A stretch of DNA of 64,000 nucleotides, from positions 111,433-175,432 of the forward strand of contig CBDBZY010000036.1 of assembly GCA_965213685.1 (NCBI GenBank), read 5' to 3'. Shown one piece after another: positions 1-64,000 of the stretch. Both the position numbers and the translations under genes were made by a program. Under the pieces are notes generated by a model that worked only from the letters and a program-made list of their open reading frames with translations, made no database searches and was not told the origin of the DNA. This DNA comes from a bacterium (GTDB taxonomy: Bacteria; UBA8248). How positions within the stretch are numbered: position 1 is the stretch's first letter; each line of letters begins with the position of its first letter.

Positions 1-558
1 CCCCGCCATGTTGATGAACAACACCAGGTTCACCACCAGCTTCAACTGGGCGGCCAGCCCGTTTTCCTCGCTCACGAAAATCGTTTTTTTTCCGATGGCG
101 TCAAAGGCGGGCCGTGCCTTCTCGAAAGCGGCCCTTGGCCCGGCGGACATCACCACCAGGTCCTTCACCGCCGCCTGCTTGCCCACGCCGCTCACCGGGC
201 AATCGAGCCAGCTCACCCCCCGCTCGGCCACCCGCTCCGCCATGGCTCTCGAGAATTTGGGAGGGACGGTGCTCATGTCGGCGATGACGCCGCCGACAGG
301 AATCCCCGCCAAAACGCCCTCCTCGCCCGACACCGCCTCCTCCACGACCGCGTAGTTCGGCAACGAGGTCATCACGAGGTCGGCTCCCCGGGCGGCGTCC
401 GCCGGCGAGGAGGCACGCCGCAGTCCCCTCCCCCCGAACTTCCCGAACATCGCGTCCACCGGGTCATAGCCCGCCACCTCCATGCCGGCGTCCAGCATAT
501 GGCCCGCAAACGCACCGCCCATGACGCCCAGACCGACCACTCCCACTCTCATGCCCAC
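1..558 (-). CDS. NAD(P)-dependent oxidoreductase, 3-hydroxyisobutyrate (beta-hydroxyacid) dehydrogenase family; 3' end runs off the window
   Basis: Manual translation of the minus strand gives (VG)MRVGVVGLGVMGGAFAGH...ADMSTVPP...LDCPVSG...QLKLVVN, which has the Rossmann GxGxMG, DxST and DxPVSG motifs and the catalytic Lys. An AAGGAG RBS lies upstream of the GTG at 558; the ATG at 552 is an alternative start. Confidence 0.85.
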   Translation of the reverse strand, partial: MGMRVGVVGLGVMGGAFAGHMLDAGMEVAGYDPVDAMFGKFGGRGLRRASSPADAARGADLVMTSLPNYAVVEEAVSGEEGVLAGIPVGGVIADMSTVPPKFSRAMAERVAERGVSWLDCPVSGVGKQAAVKDLVVMSAGPRAAFEKARPAFDAIGKKTIFVSEENGLAAQLKLVVNLVLFINMAG

Positions 559-700
559 TGCGAGAACTCCTTCTGGAAATGAAAATCCCCGAAATGAAAC
601 CCCAAAACCTTATTAGTAAAACCTTTTGCATTGCCGGAAGCCGGCGAAGGGGGGGGGGGCAGGCCCCCTGCGCGGTCCACGCGCGAGAGGTCTGCCATTC

Positions 701-1456
701 TCAGTGAATCACGTATCCGCCATCCACCACCAGGTTGTGTCCCTGCACGAAAGAAGCCTCCCCGGAGGCGAGAAACAGCGCCGCATTCGCTATGTCCATC
801 GGCTCGCCAAAGCGTCCCATGGGCACGTTGCCCAGGCGTTCGGCGCGCTCCTCGGGCGTCCTGTAGGCGTGTTTTTTGAAGTACTCCGTCGCCGTGGGTC
901 CCGGGCTGAGGGCGTTCACGAAAATGTTCTCGCGCGCCAGTTCGAACGCCATGGAGCGCGCGAGCTGAATCAGCGCAGCCTTGGTCGCGCTGTAGAGTGC
1001 GGTCTCCCACGCCGCCACGGAGCCCAGCTGGCTCGCCATGTGGACGATCCGCCCCCCGCCCGCCGCCCGCATGTGCGGCAAGGCGGCCTGGCTCGCGAAA
1101 AAGGGGCCGCGCAGGTTCACGGCGACCACGCGCTCGAAATCCGCGTAGGAGAACGCGCCGAACGAGTGATGCGAGCGAACGCCCGCGTTGTTCACCAGGA
1201 TGTCGACGCCACCCAGGAAAGCGGCGGCCTCCTCCACCATGCGCTCGGCGGCGCCCTCCTCAGTCAGATCGTAGGAGCCGAAATCCGCCTCCGCCCCGCC
1301 CCCGCACTCCCGCGCGACGGCCGCGAGTTCCGCTTCCGTTCCGTCGGCGGCCAGGAAAAGGCGCGCACCCTCGGCCGAGAAGCGACGCGCCACGCACTCC
1401 CCGATGCCGCGCGAGGCGCCCGTCACGAGCGCTCTTTTTCCATCCAGACGACCCAT
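701..1456 (-). CDS. SDR family oxidoreductase
   Basis: Motifs TGASRGIG, NNAG, YSATK (YxxxK) and VDGG are present. Confidence 0.9.
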   Translation of the reverse strand: MGRLDGKRALVTGASRGIGECVARRFSAEGARLFLAADGTEAELAAVARECGGGAEADFGSYDLTEEGAAERMVEEAAAFLGGVDILVNNAGVRSHHSFGAFSYADFERVVAVNLRGPFFASQAALPHMRAAGGGRIVHMASQLGSVAAWETALYSATKAALIQLARSMAFELARENIFVNALSPGPTATEYFKKHAYRTPEERAERLGNVPMGRFGEPMDIANAALFLASGEASFVQGHNLVVDGGYVIH

Positions 1457-1551
1457 CGCGCGTTTCTCCTTCCGCAAAATTGCGCTACCATTTCTCCTTC
1501 GCAGCGACGCCCGCGACGACGCCGCGCGCCAAGACCAAGGAGAATGCGCCC

Positions 1552-2154
1552 ATGCCCAGACCGGAAACCCCCTTTGAGGGACTCCAGCACGTCGCCATCA
1601 AGGTGTCGGACCTCGAGGAGTCCCTCCGATTCTACACCGGGATACTCGGCTTCACCCTCACCGAACGCCACGACCCCGGCGAGCACCCCACCCTCGCCGT
1701 GGGCCTCTGCTTCCTGCGGTGCACCGCCTTTCACCACGATTTGAACCTAGTATATCATACCGGCGAGGACACAGCTCTCCGCGCGCTCCGAACCGACGAC
1801 CAGGGGCCGATACGGGATTTGGGGTTGCATCATTTCGCGTTTCGGGTAAAAACCCCGGCGGAGTTCGCCGCCTGGCGGGAGTGGCTCGAGGAATGCGGCA
1901 TCCCCATCGTGCGGGGGCCCTTGGTGCACAGCCCCACCCATCCGGAGGGCGACGGCACGTGGGGAGAGAACAGGGCGATGTATTTTTGCGACCCCGACGG
2001 GCACCGCATTGAAATCTTTTGCGACCTCGCCGAGATGGACGAGGCCAACGGCATCGAGAAGCGGTGGTATGCGAACCGCCTCCGCCGGGAAGGAATCGAC
2101 CCCGCCGCGCATCCCCCCGTCGGTCCGCATCCGACGGGTGCCCTCGCGCGCTGA
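1552..2154 (+). CDS. VOC/glyoxalase family protein (single-domain extradiol-dioxygenase-like)
   Basis: Motifs LQHVAIKVSDLEESLRFY, HHDL, HHFAF and YFCDPDGHRIEI. AAGGAG RBS before the ATG at 1552. Confidence 0.85.
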   Translation: MPRPETPFEGLQHVAIKVSDLEESLRFYTGILGFTLTERHDPGEHPTLAVGLCFLRCTAFHHDLNLVYHTGEDTALRALRTDDQGPIRDLGLHHFAFRVKTPAEFAAWREWLEECGIPIVRGPLVHSPTHPEGDGTWGENRAMYFCDPDGHRIEIFCDLAEMDEANGIEKRWYANRLRREGIDPAAHPPVGPHPTGALAR

Positions 2155-2251
2155 GCCGCCCCCCGCGACTGACGGGCCTCTTCGTGGGGGCGCTTTCGAT
2201 GGCAAGGCCGGACCGCTCCGGCGGCCGATGTGTTTCGACGGGTGAGACGCG

Positions 2252-4018
2252 GTGAGTTGGAAAAAATTTCGCATACGGCTTCTCGGCTGGCTGCTCCACT
2301 TCGACTTCTCCTCCGATGGCATCTTTTATTTCACCACCATCTTTGTGGGGGCACTCGCCGGCTTCGTCGCCGTCTTTTTTCACCTTGCCCTGGGGTGGGC
2401 GCACCTCCTGCTCTTCGGCTCCCATGATCTTTCCGACATTCACCGGCCCTGGTACGGGGTGGCGCTGATACCCGCCGGGGGCGCCCTCCTCTCCGCCGTC
2501 CTTCTCCATTGCTTCGCGCCCGAGGCCCGGGGCAGCGGCATCCCCCAGACGAAAATCGCATACGTCGCCCGCAACGGCCACATCGAAAAGCGCGTGTGGA
2601 TAAGCAAATTCCTCATCGGGATTCTCAACATCGGCTCCGGCTCGAGCCTGGGGCGCGAAGGCCCCACCGTGCACATTTGCGCAGGCCTCGCCAGCTGGAT
2701 AGGCCAGACGTTCTCGCTGGAGAGGCGGCGCGTGCAGGCCCTCGTTCCCGTGGGGTGCGCCGCCGCCCTGGCCGCCGCGTTCAACACGCCGATCGCTGCG
2801 GTCACCTTCACGCTGGAGGAGATGGTGGGCGACCTGAACGCGCGGGTGCTCGGCGCCGTCGTATTCGCGGCGGTTTCGGCCTCCGTCGTCTCCCGCGCCA
2901 TCCTCGGCAACGAGCCCGTGTTCTCCGTACCGGCCTATTCGCTGGACAGCCCGGCGGAGCTGCTCCTCTACGCCCTCGTGGGCGTGACGTGCGCACTCAT
3001 CGGCGTGGCGTTCATCCGGGGGGTGCTGTTCATGCGCTCCCGATGGAAGCGCCTGCAGGGCGTCACGGCGATTCTCGCCACCGGGCTGGGGGGGCTGTTC
3101 GTCGGCGTCATCGGCATCGCGTTTCCCGAGGTATTCGCCGTGGGCTATCCCGCCGTGAGCAAGGCGCTCACGCACAGCTACACGCTGCCCTTCCTGCTGG
3201 CGCTGCTCTTCCTGAAGCTCGTCGCCACCGTGGTCTCCTACGGAACGGGGTCGCTCGGCGGCATCTTCGCCCCCACCCTGTTCCTGGGCGCGATGGCGGG
3301 GGGAGCGGTGGCCTCCGTCGCCGAGTTCGCCTTCCCCGGCTTCGCGGCCCACCCGGGCGGATACGCGCTCGTCGGCATGGGCGCGGCTTTCGCCGCCATC
3401 ATCCGCGCCCCCATGACGTCGGTGCTCATCATCTTCGAGCTCACGCAGGACTACAACATCATCCTTGCGCTCATGGCGGCGAACGCCATATCTCTCGGCC
3501 TGGCCAAATACTGGCACCCCGAACCGATATACAGCGCACTCTCCGCCCAGGACGGGATCGCGCTGCCCGACCATGAAACCGAACACCTCCTCCATGAAAT
3601 TCACGTGTCCGACGCCATGACGCGGGACGTCATCACCCTGCCCGCTAACATCTCGATAGGCGAGGCGATAGGGAGAACAAGGGAGGAGTCCCTCATCTCC
3701 GGCTTTCCCGTCCTGGACGCGGGCGGGAAGCTCTGCGGCATGGTGAGCCACTACGATTTCAGCCAGGCGGAGGCTGCCGGCATGTTGCGGGAGAATCTCC
3801 TGGCGATTGCGGCGAAGAAGTACATCATGCACGCGCATCCGGACCAGTCGCTCGATTCGGTGATGGCCAAGCTCGGCGACAGGCGCATCTCGCGGCTGCC
3901 CGTCGTGAGCCGCGAGGACCCGACCGCGCTTCTGGGAATCATCACCGCCGAGGACGTGATTCACGCTTTTGGCGAGGTGTGGCACGCGCAGCAGCACCAT
4001 CAGCACGATTCCGCCTAG
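2252..4018 (+). CDS. ClC family Cl-/H+ antiporter with C-terminal CBS pair
   Basis: GSGIP, GREGP (gating Glu), FTLEE (proton Glu), GGIFAP and PIY motifs. CBS domains follow (DAMTRDVITL; ISRLPVV...LLGIITAEDV). Confidence 0.9.
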   Translation: MSWKKFRIRLLGWLLHFDFSSDGIFYFTTIFVGALAGFVAVFFHLALGWAHLLLFGSHDLSDIHRPWYGVALIPAGGALLSAVLLHCFAPEARGSGIPQTKIAYVARNGHIEKRVWISKFLIGILNIGSGSSLGREGPTVHICAGLASWIGQTFSLERRRVQALVPVGCAAALAAAFNTPIAAVTFTLEEMVGDLNARVLGAVVFAAVSASVVSRAILGNEPVFSVPAYSLDSPAELLLYALVGVTCALIGVAFIRGVLFMRSRWKRLQGVTAILATGLGGLFVGVIGIAFPEVFAVGYPAVSKALTHSYTLPFLLALLFLKLVATVVSYGTGSLGGIFAPTLFLGAMAGGAVASVAEFAFPGFAAHPGGYALVGMGAAFAAIIRAPMTSVLIIFELTQDYNIILALMAANAISLGLAKYWHPEPIYSALSAQDGIALPDHETEHLLHEIHVSDAMTRDVITLPANISIGEAIGRTREESLISGFPVLDAGGKLCGMVSHYDFSQAEAAGMLRENLLAIAAKKYIMHAHPDQSLDSVMAKLGDRRISRLPVVSREDPTALLGIITAEDVIHAFGEVWHAQQHHQHDSA

Positions 4019-4215
4019 ACTCCGCACCCCGCCGGGGCTTTTATGGAGGAAAGGGGAATCTCATGCGCGCCACCTCCCCGCGCTCCAGCCTAGCGGGAGG
4101 GCGCGTTCCTGGCGGTGCGGCGCAAAACGCCGGGGCCGAACGCAGACGCTGCTCGCCTCCGTTGACGCTTCGACCGCAGGGGAACGAAAAATACCATGTC
4201 CGGACGTTGTCATTC

Positions 4216-4884
4216 ATGAGCGCGCACACACCAGACGCACCGCCGTCTATCGGCCAACCTTTCTGGCTCAAAAAGATTTTTCAGGCGGGCTTTCGGCTCG
4301 CTTTCGGCGGCGTCGACGTTCATGGCATGGACGGCGTGCCCGCCGACGGCCCCCTGATCGTCGCCTCGAATCACCGCAGCTATCTGGACCCGCTGATCAT
4401 CGCCTCCTTCCTGCCGCGGCCGGTACATCACATGGCCAAGCAGGAGCTGTTCCGCAATCCCCTACTCGCCGGGCTCATCACTTTTTTTGGCGCCTTCCCG
4501 GTGGACAGGGAATCCACGCGCCCCAGCACCTTCCGGATGGCGCTCCGGCTTCTGAGACGCAACGCCGCCGTGGTCATTTTCCCGGAGGGCGGCATCGTGG
4601 ACTCCTCTCCGGGCGAGGCGGGCGTGAAAGAGGGCATCGGCACCCTGGCCGTCATGAGCCGCGCCCCCGTTCTGCCGGTCTGCATCGCGGGCTCGAACTC
4701 CCTGATCAGCCCCCGGGGAATCCTCAACCCGTGGCTCTCCATTCGAGTGGGGGGACTCATCACGCCATCATCGGATCGTCCCGGAAAACCGCACCGGCGG
4801 GAGGTGGCCCAAAGCGTCGCCGACGCGATCAGGAGACTGGAGGCGGACGCCCTCGCCGCACAAAAAAGGCAGCGTGACAAGTAG
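4216..4884 (+). CDS. plsC: 1-acyl-sn-glycerol-3-phosphate acyltransferase (PlsC-like lysophospholipid acyltransferase)
   Basis: Motifs NHRSYLD (NHxxxxD), AKQELF, FPVDR and FPEG. The start codon is uncertain. Confidence 0.8.
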   Translation: MSAHTPDAPPSIGQPFWLKKIFQAGFRLAFGGVDVHGMDGVPADGPLIVASNHRSYLDPLIIASFLPRPVHHMAKQELFRNPLLAGLITFFGAFPVDRESTRPSTFRMALRLLRRNAAVVIFPEGGIVDSSPGEAGVKEGIGTLAVMSRAPVLPVCIAGSNSLISPRGILNPWLSIRVGGLITPSSDRPGKPHRREVAQSVADAIRRLEADALAAQKRQRDK

Positions 4885-4940
4885 CAGGGGGGGATGCGGA
4901 GGGATGGACGAGCACAACGACAATGATTTGCGGCGCCCCA

Positions 4941-5020
4941 TCGCAGGCCGCCGCGTGGCCGGAGGGAGGGCCACGCCTGGCCGGCACGTCCGCGCCCCCT
5001 CCGGCCGCAGCCTGCGGATG
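4941..5020. terminator. Long imperfect GC-rich inverted repeat between convergent plsC and porin genes
   Basis: CGCAGGC...GGCCGGAGGG can pair with CCCTCCGGCC...GCCTGCG. There is no clear U-tract. Confidence 0.35.
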
Positions 5021-5027
5021 AACGCGC

Positions 5028-6332
5028 CTAGAAGTTGTACTGGAGGCCGAGCTGAATGCGCGAGGCCTCGCCCTTCTCCCCGCCATGGGTCTCGCGCCAG
5101 CCCTGCATGAACTCCAGCCCGGCGCGCATCTTGGGCTCCGGGTCCCACCAGAAGTTGATGTGGAGCGTTTGGAGTTGTTCGCTGTTTTTGGCCATGAACG
5201 TCGCCTTGGCCACCTCCTCGAAGTCGTTCTGCGCCCAGCCGTAATAGATGCCCGAACTCGTGGCGTTGGTCCAGCGATGCGTGAGGCCGAGAAGCCCGCC
5301 CATGGAATCCACGGCGTCCAGCTTGCCGTCTGCGCCCAGCGTGGCCGCCGCCGACCCGCCGAACATGTAGTTCGCCAGGGCACCCTTGCCGAAGTTGAAG
5401 GTCGCCATGAGGCTGGTGCTGTCGAACAGGCTGAGCTTCGCGCCGACGTGGAGGGCGGAAACGAAGATGGAGTCTTCCGTCCCGCCCTCGTTGTAGTGAA
5501 CCTCTCCGAGGAGGCTGCTCACGTTGACGGCCCCCCAGTGTGGTCGCCAGCGGACGGCCGCAAGAAAGTTCGGCGCCCGATCCTGGGAGGACACCGTCCC
5601 GTCCGCCGTCCCGATGGCCGGGGCGTCGGGGTCTTCCACCGCGATTTGGCCGACGATCCCCCCCGCTCCGGTCCAGGTGTAGCGCAACTGAGGAAGGCGC
5701 GCGGAGGCCACGCCCGCCGGCCCCGCGAAGTCCACCGTGTCGGCGGCCACGTCCTCGTCCTGGAAGATGGACCAGGTCTGGCCCGCGAGCACCGGTCCCA
5801 ACCCGGCGTAGGCGTGGCGCAGGCGAAGCGCGTTGCCGCTGCCGAAGAAATCGGTCTCGACCCGGGTTTTCAGCTCGCCCAGCTTCGTCGGCGTTATGCT
5901 GTCGAGACGAATGCGCGTTTGCCGGGCGTGCATGGAGGCTTTCTGTCGCGCGCCCCCCTCGCCATCGAGCGGGATGGCGCTCGGGACGCCCCCGAAGTCA
6001 AATACGAAAAACTCATCGCCCAGGTCCGCATCGAAATCGTAGATCATGTCGAGCTTGACGTAGCCGCTCAAAGAAAGCGAGGTGTTGCTCTTCGCCGCCT
6101 TCCAGAAGCCCGGGACCGGGACAAGGCTGGCCGCCTCTGTTTTCTCTTTTCTCTCCGCAGCCTTCGCCCGCTCCTGTCGGGATTCCAGTTGTTCAATCCG
6201 CTTCTTCAGCTTCTCGAGCTGTGCCTTGAGTTCGTCGATTTCCCCGCCAGCCGCCGGCAGGGCGCACAGGGCAAACGCCATCCCTGCTCCCAGAAGCGCA
6301 AAAGCGATGCGATTCCTGCGGTTTGCGTTCAT
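5028..6332 (-). CDS. DcaP-family trimeric outer-membrane porin
   Basis: Signal peptide, then an N-terminal coiled coil (ELKAQLEKLKKRIEQLE), GYVKLDMIYD, ARQTRI, ETDF, LRLRHAY and LAGQTWS motifs, and a C-terminal Phe (YNF). Confidence 0.85.
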   Translation of the reverse strand: MNANRRNRIAFALLGAGMAFALCALPAAGGEIDELKAQLEKLKKRIEQLESRQERAKAAERKEKTEAASLVPVPGFWKAAKSNTSLSLSGYVKLDMIYDFDADLGDEFFVFDFGGVPSAIPLDGEGGARQKASMHARQTRIRLDSITPTKLGELKTRVETDFFGSGNALRLRHAYAGLGPVLAGQTWSIFQDEDVAADTVDFAGPAGVASARLPQLRYTWTGAGGIVGQIAVEDPDAPAIGTADGTVSSQDRAPNFLAAVRWRPHWGAVNVSSLLGEVHYNEGGTEDSIFVSALHVGAKLSLFDSTSLMATFNFGKGALANYMFGGSAAATLGADGKLDAVDSMGGLLGLTHRWTNATSSGIYYGWAQNDFEEVAKATFMAKNSEQLQTLHINFWWDPEPKMRAGLEFMQGWRETHGGEKGEASRIQLGLQYNF

Positions 6333-6413
6333 CTCCTTCTCTCCTCTCGATGTTCCGGTTTCCGCTCTTCTCTTTATGGCGGCGCGGAAAAATCCGGTCG
6401 ATTAGGCTCAAGG

Positions 6414-7283
6414 TCAGGGCGCGCCCGAGAGCGCCTTCTGAATGGTTCGGCGGATGAAAACGGGCGTCACCTGCCTTCTGTAGTCATCGCTCGCGCGAAT
6501 GTCGGTCAACGGCTCCAGGTCATCCAGCGCACCGGTGAGCACGGCGTCGATGTTCTCGCCGGTGAGCTCCTTCCCCCGAAGCCCCTCCTCCACCGCCGTG
6601 AGGCGCCTGAATACAGCCTCCACCCCGCCGAGGCCGATTCTCACTTCCCTGGCCGTCTTGCCGTCCTCCTCCGTGGACACCGCGGCGGAGATGGATATGC
6701 AGGGCTTGTCTTCCTTCGAGCGCGTGGTGAAGCGCGTGTAGGCCGTGCGGAAGCCGTCGGGCAGCGGATCGACCTCGATCGCGCACAGCAGCTCGTCCTC
6801 CTCGAGTGCGCATTCGTAATATCCCGTCCAGAATTCCGTCGCCGGAATCACCCGCTCCGCCCCGTCCGCCTTCCTGGTCTTCATGCGCGCCTCATATACC
6901 AGAAACGCGGCGGGAGGGTCGGACGCCGGCTCCGCGAAACAGAGGTTGCCGCCCACCGTCCCCTGGTTGCGGATGCGAATCGTCGCCACGTTGTGGAATA
7001 TCTCCGCGAGCAGCGGGAAGCGCTCCTGCACGAGGGGGGAGGTCTCTATCTTGCGATGCACCGTCTTCGCCCCGATGCGGATCCCGCCGCTTTCGGTCTC
7101 CTCGATGAAGTCCAGATCGTCCGCCCCCGCGATGTCTATCAGCACCTCGGGCGCATACACGCGGGATTTCATGAGAATCGAGAGGGCGACGCCGCCAGCA
7201 TACACTTTCCCCTCATCGCCGTGCTCTCGCATGGCGGCAAGCGCCTCGTCCACACTGTTCGCGGGCAGATGCTGAAAAGCCAT
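6414..7283 (-). CDS. Xanthine dehydrogenase/CO dehydrogenase family FAD-binding (medium) subunit
   Basis: Motifs AGG, VATIRIRNQGTVGGNLC and DIRASDDYRR. It lacks the Cys-rich 4Fe-4S insert of HcrB. Confidence 0.9.
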   Translation of the reverse strand: MAFQHLPANSVDEALAAMREHGDEGKVYAGGVALSILMKSRVYAPEVLIDIAGADDLDFIEETESGGIRIGAKTVHRKIETSPLVQERFPLLAEIFHNVATIRIRNQGTVGGNLCFAEPASDPPAAFLVYEARMKTRKADGAERVIPATEFWTGYYECALEEDELLCAIEVDPLPDGFRTAYTRFTTRSKEDKPCISISAAVSTEEDGKTAREVRIGLGGVEAVFRRLTAVEEGLRGKELTGENIDAVLTGALDDLEPLTDIRASDDYRRQVTPVFIRRTIQKALSGAP

Positions 7284-7302
7284 TTTTTATCCTCTCTGTT
7301 CG

Positions 7303-9597
7303 CTACGCGCCATTTTTCTCCCGTCGTTCATTCATGGCGGCCAGTATCTTCTCCGGCGTTATCGGCAACGTCGTGATCCGCACGCCGACGGCGTCATACA
7401 CCGCGTTCGCGATCGCGGCCGAGGTGCCCAGCTGCGCCATCTCTCCCAGCCCTTTGGCGCCATACGGCCCGGTGGGGTTTTCCGTCTCGATGAGCACGAC
7501 CTCGAGTTCCGGCAAATCCTGGGTCGTGGGCAGCTTGTAATCGAGCCAGTTCGCGTTCACCGGCTGGCCGTCCTCGACCTGAAAATCCTCCGTCATGGCG
7601 TAGCCCACGCCCATCAGCGCGCCGCCGTCCAGCTGGCCCAGCGCACCCGCGGGGTTCACGATGGTTCCCACGTCGTTCGTGCTGACGATGCGCAGCACCT
7701 CGAGCGCGCCGGTTTCGACGTCCACCTCCACCTCGGCCACCTTGGCGCCGTAGGCGTAGGCGGCGGACCAGTTGCCATACCCCGTCACGGGGTCGGGCGT
7801 CTCGCTCGGGGAATCATAGGAGGACGCCGTATAGACGGCCTCGCTGCCCTCCTTGTCATATATCTTCATGTAGGCTTCGGCGTGCGTCACCTGCTTCTCG
7901 GGAGAGCTGGTGACGAAAATCCGGCCCTCGCGCGCGTCCAGATCGTTCGGGTCGCATTCGAGCAACTCCGCAGCGCCCTGGAAGAGCATGTTTCTCGCCT
8001 CCAGCGACGCCAGGCGCGTGGCCTGGCCGTCGATGGTCGTCGTTCGGCTGCCCCGCACCCCCCATCCGTAGGGATTCACCGAGGTGTCGCCGTTGATGAT
8101 CCGCACGTCCTCCACGCGCACGCCCAGCGTCTCCGCGCAAATCTGCGCCAGCGTGGTGTCCGAGCCGTTGCCCATCTCGATGGTGCCCGAGAGCAGCTGC
8201 ACGGTGCCGTCCTTGTTCATCTTGATGAACGCGCCGGCGGTCTCCGGACCCATCGCGCGCGCCCCTGTGAAATGCACCGCCGCACTCAGCCCGTAGCCGC
8301 GCCTCTTGCCGTTGCGGCCCTCCTGCCTCTCGCGCCACGGCACGCGCTTGACCGCTTCCTGCACGCATTCCGAAACGCCGCAACTCGTGATCTTGGCGCC
8401 GATGATGGTAGTGTCGCCCCTGCGCACGAAGTTCTTCACCCGAAACTCCGCCGGGTCCATGCCGATCTCCTCGGCGTGTTTCTCCATGGCGACCTCCGAG
8501 CCGAACGAATAGCCGCCATTGCCCACGCCGCGCATCGCACCGCCAGGCGGCACGTTGGTGTAGACGACGTCGGCGTGATGGCGATAGGCCTTGTAGTGGT
8601 AGAGGCTCCCCCCCATGTGCGCCGTGATGCCGCCGACCACCGGTCCGTAATCGGAGTACCCGCCGTTTTCCACCACCATTTTGACGTCGCGCGCCAGGAG
8701 CATCCCCTCCTTGTCGGTGGCGATGCGGAAGGTGTGGAACTGCTTCGTCCGATGGGTGCCGAGGAGAAACTCCTCCTCGCGCGTGTAGTAGAACTTCACG
8801 GGGAGGCCCAGCCTCTTCGCCGCGATGATGGAGAGGAAATCGATGTTGAACTTGCTCGTCGCCTTGCCGCCGAAGCCCCCGCCCACGTAGTTCGTTACCA
8901 CGCGAATGTTGGCCTCGGGAATCTTGAGGAGCTTGGAGAAATACTGGCTCGAAAGGCTCGGGCACTGCGAGGAGTTGTAGACCGTCACGTCGCCTCGCGG
9001 AGACCACTCGGCGATGGACACGTGCGCCTCGAAGGAGGCGTGCATCTGGCGCGAGGAGGCGGAGGTGAGCTCGCTCACGTGGTGGGCCTCCTCGAACATC
9101 CTGTCCACCTCGCCGAACTCCATGTGCTTGGTGAACGCGACGTTGTTCGGCTTCGCCTCGTGGAGGACGGGGGCGCCCTCCCGCATCGCCTCGAAGGGGT
9201 CGAAGACAGCGGGGAGCTCCTCGTAGTCAACCTCGATGAGGTCGAGCGCCTCCTGCGCGACGTCCTCGGAGGTCGCCACGACGGCCGCCACCGAGTCGCC
9301 CACGTAGCGCACCTTGTCCGTGGCGAGGGGGCGCTGATCGTAGCAGACCGGCACGACGCCCCAGACCACCTCGTCCGGCACGTCTCTGGACGTCATCACG
9401 AGCTTGACGCCGGGGAGCCTCTCCGCGCGGCTGGCGTCGATGTTCCGGATGCGGGCGTGGGGGAGCGGACTCCCCAGCAGCTTGCCGTGGAGCATCTTGG
9501 GCAGGAGGAGGTCCAGGGTGTACATGGCCTGGCCCGTCACCTTCTCCGGCGCATCGACGCGCGGCACGCTCTTTCCGACGTATGCGAGATCAGTCAT
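7303..9597 (-). CDS. Xanthine-oxidase-family molybdopterin-binding (large) subunit
   Basis: VGKSVPRVDAPEKVTG, GGGFGGK, AMRGVG, EMGNG, GQLDGG and GAKGLGE (catalytic Glu). GGAGG RBS before the ATG at 9597. Confidence 0.92.
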   Translation of the reverse strand: MTDLAYVGKSVPRVDAPEKVTGQAMYTLDLLLPKMLHGKLLGSPLPHARIRNIDASRAERLPGVKLVMTSRDVPDEVVWGVVPVCYDQRPLATDKVRYVGDSVAAVVATSEDVAQEALDLIEVDYEELPAVFDPFEAMREGAPVLHEAKPNNVAFTKHMEFGEVDRMFEEAHHVSELTSASSRQMHASFEAHVSIAEWSPRGDVTVYNSSQCPSLSSQYFSKLLKIPEANIRVVTNYVGGGFGGKATSKFNIDFLSIIAAKRLGLPVKFYYTREEEFLLGTHRTKQFHTFRIATDKEGMLLARDVKMVVENGGYSDYGPVVGGITAHMGGSLYHYKAYRHHADVVYTNVPPGGAMRGVGNGGYSFGSEVAMEKHAEEIGMDPAEFRVKNFVRRGDTTIIGAKITSCGVSECVQEAVKRVPWRERQEGRNGKRRGYGLSAAVHFTGARAMGPETAGAFIKMNKDGTVQLLSGTIEMGNGSDTTLAQICAETLGVRVEDVRIINGDTSVNPYGWGVRGSRTTTIDGQATRLASLEARNMLFQGAAELLECDPNDLDAREGRIFVTSSPEKQVTHAEAYMKIYDKEGSEAVYTASSYDSPSETPDPVTGYGNWSAAYAYGAKVAEVEVDVETGALEVLRIVSTNDVGTIVNPAGALGQLDGGALMGVGYAMTEDFQVEDGQPVNANWLDYKLPTTQDLPELEVVLIETENPTGPYGAKGLGEMAQLGTSAAIANAVYDAVGVRITTLPITPEKILAAMNERREKNGA

Positions 9598-9876
9598 GGA
9601 ACCCTCCACTCGTGTGCGGCGTCGAAGCGGGCGCGCCGCAGGGTGCAATCCGCCGCGATTCGTTTATTTCTCCATATCGTACGGTTCCATTATTATAGCC
9701 ATCCGAGAGAGGAGATGGCAACTTGAAAAATGAAAAAACGCCGAGCCAACCACGAGCGCGCGCGCCCCGCTCCGCCTCCGCCCCGGTTTGTGATTCGCCG
9801 CCCGCCATGCTAGAAGGAGGAGGATCATACACATTCTCCCACCATTCCCGAAACGACTGAACGGGAGGGACGCGCG

Positions 9877-10624
9877 ATGCCCATTCGTTTTGATTTCCAG
9901 GGCCGGAAGGTCATCCTCACGGGTGCGGCCGGTGCCATGGGAAGCCGCATCCTCCAGGGATACCTCGAGGCCGGCGCCCGGGTGTTCGCCACCGACAGGG
10001 CGGGCGCCGCCTTTGACGCGATGGCCGGCCCATCCGACCAGCTCTTCAAGCGCCCCTGCGACCTGGGCCGACGTAGCCGCCATTCGCGCGACCATGCGCG
10101 AGGCGCTCCGGTGGCTCGGCGGCTGCGACGTACTCGCCAACGTGGCGGGCTACATGCCGATTCGACCGCCCCTCGAACTCCGGGAGGAGGACTGGGAACC
10201 GGTGCTGGGCGTGAACCTGCTGGCGCCGTATTTCTGCATACAGGAAACCATCGAGGCGCTGAAGGCCTCCGGGACGGGGCGAATCATCAGCTTCGCGTCC
10301 ATCGCGGGCAAAATGGGGGGCATCGGCCCGAACCTCACCTACGCCGCCGCCAAGGCGGGCCTGCTCGCCATGACGTTCAACCTCGCGCGCGAGCTCGCGA
10401 AGACGGGGGTGACGATCAACACGGTGCAGCCCGGCCCGGCCGACACGGGCCTCCACTTTGAATCCCCGCCCGAGATGCTGGCGAACGCAGCGAACGCCCA
10501 CCCGATGGGCAGGCTCACGACGCCCGACGACGTATGGCAGACCGTCCTGTTTCTGTCGAGCGAGGAGGCCGCGCACATCAACGGAGAGGCGGTGGATGTG
10601 AACGGCGGCTTCTGGACGGACTAG
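9877..10624 (+). CDS. SDR family oxidoreductase, interrupted by a +1 frameshift at about 10065 (probable sequencing error)
   Basis: TGAAGAMG in one frame joins NVAG, YAAAK and VNGG in the next frame across the GGG at 10065-10067. Total length is 3n+1. Confidence 0.8.
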
Positions 10625-10641
10625 CCGCGGAGGAGAACGCC

Positions 10642-11487
10642 ATGTCGACCGGAAACCGGAAAGGATACGCGAACCCCGACCTGCTCTGGTCGCCCGCGCA
10701 GCTCAACGAGCGCATGGACGACCCGAACCTGCGAATCATCGACGCGCGCACGGGCGAGCGCTACGCGATGGGGCATATCCCCGGCGCCCGGCACTTCGAT
10801 CTGTATGGCGTGAACAGCGATGACTCCAGCGAGGCGTCGCTGCGGAACTTCTTCGCCATGTGGGCGTTCCTGCTGGGAAACCGGGGGGTGTCGTTCGAGA
10901 ACGCCATCGTTTTCTATGACGACATCGTCGGCAACACGAGCGTGCGCGGGTTCTGGATGCTCGAGCTTTTCGGCCACAAGGACGTCCACGTGCTCGACGG
11001 CGGCTACAGCGCCTGGGAGCGGGCGGGATTCGAGACCACGCGGGACGCCGAGCCGCCCCGGCCCGCCGCTTTCGAGATGGCGTTCGAGCCGCATCGCCTC
11101 GCCACGCGGGAGGACGTGATGCGCGCCATCGGCGAGGAGGGCCACGTGCTGCTCGACACCCGCTCGATAGAGGAATGGGAAGCGCGGCAGGTGCGGGCGC
11201 GGAGGGGCGGCATCATCCCGGGCGCCGTCTGGCAGGAGTGGCTCCAGCACCTGACGCCCGAGGGGGAGATGAAGCCCGCCGCCGCGCTGCGGGCGCAGTT
11301 CGAGGCGCTGGGGATCACGCCCGAAAAAGAGGTGACCGCCTACTGACAGACGGGCTACCGTGCGGCGCACGGCTATTTCGCCCTGAGGCTGCTGGGCTAC
11401 CCGAACGTGAGAAACTACATGAGCTCCTGGAAGGAGTGGGGCAATCGCGAGGATACGCCCATCGCGCAGGCGCAGGGCGCCGACTGA
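10642..11487 (+). CDS. Two-domain rhodanese/sulfurtransferase (SseA-like), probable selenoprotein (Sec at TGA 11344-11346)
   Basis: [25 protein letters not shown] and GIIPGA motifs, then [39 protein letters not shown] in frame. The TGA occupies the catalytic Cys position. Confidence 0.88.
11358..11372 (+). promoter_or_regulatory. Bacterial SECIS-like hairpin after the rhodanese UGA
   Basis: CCGTGC-GGC-GCACGG stem-loop with a G-led loop about 17 nt downstream of the UGA. Confidence 0.6.
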
Positions 11488-11691
11488 GGCGAGGGGCGGC
11501 GGGGGCCGAACCGGTCAAAGGACCTGCGCCATCATGAGGGGGGCGGGGTTTGTATCCCGGAAAATCTTCCCCTACAATAAGAAGATAATGATGCTTCTGG
11601 AGGTCAGGGCGCTTTCACGGCGGCCCGGGAACGGTTCTTCGGGTTGGGCCGTTTCATTTTCATTCATCTATGGATTTCCTGGAGGTTCGCA

Positions 11692-12708
11692 ATGAAGAGG
11701 AATTTCGCTCGAATCATCCTGGCCGCGGGGATCGCTTGCGGCCTCTCGGCGGCGGGTCTCGCTGCGGCGGCGCCCACGCTTCGTCTCGGCGCGGCCAGCA
11801 ACACCGGCGGCATGATAGTCTTCGTTGGAGTAGACAAGGGCTTTTTCGCCAAGAACGGACTCGACGCGAAAGTCGTCGTGCGCAACACGGGCGCCCAGCT
11901 CACCAAATCCCTCAAGGCCGGCCAGATTGACTTCGCCCCCGCCGCCTTCACCAACCTGCCTGCGGCACTCGAGCGCGGCATCAAGGTTCGCGGCGTCGTG
12001 GGCTACGTCGGCGGCTCCTACAAGAAATCCACCACCGACGAGATGGTGGGCATCGCCGTGCGCCCCGGCGCCGGCATCCAGACCATCAAGGACCTCGAGG
12101 GCAAGAAAATCGGCTCCACCTTCGGCTCCACCGGCGACCTCTACCTCCGCACCCTGCTGGAGAAAAACGGCATCGGCGTAGGCGGCGTCCGCCGGATCAA
12201 CGTGCGTCCGCCGAGCATCGTCTCCCTGTTCGATTCCGGCGGCGTCGACGCCATGGTCGCGTGGGAGCCCTACCTCACCCGGATGACCGACAAGGTGAAG
12301 GGCGCCTCGCTCGTGTCGCGCGGCGGCGACTACGTCTGCTTCTGCGCCGGCATGCACGGCGTGCCGGAGCGCGTGTACAAAGACAAGAAAGCAACCCAGG
12401 CGTTCGTCAACGGCATGTCCGAGGCGGCCGCCTACGTGCGGGACGCCAAAAACAGCGACGAGATCGCCAAAATCGGGGCCCGCTACGTTCGCGGCATGGA
12501 CGCCGCCCTCATCAAGCGCACCATCAAATGGTGGACCTACGACCCGCGCCTGGGCGAGAACACGCTCAAGGCCTTCAACTTCTCGGTCAAGCAGCTCATC
12601 GCCCAGAAGAAGATGAAGCGGCCCTACGACCCCAGAAAATACTTCGATTTCCAGTTCATCAACCGGACGATGAAAGAACATCCGGAGTGGTTCCAGGATC
12701 TGAAATAA
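11692..12708 (+). CDS. NitT/TauT-family ABC transporter substrate-binding protein
   Basis: Signal peptide, DKGFFAKNGLD, DLEGKKIG..FGSTG and VAWEPY motifs. GGAGG RBS. Confidence 0.88.
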   Translation: MKRNFARIILAAGIACGLSAAGLAAAAPTLRLGAASNTGGMIVFVGVDKGFFAKNGLDAKVVVRNTGAQLTKSLKAGQIDFAPAAFTNLPAALERGIKVRGVVGYVGGSYKKSTTDEMVGIAVRPGAGIQTIKDLEGKKIGSTFGSTGDLYLRTLLEKNGIGVGGVRRINVRPPSIVSLFDSGGVDAMVAWEPYLTRMTDKVKGASLVSRGGDYVCFCAGMHGVPERVYKDKKATQAFVNGMSEAAAYVRDAKNSDEIAKIGARYVRGMDAALIKRTIKWWTYDPRLGENTLKAFNFSVKQLIAQKKMKRPYDPRKYFDFQFINRTMKEHPEWFQDLK

Positions 12709-12729
12709 CCCGAATCCTCACGCGCCCGC

Positions 12730-12762
12730 ATCCGCGCCCCGCTCTTTTGCCGGGGCGCGGAT
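12730..12762 (+). terminator. Perfect 12-bp stem-loop after the SBP gene (mRNA-stabilising or attenuating hairpin)
   Basis: ATCCGCGCCCCG (12730-12741) pairs with CGGGGCGCGGAT (12751-12762). Confidence 0.55.
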
Positions 12763-12790
12763 TGCGCTTGAATAGGAACCGAGAAGCCAT

Positions 12791-13585
12791 ATGCCCCCCA
12801 AACTGGTTGTCAACGGGCTGTCGCACCACTACCCGGACGAATACACGGGAGAGGACGTCCACGCGCTCGACAAGGTGAGCCTCGCCGTGGAGGACGGCGA
12901 ATTCTCCGCCGTCGTCGGTCCGAGCGGATGCGGGAAGACCACCCTGCTCAACATTCTCGCGGGGCTTCTCCCCCACACCGAGGGCAGCGTTCAGGTGGAC
13001 GGCAAGGAGGTGCGGGGGCCGGGACCGGATCGGGGGGTGGTGTTTCAGGAACACGCGATCCTCCCCTGGCGCACCGTCGGGAGAAACATCGGCCACGGCC
13101 TTGAGATTCAGGGGCTTCCCCGGGAGGAGAGGGAGAGAAAGGTGCAGGAATTCGTCGACCTCGTCGGCTTGTCCGGCTTCGAGGATCGCTATCCGCATGA
13201 GCTTTCCGGCGGCATGAAGCAGCGCTGCGCACTCGCGCGCACGCTGTGCGCCAACCCCGTCGTGATGCTGATGGACGAGCCCTTCGCCGCCGTGGACGCG
13301 CAGACGAGAATCACCCTCCAGGAAGAGTTGAACCGCATCGCGATTGCGACGAAGAAGACGATCCTCTTCATCACGCACAATGTGGATGAGGCCGCGTTTC
13401 TCGGAGATCGCTGCTTCATCTTCTCGCGCCGACCGGGAAGGCTGAAGGCCACCGTGAAAATCGACATCCCGCGCGGGAAGCGCATATGGAAGGACGTGCT
13501 GTCGGAGCGCGCCTACAGCGAGCCGCGCGACGAAATCCTCCGCCTCGTGCGCGAGGAGGTGTTTGACGATGACGAGGGAGAGTAG
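12791..13585 (+). CDS. NitT/TauT ABC transporter ATP-binding protein
   Basis: Walker A GPSGCGKT, signature LSGGMKQR, Walker B LMDEPF and H-loop ITH. Confidence 0.93.
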   Translation: MPPKLVVNGLSHHYPDEYTGEDVHALDKVSLAVEDGEFSAVVGPSGCGKTTLLNILAGLLPHTEGSVQVDGKEVRGPGPDRGVVFQEHAILPWRTVGRNIGHGLEIQGLPREERERKVQEFVDLVGLSGFEDRYPHELSGGMKQRCALARTLCANPVVMLMDEPFAAVDAQTRITLQEELNRIAIATKKTILFITHNVDEAAFLGDRCFIFSRRPGRLKATVKIDIPRGKRIWKDVLSERAYSEPRDEILRLVREEVFDDDEGE

Positions 13586-14396
13586 CGGGGCGGGGGGAGT
13601 GCGAAAGCCGCACTCCAGGCGCTGGAGAACGTTCATCCGGGGAGGCGGGGTCGAGCTGCTGGCCCTCATCGTGGGCATCCTGGCGTTATGGTCCGTCATC
13701 TCGCAGATCATCCCGAATCCGGACCGCTACCTGCCCTCGCCGCTTTCCGTCGTCGCCTCCTCCTACGACGTCATCTGGAAGGGTCTGCTGCCCAACTACA
13801 TCGGGCAAACGCTGTGGCGTCTCGTCATCGGCAGCGCCATCGGCCTGCTCCTGGGCATCCCCTTCGGCATCGCCCTGGGACTGAACCGCACGGTCTCGGA
13901 CATGTTCTACCCCATCATGAACTTTTTTCAGTCCATATCCGGCATCGCCATACTCCCCATCATCGTCGTCTGGTGGGGCAACAGCGAAAAGACCGTATTC
14001 ATCGTCATCCTCTACACCTGCTTCTTCCCGATCGCCTTCAACGTCCTGACCGGCGTGCGCAGCACCCCGATGATACTGGTGAACGCCCTGCGCACCCTCG
14101 GCGCCTCGCGCCTCCGCATCGTGAAAGACGTGTTCATACCAAGCGCCATGCCCCACATCGCCACCGGAGCGAGGCTGGGCATCGGCTACGCCTGGCGCGC
14201 GGTCATCGCGGGCGAGATGCTCGCCGGCAGGCGCGGCCTGGGGTGGATGATCTTCACCTCGCAGGACGCCGACCTCACCGCCCAGGTGATACTCGGGATG
14301 GTGATGATCGGCGCCATATGGATCATGATCGATCGCTTCGCCCTGCGTCCCATCGAGGCGGACACCATCCAGCGATGGGGGCTCGTGCAGCGATGA
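13569..14396 (+). CDS. NitT/TauT ABC transporter permease 1
   Basis: Multiple TM segments, EAA-like ALRTLGAS motif and AWRAVIAGEM. Confidence 0.9.
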   Translation: MTRESSGAGGVRKPHSRRWRTFIRGGGVELLALIVGILALWSVISQIIPNPDRYLPSPLSVVASSYDVIWKGLLPNYIGQTLWRLVIGSAIGLLLGIPFGIALGLNRTVSDMFYPIMNFFQSISGIAILPIIVVWWGNSEKTVFIVILYTCFFPIAFNVLTGVRSTPMILVNALRTLGASRLRIVKDVFIPSAMPHIATGARLGIGYAWRAVIAGEMLAGRRGLGWMIFTSQDADLTAQVILGMVMIGAIWIMIDRFALRPIEADTIQRWGLVQR

Positions 14397-15253
14397 GCGC
14401 ACTCCAGACGGCGGCCATTGGTCTGCAAAAGCGCTTCGGCCGCCAAAGGCTGCGGAAAGTCGCGCTGGGCGCCATCCCCTTCATCGTCCTGATCGCCCTC
14501 TGGCAGATGAACACCTCGTTCGGATGGCTTCCTCCGGTCTTCATCCCGCCCATCGCGTCCATCTGGGAGGCGATACACACCCTCTCGGATGGATGCGCGG
14601 GCGTCGGCGCGGCGCTCACCATGCAATACGAATGCATGTTCACCAACCACATCTTCTCGAGCCTGGGCCGCGTGGGACTCAGCCTCCTCATCGGCATCCC
14701 CTTCGGCATCGCCTGCGGCGTCCTGGCGGGCATGAGCCGCCGCTTCGCCCACGCCCTGGAGCCCATCGGGGTGTTCGCCAACGCCATATCGGGCATCGCC
14801 TGGGTTCCCCTGGCCATCGTCTGGTTCGGCACCGGCTGGCTGACGACGCTCTTCATCCTGCTGAACACCGTCTTCTGGCTCGTGTTCTTCAACACCCTGC
14901 TGGGGGTTCGCGGCGTGCCGCGCGTGTACGAAAACTCCGTCCTGACGCTCGGCGGAAGGCGGCGGGAGATCATCTCGCAGGTCTACATACCGGGCGCGCT
15001 GCCCAGCATCGTCACCGGCGTCCGCATGAGCATGGGGTTCGGGTGGCGCGCGCTCATCGCAGCGGAGATGATAGGCGGCGACAGCGGGCTGGGCTTCATG
15101 ATCTTCGTCTCGGCCGCGGAATACAAGATTGAGGAGGTGTTCCTGGGCGTTCTCGTCATCGCCATCATGTGGATGCTCACCGACAGGTTCATGCTCATTC
15201 CCCTGGAGAGGTGGACCATCCAGAGGTGGGGCATGGTATGGAGGCCTTCCTAG
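14393..15253 (+). CDS. NitT/TauT ABC transporter permease 2
   Basis: ATGA overlap with permease 1. TM segments, PGALPSIVTG and GWRALIAAEM. Confidence 0.9.
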   Translation: MSALQTAAIGLQKRFGRQRLRKVALGAIPFIVLIALWQMNTSFGWLPPVFIPPIASIWEAIHTLSDGCAGVGAALTMQYECMFTNHIFSSLGRVGLSLLIGIPFGIACGVLAGMSRRFAHALEPIGVFANAISGIAWVPLAIVWFGTGWLTTLFILLNTVFWLVFFNTLLGVRGVPRVYENSVLTLGGRRREIISQVYIPGALPSIVTGVRMSMGFGWRALIAAEMIGGDSGLGFMIFVSAAEYKIEEVFLGVLVIAIMWMLTDRFMLIPLERWTIQRWGMVWRPS

Positions 15254-15254
15254 C

Positions 15255-15641
15255 ATGGCCGATGATTCGGGGAGGGCGCCCAAAACCCAAAAACCTTCCG
15301 GCGAGCGGCGCTGGAGCCAGCACCCCACCGTGCGCTTCCTGGCCGCCACGGCCATCCTGTTCGGCCTGTATTACGGATACGGCTACGCGACGGGGCCCTC
15401 CCGCCTCACCCCCGCACTCCAGGCGCGCCTGGAGGGGGCGGCGGGCAAGGTCGATCTGCTGATCACCTCGAAATTCCCGCCAGAGGAATTTCATATCCGC
15501 ATCTACCAGGAGCTCGGCAGCATGCGCGGCGTGAAGGACGCCACGGCGGAGCTGGTTTCCGTCGCGCCCTCCGACGTCAGGACGCTCTCCAGGTATTACT
15601 GGGTGGAGAAGATAGACCTGAAGCCGGAGAGGAAAAGATAG
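15255..15641 (+). CDS. Hypothetical membrane-anchored protein at the end of the ABC operon
   Basis: Starts 1 nt after the permease stop. One TM helix (FLAATAILFGLYYGY) followed by a soluble domain (FPPEEFHIRIYQELG). Confidence 0.7.
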   Translation: MADDSGRAPKTQKPSGERRWSQHPTVRFLAATAILFGLYYGYGYATGPSRLTPALQARLEGAAGKVDLLITSKFPPEEFHIRIYQELGSMRGVKDATAELVSVAPSDVRTLSRYYWVEKIDLKPERKR

Positions 15642-15781
15642 GCCGCGCGTCGGAAAGAACGCCCCGGCGCATCGCCCCGCGCGCCAAGCCGCGCCGTCAT
15701 TCCGGGGGAGGATGGGACAGGCTCGCCGCCGCATGAGCGGGCGTGTCCCGGAATTCTCCGCCGGGGGGGGGGGGGGGCTTC

Positions 15782-16207
15782 TCATTCTCGGTGCGGGTGC
15801 AGTTTTTCAAATTCTCCGTGGTCTTTGCTCGACTCCGCCATCTTCCGGAAAACATCCTCGTATCCGGGCGGCGAAAACACCCAGAACAGCTGGAGGGGGA
15901 CATCGCCCGTGTTCCGCAGCCCGTGCGGGACGCCGGCGGGCAGAAAGACGCTCATCCCCGACCGGATGGAAAACGTCTCCCCATCCACATCCATCTCCCC
16001 TTCTCCCGCATGAAAGAAAAGGATTTCCTCCTCCTTCTCATGGAGATGCTCCGGGATTCCGCCGCCGACCGGAATATCCTGGTTCCCCATGCTGAGCCAT
16101 CGGGAATCCGTGTTGGCGGGGTCCGCCAGGATTCGCCAGCCGCGCGGGAGTGCGACGTTCCGCATCTCCAGCCTCTCGCCATCATCCCACCCGAACACGT
16201 ATGCCAT
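15782..16207 (-). CDS. Cupin domain protein
   Basis: Cupin motifs PEHLHEKEEEILFF and VFLPAGVPHGLRNTG. Confidence 0.88.
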   Translation of the reverse strand: MAYVFGWDDGERLEMRNVALPRGWRILADPANTDSRWLSMGNQDIPVGGGIPEHLHEKEEEILFFHAGEGEMDVDGETFSIRSGMSVFLPAGVPHGLRNTGDVPLQLFWVFSPPGYEDVFRKMAESSKDHGEFEKLHPHRE

Positions 16208-16322
16208 GCGACAAACACCCTCCCGGGGATTTTCGCGGGGCGCGCGCAGAGGTCCCCACGCCTCGCGCCGCCCGAGCCGAAACCTGTGCGGTGCGTCCAG
16301 GCGGGGGCCGGCCCCGGGCGCA

Positions 16323-17360
16323 TCAGGCCACCGCCGGTGCGACCTCCCGCGCGAACCTCTCCAGAAACCTGAGAGACGCCCCATGCTTCATCCCGTCGCC
16401 GTAGACGCCCAGGATCACGTGATTCAGGCCAAACTCGTCCCGCAAGCGCCGGAGCTCCCGAACGTTCTCCTCCACGGAGCCGATGACGCCGCCGCCGCTC
16501 AGGAATTCGCGCACGTCGAGCTTGTAGCTCCAGTTGCGCTGGAGGTGCCTCCCCTCCTCATCCGGAAAATCAACCGCGTTCACTCGCGCACGGTATTCCA
16601 GGTAGGAGGAAAAACCCTCTGCGAAGCTGCCCATGTAGTCGGCCCGCTCCTCATCCTCGCAGACGTAGAACCGATGCACCATGGCGTAATCGATGCCGGA
16701 CAAATCCCCCCCGGCCGCCGCCACGGCCTCTTCGTAGCGCCGCATCTTCTCCCGATACACTTCCGGTCCCTTGAAGCCGGCGGAGGCCATGATCTTGAAC
16801 CCGTTGGCCCCCGCGTACGCGTAGGTTTCCGGGCTGGTGCCCGCCAGCCAGATGGGAGGCCTCGGCTTTTGCAGGGGTTGGGGGAATATGCGCGCGTCCC
16901 TGCACCGGTAATGCGCCCCCTCGAACGTCACCTCCTCTCCCGCCAGAAGCCGGGAGACGATCTCCAGCCCCTCCTGGAGGCGTTTTCTGCTCTCCGAGGG
17001 TTTTGCGCCGAACGTCTTGAATTCCTTGGGCTGGGAGCCGCGGCCTACGCCCAGGTCCAGCCGCCCGCCGCTCAGCAAATCGACCATCGCCGCCTGCTCG
17101 GCCAGACGCACCGGATTGTGAAACGGGAGGATGGATATCGCCGTCCCCAGGCGTATGCGCCTCGTCTTCTGCGCCACCGCCGCGCACCAGAGCAGCGGGT
17201 CCGGGCACATCCCCACTTTGGAGAAGTGATGCTCCGCGAACCAGGCGCAGTGATAGCCCAGCTCATCGGCCGCCTGGCACTGCTCCATCACCTTCTGGTA
17301 GGCGTCCGCCTCGGATTCCTCCCCCCGCGGGCATATCACGTAGAAAATCGAAAATTTCAT
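16323..17360 (-). CDS. LLM class flavin-dependent oxidoreductase (luciferase-like monooxygenase)
   Basis: WFAEHHFS, RIRLGTA, NPVRLAEQAAMVDLLSGGRLDLGVGRG and PQPLQKPRPPIW. Confidence 0.92.
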   Translation of the reverse strand: MKFSIFYVICPRGEESEADAYQKVMEQCQAADELGYHCAWFAEHHFSKVGMCPDPLLWCAAVAQKTRRIRLGTAISILPFHNPVRLAEQAAMVDLLSGGRLDLGVGRGSQPKEFKTFGAKPSESRKRLQEGLEIVSRLLAGEEVTFEGAHYRCRDARIFPQPLQKPRPPIWLAGTSPETYAYAGANGFKIMASAGFKGPEVYREKMRRYEEAVAAAGGDLSGIDYAMVHRFYVCEDEERADYMGSFAEGFSSYLEYRARVNAVDFPDEEGRHLQRNWSYKLDVREFLSGGGVIGSVEENVRELRRLRDEFGLNHVILGVYGDGMKHGASLRFLERFAREVAPAVA

Positions 17361-17608
17361 CTCGGCCCATCCCTTCGTATCGTCTCGTGCGCGCGTCGAT
17401 TTCCCCTGCCCGCGCCGGCGGCCTGGACTCGCGGCGCTTATCCACCAGGAACGAACGCGGCCATCAGGAACGCGGCGGGCGATTCTCCATGGGGCGGTGG
17501 CCTGCAACATACCACTTTCCCCGCACCCTGCGAAGCGCCTCGGGATGGGCGAGACAATTCTCCCGCCCTAGGCTAGGATGAAGGGCGTCCCGGGAGGAGG
17601 ATACCGAT

Positions 17609-18358
17609 ATGCGTTTTGAGGGCAGAACCATCATCGTCACCGGCGCGGGCGCAGGCATCGGCCGTGCGAGCGCACGCAGGCTCGCCCGCGAGGGTGCCTG
17701 CGTCGTCTGCATGGACATCGCGGAATCGCGCGAGGAGACGGCCGGACTCATCAAGGAGCGTGGCGTGGGCGATGGGATCGCGGCGGCACTCGACGCCTTT
17801 GACCCAGAGGGGGTGAAGGAGGTTTTTCAGGAGACCATTCGCGCCCGCGGGCCGATTGACGGCCTCGTCAACTGCGTGGGCGGCGGCCTGCCCGCATCGG
17901 CACTGGAGGTGGACGAGCGGGCGTTTGACAGAATGTTCGAGGCGAACGTGAAAAGCGTCTATCGCACCTGCTGGGCGGTGCTGCCCCACATGCGGGCACA
18001 GGGAGCGGGCAAAATCGTCAATTTCTCCTCCGTCGCGGGCCGTTCGGCCAGCGTGCTCCAGGGCCCGCACTATTCGAGTTCCAAGGCGGCCGTCATCGGC
18101 TTGACGCGCCACCTCGCGCGCGAGTTCGGCCCGCATCACATCAACGTGAACGCGATCGCCCCCGGCGTCATCGGCACCAGGCGCATCCTCGAGCAGATGA
18201 GCGACGCGCAGAGGAAAAAGACCGAGGCCGCCACGCCGCTGGGGCGCATCGGCACGCCCGAGGACGTCGCGGGCGTCGTCGCCTTTCTCGCCTCTGAGGA
18301 CGCGCGCCACGTCACGGGCGTCACCATCGACGTGAACGGGGGCTTCTTCCTGGCCTAG
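17609..18358 (+). CDS. SDR family oxidoreductase
   Basis: TGAGAGIG, YSSSK, NAIAPG and VNGG motifs. GGAGG RBS. Confidence 0.9.
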   Translation: MRFEGRTIIVTGAGAGIGRASARRLAREGACVVCMDIAESREETAGLIKERGVGDGIAAALDAFDPEGVKEVFQETIRARGPIDGLVNCVGGGLPASALEVDERAFDRMFEANVKSVYRTCWAVLPHMRAQGAGKIVNFSSVAGRSASVLQGPHYSSSKAAVIGLTRHLAREFGPHHINVNAIAPGVIGTRRILEQMSDAQRKKTEAATPLGRIGTPEDVAGVVAFLASEDARHVTGVTIDVNGGFFLA

Positions 18359-18372
18359 ACGGGGGAGTGCGG

Positions 18373-20499
18373 CTACGGCCTGCGAGGTTCCGCCTCCACG
18401 GCGCCCGTCCCGGGCGCGAAGTCCCTGGGCCGCATCAGCTGCATGGAGACAGACACGAGCATCAGCACAAGCCCGGCCGTCTTGAGCCAGATTCCGTTCC
18501 AGAACAGCGCGACGCCCGCCACGCCCATGAGAACGCGATCCAACACCGTGAGGATGCGCAGGAAGAAGCCCTCCAGGGCTGCCGAAGTGCATATGAAGCC
18601 CAGGGCTGCGCTCACCCAGACCAGAATGACCTGATCCCAGGGGCCGTTGATCAGAATCGGCGTGTAGGCCATCAGCAGGGGCACGACATAGAGGGGCTTC
18701 GCCAGCTTCAGGGAGATGAAGCCGGTTCGCATCGGGTCGCACTGCGCGACGCCTGCGGCCACGAACGCGCCGAGGGCGAACGGCGGCGTGAGCGCGGCGT
18801 CCTGGCTCAGCCAGAGGATGATCATGTGCGCGGTGAACATCGAGAGGCCAAAGTCCATGAGCGCGGGCCCGGCCAGGATGGCGATGAGGATGTAGCTCGC
18901 CGTGATCGTCATCCCCATCCCCAGGATGTAGCTGGCCAGTGCCACGAGGGCCACCGCCAGAAAGAGCATGTTGTTCGAGTAGGAGAGGATGATGGCCGTC
19001 ATCTTTTGGGCCAGGTCCGGATGCGTGACGCCGGTGAGCACGAGGCCCATCACGCCCGCCGTCGCGCCGATGACGAGGGAGTTGACCGACCCGGTGACGA
19101 ACGCATCCCCGATTTCCGACATGATGCGCCGCGCTTCCCTGTGCCGCCACGCCAGGAAGCACGCGACGCCCACGTAGAGATACACCGCATCGCCGCCATA
19201 GACGATGCTGGCCACGAAGACGGCGGCCTCCAGTCCCAGCAGATACCAGCACCGCTGCTTGAACGTGCTCACCACAACGGAGGCGACGATGGCCCAGAAG
19301 CCCGCGAAAAACGGCGAGAACTGCACGATGAGCAGCACGATGAGCAGCGCGATGGGGATGAGCAGCACCCCGTCTTTTTTCAGGACGCCCCAGAAGTCGG
19401 GCAACTCCTCCCTGGAGAGGCCCTGCAGATTGTTTCTGCTCGCGTAGTAGTGCACCGACATGAAGACGGACAGATAATAGAGGAGCGCGGGCACCAGGCT
19501 CACGAGCGCGACCTTGTAGTATGGCGTCTCGGTCATCGCCGCCAGGATGAAGGCGGCGGACGCCATGATGGGAGGCATCAGATGGCCGCCGATGCTGGCG
19601 ACCGCCTCCGTCGCCGCCGCGTAGGTGGCCCGAAAGCCGCCGCGCTTCATGAGGGGTATCGTGAAAGTCCCCGTGATGACGATGTTCGCCGCCCCGCTGC
19701 CCACGATGGAGCCCACGAGGCCGCTCGACACCACCGCCGCCTTCGCGGCGCCTCCCTTGTAGCGTCCCACCAGCGCAAAGGCGAGATCGACGAACACGTC
19801 GCCCACGCGGGTGGCCTGCAGCAGCGCGCCGAAGATCAGGAAGATGAACACGACCTGCGCATAGACGCGGGTGATCACGCCGTAGATGCCGGACTGGCTG
19901 TAGAGATAGCCCATCACATAGCCGAACTCGGCGCCCTTGTGCGCCAGAAGGCCGGGGAACATCGGCCCCGCCCAGTCGTAGAACAGGAATACGATGGCGA
20001 CTATCGGCAGCACCAGGCCCAGCACGCGGCGGCACGTCTCCCACACGAGACAGGCGGCCGTGAAGCCGAACACCACGTCGTTCCACTCCACGATGCCCGC
20101 CCTGTCGCCCCGATCGTCGTAGAAGTATATGAACTCGATCATCACGACGAGGCTAAGCACGCACCACAGAATGTCCCAGGACGAGGGCCTGTTCCGGGGC
20201 GAGCTCGCTTTGCAGGGATACAGCAGGAAGGTGAGAACGGACGTAAAGCAGATGAACGCGGGCAGGGAGAATTGCTCCCCGTAATACGGGATGTAGGGAA
20301 ACTCGAGTTGTGCCAGAGCGAGGTTTCGCGGACCGAAGAGGGTGTAGCTTCCGTTCACCGCGCCGAAGAGAAAATACGCGGCGAAGATAAAGCCCACCAC
20401 GCGCAGCGTCCAGAGCGAAGGGCCGCTCAGCGTTCGCGTCTGGGCGAGGCCCGCCCCGAGGACGTTTCCGATTCTCTCTATGATTCGGCGAACACTCAA
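18373..20499 (-). CDS. TAXI-TRAP transporter fused 4TM/12TM permease
   Basis: GGAAKAAVVSS, NIVITGTFTIPLMKR, EAVASIGGHLMPP, LGMGM and LTPPFAL motifs, with many TM helices. Confidence 0.9.
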   Translation of the reverse strand: MSVRRIIERIGNVLGAGLAQTRTLSGPSLWTLRVVGFIFAAYFLFGAVNGSYTLFGPRNLALAQLEFPYIPYYGEQFSLPAFICFTSVLTFLLYPCKASSPRNRPSSWDILWCVLSLVVMIEFIYFYDDRGDRAGIVEWNDVVFGFTAACLVWETCRRVLGLVLPIVAIVFLFYDWAGPMFPGLLAHKGAEFGYVMGYLYSQSGIYGVITRVYAQVVFIFLIFGALLQATRVGDVFVDLAFALVGRYKGGAAKAAVVSSGLVGSIVGSGAANIVITGTFTIPLMKRGGFRATYAAATEAVASIGGHLMPPIMASAAFILAAMTETPYYKVALVSLVPALLYYLSVFMSVHYYASRNNLQGLSREELPDFWGVLKKDGVLLIPIALLIVLLIVQFSPFFAGFWAIVASVVVSTFKQRCWYLLGLEAAVFVASIVYGGDAVYLYVGVACFLAWRHREARRIMSEIGDAFVTGSVNSLVIGATAGVMGLVLTGVTHPDLAQKMTAIILSYSNNMLFLAVALVALASYILGMGMTITASYILIAILAGPALMDFGLSMFTAHMIILWLSQDAALTPPFALGAFVAAGVAQCDPMRTGFISLKLAKPLYVVPLLMAYTPILINGPWDQVILVWVSAALGFICTSAALEGFFLRILTVLDRVLMGVAGVALFWNGIWLKTAGLVLMLVSVSMQLMRPRDFAPGTGAVEAEPRRP

Positions 20500-20576
20500 A
20501 TCATCATCCCCCAGGGGCGCGGCGAAAAAATTCCGGCAAGGGCGCGCAGAACGGTCGCACTGGCAAACAAAACATA

Positions 20577-20605
20577 CCGGCCGGGAGCGCGCGGCCCCCG
20601 GCCGG
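20577..20605 (-). terminator. Stem-loop between the TAXI SBP and permease genes
   Basis: CCGGCCGGG...CCCGGCCGG inverted repeat. Confidence 0.4.
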
Positions 20606-20628
20606 CAGAAACTACCAGTCCTGCGTCA

Positions 20629-21606
20629 TCAGTTCGGCAGCTTGTAGCCAACTTCCTTCCAATACCGCGCAGCCCCCGGGTGCACTTTCATGCCGATGGC
20701 GGCCATCTGGTCCAGACCCGGAGCCATGGCGAAGCCGGAGGCCCAGCCCCTGTGGACTTTCAGCAGGAATTCGCGGCCTTTTTTCGAGAAGTTGAGCCGG
20801 GCCACTTCATAGACGACGTCGGCGGGCACGTTGCAGCCCACGATGGTCCACGCGGCGTAGCCGATGGTGGGCACGGGCTTGTCCACGCCGTTATACGCCC
20901 CCTTGACGATGTCGGTCTTGAAGTAGGCCTTGTTCGACTTCAAGAGGCCCTCGCCCACCTTCCCGTCCACCGGCAGAAGGTTGATGGGACTCGAGGTCGC
21001 GAGCTTCAGGACGGCCGGTGAGGGGACGGGATTCGGGATGGTGAAGGCGTCGAGCCGGTTGTCCTTCACGGCGTCCGCCGCCACGTTCCAGTTCAGGTTC
21101 TCCTCGCGCACCTTGATGCCGGCGAGATTGACGACGGTGTCCGTCATGAAGTGCGTGCTGCTGCCCCGGCGCGCGAAGCTCACGCGCTTGCCGTTGAGCT
21201 GCGCGATGGTTTTGATGCCGGAGTCCTTGCGCACGGCGATGTGGAACTGGGAGACCGTGCCGGGGCCCATGCCGCACTGGTTCTTGTAGGGCTTCTTGAA
21301 CATTTTCTTGCCCTGAATCGCCAGCTGCACGAGCGTGGCCACGCCCAGGGCGAACTCCGCCTTGCCGTTTTCGATGAGGCGGATGTCCTCGACCGCCCCG
21401 CGCGTGGTGAGGTTGTTCATCTCCACGGTTTTGGATTCTTTCGACACCAACGCGGCGAGACCGCCCCAGATCACATAGGCGGCGGCACCCGGCCCCGCAC
21501 CGGCGACCGAGGTTTTGATGCGCGCGGCTTCCGCCCTCGAGAAGGACAGGCCGATCGCTAGGGTGAACACGATTGCCGCAAGAGCGGCGTTTCTCAGGCA
21601 CTTCAT
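20629..21606 (-). CDS. TAXI-family TRAP solute-binding protein
   Basis: Signal peptide, TRGAVEDIRLI, LNGKRVS and VHPGAARYWKEVG. AAGGAGGAG RBS. Confidence 0.9.
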   Translation of the reverse strand: MKCLRNAALAAIVFTLAIGLSFSRAEAARIKTSVAGAGPGAAAYVIWGGLAALVSKESKTVEMNNLTTRGAVEDIRLIENGKAEFALGVATLVQLAIQGKKMFKKPYKNQCGMGPGTVSQFHIAVRKDSGIKTIAQLNGKRVSFARRGSSTHFMTDTVVNLAGIKVREENLNWNVAADAVKDNRLDAFTIPNPVPSPAVLKLATSSPINLLPVDGKVGEGLLKSNKAYFKTDIVKGAYNGVDKPVPTIGYAAWTIVGCNVPADVVYEVARLNFSKKGREFLLKVHRGWASGFAMAPGLDQMAAIGMKVHPGAARYWKEVGYKLPN

Positions 21607-21908
21607 CTGTTCTCCTCCTTGGTCAATAAGTGGTGCAACGAAATTGCAAAACGCCCGGCACAACAATGATGAAAATGAAAGCACAAGACATTTCATCTTC
21701 ATGAAACATCGCAACATCCGAAGGTGGCTCCGCGCGCCCCCATGCGAAAAACGCAAAAGAATGCGATGCGCCTCTCTCCCCCGGCTCGCAGCATCATTTG
21801 TTGCTGCACAAAATACCCGTATGGGAAAATCCTAAACCATCCACGAGGGAAAAAGCAAGAAACATCGGGACGCGGCGGCAAAAACCGGGTTCCGGCGAAA
21901 CGGACGGG

Positions 21909-23297
21909 TCAACGACGGCTTCCACACCCTTCGCCCATATCCGGCATTTCCTCCGGAAATTCCGACCTCCAGCCCAACTCCGCCTCGCACCACCGGGCGG
22001 CGGCAAGAAGCGCGGCCTCCCCAAAGCGTCGTCCGCCCAGCTGAATCCCGATGGGCAGGTGATTCTCGCCCCTGCCCACGGGCAGGGTGAGCGCCGGAAA
22101 CCCGATCTGCGTGAAGGGCTCGTTGAACAAGGCGCTTCCGGTCGATTCCTCGGCGGGCGGGGCGCACGAGACGTGGGCGGGCAGGACGAGGAGGTCGAAC
22201 CTCCGGCAAACGTCCGCCATCTTCCGGGTGAATCTCGCGCGGAACCGCAAGGCGTTCACGTAATGAACCGCCGGCGTCATGAGGCCGCCAGAGATGTTCT
22301 CGTGAATTTCGGGAGCGTACGCCTCCTGGTTCTCCAAAAACATCTCCCCGTGCCAGGAAGCCGCCTCCACCCGCATGATGATGCGATGCGCCGCGTGCAT
22401 CTCCTCCATATCCACCGGCAGCCTCGCCTCCTCGACCTCCACCCCCCGGGCCTTCAGGCTCGCCACGCGCTCCTCGATTCTATCGGCCACCTCCCGACTC
22501 GCGCGGGGGAGGAAATCCTCCTTCCAGAAGCATACCCGCTCGGGCCTTCTCGGGGCGGAGGCGCGCGCGTAGTCCGGCACCGCGACCTCGGGTGCCCCGG
22601 CGTCCCGCCCGTCCGCCCCGGCGATGGCGGTGAGCAGGCGCGCCGCGTCCTCCGCGCATCTGGTGATGATCCCGACGTGGTCCAGTCGCCAGGACACCGG
22701 CACGAGTCCGCTCCTCGGTATCCGCCCATAGGTGGGCTTCAGTCCCACCACCCCGCAAAACGCCGAGGGCCTCAGCGTCGAGCCGCCCGTCTGGCTGCCC
22801 AGGGCGGCCGGTGCCATTCCGGCGGCCACGGCCGCGGCGGAACCGCTGCTGGAGCCGCCGGGGCTTCGCTTCAGGTTCCAGGGATTCCGCGTAACCGAAG
22901 GGTCCGAGGTGGCGAACTGCGTGGTGATCGTCTTCCCCAGAAAAACAGCGCCCGCCTCCCGGAGACGGCGCGCGAGGGTGGCGTCCTCGTCCGGCAAATG
23001 GCCCGCAAACAGGGGCGAGCCCGCCTCGCGCGGCATTCCGGCGACATCCACAATATCCTTGAACCCGATGGCGGCGCCCGCGAGCGGCCCTTCCCCGGCC
23101 CCGCTTGCGAGCCGCTCATCCATCCGCCCGGCGCTGCGGAGGGCGCCCTCCCCGTCCAGGTGCGCCCACGCCCGCACTCCCGGCTCCACCGCCTCTATCC
23201 TGGCCAGCAGGGAGCGCGTCCACTCCAAGGCGGACAGGCCGCCCTCCCGGATGCTCCGCAACCCGTCAGAGAGGCTCAAGCGCCAGGGCTCCCGCAT
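21909..23297 (-). CDS. Amidase-signature family amidase (GatA/AtzE-like)
   Basis: Ser-cisSer-Lys triad motifs GFKDI, PGGSSSGS and GSQTGGSTLRPS. Confidence 0.92.
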   Translation of the reverse strand: MREPWRLSLSDGLRSIREGGLSALEWTRSLLARIEAVEPGVRAWAHLDGEGALRSAGRMDERLASGAGEGPLAGAAIGFKDIVDVAGMPREAGSPLFAGHLPDEDATLARRLREAGAVFLGKTITTQFATSDPSVTRNPWNLKRSPGGSSSGSAAAVAAGMAPAALGSQTGGSTLRPSAFCGVVGLKPTYGRIPRSGLVPVSWRLDHVGIITRCAEDAARLLTAIAGADGRDAGAPEVAVPDYARASAPRRPERVCFWKEDFLPRASREVADRIEERVASLKARGVEVEEARLPVDMEEMHAAHRIIMRVEAASWHGEMFLENQEAYAPEIHENISGGLMTPAVHYVNALRFRARFTRKMADVCRRFDLLVLPAHVSCAPPAEESTGSALFNEPFTQIGFPALTLPVGRGENHLPIGIQLGGRRFGEAALLAAARWCEAELGWRSEFPEEMPDMGEGCGSRR

Positions 23298-23341
23298 TTT
23301 TCATCCCTCCCCGCCAAGCGGCCGGTTCTTCTCGCCGCGCC

Positions 23342-23515
23342 TTACCTGTCCAGCGCTTCCAGTTTTTCGAGTATTCCGGCCAAATGCGGCTTCCCTCCGG
23401 CCGGCGGGCGCCAGTTCACGTGCGTCACGGGCACATTCTGGCGCCGCAGTTCATCCGCGAATATCTCCAGACCCAGATTCACCACTTCGAGCGGCCTGTC
23501 GCGCAAATCTTTCAT
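23342..23515 (-). CDS. Small protein corresponding to the FdrA C-terminal domain
   Basis: PLEVVNLGLEIFADELRRQNVPVTHVNWRPPAGG resembles the C-terminal segment of FdrA/YahF. GAGG RBS. Confidence 0.7.
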   Translation of the reverse strand: MKDLRDRPLEVVNLGLEIFADELRRQNVPVTHVNWRPPAGGKPHLAGILEKLEALDR

Positions 23516-23609
23516 GTCATGCGCCTCACCCATCTCCGGGCGACTCCCGAGCGTCCAGAGCCGGCGACGCACACCGCGCGGCCCCTCCCCTCCCCGAAAC
23601 GAAAACCGC

Positions 23610-25115
23610 TCATCCGGCGTCGAGCAGCTCCGGGCGGATCAGCGCCGCCGCAAAGCGGGCCGCCTGCGCACTAGAGGGCAAGACCACCGCGCCGGCTTCC
23701 TCCAGAACTCCTATTTGCCCGCCCATGTCCTGCGGATCATTCGCCGTCCCCACCACCGAGGCGACAAAAAGCAGGCTCCGCGCCCGCGACCCCGCCTCCC
23801 GTATCGCCCGCGCCAGAGCACCCGCCGGGTCCGCAGCACTCCCCCTGCCCAGAATGAGGTCGAACAGCACCACGCCCGTGTTTTCATCCGTCGCCGCTTC
23901 CCGCACCATCTCCGCCCGGGGCTGCGGGTCGATCATCGGGTGGGGCTTCCCCGCCGTGTAGCGGTCATCCCCCAGGTCCAGGATGCGGTGGCGGCCCGCC
24001 TCCCCGTTCCAGGCTATCTCCTCGCCGAGCAGCGAGCCGATGATGAGGCGGCTTTCATGGGCGAGCGTCCCTCCGGAGAACAGGCCCAGAATCCCCCCTC
24101 CCCCGGGACTGCGCTCCCGGCCCAGCGAGGCGATTCTCTCCTTCCAGCCCATCCGCGCGAAGGAGTCTTCCGGCAGGCGGCGTTCCCCCTGCAGAATCTC
24201 CGCCACGGCACGGCCCGCATCCTCCAGACTCTTCGCCCACCTCGGGTTCTCCGCGCCCAGAAAGCATACGACATGCGGCTTCTGCAGGGATTCCAACGCC
24301 TCCTCGATTTTGGGCAAGACCTCCGCTGCCGGCGGCTTGGACACAAGCGCCACGATCTGCGTTTCGGGATCGGCGGACAAGAAGTCCAGGGCGCCGAGCG
24401 TCATCAGGCCGCCCACCTCGGCGGACAGGTCGCGCCCGCCCACGCCCACCCCGTGGGAGATGCCCTCGCCCAGGGCGTCCAGCTGCGATGCGAGGGACTG
24501 AAGCCCGGTGCCGGAGGCCGCGACGCAGCCCACGCGCCCCGGCCTCACCACGTTGGCGAACCCAAGCCCCGCGCCGCCGATGTAGGCCGTTCCGCAGTCG
24601 GGACCCATGAGGAGCAAGCCGCGCCGTATGGCCTCCCGCTTGAGAGCGACCTCATCATCCACCGACACGTTGTCGCTGAACAAAAAAACGTGGAGCCCGC
24701 GGCGCAGCGCGTTCATGGCCTCCCGGGGGGCATACGCGCCGGGGAGGGATATCATCGCCAGGCTGGAGTCCGGGGCCGCGGCGAGCGCCCCCTCCAGACT
24801 CGAGGGCGAAAAATCGCGCCCCCCGCCGACAACGGACCGCTCTCGCGTCAGCAGAGCGGCTTTCGCCTCTTCGATCGCCTCGAGGGCGATCCCCCGGGAA
24901 TCCGCCTCCACGGCCAGCATCAAATCATTCGGGCCGGCGTCCATGCCGTTTTCCCCGACGAGTCCGGCCTGCAGCATGATGTCGTGGTTCATGGGCGTGC
25001 CCATGAGCGCGGCCGCCTCGGAAACCCCCGCCCGGCTCCGAATCGTCCGCGCCAGGAGCATGAGCTGGACGGAATCCTGGTAAAAGGAAGGCCATACGAA
25101 GCTGGCGAGTGCCAA
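23610..25115 (-). CDS. fdrA: FdrA/YahF family protein (SucD-like CoA-ligase fold; AllF-like)
   Basis: YQDSVQLM, LMGTP.N, ISLPGAYA, FLFSDNV, LLMGPDCGT, AASGTG, GGRDLS, DLGDDRYT.GKPHPMIDP and VVGTANDPQ. TTG start 4 nt after the upstream stop. Confidence 0.88.
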   Translation of the reverse strand: MALASFVWPSFYQDSVQLMLLARTIRSRAGVSEAAALMGTPMNHDIMLQAGLVGENGMDAGPNDLMLAVEADSRGIALEAIEEAKAALLTRERSVVGGGRDFSPSSLEGALAAAPDSSLAMISLPGAYAPREAMNALRRGLHVFLFSDNVSVDDEVALKREAIRRGLLLMGPDCGTAYIGGAGLGFANVVRPGRVGCVAASGTGLQSLASQLDALGEGISHGVGVGGRDLSAEVGGLMTLGALDFLSADPETQIVALVSKPPAAEVLPKIEEALESLQKPHVVCFLGAENPRWAKSLEDAGRAVAEILQGERRLPEDSFARMGWKERIASLGRERSPGGGGILGLFSGGTLAHESRLIIGSLLGEEIAWNGEAGRHRILDLGDDRYTAGKPHPMIDPQPRAEMVREAATDENTGVVLFDLILGRGSAADPAGALARAIREAGSRARSLLFVASVVGTANDPQDMGGQIGVLEEAGAVVLPSSAQAARFAAALIRPELLDAG

Positions 25116-25119
25116 TGGA

Positions 25120-25320
25120 TTATCGTTCTGCTTCGGCGGGCGCATCGTCCGCCGGCGGGGAAAAAGGCTCCTGCGCTCTCTCGAACGAGTCGGACGACAC
25201 CCTCTGGAGCATGTCCGCCACCTCGTCGGCGTATGCGGCGACGCGCTCCCCGCCCCGGAGGCCAAAAACGCGCCGCGCCATTTGCTCGACGCTCGCGGCA
25301 ACCCCGGCCCGACCGCTCAT
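25120..25320 (-). CDS. Small hypothetical protein, possibly a GatC/AtzG-like amidase partner
   Basis: 66 aa. ATGA overlap with the ubiX stop, and it ends 4 nt before the fdrA start. Helical character with a late EPF motif. Confidence 0.6.
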   Translation of the reverse strand: MSGRAGVAASVEQMARRVFGLRGGERVAAYADEVADMLQRVSSDSFERAQEPFSPPADDAPAEAER

Positions 25321-26081
25321 TCGACCGCCCCCGCGTCATGGCGCGCCGACAGGGTTTTCCGCGTGCGCTGCTGATTCGCGGGCGCTGCTGCGGGGCTGCC
25401 GGCCCCCGCGTCATGGCGCGCCGACAGGGTCTTCCGCGTGCGCTGCTGATTCGCGGGCGCTGCTGCGGGGCTGCCGGCTCCCGCGCCATGGCCCGCCGAC
25501 AGGGTTTTCCGCTCCGGATGCTGTCCCCGCCAACGCTCGAACAGGTTCTGCTCCAGCCCCAGGGACGTAAGCGTCTTGCCCACCACGTGATCGACCAAAT
25601 CCGCCATCGTCCGCGGCCGGAAGTAAAACCCGGGCGACGCCGGAAGGATGAAAACCCCCATCAGCGCGAGCTTGTGCATGTTCTCCAGGTGAATCGCGGA
25701 GAGCGGCATTTCGCGCGGCACGAGAACCAGCTTTTTTTGCTCCTTGAGCATCACGTCCGCCGCCCGGCAGATGAGGTTCTCGCCGGTGCCGGTGGCTATT
25801 TGCCCGAGCGTCTTGAGAGAGCAGGGCGCTATCGCCATCGCGTCGAAACCGGCGCTTCCGCTCGCGGGCCGCGCTCCGATATCTCCCTCTGGATGCACGA
25901 CGCTCGCCCAGGAGGAGAGTCTGGCGACGTCCGCGTCCGTCTCGTAGGTCAGGACGCGAACCCCCGCTTTGGAGAGGACGAGGTGGGTCTCCACCTCGGG
26001 GTACGCGTCATGCAAAACCTGCATGAGGCGCACGCCGTATATCGCGCCCGAAGCGCCTGTGACGCCTACCACCAGCTTCAT
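25317..26081 (-). CDS. ubiX: UbiX family flavin prenyltransferase with repeat-derived C-terminal extension
   Basis: VGVTGASGAIYG, PASGS, APCSLKTL, NLICRAADV, VPREMP, HLENM and PGFY motifs. Confidence 0.92.
   Translation of the reverse strand: MKLVVGVTGASGAIYGVRLMQVLHDAYPEVETHLVLSKAGVRVLTYETDADVARLSSWASVVHPEGDIGARPASGSAGFDAMAIAPCSLKTLGQIATGTGENLICRAADVMLKEQKKLVLVPREMPLSAIHLENMHKLALMGVFILPASPGFYFRPRTMADLVDHVVGKTLTSLGLEQNLFERWRGQHPERKTLSAGHGAGAGSPAAAPANQQRTRKTLSARHDAGAGSPAAAPANQQRTRKTLSARHDAGAVE
25327..25512. repeat. 75-bp tandem repeat, about 2.5 copies, inside the ubiX 3' end
   Basis: Units start at 25327, 25402 and 25477 and encode RKTLSA(G/R)H(G/D)AGAGSPAAAPANQQRT. Confidence 0.95.
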
Positions 26082-26106
26082 CGGCCAACTCCGGCTTCGG
26101 TGAAAT

Positions 26107-26997
26107 TCACAAGCGGGTCCGGGAAATCTTGTCGTAATCACGATACAATAACGCGAAATCTTTTTCGAGCATCCCGCAGTGGACGGCTTTGTCGAGAAAC
26201 GCGAGCGTGGCTGCGCCGTGCGCAGTCTCCACCTTGTGCCGCTTGCCCATCTCGACGGCCATGCCTACGTCTTTTCGCAAATTATAGACCCGCGACTTCG
26301 CGTCCCACGTCCCGGACAAGATGTGGTTCGGGAAGCGGAACTCGCTCGCGTAGCTCCGCGCGTTGGACACGTTGAACGCGCGGATCATGTCCTCGAGCCT
26401 GATTCCCGCCTTCTCCGCGAGCCTTCCCCCCTCGCAGGTGGCCATGAAGATGGAGTGGCAAACCATGTTGTGAATCAGCTTCAGGGTGTGGCCCGCCCCG
26501 CTCTCCCCCAAGTGGAAGAGGTTGTCCGCTATCGGCCGCAAAAATCGCTCCGTCCTGCGAAACGCCCGCTCATCTCCGCCTATCATCAGCGTCAGCGTCC
26601 CCGCCGCCGCCCCCGCCGCACCGCCGCTCATGCCGGCGTCGAGATACGCCACCCCCTTCGCCTTCGCGCGCCTCGCGATCTTCCGGGTCGCCTCGGGGTC
26701 GGAACTCGTCAAATCGTAAATCACGAGATCCTTCCGCGCGTTCGCCAAGACGCCCGCGCCTCCCCCCAGGGATTCTTCGATTTCCGGCGAGCCTGGAACC
26801 ACGAAAAAGATGACGCTCGCCCGCCCCGCCATCTCGCCCGGCTCAAGCACCTCCACCCCTCCCTTTCCCTCCCAGGGCCGCCTCTGCCCCGGTGCGACGT
26901 CCCAGACCATCAAGGGCGTCTTCGCTTCATGGAAATTGGCGGCGACGCCGCACCCCATGTTCCCCAGGCCCACCACGCCGACACTCTCTTGCGTCAT
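26107..26997 (-). CDS. NAD(P)-dependent beta-hydroxyacid dehydrogenase family oxidoreductase
   Basis: GVVGLGNMG, DLTSS, DAGMSGG and GAGHTLKLIHN motifs. Confidence 0.9.
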   Translation of the reverse strand: MTQESVGVVGLGNMGCGVAANFHEAKTPLMVWDVAPGQRRPWEGKGGVEVLEPGEMAGRASVIFFVVPGSPEIEESLGGGAGVLANARKDLVIYDLTSSDPEATRKIARRAKAKGVAYLDAGMSGGAAGAAAGTLTLMIGGDERAFRRTERFLRPIADNLFHLGESGAGHTLKLIHNMVCHSIFMATCEGGRLAEKAGIRLEDMIRAFNVSNARSYASEFRFPNHILSGTWDAKSRVYNLRKDVGMAVEMGKRHKVETAHGAATLAFLDKAVHCGMLEKDFALLYRDYDKISRTRL

Positions 26998-27043
26998 CGC
27001 GCATCCCTCTCCTTCCCGCACCCATTCGCCGTCCGCTCCCCCT

Positions 27044-28765
27044 TCAACGCGCGAACGGGGAGGCCTTCAGCGGGTCTTTCCCGAACAATATCTCGCCCCT
27101 CTCCCCGCGCGCGAGGCGGGTTACGAAATTGCAATCCTTCTCGTTCGTCTCGGGATAGTCCAGTCGGAAATGCGCACCCCGGCTCTCCCGCCTGTTGAGG
27201 GCGGCGGTGGCGAGCAGTTTTCCCAGCAGCGCCAGGTTCCTGACGGACAGCGCGCTCTCCAGCTCCTGGCCCCGCGCTTTCGCAGACGCGCGCGCCCCCC
27301 CGTCGAGGCGCATGCGGGGAATCTCCTCCCTTTCCATGCGCCCGAATTCATCCAGTGCGCGCCGGCAACCGCCGGCGTCGCGTATGGGACCCAGCTTCTC
27401 GTGGGCGAGCATCCGGCAGCGCATCCGCACGTCCTTTTGCAGCGGCCCGTCCTCCCGGGACATGAGCCCCTCCAGCCAGGCGCGCTCTGGCGCCGGAATG
27501 CCGAGTGCGGGAACGTCCGCGCCCCGTTCACCCTCTTTCACCCGCGCGGAGGCCGCCCGCCCCGCCCGCCTTCCATAGACCAGGGAGGCGGAAAGCGCGG
27601 AGCCGCCGATTCGATTTCCGCCGTGAATCCCGCCCCCCGTCTCGCCTGCCGCCCAAAGGCCCGCCACGCCCGTTCGGCCGTCGGCGTCGATCTCCAGACC
27701 CCCGAGCCAGGTGTGGCTGCCCGGAGCCACCTCCAGGGGGGTTTGGGTGATGTCGATGCCGCGCGCGAGGCACGTCTTGTACACATGGGGAATCTGCTTC
27801 TGGATCGTCTCCACGGGAACCCGCGTGGCGTCCATGTAGATGCCGCCGGTGAGGCCCGCGCGGCCCGCGTGAATCTCCTTCGCCATGGCGAGGATGACCT
27901 CGCTGCGCGTGCTCTTCTCCGCCGTGTCGGGAAAATAGCGTTTCAGGAACGCCTCTCCCTCCCGGTTCAGGAATACGGCGCCCGCGTTGATGAACCCTGT
28001 CGGATGGGGGGCAAAGCCGAAGAGCGCCTCCGGGGCGCAGCACATCGCCTGAAAGTCTATCATCTCGATGCCCACGAGAGGGGCGCCCGCCCGAAAGCCC
28101 AGAACGTAGCCATCGCCCGTCACCTGGGGCGGATTGTCATTCACGTAGAACAGGCCGCTTCCGCCCCCCGTGGCCAGAATGACTTCGCGCGCGCCGTAGA
28201 CCACGAGGCAGCCGCGCGAGTAATTCACCCCCCAGGCGCCGACGACGCGGCCGGCGCGCGTGATGAGGTCCACGATGGCCGTATGGGGATGCTGTCCGAT
28301 GCGCGCATCGGCCCGGAGCCTCCTGGAGAGCGCCTTGGTGACCATGTTGCCCGTGGTGTCGTGATGGTGCAGGGCGCGGGGATAGGTATGGCTCGGGAAG
28401 GTTTTCAGGTCCAGCTCGCCCTTCGCGTCCGTGATGAACTCCGCCCCCCACGCGCGCAGGTCGCGCACGACCTCGATGATGTCGTGCACCCAGACCCCGG
28501 CCAGCGCCGGGTCGATGAGTTCGCCGCCATACCGGAGGACTTCCCGCAGGTGCAGCTCCGGGCTGTCGCCCGGGGCCATCGCGGCGGCAAAACCGCCGCG
28601 CGCCACCGTCGTCGTCCCGCTCGTGGCGCGCCCCTTCGTCGCCTGGATGACGCGCACGCCCGCCTGCGCGCACTCGAAGGCGGCCATCGTGCCCGCCGCA
28701 CCCCCGCCCACGATCAGCACATCCGCCTCGTGCCGCTCCTCCGGAACCGAAATGTTTCCCGCCAT
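27044..28765 (-). CDS. FAD-dependent oxidoreductase, SdhA/FrdA/NadB flavoprotein family
   Basis: IVGGGAAG, ILATGG, TGDG, HTWLGG, WAAGE, HGGNRIGG and RRESRGAHFRLDYP. The start could be 28765 or 28771. Confidence 0.88.
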   Translation of the reverse strand: MAGNISVPEERHEADVLIVGGGAAGTMAAFECAQAGVRVIQATKGRATSGTTTVARGGFAAAMAPGDSPELHLREVLRYGGELIDPALAGVWVHDIIEVVRDLRAWGAEFITDAKGELDLKTFPSHTYPRALHHHDTTGNMVTKALSRRLRADARIGQHPHTAIVDLITRAGRVVGAWGVNYSRGCLVVYGAREVILATGGGSGLFYVNDNPPQVTGDGYVLGFRAGAPLVGIEMIDFQAMCCAPEALFGFAPHPTGFINAGAVFLNREGEAFLKRYFPDTAEKSTRSEVILAMAKEIHAGRAGLTGGIYMDATRVPVETIQKQIPHVYKTCLARGIDITQTPLEVAPGSHTWLGGLEIDADGRTGVAGLWAAGETGGGIHGGNRIGGSALSASLVYGRRAGRAASARVKEGERGADVPALGIPAPERAWLEGLMSREDGPLQKDVRMRCRMLAHEKLGPIRDAGGCRRALDEFGRMEREEIPRMRLDGGARASAKARGQELESALSVRNLALLGKLLATAALNRRESRGAHFRLDYPETNEKDCNFVTRLARGERGEILFGKDPLKASPFAR

Positions 28766-29037
28766 CCGCATCGTCCTTCCGCACGACCCATGAGCTGAAG
28801 AGAACGTCCAAAGCGTTCGGCCCATCTTAGAACATTCTGGCGGAAAAAACCGCTCGAGCGAAGAAGAGGTGGGAGAGCACGCGCCGGCACCCTCTCCATT
28901 TGCCGCCATTATGTCCCCGCCGCGCACTCGCGGAGAGCGGCGGAGGCCGAGCCGAAAGGGGGTTTTTCAGGCTTTCGGGGATTGCGGGGGAGGGGGTTCG
29001 GACGCATCCGGGCATGACGGCCGCGCACACGCCGCGC

Positions 29038-30297
29038 TCACCCTTCCGCCCGCCCCCGCCCGTCGAGCATCTCGATCATCTTCTCCGCGCAGGCGTCGGC
29101 GAAGGCGTCGTCGTTGATGTGGAGGTCGAGGGCGATGACCTCGCCCGTTCTCAGGTTCTCGCGCAGGGAGTGCGCAAAAACGGCGTCCGCCTCCGGCTGG
29201 TGCCAGTCGCCCGCCTCGTGGCCATCCAGATCGTGGGTTTTCCGCTTCGTGTGCTCGCTATAGCCCCTGGTGGGGATAAACACGGAAAGGGGGCCTTTCG
29301 CGCGGTTGAGCTTCTTCGCCATGAGCGCGCCCAGGGCCTCGAACTCCTCCCCGCTCGTGCGCATCAGGAGGTTCTGGGCGTTGTACTGAAAAAACGCTCT
29401 CCCCCGGTATTTCCCGGGCACCTGCCCCACCCAGAAATTGGCGTGGTCGAGCGCGCCCGGCGCCAACACCTGGGGGATGCCCGCAGCCCCCGCGGCCTCC
29501 AGCCTGCGCGCGCCCGCGCTGTATACGCCGTCCACGAGCAAATCCATGAGCTCATGCGTGGTCACGTCCACCACGCCGGCCAGCTCGCCCAGGCCGGCCA
29601 GGGACTCCAGGGCGCGGCCGCCGGGGCCGGAGGCGTGAAAGAAGATGACCTCATAGCCCGCCTCCCGCAGCCTTTTCTCCACGCGGTCGACGCACCCCGC
29701 CGTCCCGCCGAAAGAAGAGACTCCGACGAGGGGCGGGGCGGGACGGTCGCCGCCTCGCCTCACCCCCTCGCGCTTCGCCATTCCCGCGAGGGCGAGGGCC
29801 GCGTTTCGCAGAACCCCCCGGGTGATGCGGTTGAGGGAGAAATCGCCGATGGCGGGGAACATCGCGATGTCGCTTTCCGCCACATACCACTGCACGGCCG
29901 CCGTGGCGGCGACGACGCTCACCATCACCTTGGGCGCGAGGGGCGGCAGCGCGCGCATGATTCCGCAGGCCATCGAGGTGCCGTTCGCACCGCCCAGGCC
30001 AACCGCGCCGCAGATCTCCCCGGCCTGAAATTTTCGGGAGAGAATCCGCCTCCCGCCCTCCACCATCACGTCCGAGGCGGCGCCCCTCTCCATGCCCGCC
30101 AGGTCACTCCAAGCCGCGCCCGCTTCCGCCGCGACATCCCCGCCCCTGACCTCCGCCCCCGGAACCTCGTGCGGCCTGCAAGACAAATCGACGACAAGGG
30201 GCTGGACGCCGCAGCCCGCGAGCGTCTCCGCCAAAAAGCGCGCCTCCGCGCCCTTGCTGTCCATCGTCGCCAATACCGCCACCGCCGGAAGCGTCAT
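29038..30297 (-). CDS. Tm-1-like ATP-binding domain protein (UPF0261)
   Basis: ATMDSKGAE, GGANGT, PKVMVS, FGGTAGCV, FHASGPGG, DVTTHE and HINDDAFA. Confidence 0.88.
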   Translation of the reverse strand: MTLPAVAVLATMDSKGAEARFLAETLAGCGVQPLVVDLSCRPHEVPGAEVRGGDVAAEAGAAWSDLAGMERGAASDVMVEGGRRILSRKFQAGEICGAVGLGGANGTSMACGIMRALPPLAPKVMVSVVAATAAVQWYVAESDIAMFPAIGDFSLNRITRGVLRNAALALAGMAKREGVRRGGDRPAPPLVGVSSFGGTAGCVDRVEKRLREAGYEVIFFHASGPGGRALESLAGLGELAGVVDVTTHELMDLLVDGVYSAGARRLEAAGAAGIPQVLAPGALDHANFWVGQVPGKYRGRAFFQYNAQNLLMRTSGEEFEALGALMAKKLNRAKGPLSVFIPTRGYSEHTKRKTHDLDGHEAGDWHQPEADAVFAHSLRENLRTGEVIALDLHINDDAFADACAEKMIEMLDGRGRAEG

Positions 30298-30364
30298 GCG
30301 CCACCTTCATCGAAAGGTCATTTGTCGTCCATATGTTGAAAGCGGGCGCCTGAGCTTCCGCATC

Positions 30365-31201
30365 TTATTTTCTCAACCGCACCGCCTTGAACCCTCTCGC
30401 CGCCTTCGGCACCGCATCCTCCACGGGAAAGCGCTCGGCGGATGAACCGCCCACATACCCATCGAAGCGGCCCTCCATGTCGAGCAGGCGTTCAAAATCG
30501 CCCGGCGTTTCGATGGCACCCCCGTGGCAGGTGAAGATTCTGTCGGCGTATTTCGGCAGGAGAGCGTCAAAAATGGCCGTCGCCCTCCGGGCGGCCTCAT
30601 CGAGCGGCATGACCGTCTGCGAGCCGATGGAGCCGCCGGAGCTGTTCCCGAAATGAATGATGATGTTCCCGACGCCCCCCTCCGCCATGGCGAAGGCCTC
30701 CTCCGGCGAGGTGACAAAGGCTTTCGTGAACATGCCCTCGCGGCTCGCGTATGCCAGAACGTCGACCTCCCTCGAGAATCCCATGCCCGTTTCTTCCAGG
30801 TCCTTGCGGAAATTTCCGTCGATCAAGGCGACTGTGGGGCAGTTCATCACGCCATCGAAACCGGCGCTCCGGATTTTGTCCACGAAGGCGAACATGTTTC
30901 GCGTCGGGTCGGTCGCCAACACGCCCGCGATGACGGGACACCCCTCCACCACCTGCAGGATGGCGCGCTCCCCCAACTCCAGCGTGATGGCGTTGGCGTC
31001 TCCAATCGGAAGATACCCCGCCATCGAGCTCAGCCCCTGCATCCTGTAGTAGGCCAGATTGAAGGTGGTGATGAGGTCCGCCCCGCCGCGCGCGGCGAAT
31101 TTCGCCGTAATCCCGCTTCCGCAAAGAGCGTCATATATGCTGCGCCCCGCGTCCCTTTCCGCCCGCAGACGGGCGAGGATCTCACTTCCGGAAAGGTTCA
31201 T
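30365..31201 (-). CDS. Phosphoenolpyruvate-hydrolase-like TIM-barrel protein
   Basis: GSGITAK, GGADLI, YRMQGLSSMAGYLP, PVIAGV, NCPTVALIDG.FR..LEETGMGF..EV, CHGG and GGSSAER. Confidence 0.88.
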   Translation of the reverse strand: MNLSGSEILARLRAERDAGRSIYDALCGSGITAKFAARGGADLITTFNLAYYRMQGLSSMAGYLPIGDANAITLELGERAILQVVEGCPVIAGVLATDPTRNMFAFVDKIRSAGFDGVMNCPTVALIDGNFRKDLEETGMGFSREVDVLAYASREGMFTKAFVTSPEEAFAMAEGGVGNIIIHFGNSSGGSIGSQTVMPLDEAARRATAIFDALLPKYADRIFTCHGGAIETPGDFERLLDMEGRFDGYVGGSSAERFPVEDAVPKAARGFKAVRLRK

Positions 31202-31423
31202 AAATCAATTATCCTCATATATATCAACATGTTATTCCCCGTGATCAAGAAATAACTCTTCATGTGTTGTCGCAACATGTCCCGGCGAAAACCCCTCCTC
31301 GGCCCGCGCCATTTTACGACTTGATGCCGCACCCGCCTTTGTGTGAAAATGGAGGGGCAGTTGCGCGGCAGACGTGGCAGACGTATAGCCTTCAAAATCA
31401 TATCGTTTCAGCGATAAGCTCCA

Positions 31424-31481
31424 GTGGTCCCGCCCGCCCGAGCCGCTCCGCTTCTTCGGGAGTGGAGCGGCGCGGGGCCAC
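31424..31481 (+). other. Extended hairpin with a C(UUCG)G tetraloop that folds well only on the plus strand
   Basis: Outer stem 31424-31433/31472-31481 and inner 13-bp stem 31442-31454/31459-31471, with three G-U pairs. Confidence 0.55.
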
Positions 31482-31534
31482 GCGCTGCATGATGCGCGGC
31501 GGCAGGGAAATTCATTCTCCGGCGAGTCTGCGCA

Positions 31535-33664
31535 TTACGTCCTGTCCGCCAGAAACGCTTCGACGGCGAATATCCCGCCGAGCAGGATGAACAGGAGCGC
31601 TCCTAAGTCCATTCGTCCGAGAATCGAGCGCAGGGGGTCCGCATCGCTGGCCGGCAGATCGCGAACGTCGACCCTCTGATTCAGTTTCGCGCTCAGGTCG
31701 TCCATCTCCATCGGGGAGAGGTTCGCCTCCGAGGCGGGCGTGTTAACGCCCACCAGATGCCTTTCGTCGGGCGTCAGGACACGATAAAAACCGGCGCGAT
31801 GCGTATCCCGATAATAGGCGACGGCGCCCCCGGCCTTGCCCAGGCGCAGCCCCTCCAGGGGCGCGGCTTCCGGGCTCCTCTCCACGAACTGAAGCGCCCG
31901 CTCCGCATCGTCCGGCCCGCGTATCTGCATCGCCTCCCCGACCCGTCTGAGGGGGGCGCGAATTTCAAACGGCTCGCCCGCATTCGCGGATGCGGCCGCA
32001 CCCTTTCTCGTTCTCACGCCGCCCAGGAAATCGGAAACTCCCCTCACGAAAGGAACAAAAACAGGCCGCACGGCCAGGTCGTTCCAGTCGCGGTCGCAGG
32101 TGGATCCCCACATCACCACCCGGCCCGCACCCACGGCGCCGGCCACCAGAACCGGGGTTCCGTCGGGAAGCTCCAGGAGGACGCGCCCGCCCCGCGCCGG
32201 CTCGAGCGGCGTGATGCGCGCCAGGCGCAGGGTGGAGAAGAATCGCCCGCCGTTCGCCCCCAGGAGTGAAAAAGCCGGGTGCGCCTCCGCCCCCTGGGCG
32301 ACCTTCAGGCTTCGAGCGGGGCGAAGCGTCGCGGGACTCCCCGGCGTGGCCGGAAGCCAGTCGAGAGCGGACGTCCCCTCCCCCGACAACTCGCCCGCCG
32401 CCCAGAGGAGGCCGCCTCCTTTTTCGACGAAATCCCGCAGCCCGCGCCTCCCTTTCTCGGGCCATCGGCCCACGTTGCACGCGACGACGTAGTCATACGC
32501 ATCCCAGCGCACGTTGTTCAGCTCATAGGACGCCACGACGCGCACCAGCACCGGGGATTCTCCCCCCAGGGGCACGGCGCCCAGGGCGTTGACGATGAAG
32601 AAGGTCTCGCTGTCCTGGAGGCCGCGCTTCGGGTCCCCGTCAATGATCAGGGCGCGCAGCCGCTTGCCGATGCTGGCCGCAAAATAGAACCGGTTGGTTT
32701 TTTGGAGATTATCCGGCGGCAGTTCGACGCGGCCGTAAAGCGCGCCTTTTTGAGGCGCGTTCACCCGAAAGCTCACGGGGTTCGACCGGTTCGCCTCGAC
32801 GTCGACTTCCACCGTTTCCCGGAGTCGCCCCCCCACATACAAGCGCACCGGAACGTTCCGCTTCTTCTCGTCTCCGCGATGGAACACGCGCGCGCCGATG
32901 GTGAAGGAAGAGCCCGCCTTGGGCGGCCAGGGCTTCATCTTCACGTCCTGGAAACTCAAATCCGCCACCCCGACTTCCGGTGCCACGCGCACGAATTGCA
33001 GATGAACGTGCGGGTTGCGCCGCTTGAGATTGCGAACCTGAAACGACTCCCAGTCGCCGCGGGCGAAGTCGCTGAAAACGATGATATTCTTTCCCCCCGC
33101 GCTGGACGACGCACTCTCGAGTGCGCGCCGCATGACGCGGGTCGGCGTCCCTCCTCCGTCGGTTTGCCGGATCCCCTCCAGTGCCGCGCGCGCCTCCTCG
33201 CGGCCCAGCTCCCGGAGCGGGCCAGAGGCCGATTCCCCGGCGGTCGCCAGGATGCTCATCCGGTCGGAATGCGACATGTCCGCGATCATCCGCCTCACGG
33301 CGCGCTTCGCCACCTCGAAACGGCTGCCCCGGGGCGTGGAAAACGCCATGCTCGCCGAATTGTCCACCACGGCGACGACGCGGGCGGGGAGCCATCCGTT
33401 GCCCGAGACGCCGCCCTCCGTCGCGAGCAGGGGGCGCGAGGCCAGGAAGATGGCGACCCCGACGGCGCACACGCGAAGCAACAGGAGTATCCAGTTTCTC
33501 AGCCTGCTTCGGTTCGTGATGCGGCGCTGCGTTCTGAGCAGGAAATCGAAGGTGGGGAGCCGATGCCTGCGGACGAGGCGCCTCCGAAGCAGGTGGATCA
33601 GGATGGGGAGAAAGACGAGTCCCATCCCCCAAAGAAGTGCGCCGTGCAAGAACTGAAAAGCCAA
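31535..33664 (-). CDS. BatA N-terminal double-TM domain / VWA / GATase-like membrane protein
   Basis: LPILIHLL...PTFDFL...LLLLRV...LASRP N-terminus, MIDAS motif DNSASM, FSD, an Ig-like segment, GGGLL, WNDLAVRPVFVP and a C-terminal TM. Confidence 0.85.
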   Translation of the reverse strand: MAFQFLHGALLWGMGLVFLPILIHLLRRRLVRRHRLPTFDFLLRTQRRITNRSRLRNWILLLLRVCAVGVAIFLASRPLLATEGGVSGNGWLPARVVAVVDNSASMAFSTPRGSRFEVAKRAVRRMIADMSHSDRMSILATAGESASGPLRELGREEARAALEGIRQTDGGGTPTRVMRRALESASSSAGGKNIIVFSDFARGDWESFQVRNLKRRNPHVHLQFVRVAPEVGVADLSFQDVKMKPWPPKAGSSFTIGARVFHRGDEKKRNVPVRLYVGGRLRETVEVDVEANRSNPVSFRVNAPQKGALYGRVELPPDNLQKTNRFYFAASIGKRLRALIIDGDPKRGLQDSETFFIVNALGAVPLGGESPVLVRVVASYELNNVRWDAYDYVVACNVGRWPEKGRRGLRDFVEKGGGLLWAAGELSGEGTSALDWLPATPGSPATLRPARSLKVAQGAEAHPAFSLLGANGGRFFSTLRLARITPLEPARGGRVLLELPDGTPVLVAGAVGAGRVVMWGSTCDRDWNDLAVRPVFVPFVRGVSDFLGGVRTRKGAAASANAGEPFEIRAPLRRVGEAMQIRGPDDAERALQFVERSPEAAPLEGLRLGKAGGAVAYYRDTHRAGFYRVLTPDERHLVGVNTPASEANLSPMEMDDLSAKLNQRVDVRDLPASDADPLRSILGRMDLGALLFILLGGIFAVEAFLADRT

Positions 33665-33691
33665 TTCGCCCTCTCCTACAACGCTGCGTCG

Positions 33692-34585
33692 CTACACCCG
33701 CGCCCTGCTGCGCCACGCCAGGAAGCGGACCAGACCCCTGTCCAGCGGCTCGGTCGTCGAGAGCAGATGATAATCCACCCCCAAATCCGCGCACCGCTCG
33801 CGCGTTTGCTCCAGAAATTCTCCCAGGAGGCGGAGGTACGGATTTTTGACCACCTCGCACTCCACCGTGATATTCCGCTCCGTCTCGACGTCCTCCATTC
33901 GGGCAAGCCCCTCAAAGGGGAAATCCAGCTCCGCGCTGTCGAGAACGTGAAAGACGATGACGTCGCTCCCCTTCAGGCACAGCAGCTTGAGCGCCTTTTC
34001 CACCCCTTCCGGATCGTCGAGCAAATCGGAGACGATGATGACAAGTCCCCGCCGCTTGAGGCGCTCCGCCAGGGACAGCAGCGAACGGGCGATTCCCGTT
34101 CCCCCCGCGGGTTTGGCCGCCTGCAGGCCGGCGAGCAGGGCGAGCAGATGCCTCCGCACGGACCTGGGCGGAACCTGCGCGTCCTCTCCCTCCCGGGAGA
34201 TCACCAGACCCACCGAATCCGACTGGCCCAGCAGCAGGTGCGCGATCGCCGAGGCGAGGGTGGCCGCGTAGCCCCACTTGGTCAGGGGTCCATCCCCGAA
34301 ATCCATCGAGGCGCTGGCGTCGATGACGAGATGGGCGCGCAGGTTCGTCTCGTCTTCATATTGCTTCACGAGGTAGCGGTCGAACTTCCCGTACGCTTTC
34401 CAGTCGACGTGGCGGAGCTCATCGCCCGGGGAATACGCCCTGTGCTCCTCGAAATCGACGCTGAAGCCGCGCGAACGGCTCCTGTGGACGCCGCTCATCA
34501 GACCCTCGACCACATGGCGGGCGCGCAGCTGGAGGTTGGCCAACCGCGAGATGAGAACAGGGTCGAAATACTGATCCGAACTCAA
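33692..34585 (-). CDS. DUF58 domain (VWA-like) protein
   Basis: GVHRSRSRGFSVDFEEHRAYSPGDELRHVDWK, KQYEDET, DASASM and IVSDL. Confidence 0.92.
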   Translation of the reverse strand: MSSDQYFDPVLISRLANLQLRARHVVEGLMSGVHRSRSRGFSVDFEEHRAYSPGDELRHVDWKAYGKFDRYLVKQYEDETNLRAHLVIDASASMDFGDGPLTKWGYAATLASAIAHLLLGQSDSVGLVISREGEDAQVPPRSVRRHLLALLAGLQAAKPAGGTGIARSLLSLAERLKRRGLVIIVSDLLDDPEGVEKALKLLCLKGSDVIVFHVLDSAELDFPFEGLARMEDVETERNITVECEVVKNPYLRLLGEFLEQTRERCADLGVDYHLLSTTEPLDRGLVRFLAWRSRARV

Positions 34586-34610
34586 GCCAACCTCCTCTGG
34601 CGACCGGCGT

Positions 34611-35663
34611 CTACGCGGCCTCGGTGGCCTCCGCCGGGGGCGGGACGGCCTCGAGCAGCCGCTGTATCAAGGACACGGAATCATGCCCTTCGGCCTGTCC
34701 CCGGAAGTTCACCAGAATCCGGTGCCGCAGCACGGGCTCGGCGAGCGCCTTCACGTCCTCGATGGTTGCGGCGTAGCGGCCCCGCAGCAGCGCCCGCGCC
34801 CGCGCTCCCAGAATCAGATACTGGCTGGCCCTCGGCCCGGCGCCCCATTCCACGTAATGGCGAACGAAATCCGGCGCGCTCTCATCACTCGGCCGCGACG
34901 CGCGCGCGAGGGAAACCGCGTATTCCACCACATAGGGGGCCGCCGGCACGCGGCGCACCAGCTCCTGGAAGGATAGAATCTGCTCGTTGTCCATGATCTT
35001 TTCCAGCCGGGGGTCATAGTTCGACGTCGTCTGCGCGACTATCTCCTTCTCCTCCGCCAGGCTGGGGTAGGACACCCCTATCTCGAACATGAACCTGTCC
35101 AGCTGCGCTTCCGGCAGCGGATACGTTCCCTCTTGCTCCACGGGATTTTGGGTCGCGAGAACAAAGAACGGCGGATTCAGGAAGTGGGCCTGCCCGCCGG
35201 CCGTCACGTGCAGCTCCTGCATGGCCTGGAGAAGCGCCGCCTGCGTTTTCGGGGAGGTGCGGTTAATCTCGTCGGCCAGAAGTATCTGGGTGAAGATGGG
35301 GCCCCGAATGAAGCGGAAAGATCGCCTCCCCTCCGTGGTATCGTCCAGAATGTCCGTGCCCGTAATGTCCGACGGCATCAGGTCGGGCGTGAACTGGATG
35401 CGGTTGAAATCCAGCTGTAGCACCTGGGCCAGGGTGCGTATCAGCAAGGTCTTGGCCAAGCCCGGCACGCCGACCAGGAGGCAGTGGCCCTTCGAGAGCA
35501 AGGCTATCAAAACCAAATCGATGACCGACGACTGGCCGACGATGATCTTCCGGACCTGCTCGAGGATGGCGTCGCGCTTGACGCCAATCTCGCGCGCCTC
35601 CTCCACGTCCATCTCGCTCATCCGCGCCTGTTGACCGCCTGCGTCCGGTATGGCCTCGTTCAT
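34611..35663 (-). CDS. moxR: MoxR family AAA+ ATPase
   Basis: GVPGLAKT, RIQFTPDLMPSDITG, LADEINR, ATQNPVEQEGTYPLPEAQLDRF and GAGPRAS. Confidence 0.95.
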   Translation of the reverse strand: MNEAIPDAGGQQARMSEMDVEEAREIGVKRDAILEQVRKIIVGQSSVIDLVLIALLSKGHCLLVGVPGLAKTLLIRTLAQVLQLDFNRIQFTPDLMPSDITGTDILDDTTEGRRSFRFIRGPIFTQILLADEINRTSPKTQAALLQAMQELHVTAGGQAHFLNPPFFVLATQNPVEQEGTYPLPEAQLDRFMFEIGVSYPSLAEEKEIVAQTTSNYDPRLEKIMDNEQILSFQELVRRVPAAPYVVEYAVSLARASRPSDESAPDFVRHYVEWGAGPRASQYLILGARARALLRGRYAATIEDVKALAEPVLRHRILVNFRGQAEGHDSVSLIQRLLEAVPPPAEATEAA

Positions 35664-35687
35664 TCCGTATCGCCCCTCGATGGAATA

Positions 35688-37407
35688 TCAGCGGGCGGGG
35701 AGGGCGCGAAGCACCTCCCGCTCTCGCCTCGCCTTTTCGGTATCTCCCGTTTTTTCATAGTGCGCCAGCAGGCGTTGATGCACCACCCGAATGAATGGAT
35801 TGATCTCCAACACCTCCTCCCACGCCCTCAGCGCGCGCTTCGGGTGCTGGCCCATCTCGCTCGCCAGCGCCTGGTGGACGTAGGTCATCGCGTAATCCGG
35901 GTCCACCTCCAGCGCCTTGCGGATATGGCGCTCGGCCTGCGGAATCATGCCGAGGCGAATCTCCGCCTGGGCCGCGCGATTGAGCAGGGGCTGGGAGTAG
36001 GGCTCATCCCGCAACGCGCGACGATACTCCAACAAGGCCGCCCGCATTCTCCCGCGAAACGAGAGCCTGTCTCCCAGCCGCATCCGCCTTCTCGCGACGG
36101 CACTTTTGAGGGCCGCCAGGTCCATCGCCCGCTCGTCCATCGGCCCCTTGGGCTTCAGCTTCGGCTGGGAAACCCGGGCGCCCGGACGGGCGCGCAGGGG
36201 AAGTTTCTTCAGGTACGCTATCCAGAGTTTCTCAAACCCGCCCAAATCCACTCCGGCGAGCACCCGAAGCCCGGGCTCGGCGCTCTGGGGCGGGCCGGTG
36301 GCCTCCAGCTCCACGAGGCTCGCCCGCCCGCGGGAACGCGCCCTCGCGCCATCCTCCCCGGACGCTCCCCCCTGCGGTTGGGCGGGCGCGGCGTTCCGGA
36401 TGCCCGCGAGCAGGCGAACGAGTGCGCGCGCACCCATTGTGCGGCGGATGAAATCCACGGCGGAAGCCGCCTCCGCGTAAGCCAGATGAATGTCGCGCGG
36501 CGTATCGAGATAGATGAGGCTCGGCTCCATCTTCCGGAACGCGATATAGCGGTTCGTCTCCCGCGCGTCATGGAGCAGGGCCTCCTCCCCCGGATGGAGA
36601 TAGCCGCGCCCCCCCGCCCCGCCATTTTTTCTCCAGATACTTGGCGATTCCCTCATGGAGCCAGATGGGCGCGCGATTGTTCGTGGCGCGAACGACGAGA
36701 TAGTGGACGTATTCATGCGCCGCGGTGTCGAGCCAGCGGTAGCCCCGCAGAAGCGAGCCGGGGGAGAGGAGCATCAGCTTGTTGAACTTGCACACCCCCA
36801 CCGCCCCTTTCTCCTCGATGTCGCGCCTCGAGAGGGTGGATGACTTGTGAAAGCGCCCCGGATCCGAGAAAACCTCCACCCGAACGCGCTCCCGGGGCCT
36901 CTCGTTCAACTCCTCTCCATACCGCACATAGGCACTCTCCAGGGCGTCGCCCAGATAGGGCAGCAAAGCGGCGTCCGCGCGCGGGTCGTACCATATGTCG
37001 AAATGCGCCGTCTTGCGCACCTCGTAGCCCTGAAGCGCCGCTTGCGTCTGGCGCACGTGGAGCCTGAGTTCGAGCCACTCGCCATCGCCCGGCTTTTTCT
37101 TGAGCGCCGCGTTGAGGTGGGAGATCGCCTCCGGAAACCGGCCGGCCAGGTAATCGGCGGCACCGGAAAGCGCCCGCCATTCCGCCAGCCCGGGAGACTT
37201 GCGCCGAAGGGCGGCGATCTTTTTTCGGGCGGCCGCCAGATTCCACGCCCGAAGCGCATCCACCACCGCCCCATATCCGTCCGGTCGCTTCACCTCCTGC
37301 GACAAGGGCGCCGCGCGGTTGACGGTATGCGCTCGGGCGGGCGGGACGAGCGCCAGAACCTGGAAAACGCAGAGGATCGCCAGAAACGCCGTTTTTCGCG
37401 CCATCAT
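35688..37407 (-). CDS. Secreted TPR + peptidase MA-like (HExxH) protein; +1 frameshift at the C7 run 36609-36615 (probable sequencing error)
   Basis: Signal peptide, TPR-like helices and HEYVHY...PIWLHEG in the 5' frame. AYAEA and C-terminal TPRs in the 3' frame. Total length is 3n+1, with an ATGA overlap with the upstream gene. Confidence 0.8.
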
Positions 37408-40400
37408 TTGGTCAGCCTGTCAAAATAATTTTCAATCTCGCCCCGCATCGCGCCCGGCAGACCGTCTTTCATCGCCTCCATGATCTCCTCGCGGAACTTG
37501 GCGGGCACCTTGTACTGCTCCCTGTCGGGTATCAGCACCTCGCTGAACTGCGTGCCGAGGCTCCCGTCCTCCTGCTGGTCGCGCTGATTTCCGCCCTCGC
37601 GGGGAAAGTTCGGGTTTCGGGACCACCAGGGCCTCCCCCTGCCCATGCCCGGGCGCAGGATGCCGAACCCCCGGGGCGTGCCCAGGCCGACGCTGCCCCG
37701 CTGGGCCATCTGCCGCATGGCTTGCTGCATGGAGTTCTGGCCCTGGGCGAGCTTGCGTATCGCCTGCTCCTCGGCGGGCACCGCGCGGGAGGAGCTGCGT
37801 TTTTTCAAGAACGCGGCCGCCTGCTCCATCAACTCTCCCGCCTCCGCGATTCTCCGCAGGATGCCCGGGTTGATGAACGGATACACCTGCATCATCTGGC
37901 GCAGCCGCCGCTCAAAACCCCCCAGCCGCCTGCGCAGAGACTCCTGCCGGAAGCGCAATCCCTCCAGCTTGGCGATTTCCGTCCCTCCCGAGCGGTTTTC
38001 GGATTTCTCCAAAAGCAGCCGCAGGGTTTCGGCCACCCGCATCCAGGGTGCGGTCCCGGCGCCCTCCGCGTTCTTCAACGCCTCCCCGCGCGCGTCCGCC
38101 CTCCCCTCCCCTCCCGGTGCGGAGCGGGCACAGGGCGACGCACGGAGGGCCGCCGTCCACTCCGGCAGCCTCTGGAAGACGATGCCCCACTCCCCTTTCT
38201 TCAGCATCGCGTCCATCTCGGACAGCGCCCGCATCCTCTCGCGCTGCGTCTTCTCGGCGCGCATCCGGGGAGATGATTCTTCCTCCCTCCCAGCCTGCGG
38301 CGCCGGCGGCGCGTCTCCGGCGGATTCAGCCGTCCCTCCGGCGGGCGGGCAACCGGGCGCCAGCGGCCTTCTGGCCGCCTCATCCTCTCGCCTCCAGGCG
38401 GCCCTGGCGTTTCTGGACACCTGGGCGACCTCCTCCGGCCATTCCTGCCTGAGGCGATCCACCACATTCTCCAGGATTCCCACCGTCTCGCCCAGGATGG
38501 CCTGCTGCTCCTCCACGATGGAGGCCAGCTCGCTCTGCCGGCGCTGGATGGGCCTGCCCCCGCGCTGGCTCATCATCTGCTGGCGCTGCACCCCCCGCAG
38601 GGCCATGCGCATTCTCTGCAGCTGGCTCATCAGGCGCCTGAGTTCCTCCAGCGCGCCCTTGAAGTTGTTCTGGCGCATCATCTGGCGAATCCGCTGGAAG
38701 GCCTCCATCATATTCCGCATGGGCATCTCGCGCATGCTGCGCTGGTTCATGAACTCGGCGGGCATGCGCTGGGCCAGGGAAGCCATCTGCCGCATCAGCT
38801 TGCCCAGCTCTTCCCGGAGCCTCTCCAGCTCCCTCTCAACGCGGGCGACCGCCTCCTTGTCCGCGCCCTGTCTGCGCATTTTCTCCAGGGCGCGCTCGAT
38901 GGCCCTTTGTCTCTGGATCATCGATTCCGTCGTGCGGCCCGCCCTGTCCACGCGGACGTTGCGCTGTATCTCCTCTCCCATCGTGGCGAGACGCTCGAGG
39001 GTTTCGGTCGCCTCCTCTTGCCGGGCGGCCATTTCTCGCTGCAGCCGCTCCCGCTCTCGCCGCGCTTTCGCCCCCGCGCCCATCTTCGATAGTTTCGCGA
39101 GCGGCTGGAGGTATCGGGAAATCGCGTCCTCCAGTTGCCGCGCCAGCGTGGACAAATCCATGTCGGCGAGCGTCTCGCGCGGATTCTTGGGCCGCAGGTT
39201 CGCCCGCGCCCGCTTGATTCGCCCCAGAATTTCTTTCGCCTTTCTCTCGAGCGTCCCTCCCCTGCCGGCGGTTTTCCGGGGCGCTCCCGTCCCTCTCTCC
39301 CCGGTTTCGGGCGGAAGGTCCTTCTCCAGATAATCGCCCAGCAAGTCGAGGAGCGCATTGGAAATTTCGCCCAGATTTCTGTCCAGGCCGGCCATCACGG
39401 CCTCCCTGTCGCGGACGCGAATCCGATAGGTTTTGCTCGTCCCGATTTTCGGGCCGCTCACCGTGTCCCCGTCCCGGGCGATGAAACGATAGGAGATGAC
39501 GCCGCCCGGACGAACCCCCATCGCCCGGAGCCCGAACTCATAGCGGCCGTTCGCGCTTTTTCGGGGGGTCTCCCCGCTCCACATCTTGACCCGCCTCGCG
39601 CGACGGCCGTCGAGCCGGGCCTCGAGATGGACGCTTTTCAGGCCAAAATCGTCGGAGGCCCGATAGGTCACGGGCACGCGCTCATCCGCCTCGACCGTGA
39701 GGTCCCCGGACGGGCGCGTCACCGCCACCTTGGGATAGGCGTCGGGGATGATGTCGATTTGATAGCGTCGGGGCGCCAGGTTGGAAAATCCGTGCGCGTC
39801 TTTCAGGCGAACCTGGTAGGAGCCCGCACCGCCCAGTATCATCTTTCCGTGCAGCAAAAAATGGTTTCCCGCATGGGGGATCTGGCGTGATGGCTGCTGT
39901 TGCGCGAAAGGCATCCTCTTTCCGCGCAACAAAAATTGGTTTCCGGCGGGCTTCAAGGGCAATCGCCAGCCATCGGCCAGGGAGATGAGCGCCTCCTGAA
40001 CCGGCTTGTTCGTCTTGACCGCCAGGCGGACCTCGGAGCCCATATAGGCGCGGATATGGCCGCCGTTCCGCCCCCGGACGGATTTCAGCTTCGTGTACTC
40101 GGGGGGATACTGCACCACCTCGATGGACTCCACCCTCGGCGGAGCGACCACGCGAATTTGAAGCGTCCGGGAATGAAACCTGCCCGCGCGCGCCGTGATG
40201 CGCGCGTCCGCTCCGGCGCCCGGCCAACGCCCCCGAAAATGGCGGGAGGCCACCTTCTTCAGCGCGATGGCGGATGGGGCCGAGGCGCCTTCCCGAACGT
40301 CCAGTTCCACGGAATCCACCTCCCGTCCCGTGGTCCGCACGTCGAACGCGACGGGCATCCCGGGCAGGACCGTCGTGCGGCTCGCCTGAATCGCGAGATG

Positions 40401-40988
40401 CGTGATTCTCGAGGGCATGAGGTCCACCGCGTTCGCCAGGAGATAGCCCGCGCGCGGATAGAGGCCCGGCCAGACGAACGCCAGGAGAATCACGCCGACC
40501 GCCAGAACGCTGGCGAGTCGCCCGAGCCGCTGGAAAGCGGCGGGAGAGACGTAGGCGTCCGAGTCCAGCGATTCCACCTCGCGGCCGGTGTCATGCACCA
40601 GCGCATCGATGAGGGCGGGCGAGGTGGGGTCGTCATCGCCCAGCTCGCCCCTGCGCGGGAAAAGCTGGAGGGAGCTGATGAGGTTGCTGCCCAGGTCCGG
40701 ATGGTGCTTTTCGATGTCGAGCGCGATGCTTTCCCGCCTCGGGCGCCGGGTCATCAGCCACCAGGAGCGGGCGGCCGTCAGGCCGAGCAGGAGAATCGCC
40801 AGCACGACGTAGATGATGGCCGAATAGCCGAAACGCGCTTGAGAAACGACCGCCGCCGGAGCGAGCAGCAACACGGAAAGCAGGCCCAAGGCGAGAACCA
40901 TCCCCGCCTCGGATCGCCTGACCCGGAGGCGGGCGCGAATCACGGAATCGAGGAACCCGGTTATCTTCTCAAAAGACCGCTCCGCCAT
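37404..40988 (-). CDS. DUF4175-like large membrane-anchored coiled-coil protein
   Basis: N-terminal TMs with LISSLQ, PPEYT, PDAYP, ASDDFGL and DTVSGPK Ig-like region, a long Met/Gln/Arg-rich coiled coil, and a C-terminal FREEIMEAM...YFDRL. Confidence 0.8.
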   Translation of the reverse strand: MAERSFEKITGFLDSVIRARLRVRRSEAGMVLALGLLSVLLLAPAAVVSQARFGYSAIIYVVLAILLLGLTAARSWWLMTRRPRRESIALDIEKHHPDLGSNLISSLQLFPRRGELGDDDPTSPALIDALVHDTGREVESLDSDAYVSPAAFQRLGRLASVLAVGVILLAFVWPGLYPRAGYLLANAVDLMPSRITHLAIQASRTTVLPGMPVAFDVRTTGREVDSVELDVREGASAPSAIALKKVASRHFRGRWPGAGADARITARAGRFHSRTLQIRVVAPPRVESIEVVQYPPEYTKLKSVRGRNGGHIRAYMGSEVRLAVKTNKPVQEALISLADGWRLPLKPAGNQFLLRGKRMPFAQQQPSRQIPHAGNHFLLHGKMILGGAGSYQVRLKDAHGFSNLAPRRYQIDIIPDAYPKVAVTRPSGDLTVEADERVPVTYRASDDFGLKSVHLEARLDGRRARRVKMWSGETPRKSANGRYEFGLRAMGVRPGGVISYRFIARDGDTVSGPKIGTSKTYRIRVRDREAVMAGLDRNLGEISNALLDLLGDYLEKDLPPETGERGTGAPRKTAGRGGTLERKAKEILGRIKRARANLRPKNPRETLADMDLSTLARQLEDAISRYLQPLAKLSKMGAGAKARRERERLQREMAARQEEATETLERLATMGEEIQRNVRVDRAGRTTESMIQRQRAIERALEKMRRQGADKEAVARVERELERLREELGKLMRQMASLAQRMPAEFMNQRSMREMPMRNMMEAFQRIRQMMRQNNFKGALEELRRLMSQLQRMRMALRGVQRQQMMSQRGGRPIQRRQSELASIVEEQQAILGETVGILENVVDRLRQEWPEEVAQVSRNARAAWRREDEAARRPLAPGCPPAGGTAESAGDAPPAPQAGREEESSPRMRAEKTQRERMRALSEMDAMLKKGEWGIVFQRLPEWTAALRASPCARSAPGGEGRADARGEALKNAEGAGTAPWMRVAETLRLLLEKSENRSGGTEIAKLEGLRFRQESLRRRLGGFERRLRQMMQVYPFINPGILRRIAEAGELMEQAAAFLKKRSSSRAVPAEEQAIRKLAQGQNSMQQAMRQMAQRGSVGLGTPRGFGILRPGMGRGRPWWSRNPNFPREGGNQRDQQEDGSLGTQFSEVLIPDREQYKVPAKFREEIMEAMKDGLPGAMRGEIENYFDRLTK
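39842..39947. repeat. Pair of 31-bp direct repeats (27/31 identical) 75 bp apart inside the DUF4175-like gene
   Basis: TCTTTCCGYGCARCAAAAAWTGGTTTCCSGC at 39842-39872 and 39917-39947; the protein reads AGNQFLLRGK / AGNHFLLHGK. Confidence 0.85.
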
Positions 40989-41102
40989 CTCTCGCTCCTC
41001 CTCCGACGGGCGCGCGCGCAGGCACGAGGCGCACATGTTACCACTTTCGGTTCGCGCGCGGCATCCCCGGGAAAATCGGGCCCGCCGCCCCCCCGGGGGG
41101 CG

Positions 41103-43472
41103 CTACGCCAATCCCCAAAGACGTCTGAGCGTCCATTCCACGCCCGGCAGCAAGATGAGAATCATGCCGACCCAGGGAACGCTCCAGAGCCTGACGTCCC
41201 GCACTTCCATGACCTTGTGCGGCACCTTGCCTTTTAACGCCTCCAGGACGCGGGCGCTCACATCCTCGCCCCCCAGCGCGCTTGCCCGAAAAAACAGCCC
41301 CCCCGTGCCCTTCGCCAGGGCGCGAAGATTCTCCCAGCGCGGGCTGACGTCGGCCCACTCCGCCTTGCCCGCCTCCCGGCCGACGGCGATCGTCCGCACC
41401 GCCTCGCCGATGACCCGACCCCCATGGGCGGCTTTCATCCTCGCCTGATAACTGCCATTCCCCCGAGGCCGGAAGCGAATCTCGAACTCCCGGGAATCCG
41501 GGCGATACGCCGCGCGATATTGATGGGCGACGCCATAGGGGTCGCGCAGCGACACCTGCACTTGTGCCGCCTGGGCCGGCTGATACGACGCGTCGCGCAC
41601 CTGCATCCGGAGGACATACATCCCGTCCCTGGCCTGTTCCGCCTCCGGGAAAATCTGGACCTGCGAGCTGCCCGGATCGCCCGAAAGCCACCGGACCATC
41701 TGCGCGACCATGCGGATGTAGAGACGATTCGTCCGCTCCGCCGCCACCATCCCGAAATTCCATCTCCAGGTATCGTCCGAGAATATGGACAGCACCCTGC
41801 CCTCGCCCACCCGCTTTGCGGCGATGAGAGGAACGCCTCCGCCTTTCGTGGCAAGGAGCACCTGCCCCCTCCCGAACGGCGTTGTGACGTTGACGCGCCG
41901 CAGGGGGGGAAACAAGGTCCAGAGTTTCCTGTTCTCGTCCAGGTCGGAAGACAATCGGGTGACGGGATGCCTGCCGCCCGTCGGGGTGAGCGCAAAGCGA
42001 AGGCTCCGCTGGTCCTCGTAATCATTCGCCTGCCGCAAGCGCACGGGGAGGACGTCCTCGATGGGAGTGCGATAGTAGCCGCCCGCGCTGAAGGAGCGCC
42101 TGCCGCCGAACATGAGCAGCGCGCCCCCCTTGCGGACATAATCCCTCACGCGCTCCAGGTAATAGTTGCTGAAATACTCCTGGGTGGAGAAGTTGTCGAA
42201 AACCACGATCTCGAAATTCTTGAGTTCCTCCAGAAACAACTTGTCCACCGGAAACGGCACGAGGCTGAGGTTTTGGGTCGGAACCCCGGGATCGTCCTCG
42301 GAGGTGCGCAGGAAGACGAACGACACGAGGTCGATGGCGGGGTCGCGCTTGAGCGCCATCCGCAAAAAGCGATAGTTCCACGTGGGCGCGCCCGAGATCG
42401 TCAAAATCCGGATCTTGTCGCGCCGGATCTCCAGGGGAATCTCCACCCGGTTGTTCGACTCGACGATTTCGCCGCGCTGCACGGGAGTCACCACGCGCAA
42501 CACCTGGCTTCCCACTTCATTCGGCGTGAACCGGAATTCGACGAGACGGCGCAGCGGGCCGCGCCTCACGTCTATCGACTGGGTCCGGACGATGCGGCCC
42601 TCGCGGGTCAGGGCGACGGGCAGCTTCCGACCCGAGAATCCCTTGACGGACAGCGAGACCTCCAGGCGCACCTCCTTGCCCTGAAAGGCGATGCGCGGGG
42701 CCTGCACGTCCTGGATGGCGATATCCCGAAAAGACTCCGGCGCCCCGAATCCCACGCCGATGAGGGGGGGGAAAGACTTCACGTCCTCGGGCGGCAAAAC
42801 CGCCCCGGTGGTGTCTCCCCCGTCCGAAAGCATCAGGATGCCGAGGGGACCTTCCCGCGTTCTCCGCTCCCCGCCGCCCGCGGCGGCCGATGGCGCGCCC
42901 TCGACGCTGCGCAGGACGCCTCGTATCGCGCCGAGCGGGTCGCTGCCCGATCCTACGGCCTGGAGATTTTTCAGCTCCCCGAGGCCGATGGGCGCCCTGT
43001 CCGCGTCATAGCGGACCAGATGCACGTCGTAGAGCGCCCGCAGACGCGAGAGCAGCCCCGGGGGGGACTCGTCGCCGCCCCTCTCCCCTTTTTCTTCTTT
43101 GTCCTCCGCTCCCCCCGCCCGCGAGCGCTCCCCGTCCCCGGGGGCCAACAAGAAATCCCTGGCCAGGCGGATGCGCGTCCTCTTTTCGTTCGCATCCCGA
43201 ACGCTCATGCTCGCCGAGCTGTCGATGAGAACGAGCAGCTTGGGCGGCAGGGAGCGCTCGCGCCTGTCGATCAGCGTGGGGACGGAGAGGAAAAAAACGA
43301 TCGCCGCATAGAGCAAGCCCCTGAGCGCCTGCAGCAGCCATACGCGCCCCGGCGGGAGTTTTTCGGTCAAATCCCGATGCCGGCGAACCAGCGCCCATCC
43401 CAGCGCGGCGGCGGCGAGGAGAAGCGCCCACCAGGGAGCGCCGCCGGGCCAATGGAGGGTGGACCAGTCCAT
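41103..43472 (-). CDS. Membrane protein with VWA and glutamine-amidotransferase-like domains
   Basis: Two N-terminal TMs, DSSASM, SDGGD, ESNN, WNYRFLRMALKRDP, YVRKGGALLMFGG, GEGRV...WRW, and a C-terminal TM ending EWTLRRLWGLA. Confidence 0.82.
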   Translation of the reverse strand: MDWSTLHWPGGAPWWALLLAAAALGWALVRRHRDLTEKLPPGRVWLLQALRGLLYAAIVFFLSVPTLIDRRERSLPPKLLVLIDSSASMSVRDANEKRTRIRLARDFLLAPGDGERSRAGGAEDKEEKGERGGDESPPGLLSRLRALYDVHLVRYDADRAPIGLGELKNLQAVGSGSDPLGAIRGVLRSVEGAPSAAAGGGERRTREGPLGILMLSDGGDTTGAVLPPEDVKSFPPLIGVGFGAPESFRDIAIQDVQAPRIAFQGKEVRLEVSLSVKGFSGRKLPVALTREGRIVRTQSIDVRRGPLRRLVEFRFTPNEVGSQVLRVVTPVQRGEIVESNNRVEIPLEIRRDKIRILTISGAPTWNYRFLRMALKRDPAIDLVSFVFLRTSEDDPGVPTQNLSLVPFPVDKLFLEELKNFEIVVFDNFSTQEYFSNYYLERVRDYVRKGGALLMFGGRRSFSAGGYYRTPIEDVLPVRLRQANDYEDQRSLRFALTPTGGRHPVTRLSSDLDENRKLWTLFPPLRRVNVTTPFGRGQVLLATKGGGVPLIAAKRVGEGRVLSIFSDDTWRWNFGMVAAERTNRLYIRMVAQMVRWLSGDPGSSQVQIFPEAEQARDGMYVLRMQVRDASYQPAQAAQVQVSLRDPYGVAHQYRAAYRPDSREFEIRFRPRGNGSYQARMKAAHGGRVIGEAVRTIAVGREAGKAEWADVSPRWENLRALAKGTGGLFFRASALGGEDVSARVLEALKGKVPHKVMEVRDVRLWSVPWVGMILILLPGVEWTLRRLWGLA

Positions 43473-43478
43473 GACAAT

Positions 43479-44306
43479 CTACCCCTGGTTCAATCTGCGC
43501 TGGATGAAGGGATGATGGATGAGGTCCTGCTTGTAGTTTCCGGTCATCGAGTAGAGGGCGACGTTCACCGCCAGATGGAAGGCCGCGCTGCGCTGGGCCT
43601 CACCGCCCGGGACGCATTCCTCGAGCCATCCGCCGCCAGGCCCCCTCGCCCAGGCACCACCCAGGTCGTTCCGGCAAAAAATCACGGGCGTGAACATGCC
43701 GACGCGGATGCCCAGCAAATCCTGGCTGACGGACTGCCGCCCGCCCACGGTGCGAAGCAGGTAATAGCTCTTGAAAACGGCGTGCTCCCGCGGAAGGGCC
43801 TCAAAGGCGTTTTTCGGGAAAACCAGGCGCATGAGTCTTTCGACGGCCCCGCCGAACGCCTCGTCCTCCAGCCCCAGGCCATCGTCGATGAGCAAGAAGC
43901 CCCCATAGGTCAGGTGGCGCCTGAGATTGCCAATCGCTCCGGAGCCGGGCATCTCGAACTCGTAGCGTCCCGACATGTACAGAAAAGGATGCTCGAATAT
44001 CTCGGGCGAGGAGATTTCCACCGGCTTCGCGTCCCGGGCGGTTTCGATGCTCGTGCGCTTTTGCACCTCATCCAGAAAAGAAGCCATGGCCGTGGGATAT
44101 TCCTGCCAGCGTCCGCCCGGATAGCGCAGGTGCGCCGGCGTGAAATCCGGGCGGAGTCGCTTCTCCTCGCCGGGCTCGGAAAAAAGCCGGCCGCCGCGGA
44201 ATTGCCCCCTCGCCCGTCCGGGAGAGGCCAGCAACGCGGCTGCGGCCATCGCGGCGCGCGCGATGAACTCGCGCCGTCGGAAAGATGATTTAGGGAACAT
44301 CGACAT
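43479..44306 (-). CDS. DUF4159 domain protein with putative Tat signal
   Basis: FRRREFI followed by a hydrophobic stretch. HPFLYMSG, GGFLLIDD, HAVFKSYY, NDLGGAW and NVALYSMTGNYKQD motifs. Confidence 0.85.
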   Translation of the reverse strand: MSMFPKSSFRRREFIARAAMAAAALLASPGRARGQFRGGRLFSEPGEEKRLRPDFTPAHLRYPGGRWQEYPTAMASFLDEVQKRTSIETARDAKPVEISSPEIFEHPFLYMSGRYEFEMPGSGAIGNLRRHLTYGGFLLIDDGLGLEDEAFGGAVERLMRLVFPKNAFEALPREHAVFKSYYLLRTVGGRQSVSQDLLGIRVGMFTPVIFCRNDLGGAWARGPGGGWLEECVPGGEAQRSAAFHLAVNVALYSMTGNYKQDLIHHPFIQRRLNQG

Positions 44307-45147
44307 CCGGCAGCACCACATAGGTCGTCGGGGGCGGCAGCCTGCGGCGCGTCAGAATCAGTTCCGTTTTTTTCGGGCGAACGACCCTGCGTATCCCCTC
44401 CGCCCGCAGTGCGCGCGCGAACTGACCGGGCAGTTCGGGACCAAAGTAGTGCATCGGTATGACAATGTTGGGGCCGATGCGCTTGACGATTTTGGCCGCC
44501 ACCTCATGGGGCACCGTAAACGAGCCGTCAATCGGGAGCAGGAGCACGTGAATCTTCCCCAGCACCCGAATCTGGCCGGTCGAGGGGCCGAAGCGCGCGT
44601 TTCCGAAGTGGGCGACGCAAAGGCCGCCCGCCTGAAAAACATAAATGGTATTGATGACGATGGAGAATTGCTCGTCTCCGCTCCGCTGCGGAAAAGAGGC
44701 GATTCGCAGGTTTCCGAACGTCTTGTCGATCGGGTTTGCGTTCCCCTCGGCCGTTACGCCGAAAAAAATTTCCGACTTCCCCTCGTAGGGTCCGGTGCGG
44801 GCGTGCGTCTCGTGAAAATTGCTGACGGTGACCGCCTCGGGCGGCGGATTCAAGACGGGATCGACGTAGGGGTCCATCACGGCCCGTCCGCCCCCGGGGG
44901 CGCTGATCCAAAAACTCGAATGCCCCAAGTATCGCAATCGCACCTCCTGTTTCCGCTGGGCACTCGCCCATCCGCCCCGCATCGACACGGGGATGAAGCG
45001 CCCGTCGCGGCGGACGATTCCGGGCTTGCATATGCCGCCGGCCGCCCACAGGAGGCTCGATGGGAGAAAAACGAAAACACAGACGAAGACGACCGGCAGA
45101 ATGGTTCTTCTTGACGGAAAGCGGCCTCCCCCGCGCGGGGCAGGCAT
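44290..45147 (-). CDS. Metallo-beta-lactamase-fold hydrolase (variant metal motif)
   Basis: YLGHSSF, VMDPY, SNFHETH, HFGN, PIDGSFT and VIPMHY, with an N-terminal SRR + hydrophobic signal. The start is uncertain. Confidence 0.8.
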   Translation of the reverse strand: MPAPRGGGRFPSRRTILPVVFVCVFVFLPSSLLWAAGGICKPGIVRRDGRFIPVSMRGGWASAQRKQEVRLRYLGHSSFWISAPGGGRAVMDPYVDPVLNPPPEAVTVSNFHETHARTGPYEGKSEIFFGVTAEGNANPIDKTFGNLRIASFPQRSGDEQFSIVINTIYVFQAGGLCVAHFGNARFGPSTGQIRVLGKIHVLLLPIDGSFTVPHEVAAKIVKRIGPNIVIPMHYFGPELPGQFARALRAEGIRRVVRPKKTELILTRRRLPPPTTYVVLPDVDVP

Positions 45148-45285
45148 GCGCTCACGAGTCGGGGTCAAGATGAGATTCTCCATGGCGGCACCATGAATGA
45201 ACAGGCGCACTATACCTCTTTTTTGCCGCCATGAATAGTCCCCTCCCCATCAGGGCAGAGGGCGTCGGTGGATTGCGCTTCCGCA

Positions 45286-45855
45286 TCATCCGCCGCGCAC
45301 GTTCCCCTCCGGCAAAGCCCGCCGCCACGGGAAACGCCATATCGACCCGAGCAGCAGACACGCCTTCAGCACGTCCGTGACGAGGTAGGCGCCGTGGTAG
45401 CGCCCGAATTCCCTTTTGATGGAAGAGGCGATGGAGGAGGCGGCCCCCGCCGAAGAGGAAGAATACACCTCGGCGTCCGCCAGCGCCCTCCCCAACGCCT
45501 CTATCCGGGGCGAAAACCAGAACACGTGCACGCCCACGATGAGGAGCAGGCAGATGGCGAGGGCGAGCGGCAGGCCGTCCGTGCGCCCCGTCCGCCAGAC
45601 GAGAAGGAGCAGGGAGACGCCGAAAACGAGTTGCAGCCGGTTCCAGGCGCGGAACACGCGGCTGTTGATCTCCCGGGCGGCCAGGCGGCCTTTCCATTCC
45701 GCAGCAGATGCGGGCTGGAACAGCTTCGACGCCGCCGGATTCTTCTCCGGGTGGAATGTGCTGAATGAATTTGTCGCCACCCACCAGACGCCCAGCGTGA
45801 GGGCGAGCCACGATACGAGAAGGGCAAAGCGAAAAGAGCGAATCCCGGCAGCCAA
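45286..45855 (-). CDS. Four-TM membrane protein, DUF4149/TMEM205-like
   Basis: Four hydrophobic helices, VFRAWNRLQL and EFGRYHGAY. The start is uncertain (TTG at 45855 or 45933). Confidence 0.65.
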   Translation of the reverse strand: MAAGIRSFRFALLVSWLALTLGVWWVATNSFSTFHPEKNPAASKLFQPASAAEWKGRLAAREINSRVFRAWNRLQLVFGVSLLLLVWRTGRTDGLPLALAICLLLIVGVHVFWFSPRIEALGRALADAEVYSSSSAGAASSIASSIKREFGRYHGAYLVTDVLKACLLLGSIWRFPWRRALPEGNVRGG

Positions 45856-45995
45856 ACCGGCCTCCGAACGCGGCGAGGGGAGCGGCTCATCGGACAGGTG
45901 CGCAATATACGCGACAAGCCGCGCAGTCCACAACCTGCCGCGCCCATCCCGTCGCAGCTGGGCGCCGCGCGGGACGCGGGCGGCGGAGGCGTTTT

Positions 45996-46904
45996 TCAGC
46001 GGAAGCTGGTGATCAGGAACCCGCCCAACACGACCAGGCTGGCCGCGCCGAACAGCCGCGCATTGATGCGCTCGATGTCCCCCAGGAAGATGAAACTCAG
46101 CGCGACCACCCATATCGGAGCGGTCCGGCTCAGGGGCAGGACGACGGTAACGCTGGAGAACGTGAGGGCGTACCAGAGAAGCGCCGTGGCGGTGGCGGAG
46201 AAAACGGCGCCGAGCAGCAGCCAGAAAAAGCCGCGCCTGTCCGCCCATATCCGGCCGCCTTCGCCCAAAAACGGACGCACTCCCAGGAGGAAGAAACAAG
46301 CCGCCATATATGCGCAGCCCACCCCCAGGATGGGCGTGTTCTGCCGGGCAAAGCCTATTTTCGCCACCACGGGCATCGCGGCGTACATGAACGAGGCCGT
46401 GATGGGAAACACCAGGTTGCGCCGGAACGCGCGCCCCGCGTCGCCCCGGGCGCCGTCCTTGCTCTCCCCCATCGAGAGCAGCACCACGCCGCCGACAATC
46501 GACAAGGTGCCGAGAAGAACCGCGGCGCCCGGCCTCTCCCCCAGAACCAAGGCGGCGAAAAAGACCGCCCATATGGGGGCCGACGCCTGTACGGGGCTCG
46601 TCCTGCTCACGCCGATGCGCTGAATCGACGTGTAGGAGGCGAGATGGCCCATCCCCTGGCCGAGACAGCCCGCCAGCATGAACCAGAGCACCGGCCGCAG
46701 CTTCGAGGTTTGCAGCGTTCCCAGCCAGGAGGCGAGCCCGAGGAGCAAAGCGGCCGCCACGGCGTTCGTGACCAACACCCCGCTGAGCGGAGACGCGCTC
46801 CGCAGCCCCCGCCGAAAGGAGATGAGGGCCGCCGAATAGATGAACGACGAGGTCAGGGCGATGAATTCGCCCGAAGCGAAGAATGATGATGGCTGCCCGT
46901 TCAT
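45996..46904 (-). CDS. DMT/EamA family transporter
   Basis: About 10 TMs, IQRIGVSRTSP, LGERPG and VLPLSR. Confidence 0.88.
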   Translation of the reverse strand: MNGQPSSFFASGEFIALTSSFIYSAALISFRRGLRSASPLSGVLVTNAVAAALLLGLASWLGTLQTSKLRPVLWFMLAGCLGQGMGHLASYTSIQRIGVSRTSPVQASAPIWAVFFAALVLGERPGAAVLLGTLSIVGGVVLLSMGESKDGARGDAGRAFRRNLVFPITASFMYAAMPVVAKIGFARQNTPILGVGCAYMAACFFLLGVRPFLGEGGRIWADRRGFFWLLLGAVFSATATALLWYALTFSSVTVVLPLSRTAPIWVVALSFIFLGDIERINARLFGAASLVVLGGFLITSFR

Positions 46905-46955
46905 GCGGGGACTATACACGCCCAGAAGGCGCCGCGCGAGAAGGGGCGGGGCCGC

Positions 46956-47855
46956 TTATTTGAAGGCGGTGATCAGCACCCCGCCCGCCACCACCATCAG
47001 CGCCGCCATGAGGATGCGGAAGGTGATGCGCTCCAGCCCTCCCAGGAACAGGTAGGTCCACAAAACCACCCACAGCGGCACCAGCCTGCTCAAGGGCAGC
47101 ACCGTGGAGACGGGCGCGACGCTCATGGCCGTCCAGAACATGATGGCCGCTGCCGTCGTGGTCAGCGCGGCGCCCAGGAACCACCGAATCGCCCTGCCGT
47201 CCGCCCGGAGCGCGCCCCCGCCCGGCAGCAGGGGGCGCGTGATGAGCAGCAGCAGGGTTCCGGCCGAGAAAGCGCAGGCGAACCCCATGATCGGGGTTCT
47301 CTGATAGGAAAAAGCGTAGTTGGCCAGGACGGGCAATATGCCGTAGGACAAAGCCGACGCGAGCGGGTAGATGAGCGCTCCCCGGAAAAAACTCCTGAAC
47401 CTTTCCCTCTCCTTCCCCTCCGGTATGGACAAGAGACAAACGCCGGCCACGATGAGGAGCGTCCCCATTCCCACGGCGACCCCGGGCCGCTCCCCCAGGA
47501 AGATCATGGCGAAAGTGACGGAGATGATGGGGGTGGACGATTGTATCGGGACGGATCGGCTCACCCCCATCTTCACGATGCCGATGGCGTTCATGATTTG
47601 TCCGACGCCCTGGCCGAGACACCCGCCGAGCGCAAACAGCAGGACGGGGATGAGCGTGGATTTCTGGAGCGTCCCGAGCGAGGCCGCGATGATGAGCCCC
47701 GCCACGGAGACGACCGAGCTGAGAATCAAAACCCCGGCTATGGGAGTGGCGCTCCGCACCCCCTGGCGGATCGCGATGAGGGATACCGAATAGGAGAGCG
47801 AGGCGCCAATCGCCAACATCTCCCCCAGGCCGGCATGTGAGAAAAGGCCGGACAT
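46956..47855 (-). CDS. DMT/EamA family transporter
   Basis: About 10 TMs, KMGVSRSVP, LGERPG and VLPLSR. Confidence 0.88.
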   Translation of the reverse strand: MSGLFSHAGLGEMLAIGASLSYSVSLIAIRQGVRSATPIAGVLILSSVVSVAGLIIAASLGTLQKSTLIPVLLFALGGCLGQGVGQIMNAIGIVKMGVSRSVPIQSSTPIISVTFAMIFLGERPGVAVGMGTLLIVAGVCLLSIPEGKERERFRSFFRGALIYPLASALSYGILPVLANYAFSYQRTPIMGFACAFSAGTLLLLITRPLLPGGGALRADGRAIRWFLGAALTTTAAAIMFWTAMSVAPVSTVLPLSRLVPLWVVLWTYLFLGGLERITFRILMAALMVVAGGVLITAFK

Positions 47856-47903
47856 CGGAAATTCACGCTCCTCAGGAAACGCCCGCCGCCGCAACGGCGG
47901 GGG

Positions 47904-48800
47904 CTAGCGAAACAAGGCGATCATCGCCCCGCCCGCCACGACGAGGCACGCGGCAAGCGCTGTTCTGGTGCCCACGCGCTCCATGTTTCCCAAAAACAGA
48001 AAACTGAACGAAACCACCCACAGGGGAGTCATCCGGCTCAGCGGCAAGACACTCGAAACCATGCCCGTCGCAAAAGCCGTCCACATGAGGAACGCGGCGG
48101 CGACGTTGAACGCCGCCCCCATGAGCAGGCATTTGAGCGTTGCGGCGTCCGCCCTGAGCGCCCCGCCGCCGGGCACCAGGCGTCTCGCCGCCAGCATGAG
48201 CAAAAGGCCTGTGCCGAACGCGACGCCAAAACCCAGATACGGCGCCTTCTGCTGGGCGAGACCCAGCTTGGCGAATACCGGCACCAGCGCAAAACAGACG
48301 GATGAGGAGAGGGGCAAGAGGTAATCTCTTGGAATCCGATTTTTCCGCCCCCTCCCCTTCCCCTTCGGCCAGGAAAGCAGAAAGACGCCCCCGACAATTC
48401 CCAAGGTGCCCAGGACGACATGCCCGCCCGGCGTTTCGCCCAGAAAGGCGACCGCGAAAACAACGCCCCAAAGAGGGGTCGCCGAATGGATGGCCGTGGC
48501 CTGGCTCACGCCGAGGCGCTGGATGGCCGAGAAAAAAATCAGGCTCCCGGTGCCGTGGCCCACAACGCCCGTCAGGACGAACCAGCCAAGCGCCCCCGGT
48601 TCGGCGGAAGCCAGGGTTCCCACAAAAAAGGCGGTCGTCAGCCCGGAGAGGCTCACCACCGAATTGAGGACGACGATGCTCGCCAAGGGACTTGCGGTCG
48701 CCATTCCCCGACGCACCAGTATGAGCGTGATGGAGTAGGAGAACGAGGTCGCCAAAGCCAGAAACTCGGGACTTCCCGATGATGACACCCACTCGGCCAT
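47904..48800 (-). CDS. DMT/EamA family transporter
   Basis: About 10 TMs, QRLGVSQA, LGETPG and VLPLSR. Confidence 0.88.
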   Translation of the reverse strand: MAEWVSSSGSPEFLALATSFSYSITLILVRRGMATASPLASIVVLNSVVSLSGLTTAFFVGTLASAEPGALGWFVLTGVVGHGTGSLIFFSAIQRLGVSQATAIHSATPLWGVVFAVAFLGETPGGHVVLGTLGIVGGVFLLSWPKGKGRGRKNRIPRDYLLPLSSSVCFALVPVFAKLGLAQQKAPYLGFGVAFGTGLLLMLAARRLVPGGGALRADAATLKCLLMGAAFNVAAAFLMWTAFATGMVSSVLPLSRMTPLWVVSFSFLFLGNMERVGTRTALAACLVVAGGAMIALFR

Positions 48801-48928
48801 GCGGCGGAATATATACCCCGGGCGCCGATAAAGCGAGGGCGCAAGGGCATTTGGCAGCGTCCCCGGCGAGAGGATAGAATGCGCGGATCGACGATGCGAA
48901 CCTGGATTCCACGAACGGGAGGCGCAAA

Positions 48929-49240
48929 ATGGCGGACGAGAGAGTATTCCTGATCGCGTGGCTGAAGCCGAAGCCGGGAAGAGAGGACGAACTTGCGCAA
49001 CTCCTCGAGGGAATGTGCGCACCCTCCCGCGCGGAGGAGGGGTGTGTTTTTTACAACCTCTTTCAGTCCGCCGACGAGGAGGGCGTCTTTCACTTCATCG
49101 AATGCTGGAAAACGCAGGCGGCACTGGACGCGCACCGCGAGGAGGAGCACTACAAGGAGTTTCGCGCCAGGCTCCCCGAACTGATCGCGGAGCCGGTGGG
49201 CGTGAAATTCCTGAACGCCATCGACTCGACGGTCGGGTGA
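48929..49240 (+). CDS. ABM-domain putative quinol monooxygenase
   Basis: KPGREDEL, SRAEEGCVFY and FIECW...ALDAH..EHY. GGAGG RBS. Confidence 0.88.
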   Translation: MADERVFLIAWLKPKPGREDELAQLLEGMCAPSRAEEGCVFYNLFQSADEEGVFHFIECWKTQAALDAHREEEHYKEFRARLPELIAEPVGVKFLNAIDSTVG

Positions 49241-49262
49241 TTCCCCGCTTCGGGGCGCGCAC

Positions 49263-50057
49263 CTACCAGAGCGACTTCAGCCTGCCGCCATCGAGGTTCA
49301 GCGACACGCCGGTGATATAGCTCGCCCTGCCCGAACACAGAAAGACGATGGCGTCGGCCAATTCTTCCGGCTTGCCGAAACGTCCCAGGGCGTTCTTGCG
49401 CGCCGCGCGGCGACGCGCCTCCTCCTCGGAGCCGGCCTCGAGCTCGGCGGCCAGGCCTCGCGCGTTCATTCTCCACAGCGCGGTATCCACCCAGCCGGGG
49501 CAGACCGCGTTGACGTGAATCCCCGCCTCTCCGAGTTCCGTGGACAGCGATTTCGTCAGGTTCAAAAGCGCGCTGTTCGTCATTCCGCTGCCAAACATAT
49601 AGGGGTCGGGCTCCTTGCCCGCTCCGCCGATGACGTTCACGATGCGCCCCCATCCCCCCGCGCGCATTCCCGGCTCCACCAGGCGGATGAGACGCAGGAA
49701 ACCAAACAGCTTGGTGTCCAGCTGGGTCTGCAGGGCGGCATCGTCCAGTGCGCGGAATCTGCCGGAGCGCATGGTTCCGGCGTTGTTCACCAGAATGTCG
49801 ACCGTCCCCAGCTTCTCCTGCGCGCTTCTCGCCAATCGCGCCAAATCAGCCTCGTTCGACGTATCCGCTACGGCGTAATGGATATCGCCTCCCGTTTCGC
49901 CGGCGAGCGTAGCGCAAGTTTCGATCAGCGCCTCCTCCCCGCGCGCGCAGACAAAAACCCTCGCCCCCTCTTCCAGAAAGCGCCGGGCCGTCTCCCGGCC
50001 AATGCCCCGGCTGCCGCCCGTCACCAAGGCAGCTTTGCCTCGTATCCCCAATTCCAT
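49263..50057 (-). CDS. SDR family oxidoreductase
   Basis: MELGIRGKAALVTGGSRGIG, NNAG, NAVCPG and LDGG. The catalytic YxxxK is replaced by SGMTN. Confidence 0.88.
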   Translation of the reverse strand: MELGIRGKAALVTGGSRGIGRETARRFLEEGARVFVCARGEEALIETCATLAGETGGDIHYAVADTSNEADLARLARSAQEKLGTVDILVNNAGTMRSGRFRALDDAALQTQLDTKLFGFLRLIRLVEPGMRAGGWGRIVNVIGGAGKEPDPYMFGSGMTNSALLNLTKSLSTELGEAGIHVNAVCPGWVDTALWRMNARGLAAELEAGSEEEARRRAARKNALGRFGKPEELADAIVFLCSGRASYITGVSLNLDGGRLKSLW

Positions 50058-50175
50058 GGATGCCTCCGACGCCCTTTGCGGAGCGCGTCCCCCGCCCCTC
50101 GAGATTCCCGGCAGGCTCGCCCGCCGCGCCTCCCCCCCTCGGGGAAGGCGTCCAGACGCGCGTCCAGATATTTTA

Positions 50176-50817
50176 TTACCGATATTTTCCGCGACCAGCC
50201 GCCGGGGAGTCAGGATTTTTCCACGAACCGCCCGCCGCCCCCGCGACCTCGCCCCATTCCTGCCACTTGACGATGTCGTCGGGCGGCTCCACCGGGTTGT
50301 GCAAACCATCCTGCAAGCGGTTCCATGCGTTGAACAGACAGGTGAACAGGGTGAGCTCCACAATGTCCTTCTCGCTGAAAAATTCCTTGAGAGGCGCGAA
50401 CGAGGCGTCGTCGGAGGGCGCGGTGTTCCTCGTGAGCGCGGTCGCCCAGCGAATCACCGCCTTCTCCTTCTCGTCGAACAAGTCGCTGGTCTCCCACCCG
50501 TCCACTATCAAGGCGATGTGCGCATCCCCCAGGCCCGCAGCTTGACCAAGCTGTACGTTGTGGTTCGTTCATATCTCGCAATCGTTGATGAGGGAGGGGG
50601 TGAGAATCGCCAACTGCATCAACCGCATTCTGGACGGCTCGCCGCGCCACTGGCTTCTCAGGGCGACCGTCAGGTTGATGATGTGCCGCAGCGCTTCGGG
50701 CGAATGCGCCAAAGCCCTGTAAAAACTGGGCACCGTCCCCCACGTTCCTCTCGATCTTTCAAACAGCGGCTCATGGTCCCCCCTGGCGTCATCGGATATG
50801 GGCGTGATTCTGGACAT
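50176..50817 (-). CDS. AhpD/carboxymuconolactone-decarboxylase family protein, probable selenoprotein (CxxU; TGA at 50569-50571)
   Basis: ORFs 50569-50880 and 50176-50511 are in the same frame and join as SLINDCEI-TGA-TNHNVQLGQAAGL...FDEKEKAVIRWATALT...IVELT...FNAWNRL. GGAGG RBS before the ATG at 50817. Confidence 0.88.
50538..50553 (-). promoter_or_regulatory. Bacterial SECIS-like hairpin after the AhpD UGA
   Basis: The minus strand reads CAGCTT-GGTC-AAGCTG. The stem begins 15 nt after the UGA and the loop contains GGU. Confidence 0.7.
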
Positions 50818-51015
50818 TCCCGCCTCCCCCTTTCTTGTGGGATTCGCAACAAAGCGCCACCCGGCGATTGACTCCAACATTTCCAGTCCAGCAAATTTCT
50901 AGCAAACTTTACCGGCCGCCGCCATCACGTCCCCGGGATCAGGTTTCGGCTTTGCGATGCGACTCCCGCCTTGGTATAAGTCGCGGTGCCGCGCCGACGA
51001 CGAGGGGAAGCGCCG

Positions 51016-51726
51016 ATGGAGCACGAAAAAATTCTCATTATCGCCGCCCATCCGGACGACATCGAGTTCCGCGCCGCCGGCTCCGTCGCCAAGTGGGTGC
51101 GCGAGGGCCGGCGCGTGGAGTATTGCCTTGCCACGAGCGGCGACAAGGGGGTGAACGGCGTCCCGTCGCGCAGCATGACAATCGATGAGAAAAGAGCGAT
51201 TCGAGAAGCCGAGCAAAAGGCTGCGGCCGCGGTCGTCGGCGTGCAGGTCGTCCATTTTCTCCGCCACGAGGACGGGGAACTCCTGAACAACGCCGCCCTC
51301 AGACGGGAGCTCGTGCGGGTGATGCGCGGGAGCAAGCCCGGACTCGTCATCGCCGAAGACCCCGCGAAAGACGCCTTTGACAGCTTCTACGGCTACCACG
51401 GCGACCATCGCGCCATTGCGAAAGCGACCTTCGACGCGCTGTATCCCGCCGTGGGGAATGAAAACTACTTCCCGGAACTGCTGGCGGAGGGCAAGGAGCC
51501 CCACAAGCCCGGAGAAGTGTATTTCGCAACCATTCCCGACGCCAACGTATGGGTCGACATCCGGGACACGTTTGACCTGAAGGTGAAAGCCCTGGGATGC
51601 CACAAGAGCCAGATCGCCGATTTTGCGGATGTGGTTCCCTTGTTGCGCGAATGGGCGAGGCGCTCGGGCGAGGGGGGACGCCTGGAGTGCGCCGAGAGCT
51701 ATCGGCGCATGGAGGTGCCGCAATAG
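51016..51726 (+). CDS. PIG-L/LmbE family deacetylase
   Basis: AAHPDDIE, TSGDKG, REAEQ, HGDHR and CHKSQ motifs. Confidence 0.9.
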   Translation: MEHEKILIIAAHPDDIEFRAAGSVAKWVREGRRVEYCLATSGDKGVNGVPSRSMTIDEKRAIREAEQKAAAAVVGVQVVHFLRHEDGELLNNAALRRELVRVMRGSKPGLVIAEDPAKDAFDSFYGYHGDHRAIAKATFDALYPAVGNENYFPELLAEGKEPHKPGEVYFATIPDANVWVDIRDTFDLKVKALGCHKSQIADFADVVPLLREWARRSGEGGRLECAESYRRMEVPQ

Positions 51727-51814
51727 CCCCCCGGATGCGCTTTTCATCCCACCCCCTGGTGTCCTATACTGCGGGGCTTCACCCACCCTTCGTTCGCACG
51801 CTTGAGGAAAGCAC

Positions 51815-53679
51815 ATGCTCGGATACCAGGGAAAGATTCTGCACGTCGACTTGAGTAATCGGACATCCCGCGTCGAGGAGTTCGACGAATCGATGGGCCG
51901 CCTGTTTTTGGGAGGAAACGGCTTCGGAGCCAAAATCCTTTGGGACCGCCTGAAGCCGGGCGTCGACCCGCTCTCCGAGGAGAACGTCATCGTCTTTGCC
52001 GTGGGGGCCCTATACGGATTCCGCCGTGCCCAGCGCGAGTCGGGCGTGCGCCGCCGCCATCAGCCCGCTGACGGGGCTGTTTTTCGACAGCACTTTCGGG
52101 GGGGGCCTGGCCCATCACCCTCAAGCGCACCGGGCATGACGCCGTCGTCCTCCATGGAAAAGCCGACTCCCTCACCTACCTCCTGCTCACCGAGGAGGGC
52201 GTCGAATTCAGGGACGCCGGCGACTTGCGGGGAAAATGGATTCGCGAGACGTGCGATTCCATTTCGGAGCGCGAAGGCGGCGTCGACGTCCTGGCCATCG
52301 GTCCGGCGGGAGAAAACCGGGTCCGCTTCGCTGCCATGGCCCATACGTGGCGCAAGAGCCGGGACGGCATCAGCGGCCGCGGCGGCATGGCGGCCGTCCT
52401 CGGCAGCAAGAACGTCAAGGCCATCGCCCTGCGCGGCAAGGCGAAAACCGCGTTCGCCGACGCCAGGGGGCTCCGGGCATACGTGAACGACACCGCCGAG
52501 GACGTCCGCACGGGCACGGCGGCCCTGCACAAGTACGGCACCCCGATTCTCGTCAACATGATCAACAAGATGGGAGCGCTCGGCACCCGGAACCTCATGT
52601 CCGAGATATTCGAGAATTGCGAGCCCATCAGCGGCGAATACATGCACGAGAACTTTTTGGACAAGCACACCACCTGCCTCAAATGCCCTGTGGCGTGCGG
52701 CAAGAACTTCATGATGAAGGGCGGGGAATTCGACGGACTGACGTGGAAACTTCCCGAGTATGAGACCATCTTCTCCCTCGGAACCATGCTGGGCATCGGG
52801 GATCCGGGCGTCATGCTCCAGGCCAACATGCTCTGCGATGAGTTGGGGCTCGATACGATATCCGCCGGCATCACGCTTTCGCTGGCTTTCGAATGCTTTG
52901 AAAAAGGGCTGTTGCGCGAGTCGGAAGTCGGCGCCCCGCTGAAATGGGGGGATTCCTCCACCATGCTGCGGCTCCTGGAGGACATGGCCAGCCGCCAGGG
53001 CTTCGGGGACAGGCTCGCCGAGGGGGGCCAGCGCCTCGCCGAGGAGATTGGCGACGACGCCCCCCACCTCTTGTACGCCTCCCGGGGCCTGGAGCTTCCC
53101 GCGCACAGCGCGCGCGCACTCAAGGGCATGTCCATCGGATACGCCACGGGCACCAGAGGGGGCAGCCACCACGACACCCGCCCCACGCTGCAATACGCCT
53201 CCGACCACGACAACACGGTGACGGACGGCAAGGCCGCGTTCGCCGTGCGCACGCAAAACTTCACCGCACTCGGCGACTCCATCACCCAGTGCCGCTTCAC
53301 GGCCGAGCGCGGCTATGGCGCGATGATCAACGAAAAATACGCGCACATGCTCAACCTGGTCACCGGATGGGATACGACGGAGGCCGAACTGGAGGAAACC
53401 GGCGAACGCATCTGCAACCTGGAGCGCGCCCTCCACGTGAGAGAGGGAGTTACCCGCGCACACGACACGCTTCCCCACAAGGTGATGCACGAGCCGATTC
53501 CCGACGGCCCGCACAAGGGGATGCGCTGCCCGCCGGAGGAGCTGGAAGCCATGAAGGACGAGTTTTACGGAATCCGCGGCTGGGATGAGAACGGGGTTCC
53601 CACGGCGGACACCCTGCGAAGGCTCCAGCTGGACGGTGCGGCGGAAGCCCTGGCCGCCAGGACGAACGGCGCAGGCTGA
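51815..53679 (+). CDS. aor: Tungsten-type aldehyde:ferredoxin oxidoreductase family protein; two +1 frameshifts (G5 at 52003-52007, G8 at 52098-52105)
   Basis: GKILHVDLS, FLGGNG, SPLTG, IGPAGEN, GRGGMAAVLGSKN, CLKCPVAC, PEYET, DELGLDTIS, DSITQC and RGWDENG. Length is 3n+2. Confidence 0.88.
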
Positions 53680-53842
53680 AGGCGCACACCTCCCAGGAAA
53701 CCGACCGTCGAGGGCGGGCGGCCCCCCTCATCCAACGGACGGCCCAACGCAGAGCCAAGAAGCCCGCCGAGAGCAGCTCCCGGCACCGGCCCCGAGGATA
53801 GCCCGGGTGAGCCCGCGCAGGATGCGCGCACCGGCAGGCGTT

Positions 53843-55000
53843 CTACCCGGCGGGGTATTTTTCCACCAGGCGCCTGGCGATCACCGTGCGCTGAATATCG
53901 TTCGTCCCCTCTCCGACTTGCAGGAGAATGGCGTCGCGATAATACCTCTCCACCGGCAACTCCTTGATGTAGCCGTATCCGCCGTGAATGTGCACGGCCG
54001 CCTCGGACGCCCTCTGGCAAGCATCCGTGGCGAACAGCTTCGCCATGCCGGCCTCCAGGTCGCATCGCATCCCCCGGTCTTTCATGGACGCCGCCCGATA
54101 GGTGAGCTGCCGGGCCGCCTCCAGGGAGGTCGCCATGTCGGCGAGCTTGATCTGGATCGCCTGGTGCCTGGCGATGGGTTTTCCCATCGTCTTTCTTTGC
54201 TGTGCGTATTTGATGGAATCCTCAAAGCAGGCGGCGTGGAGGCCCACCGCCCGGGCGGCCACCTGGATGCGCCCCAGCTCCAGGGCCGCCATCAGCTGGT
54301 GGAAGCCGCGATTCTCCTCTCCAATCAAATACGAGGCCGGAACCGCGCAATCCTCGAAAACCAGCTCTCCCGTCCGCACCCCCTTGTAGCCCATCTTGTC
54401 CAGGTGCCGGCTGGCGCTGAAACCGGACAGATTCCTGTCCATGAGGAGGCAGCTGATGCCCCGCGTGGGTTTTTCCGCGTTCGGGTTCGTGCGGGCCATG
54501 ACGGCGAAATGGGTCGCGTTCTCGCTGTTGGTGATGAACATCTTCGAGCCGTTGACGACGTAGTCCTGTCCTTCGCGGCGGGCGGAGGTTCTCAAAGCCG
54601 CGACGTCGGAGCCTCCGTCCGCCTCGGTGATGCCAATGCCGAACCGCATTTCCCCCTCCGCCACTCTCGGGAGCCACTCCTGGCGCTGCTCCTCGCTTCC
54701 GAATTCGTTGATCATCCACCCCACCATCGAGTGGGCGCCCAGAACGCCGGTCAGGCTCATCCAGCCGCGCGCCAGCTCCTCGGTGAGAACGGCGAAGCTC
54801 ATCGCGTCCATCCCGCTGCCGCCATACGCCTCCGGAACGAGCGCGCCGAAATACCCCAGCCCCTTCATCCGTTCGACCAGCGGATGGGGATACTCGTCTT
54901 TGTGCTCATATTCGCTGGCGACGGGGATGACCTCCCTGTTCACGAATTGCCGCACGCTGGCTTGCAGGGCGGTTTGAAACTCATTCAACTGGACATCCAC
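53843..55000 (-). CDS. Acyl-CoA dehydrogenase
   Basis: ITEADGGSD, NGSKMFITN, QIKLADM, AMAKLFA-like, IHGGYGY and GEGTNDIQ. Confidence 0.92.
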   Translation of the reverse strand: MDVQLNEFQTALQASVRQFVNREVIPVASEYEHKDEYPHPLVERMKGLGYFGALVPEAYGGSGMDAMSFAVLTEELARGWMSLTGVLGAHSMVGWMINEFGSEEQRQEWLPRVAEGEMRFGIGITEADGGSDVAALRTSARREGQDYVVNGSKMFITNSENATHFAVMARTNPNAEKPTRGISCLLMDRNLSGFSASRHLDKMGYKGVRTGELVFEDCAVPASYLIGEENRGFHQLMAALELGRIQVAARAVGLHAACFEDSIKYAQQRKTMGKPIARHQAIQIKLADMATSLEAARQLTYRAASMKDRGMRCDLEAGMAKLFATDACQRASEAAVHIHGGYGYIKELPVERYYRDAILLQVGEGTNDIQRTVIARRLVEKYPAG

Positions 55001-55042
55001 CGGCTCTCTCCTCGCGTCCCGCACCGCCGTCGGGATTCGCTT

Positions 55043-55384
55043 TCAACCAAACAGGGAAAGTCCGCTCGGGCCTTCGGGCATCAAGAGCCGTTCCACGGAC
55101 TCGCCTTTCTCCAGATGTCCTTCCACGATATCTTCGGCGTCCTCAGGCCTCACGCCCCCATACCAGACGTTGTCGGGCATCACGCAAACCACCGCCCCGT
55201 GCTCGCAAACATCCATGCAGCTCGTCGCGAGTATGCGCGCCCTTCCTTTCAAGTTTCTCTCCTCCAGAAGGGATTTCATCCGCTCCCGAACCTCCACGGC
55301 GCCGCACCCGGCGCAACTTCCCTTGGGATGCTCCGGTGCGCGCTCGTTCGTGCATACCAGAACGTACCGCTTTTTCTGAAACAT
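55043..55384 (-). CDS. Thioredoxin-like [2Fe-2S] ferredoxin
   Basis: VLVCTNER...GSC, SCMDVC, PDNVWYG.V and HLEKG motifs. Confidence 0.88.
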   Translation of the reverse strand: MFQKKRYVLVCTNERAPEHPKGSCAGCGAVEVRERMKSLLEERNLKGRARILATSCMDVCEHGAVVCVMPDNVWYGGVRPEDAEDIVEGHLEKGESVERLLMPEGPSGLSLFG

Positions 55385-55659
55385 TCCATCCACTCCAGGG
55401 CTGGCCGAAACGTCCCCACGGGAGGGAGGCCGCCCGCCGCATCCGCCCGGGGGTCGCGCGCGCGGGCTCCCGCGCTTCTCACCACTCATCTCACCGTCTG
55501 ATCGCGACACGGAGGCTAGCACCTGCCAGGCGTCTGTTCAATCCGCCTCTCCTCTGTGCCACTCGTTTGTATTCCTCCCGAAAAACAGCATAAGATAGCG
55601 TTTGGTGCCCAAGAGGTTTTCGCCCGAGAGGTTTTATCATCTGCGAGAAGGCCGCTCCC

Positions 55660-56436
55660 ATGTCTGACAGCCCGCCGGAAAACCCGCCCAAGCGCGTCCT
55701 GTTATTCGCCACCTGCCTGGTGGATCAATTCTTTCCCGAAGTCGGCGAAGCCACCGTGCATTTGCTCGAGAGTGCGGGGGTCGAACCCGTCTACCCGGAA
55801 GGGATCACCTGTTGCGGACTTCCCCACTACAACAACGGCTTCAAAACCGAGGCTAGAAAAATCCTGGAGTCCCAACTCCATCTGCTGGAGGGCAACATCC
55901 CCATCGTCGTCCCCTCGGGGTCTTGCGGCTGGATGCTCCAGTGCGTTTTGCCCACCTTGTTCCCGGACGACCCCTGGGCGCGGGAGAGAGCCGCGCAAAT
56001 CGCCGGGCGGGTGGTCGAGCTGTCCCAGTTTCTGTGCCGGATACAGGCGCGGGATTTCGGCGCCGCCCTTCCCGGGAAGACGGTGTATCACGACTCCTGC
56101 CACCTGCTCCGCGGGCTGGGAGAAAGCCGGGCGCCTCGCCAATGTCTCGACCGCGTGGCGGAAAGGCGCGAAGAGTTGCCCGGCTGCGAGCGCTGTTGCG
56201 GGTTCGGCGGGTCATTCTCCATAAAATTCCCCAAAGTCTCGTGCGCCATGCTGGAGGACAAAATTCAATCCGCCGAAAAAGTGGACGCCACCTGGCTCGT
56301 CGCCGCCGACGCCGGATGCATGCTTCAAATCGCGGGCGGATTGTCCAGGCGGAAGAGCAACGTCCAGCTGCTCCACCTCGCCCAGGCCCTCGTCGGACCA
56401 AGCGGTCCGGGATGGCCCGAGGAACGTCGGATTTGA
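55660..56436 (+). CDS. lutA: Lactate utilization protein A (CCG-domain Fe-S protein)
   Basis: FATCLVD, TCCGLP, SGSC, YHDSCH, CCGFGGSF and DAGCMLQI. Confidence 0.9.
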   Translation: MSDSPPENPPKRVLLFATCLVDQFFPEVGEATVHLLESAGVEPVYPEGITCCGLPHYNNGFKTEARKILESQLHLLEGNIPIVVPSGSCGWMLQCVLPTLFPDDPWARERAAQIAGRVVELSQFLCRIQARDFGAALPGKTVYHDSCHLLRGLGESRAPRQCLDRVAERREELPGCERCCGFGGSFSIKFPKVSCAMLEDKIQSAEKVDATWLVAADAGCMLQIAGGLSRRKSNVQLLHLAQALVGPSGPGWPEERRI

Positions 56437-58556
56437 ACACGCCCTTCAACGCGCGAGCGGATGCGGCACTGTCGAATCCTCCTCTCCAGGAGGCTCTCCA
56501 GGCGGCCACCGGCAAATTCGCCGACCTGCGCGTTCAGGCCTTTGAGTCGACGGCCGCGCCTCTCGCCCTGCGCGCACGGGCGAGAGAGATTCGCAGGAAG
56601 ACGTTCGAGGAGCTCGACAGGCACCTCGAAGCCCTCTTCGGGAATCTGGAGCGTCTCGGCGTCCGGGTTCATCCGGCGGCGGATGCGGACGCTGCGAAGC
56701 GCGTCGTTCTCGACATCGCCCGAAAAAACGGGGTCAAGACGGTCGTCAAGAGCAAATCCATGGCGTCCGAGGAGATTCACCTGAACCGGGCGCTGGAAGC
56801 CGCCGACATCACCCCCTACGAAACCGATTTGGGGGAGTGGATACTCCAGCTGGCCGGTGAGACGCCGAGCCATCTCGTGGCACCGGCCATCCACAAGACG
56901 TTGCGGCAGGTGCAAGACCTCTTCCGCGAAAAGGTGGACCCCGACGCAGGCTCAGACCCCGAGGCACTCACCCTGCTCGCCCGCCGGAAGCTCCGGGCGG
57001 AGTTCCTGCGCGCCGGCATGGGAATCAGCGGCGTGAATTTTGCCGTGGCGGAAACGGGCACGCTCTGCCTCGTCACGAACGAGGGAAACGGTCGGCTCGT
57101 CACCACCCTGCCAAAAGTGCATGTCGCCATCATGGGATTCGAGAAGGTCGTGCCCACGCTGCAGGAGACGCTCACGCTACTCTCGGTGCTCCCCCGCAGC
57201 GCGACGGGACAGAAGCTCTCCAGCTATTTCACCATGCTCACGGGGCCGAGAAGGGAGGCGGAGGCGGATGGCCCCGACGAGGTGCATCTCGTACTCCTCG
57301 ACGGCGGCCGCTCCAGACATCTGGGAACGCCGTTTCAGGAGGCGTTTCATTGCATTCGTTGCGGGGCCTGCCAAAACGCCTGCCCGGTCTTCCAGACGGT
57401 GGGGGGCCACGCCTACGACTCCGTGTATGGGGGGCCGATTGGCTCCATCCTGAGTCCCATGCTGCGCGGCCTGGAAGTCTCCGGAGAGCTGCCCGCGGCG
57501 TCGAGCCTCTGCGGGGCCTGCATGGACGCCTGCCCCGTCTTCGTCGATATTCCCCGCATGTTGCTGGAGATGAGAGAGGCGAGAACGACCCAGAAAAACA
57601 ACGCGGCCCTCGAGCGGCTCTCGTTTCGACTGCTCGGGACGCTCATGCGAAAACCCCTCCTCTGGGAGATGGGGTTCAAGGCGGCCTCGGTGTTTTCGAG
57701 ATTTCTGAGCCCCAGAACAGCAGCCAGGCTCCCGGGGCCGCCGGGTGCCTGGGCACAGGGTCGCGACATTCCCCAAATCGCGAGAAAAAGTTTCAGGGCA
57801 CGCTGGCGGGAGAAAAAAAGGGGAGCCGCCGATTCGTCCTCGACAATTCTGGAGCCGTCGCGGACGAGCGCGCCGGAGGCGGTCGTCCGAAAGGCGCGCC
57901 AGTCCCTGGCGCTGGGGCATGGGCTGTCCCACGGAAATCCAAAAACTCCCGAAGGCGCCGTCCCGGAAGTTGACGTTCCCGACGCAGCCGGGCGCTTCGC
58001 CCTGGAGTTTGAGGCGGTGGCGGGCAACGCCGTCCGCCGTCCGCACTCCGTGGATGCTGTCCATGAATACATCCTGGAGGTGGTCGCTCCATGGGAAAGA
58101 CACCCCATCGCCGTCAGCGCCGATCTGCCCATTCAGGTGGTCGACTGGCTTGCGGATGCGGGCTTCGAAACGTTTTGCCCATCGGATGACGGAGACAACC
58201 GGGCCGCTATCGCCCGGTGCGGCGTCGGAATCACGGGTTGCGACTGGGCGATTGCGGAAACGGGCAGCGTCGTCTTGCTCAGCGGGCCCGGCCGCCCGCG
58301 CCTGCACTCCCTGTTGCCGGAAAACCACCTCGCCCTCATTCCGGAGAAGAACATCCTGCCGCACCTCTCCGCGCTGGGGCCCAGGCTCGAATCCGCCTTC
58401 GCGCAGGAGGACGCCGCCACGCCCAGTTGCGTCAACATCATCACGGGCCCCAGCCGTTCCGCCGACATCGCCCTCACGCTCATCAAGGGCGTGCACGGCC
58501 CCCGCGAGGTTTTCGCGGCCATCATTCCCGACTCCCTCAACCGGGAAGGCTCCTGA
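56412..58556 (+). CDS. lutB: LutB-LutC fusion (lactate utilization Fe-S protein plus LUD domain)
   Basis: LutB part: KSKSMASEE, ETDLGE, PSHLVAPAIH, TNEGN, CIRCGACQNACP, SSLCGACMDACP. LutC part: AIAETGS, SLLPE and ITGPSRSADI...GVHGP, all in one frame. Confidence 0.88.
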   Translation: MARGTSDLNTPFNARADAALSNPPLQEALQAATGKFADLRVQAFESTAAPLALRARAREIRRKTFEELDRHLEALFGNLERLGVRVHPAADADAAKRVVLDIARKNGVKTVVKSKSMASEEIHLNRALEAADITPYETDLGEWILQLAGETPSHLVAPAIHKTLRQVQDLFREKVDPDAGSDPEALTLLARRKLRAEFLRAGMGISGVNFAVAETGTLCLVTNEGNGRLVTTLPKVHVAIMGFEKVVPTLQETLTLLSVLPRSATGQKLSSYFTMLTGPRREAEADGPDEVHLVLLDGGRSRHLGTPFQEAFHCIRCGACQNACPVFQTVGGHAYDSVYGGPIGSILSPMLRGLEVSGELPAASSLCGACMDACPVFVDIPRMLLEMREARTTQKNNAALERLSFRLLGTLMRKPLLWEMGFKAASVFSRFLSPRTAARLPGPPGAWAQGRDIPQIARKSFRARWREKKRGAADSSSTILEPSRTSAPEAVVRKARQSLALGHGLSHGNPKTPEGAVPEVDVPDAAGRFALEFEAVAGNAVRRPHSVDAVHEYILEVVAPWERHPIAVSADLPIQVVDWLADAGFETFCPSDDGDNRAAIARCGVGITGCDWAIAETGSVVLLSGPGRPRLHSLLPENHLALIPEKNILPHLSALGPRLESAFAQEDAATPSCVNIITGPSRSADIALTLIKGVHGPREVFAAIIPDSLNREGS

Positions 58557-58592
58557 AGCCCGCCCGCGGCAAAGGGCGATCCGCTTCCACGC

Positions 58593-58640
58593 AAAACGAA
58601 ACACCCCTCGGGAGTGCGCGCTCCCGAGGGGGTTTGTTTC
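58593..58640. terminator. Probable bidirectional intrinsic terminator between lutBC and glnA
   Basis: CCCCTCGGGAG (58604-58614) pairs with CTCCCGAGGGG (58621-58631), flanked by A-rich and T-rich tracts. Confidence 0.75.
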
Positions 58641-58689
58641 GCTTCGTTTCGTCGCGATCCTGGTCCGTCAGCGTCGGCGATCCCGAAAA

Positions 58690-60104
58690 CTAGATGTCAT
58701 AGTAGAGGGTAAATTCGTGCGGATGCGGGCGCAGGCGAATCGCGTCCACCTCCTCGGAGCGCTTGTATTCGATCCAGTTCTCCACGACGTCCTTCGTAAA
58801 GACGTCCCCCTTCAGCAAGAACTCATGATCCGCCTCGAGCGCGTCGAGCGCCTCGGGCAGGCTGCCGGGCGTCTGGGCCACGCTCACCCGCTCCTCGGGC
58901 GCGAGATCGTAGAGATTCTTGTCGATGGGATCGGGCGGCATGATTTTGTTCTGGATGCCGTCCAGGCCGGCCATCAGCATCGCGGAGAAGGCCATATAGG
59001 GATTGCATGAGGGGTCCGGGCAGCGCAGCTCCACCCTCTTGGCATTCTCGCTCGAGGAATACATCGGGATGCGCACGCAGGCGCTTCTGTTGCGGCAGCT
59101 ATACATCAGGTTGATGGGCGCCTCATAGCCCGGAACGAGGCGGCGATAGCTGTTCGTCGTGGGGTTGGTGAAGGCCAGCAGCGCGGGCGCATGCTTCAGC
59201 AAGCCGCCGATGTAGTAGAGCGCATCCGGACTCAGGTCGCCATAGGTTCCCGCCTGGTACATGATGTTCTTGCCGTTTTTCCAGATGCTCTGGTGGGTGT
59301 GCATCCCGGTGCCGTTGTCGAGAAATACGGGTTTCGGCATAAACGTCGCCGTCTTGCCGTGTTTTCTCGCCACGTTCTTCACGATGTACTTATACTTCAT
59401 GAGCTTGTCCGCCGTGATCACCAAGGTGTCGAACCGAATGTCGATCTCGCACTGCCCGGCGGCGGCCACCTCATGGTGATGCACCTCGCAATCGACCCCG
59501 CAGGCCAGCATCTCGAGCATCATCTCCGAGCGAATGTCCTGGAGGGTGTCGTTCGGCGGCAGGGGGAAATATCCCTCCTTGTAGCGGTTTTTTGTGGCCC
59601 AGGTTGGGGCCTTCGTCCGTGCCCGTGTTCCAGGCCGCCTCCGCCGAGTCCACCTCGTAGAAGGCGTGATTCTCCGAGCCCGAGTAGCGCACGTCGTCAA
59701 ACACGAAAAACTCGGCCTCGGGCCCAAAATACGCGACATCCCCGATGCCCGTGGACTTCATGTATTGCTCCGCCTTCAGGGGCGATGTATCGGGGGTCGC
59801 GCCCGTAGAGCTCCAGCGTAACCGGGTCCTTGATGTCGCAGATGAGGGCCAGCGTGGGGATTTTCATGAAAGGATCCATGAAGGCCGTCTCCGGATCCGG
59901 AATCAAAAGCATGTCGCTCTGATCGATGCTCTGAAACCCGCGGATGCTGGAGCCGTCAAAACCGACGCCCTCCTCGAACGTATCCTCATCCAGCGTGTGA
60001 ATGGGGGATGAGAAGTGCTGCCACATACCCGGCATGTCCACGAAACGAAAGTCCACCATCTTGGCGCCGCTTTCCTTGGCCATCTTCAGCACATTTGAAA
60101 CCAT
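58690..60104 (-). CDS. glnA: Type I glutamine synthetase (GSI-beta); two +1 frameshifts (G4 at 59779-59782, T6 at 59588-59593; probable sequencing errors)
   Basis: [58 protein letters not shown] and NLYDL (adenylylation Tyr). Length is 3n+2. Confidence 0.95.
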
Positions 60105-60194
60105 CTACTCTCACCTCCATTCAAGGTTGTGGTTTTGCTGAAAAATATCGAGACAAAACCAGGATTTGCGGCCCGTCGGGCCATGTTATGGCGG

Positions 60195-62936
60195 TTATGG
60201 CGCGGTGGCGCTCATGGGGCGCCCCTCTTCGAGAATCTTGGTCAAATCGTCACACAACTCCTTGAGTCTGGATGAATCGCCGATTTTCCCCCCGTCGTTA
60301 TCCGTGATGTAGAACACGTCTATCGCGCAATGGCCCTCCGTCGATATTTTCGCCCGGGAGATGGATATTCCCTCGCCGGCGAAGAATTGCGCGATCTGCG
60401 CCAGAAGGCCATGCCTGTCCGGTGCAATGACCTCCAGGACCGTCGCCTCGTCGCTCGCCGTCTGGTCGAATTCAACCAGTATCGGCAGGTCGAACGACAT
60501 GCGCCGCTTCAGCCGCAGATATTTTTTGCTCCGCCCGAGGAGCTCCGGCAATTCCAGCTCCCCCCGCAACAATTTCTCCAGCGAGCGCCGGAATTTCTTC
60601 CAGACGCCCTCATCGACGACGGCCTTGCCCTCGGAGTCCACCACCTGAAACGTATCTATCACCAAGCCGTCCGCCCGCGTATACACCTTCGCGTCCAGGA
60701 TGTTCAGGTCGCACACCGCAAGGGCACCCGCGATGAATGCGAACAAACCAAGCTGATCCTTGCACAACAATGTTAAGAGCGTGTTTCCTAACCTTCTTCG
60801 ATGCGTGATTCCGATCTCGCAAACCGCGCCGTTCGACAGGCGGGCTCCCAGCTCGATATGGCGCAGGATGTCCTGGGGCGGCGTCTCGGTCCGGTACCTG
60901 TCCGGCATGGACTCCATGTGCCTGCTGATCTCCTCGTGCCCGACCCGGCTTCCACCCGCCCGCGCCTCCAGACGCACCTTCTCCACCACATCTTTCCTGC
61001 GTTTTTTCCTGTACAAATTCTCGCCCGTCTCCATCACCCGGAGCACGCGCGTGTATAGCTCGTGAATCAGCGAGCCGCGCCATTCGTTCCATATCCCGGG
61101 GGCGACCGCGGAGATGTCCGCGTAGGTCAGCAGGTAGAGCATCTGGAGTCTTTCCGTCGTGCCCACCTTGTCGGCGAAGTTGCTGATCAGGACAGGGTCG
61201 TCGACGTCGCGCCTCTCGGCGGTGACGCTCATCTCAATGTGGCAGGCCACCAGAAATTCGATGATGCTCCCCTGATCCGCCGGCAGCCCCATGCGCATGA
61301 TGATGTCGGGAAGCACGGACGCGCTCTTGTGCACATGCCTCGGCCCTCTCGCCTTTCCGATGTCGTGGAACAAAAGGGCGAGCCGCAACACGTTCGTCCG
61401 CTCCATCTCCCTGTGGATGTGGGCCAGATTCTGCAAGGACATGTCCTTCGTATACGTCAGCTCATCGAGTGCCGTCAGCGTCAGCAAGGTATGCTCGTCC
61501 GCCGTGTATCGATGATAATGGTCGTATTGAACAAAACACGTCAAAGGCTCGAACTCCGGGACGTAGCGCCCCAGCAGGCCGAGACCGTGCATCTCGTGCA
61601 TGGCGGCCGCCACGCCGGTCTTGCCGTTCAATATCCGCAAGAAGCTGTCCCGCACCTCGGGCGAGGCGCGAAAGGCGTCGTCCACAGTATCGAGGTGAGC
61701 GCGCACAAAACTCCGCACATTCGGAGAGAGGCGGCACCCGAACCGGTATTGGCACTCAAATACGTTCATCAGGCCGGAGGGATTTTCCAGGGCCGCCTGC
61801 GGGCCGTCCGCACCCAGCACAAGCGTATGGTAGCCCTCCAGGGCCAGGCCGCCTCCCAAGGGCTGCAGTTTGGGTTTTTTGCTGACCCACCTCCTGCTCT
61901 TCAGGCGGTCTTCGAGGGTTTCAAAAAAATCCCGGCAAAAAATATGCAGGTCTCGGGCGTGGAGAAAATAATCGCGCATCAGGCATTCGCTCGCCAGGGC
62001 GCTTTCGTTGTCCTCATATCCCATGGCGGGAGCGATTTCCGACTGGGCGGAAAAATTGAGCATGTCGTTCTTGGCTTTCGCGTGTATGTGCAGCTGCGCG
62101 CGCAGGCGCAGAAGAAAATCATACGCCTTCGCCGCCTTGCGAAACTCCGCCTCCGGAACCCAGCCCTTTCGCCATATCTCGTCCATTTTCTTGAGGCCGA
62201 AGGCCCTGGCCAGCCAGCAGACGGCGTGAAAATCCCGCAATCCCCCCGCGCTCTCCTTCACGTTCGGCTCCAGAACGTAGACCGACGGATCCCAGGAGCG
62301 GTATCGCCTCATTCGTTCCTCAATCCGGTTTTTCAGGTGGGAGCTCTTCGCGACCCTTTGAATGTAGGCGTCGAATTTCTTGTTGAAATTCTCGAAGACT
62401 TCCTCACTTCCCCCCAGAAACCGGTTTTCCAGCATGGCGGTTTCGCTGTGGTAGTCTTCCCTGGCAATCTTCAGACAGTCGGCGATAGTCCGCGCGCTGT
62501 GGCCTATCGTCAGGCCGGAATCCCACATCAGATACAGGACAGAGCGTATCAGTTCGCTGGTTTGCGCCTCATGGCCGGAGAACAGGAACAGCAGATCAAT
62601 GTCCGAGCAGGGGGAGAGTTCCCCTCTCCCGTATCCGCCGATGGCGAGCATGGCGCATGGAAACGCCTGGTGCCCGTCGCCGGATTTTTTTCTCTCCCCC
62701 TCCAGGGCGTACGCATAGACCTGGCCGATGAACGCATCCATAAAGTTCGCGCGCGCCTCGCACAGCTCATATCCGCCCGCGCCCTCGTTTTGCGCATCGG
62801 AAATGTATTCGCCGGCCTGCGCGTAGGTCCGCTTCACGTAGGAGATGAAGGCCCCGCGCTCCCAGTTGGCCGCCGCAGGGGTCGTTTCCCTCACGTCGTT
62901 TCGCAGTTTCAAGAGTTCTCTAAGAGATGGCGTCAT
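60195..62936 (-). CDS. glnD: [Protein-PII] uridylyltransferase/uridylyl-removing enzyme
   Basis: GGYGRGELSPCSDIDL, EPNVKESAGGLRD, YHRYTADEH, HDIGK and two ACT domains. Confidence 0.95.
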   Translation of the reverse strand: MTPSLRELLKLRNDVRETTPAAANWERGAFISYVKRTYAQAGEYISDAQNEGAGGYELCEARANFMDAFIGQVYAYALEGERKKSGDGHQAFPCAMLAIGGYGRGELSPCSDIDLLFLFSGHEAQTSELIRSVLYLMWDSGLTIGHSARTIADCLKIAREDYHSETAMLENRFLGGSEEVFENFNKKFDAYIQRVAKSSHLKNRIEERMRRYRSWDPSVYVLEPNVKESAGGLRDFHAVCWLARAFGLKKMDEIWRKGWVPEAEFRKAAKAYDFLLRLRAQLHIHAKAKNDMLNFSAQSEIAPAMGYEDNESALASECLMRDYFLHARDLHIFCRDFFETLEDRLKSRRWVSKKPKLQPLGGGLALEGYHTLVLGADGPQAALENPSGLMNVFECQYRFGCRLSPNVRSFVRAHLDTVDDAFRASPEVRDSFLRILNGKTGVAAAMHEMHGLGLLGRYVPEFEPLTCFVQYDHYHRYTADEHTLLTLTALDELTYTKDMSLQNLAHIHREMERTNVLRLALLFHDIGKARGPRHVHKSASVLPDIIMRMGLPADQGSIIEFLVACHIEMSVTAERRDVDDPVLISNFADKVGTTERLQMLYLLTYADISAVAPGIWNEWRGSLIHELYTRVLRVMETGENLYRKKRRKDVVEKVRLEARAGGSRVGHEEISRHMESMPDRYRTETPPQDILRHIELGARLSNGAVCEIGITHRRRLGNTLLTLLCKDQLGLFAFIAGALAVCDLNILDAKVYTRADGLVIDTFQVVDSEGKAVVDEGVWKKFRRSLEKLLRGELELPELLGRSKKYLRLKRRMSFDLPILVEFDQTASDEATVLEVIAPDRHGLLAQIAQFFAGEGISISRAKISTEGHCAIDVFYITDNDGGKIGDSSRLKELCDDLTKILEEGRPMSATAP

Positions 62937-62953
62937 GGGAAGATACCGCTAAA

Positions 62954-63370
<417 letters not shown>

Positions 63371-63644
63371 TCAATCGACAGCCCGCCAAAGACGACCCCC
63401 GCATCCCGCCGTCCGGAGCGGCGCGCCCGCGCCAGGCTATCCGCTTGCACGGCCTATGTTGCCGTGGCGTTTGTTACACGCAAAGTATCCTCCATATCAA
63501 GCGTTTCTCCGAGCCAGAACGCCGCCAGCTTGCGCCATGCGCGGCTTTTCCTTACACTCCACCCGCTATTTCATGGAGCCCGGCATTTTCGTTGGCTTCC
63601 GGGGCGCAGCATCCATTTTCCGCGAGGCGAGAGGGGCAGCCGCA

Positions 63645-63962
63645 ATGGAGTGTACAATTTTGGAAGCATCCATAGAATGTCATTTTGCAGCCAAGGGCAA
63701 TGGCCGAAACAAATGCATGTACAATGGGGATTCCTGCCTCCCCGTCGTGGAGGAATGCCTGGCGGGTGAGGACGAAAAATCATGCGAGCACATCATCGGG
63801 ATGCCGAAAGGGCAATTTTGCTCCAAATTCCCGAACCCGGAAAACCGCTGGGAGCGCGGCAGATGCCCCCTCGCCACGCATATCAAAGTGGACTTTGACG
63901 CCCCGCTGGAGAAGAAGCTGAACCCGCTCAAGGCCTCCAAGCGCGCGGCGCGCGGAAATTAA
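63645..63962 (+). CDS. Small cysteine-rich protein, PxxKW-family-like
   Basis: Eight Cys, FPNPENRW..GRCPLATH and a basic tail KKLNPLKASKR. GAGGGG RBS. Confidence 0.75.
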   Translation: MECTILEASIECHFAAKGNGRNKCMYNGDSCLPVVEECLAGEDEKSCEHIIGMPKGQFCSKFPNPENRWERGRCPLATHIKVDFDAPLEKKLNPLKASKRAARGN

Positions 63963-64000
63963 TTAATTTAATATTACTGAGAAGACGCTCGCGCCCCGCC

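Follow-up and report, generated by a model that had tools for sequence, protein, structure and literature searches.

The window analysed here, a stretch of 64,000 nucleotides from a bacterial genome (G000), contains a rhodanese reading frame that runs into an in-frame TGA at positions 11344-11346, and the question raised by this locus is whether that codon ends the gene or is read as selenocysteine (Sec). The product of the locus is very probably a two-domain, RhdA/TST-type sulfurtransferase with Sec in place of its catalytic cysteine, inserted by means of a recoded UGA codon at position 235 (UGA235) and a hairpin located within the coding region.

The rhodanese gene and its in-frame UGA

The coding sequence was placed at positions 10642-11487 of the forward strand. 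It begins with an ATG at 10642, a start that matches the N-termini of the orthologues, and a Shine-Dalgarno-like GGAGGAG, read directly from the sequence, is found 6 nt 5' of this codon (10629-10635, forward strand). The mechanical list of open reading frames stops at 11346, as had been pointed out in the first-pass annotation, and the frame was indeed found to go on beyond this point. The reading ...EVTAY-TGA is followed by 46 codons up to a second TGA (11485-11487), and the predicted translation comprises 281 residues with Sec (U) at position 235. This read-through protein matches the Pfam family PF00581 in two stretches (E 9.1e-35; 119.6 bits against a cut-off of 22.2) and aligns end to end with the rhodanese structures 1E0C and 1UAR, i.e., it has the two tandem rhodanese domains of COG2897-like proteins. 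The N-terminal non-catalytic domain corresponds to the best Pfam stretch (residues 17-127; 10690-11022, forward strand), and the C-terminal catalytic domain covers approximately residues 150-274 (11089-11463, forward strand), with borders taken from the alignment to 1E0C and 1UAR and not from a domain call.

In this alignment the active-site loop is found only in the C-terminal domain, where a catalytic nucleophile opens a loop of six residues. UGA235 (11344-11346, forward strand) falls on this nucleophile, which would be Sec here instead of Cys. Residue 235 aligns with the loop-opening cysteine of both structures, HCQTHHRS in 1E0C and YCRIAERS in 1UAR, as opposed to AY-U-QTGYRA in the window's protein, and the initial description of a two-domain rhodanese with UGA at the catalytic cysteine agrees with both the two Pfam stretches and the position of this residue. 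From the translation and the 1E0C alignment, the loop U-Q-T-G-Y-R-A, which includes a UxxG motif, was located at 11344-11364 (forward strand). The best solved relatives of the protein are the A. vinelandii RhdA (1E0C; E 5.4e-46, residues 9-274) and a Thermus rhodanese (1UAR; E 1.8e-43). Both have the same two-domain fold and an equally long active-site loop (CQTHHRS versus UQTGYRA), although they use Cys where the window's protein would use Sec, and HH is found in the loop in place of the GY observed here. The equivalog model of the 3-mercaptopyruvate sulfurtransferase SseA (NF008557) gave 135.1 bits against a cut-off of 250; by these matches the gene is related to SseA and is not filed as a 3-mercaptopyruvate sulfurtransferase equivalog.

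In the mechanism that we propose, UGA235 would be recoded during translation, with the hairpin inside the coding sequence, starting 11 nt 3' of the codon, recruiting the SelB-GTP-Sec-tRNA(Sec) complex. Sec would then be inserted and the ribosome would continue for 46 codons, completing the UQTGYRA loop and the rest of the catalytic domain, before terminating at the next UGA, 47 codons after UGA235. By analogy with rhodanese chemistry, the selenolate may take up sulfane sulfur from thiosulfate or a persulfide to form an Se-S intermediate and pass the sulfur on to an acceptor, a reaction in which Sec would surpass Cys both in nucleophilicity and as a leaving group.

Orthologues were searched for in 40 related genomes in addition to the window's own genome. 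These relatives are labelled Nitrospinota, and several of the names or run labels point to sponge metagenomes. Among the 22 genomes of the same genus, 21 were found to have an orthologue that is 83-88% identical and carries one in-frame TGA, whereas in the remaining genome (G005) the orthologue is cut by the contig end at residue 198. The TGA occurs at the identical codon in all 20 orthologous loci that were read, the window's own copy included, and it is also present in four more distant MAGs, namely a genome of a second genus with a 70% identical orthologue (G023, locus L044) and three MAGs labelled Nitrospinota or 'bacterium' (L071-L073; 74% identity); these counts come from close kin and hence do not represent independent events. 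The true terminators of the 20 loci are TAG in 12, TGA in five and TAA in three of them. No in-frame stop was observed in the orthologue of genome G024 (65%) or in the class-level homologues (about 50%).

Pairing of Cys with TGA among homologues had been suggested as a check of the Sec reading, and the two were found to be paired at codon 235. Cys occupies the position of UGA235 in seven Cys-form loci (L045-L049, L052 and L053), which read Y/L-TGC/TGT-Q(T/G)..., as well as in all eight full-length database homologues that were fetched. The loops of the Cys forms read PY-C-QTGYRSAHAY or CQGGYRSAH.

Gene neighbourhood and possible roles

A gene for an SDR-family oxidoreductase is located directly upstream of the rhodanese (9877-10624, forward strand, stopping at TAG 10622-10624) and is probably part of the same operon. 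Compared with an orthologue, the window's copy has an additional base in a run of GGG near 10065, which divides the gene between two frames. The SDR gene lies directly upstream of the rhodanese in 20 of the 20 related loci, and the same order is found for L045, the Cys orthologue in G024, and for the Sec orthologue in G023. The SDR-rhodanese pair therefore appears to be older than the switch from Cys to Sec. Upstream of this pair, a divergent gene encodes the large subunit of a xanthine-dehydrogenase-family Mo-hydroxylase (7303-9648, reverse strand), which reached 616 bits, below the cut-off, with the 4-hydroxybenzoyl-CoA reductase alpha model; the same arrangement was observed in 17 of the 20 loci. 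On the 3' side of the rhodanese lies an SsuA-family sulfonate-type ABC transporter (11644-13585, forward strand). An SsuA-family binding protein together with an ABC ATPase follows the rhodanese in 12 of the 20 loci, two of which have the binding protein only.

The gene could be a genuine selenoprotein gene and yet function in selenium trafficking, by supplying Se to SelD, or in selenite detoxification, and not in sulfur transfer. A selenoprotein-rich genome such as this one must handle selenium, rhodanese can carry selenium in vitro, and a weak partial match (41 bits, cut-off 200) was found to ExtH, a rhodanese encoded in an operon for selenite/tellurite reduction. However, selD, selA and selB are found on other contigs with none of them near the rhodanese, whose neighbours are instead the SDR, the Mo-hydroxylase and the sulfonate-type ABC transporter. 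In addition, the Cys orthologue of G024 occurs in the same gene context, and the module is therefore not dependent on Sec. We consider a role in selenium handling to be unlikely and favour sulfur transfer by a Sec enzyme.

As to what this sulfur transfer might serve, it can be speculated that the SDR-rhodanese module predates the Sec switch and that the Sec-rhodanese either provides the terminal sulfido or selenido ligand of the Mo hydroxylase or mobilises sulfur from host-derived organosulfonates. This suggestion is a long shot; if true, it would tie the use of Sec by sponge symbionts to the maturation of the Mo cofactor or to the breakdown of sulfonates.

Decoding of UGA235

A reading in which UGA235 is a true terminator would require the 234-residue product to be functional and the downstream frame to be kept as an RNA element or a small ORF. 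Proteins of exactly 234 residues that end in ...TAY make up 25 of the 120 best-matching database clusters, and in the absence of selenium a stop at the UGA is the expected default. Entries of this length are, however, the usual output of gene callers for any selenoprotein, and the truncated product would end before the active-site loop, so that the end of the catalytic domain would be missing as well. Those of the 234-residue clusters that have a name are given as 'sulfurtransferase' or 'rhodanese-like' protein from Nitrospinota. In a quick maximum-likelihood (ML) tree of 118 rows, the 25 truncated clusters group with the query in a single clade (SH-aLRT 100) that lies within the Cys forms; this tree was midpoint-rooted, was obtained by a quick search with every row cut back to the region preceding the active site, and left out one partial sequence (P0113) and two sequences with no loop motif for trimming (P0102 and P0109). 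Judged from sequence, these clusters represent the same rhodanese gene, cut short at the UGA during gene calling, and the nested position of the Sec-form clade is as expected for a single Cys-to-Sec change.

The codons downstream of the UGA were compared in 24 distinct coding sequences which had been pre-selected by a TGA-containing motif, a set that is uninformative on the frequency of the TGA itself. Of the 39 codons after UGA235, 28 never change their amino acid, and synonymous variation is seen at 17 of these 28. For codons 245-274, the pairwise comparisons of the same sequences gave 2270 synonymous versus 921 nonsynonymous differing codons. This pattern fits a translated sequence under purifying selection. 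The 39 codons also remain in frame and correspond residue for residue to the Cys homologues, and in-frame variation that is mostly synonymous therefore fits translation and not a purely RNA function. Termination at UGA235 as the normal fate of this gene is accordingly very unlikely, and a product that extends through the catalytic domain is preferred.

A putative SECIS hairpin, CCGUGC-GGC-GCACGG, is present at 11358-11372 (forward strand), where it starts 11 nt after the UGA; the hairpin claimed in the first-pass annotation is thus found at this distance, with its synonymous sites constrained, and its assignment rests on this constraint and on its position. It is formed by CCGTGC (11358-11363), a GGC loop (11364-11366) and GCACGG (11367-11372), and a seventh base pair, an A-U at the base of the hairpin, is present in most of the orthologues. 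Codons 236-244 have a mean synonymous entropy of 0.13 compared to a gene mean of 0.67, which is the lowest value among the 245 nine-codon windows, and the corresponding value in the 20-locus set is 0.14. The hairpin stretch is nucleotide-identical among the Sec forms down to 70% protein identity, whereas the Cys forms (..UACCGCUCGGCCCACGC..) are unable to form the hairpin. The stem is created by residue differences, with A241 and G244 in the Sec forms as opposed to S and either A or T in the Cys forms. It is identical in 22 of the 24 distinct sequences, while the other two (L026 and L027) have a C.A mismatch, and no compensatory change was observed in the stem among these 24 sequences.

The folding energy of the hairpin is -9.1 kcal/mol (z -0.01), and 93 out of 200 shuffled sequences fold as well. 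Folding energy was dropped as evidence for a SECIS element, the stability being equal to that of shuffled sequence. Because the energy is at chance level and compensatory changes were not seen, the support for the hairpin comes from conservation and position, and not from stability or covariation. A scan of 11250-11500 against Rfam, with E up to 10, gave no SECIS family and two chance-level matches to miRNA and lncRNA models. With its distance after the UGA and the G in its apical loop, the hairpin is a candidate for a bacterial SECIS. The apical loop, GGC, is without the U of the GGUC loops found in several other genes of this genome.

A crude scan of the whole window for an in-frame TGA combined with a hairpin returned 18 candidates, and all except the one at 11344 looked like non-coding GC-rich frames. 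No Pfam match was found for the least implausible of the others, at 48303 (forward strand), 18138 and 50023 (both reverse strand); the filter used was a strict one and further selenoprotein genes in the window may exist.

Sec insertion at UGA235 depends on the presence of selA, selB, selD and tRNA-Sec, which the first-pass annotation had named as a point to be checked, and all of these were found in genome G000. The selA (564 bits) and selB (370 bits) genes are located on contig C5, and the tRNA-Sec (78.6 bits) has the anticodon UCA. The selD gene (G000:C31:101342-102000, L051) likewise codes for a selenoprotein and has an in-frame TGA of its own (...VKAGG-U-GSKLG...), and it is frameshifted in this assembly, being spread over three frames with 14 gap positions relative to the orthologue of genome G007, many of which are single-base gaps in G/C runs. 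The breaks in selD are probably assembly errors, because the gene is intact and Sec-type in five out of five relatives and the SDR gene next to the rhodanese also has an extra base in a GGG run, although selD of this genome could still be a real pseudogene.

Genome G000 has at least 14 further genes with a TGA that belong to selenoprotein families. One in-frame TGA is present in seven of the 21 CMD-domain matches and in five of the 12 AhpC-TSA matches. All eight of the CMD/AhpC-TSA TGA genes that were read have motifs of the CxxU or UxxC type or a Prx-like UPPY context, together with hairpins that have G-containing apical loops at similar distances. In ten other TGA genes (selD, the second rhodanese described below, three CMD/AhpD-like genes with CxxU and five Prx-like genes, three of them with UxxC), the stem begins about 10-17 nt after the UGA and the apical loop contains a G, with GGUC loops in several of them. 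By these motifs and hairpins the genome is selenoprotein-rich.

Low-level read-through of UGA by near-cognate tRNAs occurs in bacteria, and UGA235 might be read as Cys, Trp or Gly through such decoding or through a reassigned code. Nothing specific was found in favour of this, and it is countered by the complete Sec pathway and the many TGA genes with CxxU or UxxC, as well as by the constrained hairpin at SECIS distance. UGA also ends the same gene 47 codons further on and terminates five of the 20 orthologues, and therefore the code is not reassigned. Insertion of another residue is thus highly improbable, and Sec is the residue that we assign to position 235.

Reads with TGC or TGT at this codon had been named in the first-pass annotation as evidence against Sec. 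Contigs assembled independently from the runs of three studies have no difference listed at 11344-11346 and thus read TGA, the comparison being one of assembled contigs and not of raw reads. One of these contigs (X1) is near-identical to the window and may be its source, another (X7) has a depth of 14.3 and 95-99% identity, and one run (X5) gave no contig over the stretch. It was also claimed that the other disruptions in the window are homopolymer indels and not substitutions, and this holds in the two cases checked, the GGG run of the SDR gene and the indels of selD, many of which are in G/C runs. The chance that the TGA arose through faulty sequencing or assembly, or by a recent nonsense mutation in what is really a Cys rhodanese gene or a pseudogene, is practically negligible, since the errors that this assembly does have (the SDR frameshift and the many selD indels) are single-base indels rather than substitutions, while the TGA recurs in all 20 loci, the four more distant MAGs and the contigs of three studies and is followed by codons under purifying selection. 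On these comparisons, the TGA at 11344-11346 is not an error.

Relation to predicted selenoprotein families and implications

Rhodaneses with Sec have been predicted before. The Sargasso Sea study of 2005 listed a 'rhodanase-related sulfurtransferase' of COG2897, with three sequences and a predicted SECIS, among 15 new selenoprotein families (PMC1088965), and a rhodanese-related sulfurtransferase is given under cd01449 with eight sequences in the GOS study (PMC2398784). Reviews of 2022 and 2026 (PMC9312934, PMC13188914) describe as many as five forms of rhodanese selenoproteins, each of them classed as predicted. In the table of the 2026 review, the Sec rhodaneses are placed under 'Predicted with high confidence' and none is listed as experimentally verified (PMC13188914); this category corresponds to the statement in the first-pass annotation that they are predicted by surveys and poorly characterised. 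The same review describes form 4 as a 'rhodanese-related sulfurtransferase' with a UxxG motif (PMC13188914).

The window's gene resembles the form 4 family (COG2897 SseA/cd01449) in belonging to the same domain family, in having Sec in place of the catalytic Cys and in its UxxG motif, present here as U-Q-T-G with the in-frame UGA aligned to the Cys of homologues. In both cases Cys homologues are widespread and biochemical characterisation is lacking, and the putative hairpin after the UGA would correspond to the SECIS predicted for the family. It differs from the family description in coming from a defined lineage (MAGs labelled Nitrospinota, several of them from sponge metagenomes) and in having a conserved SDR partner. 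By domain family and motif description, which were the basis of the match in place of the representatives MCY3690685.1 and MQG53192.1, the gene is a new member of the already predicted form 4 family. Two NCBIfam selenoprotein models for other rhodanese domains with Sec, rhodanese_LYCAU (NF041203, motif CxU) and TsoB (NF045694, motif UxxxxU), scored far below their cut-offs (36 versus 115 bits and 17.5 versus 805 bits, respectively), and by score and motif the window's rhodanese is not a member of either. In form 1, for which a representative from Geobacter sulfurreducens is given (PMC13188914), Sec is at the rhodanese catalytic position as it is here, but the motif is UxxS.

The UxxS motif of form 1 was found in a paralogue in the same genome, and the window's gene, with UxxG, is only 33-34% identical to it. 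This second two-domain rhodanese (G000:C12:69384-70199, L050) has a TGA at the catalytic position (LY-U-RLSHRAS) and a hairpin of 9 bp with a GUC loop, 10 nt after its TGA, and most of the same-genus genomes have this TGA in their counterpart of the gene as well. A Cys-form paralogue of the same rhodanese subfamily (G000:C6:11200-12078, L052; LCQGGYRSAH) is 43% identical to the window's protein, so that related sulfurtransferases occur in this organism in a Cys and in a Sec version. The assembly itself is about 8.0 Mb in 71 contigs compared to 2.9-4.6 Mb for the same-genus genomes.

BSepDB places three MAGs (given as Nitrospinota, Nitrospinaceae and Nitrospinae; GTDB phylum UBA8248) in the top ten of bacteria by number of selenoprotein genes, with 48-54 of them (PMC13326102), and these MAGs are possibly of the same lineage as the window's genome. 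A sponge-metagenome study reported selA and selB to be enriched in symbiont bins (PMC5649159).

The Sec rhodanese family has been predicted since 2005 and the relatives of this lineage are already known to be selenoprotein-rich; the gene described here does not change what is known of Sec decoding or of the range of selenoprotein families. What is useful are the 25 truncated clusters, the conserved pair with the SDR gene and a natural Cys orthologue in the same context. The call matters mainly for annotation, where at least 25 public protein clusters are 234-residue truncations and the enzyme's catalytic half is therefore absent from symbiont gene catalogues. The Cys orthologue of G024 (65%) and the Sec orthologues, which share their gene context, together with the second Sec-rhodanese paralogue in the same genome, also provide a natural comparison of Cys and Sec, and the question of what Sec buys a sulfurtransferase may therefore become experimentally approachable.
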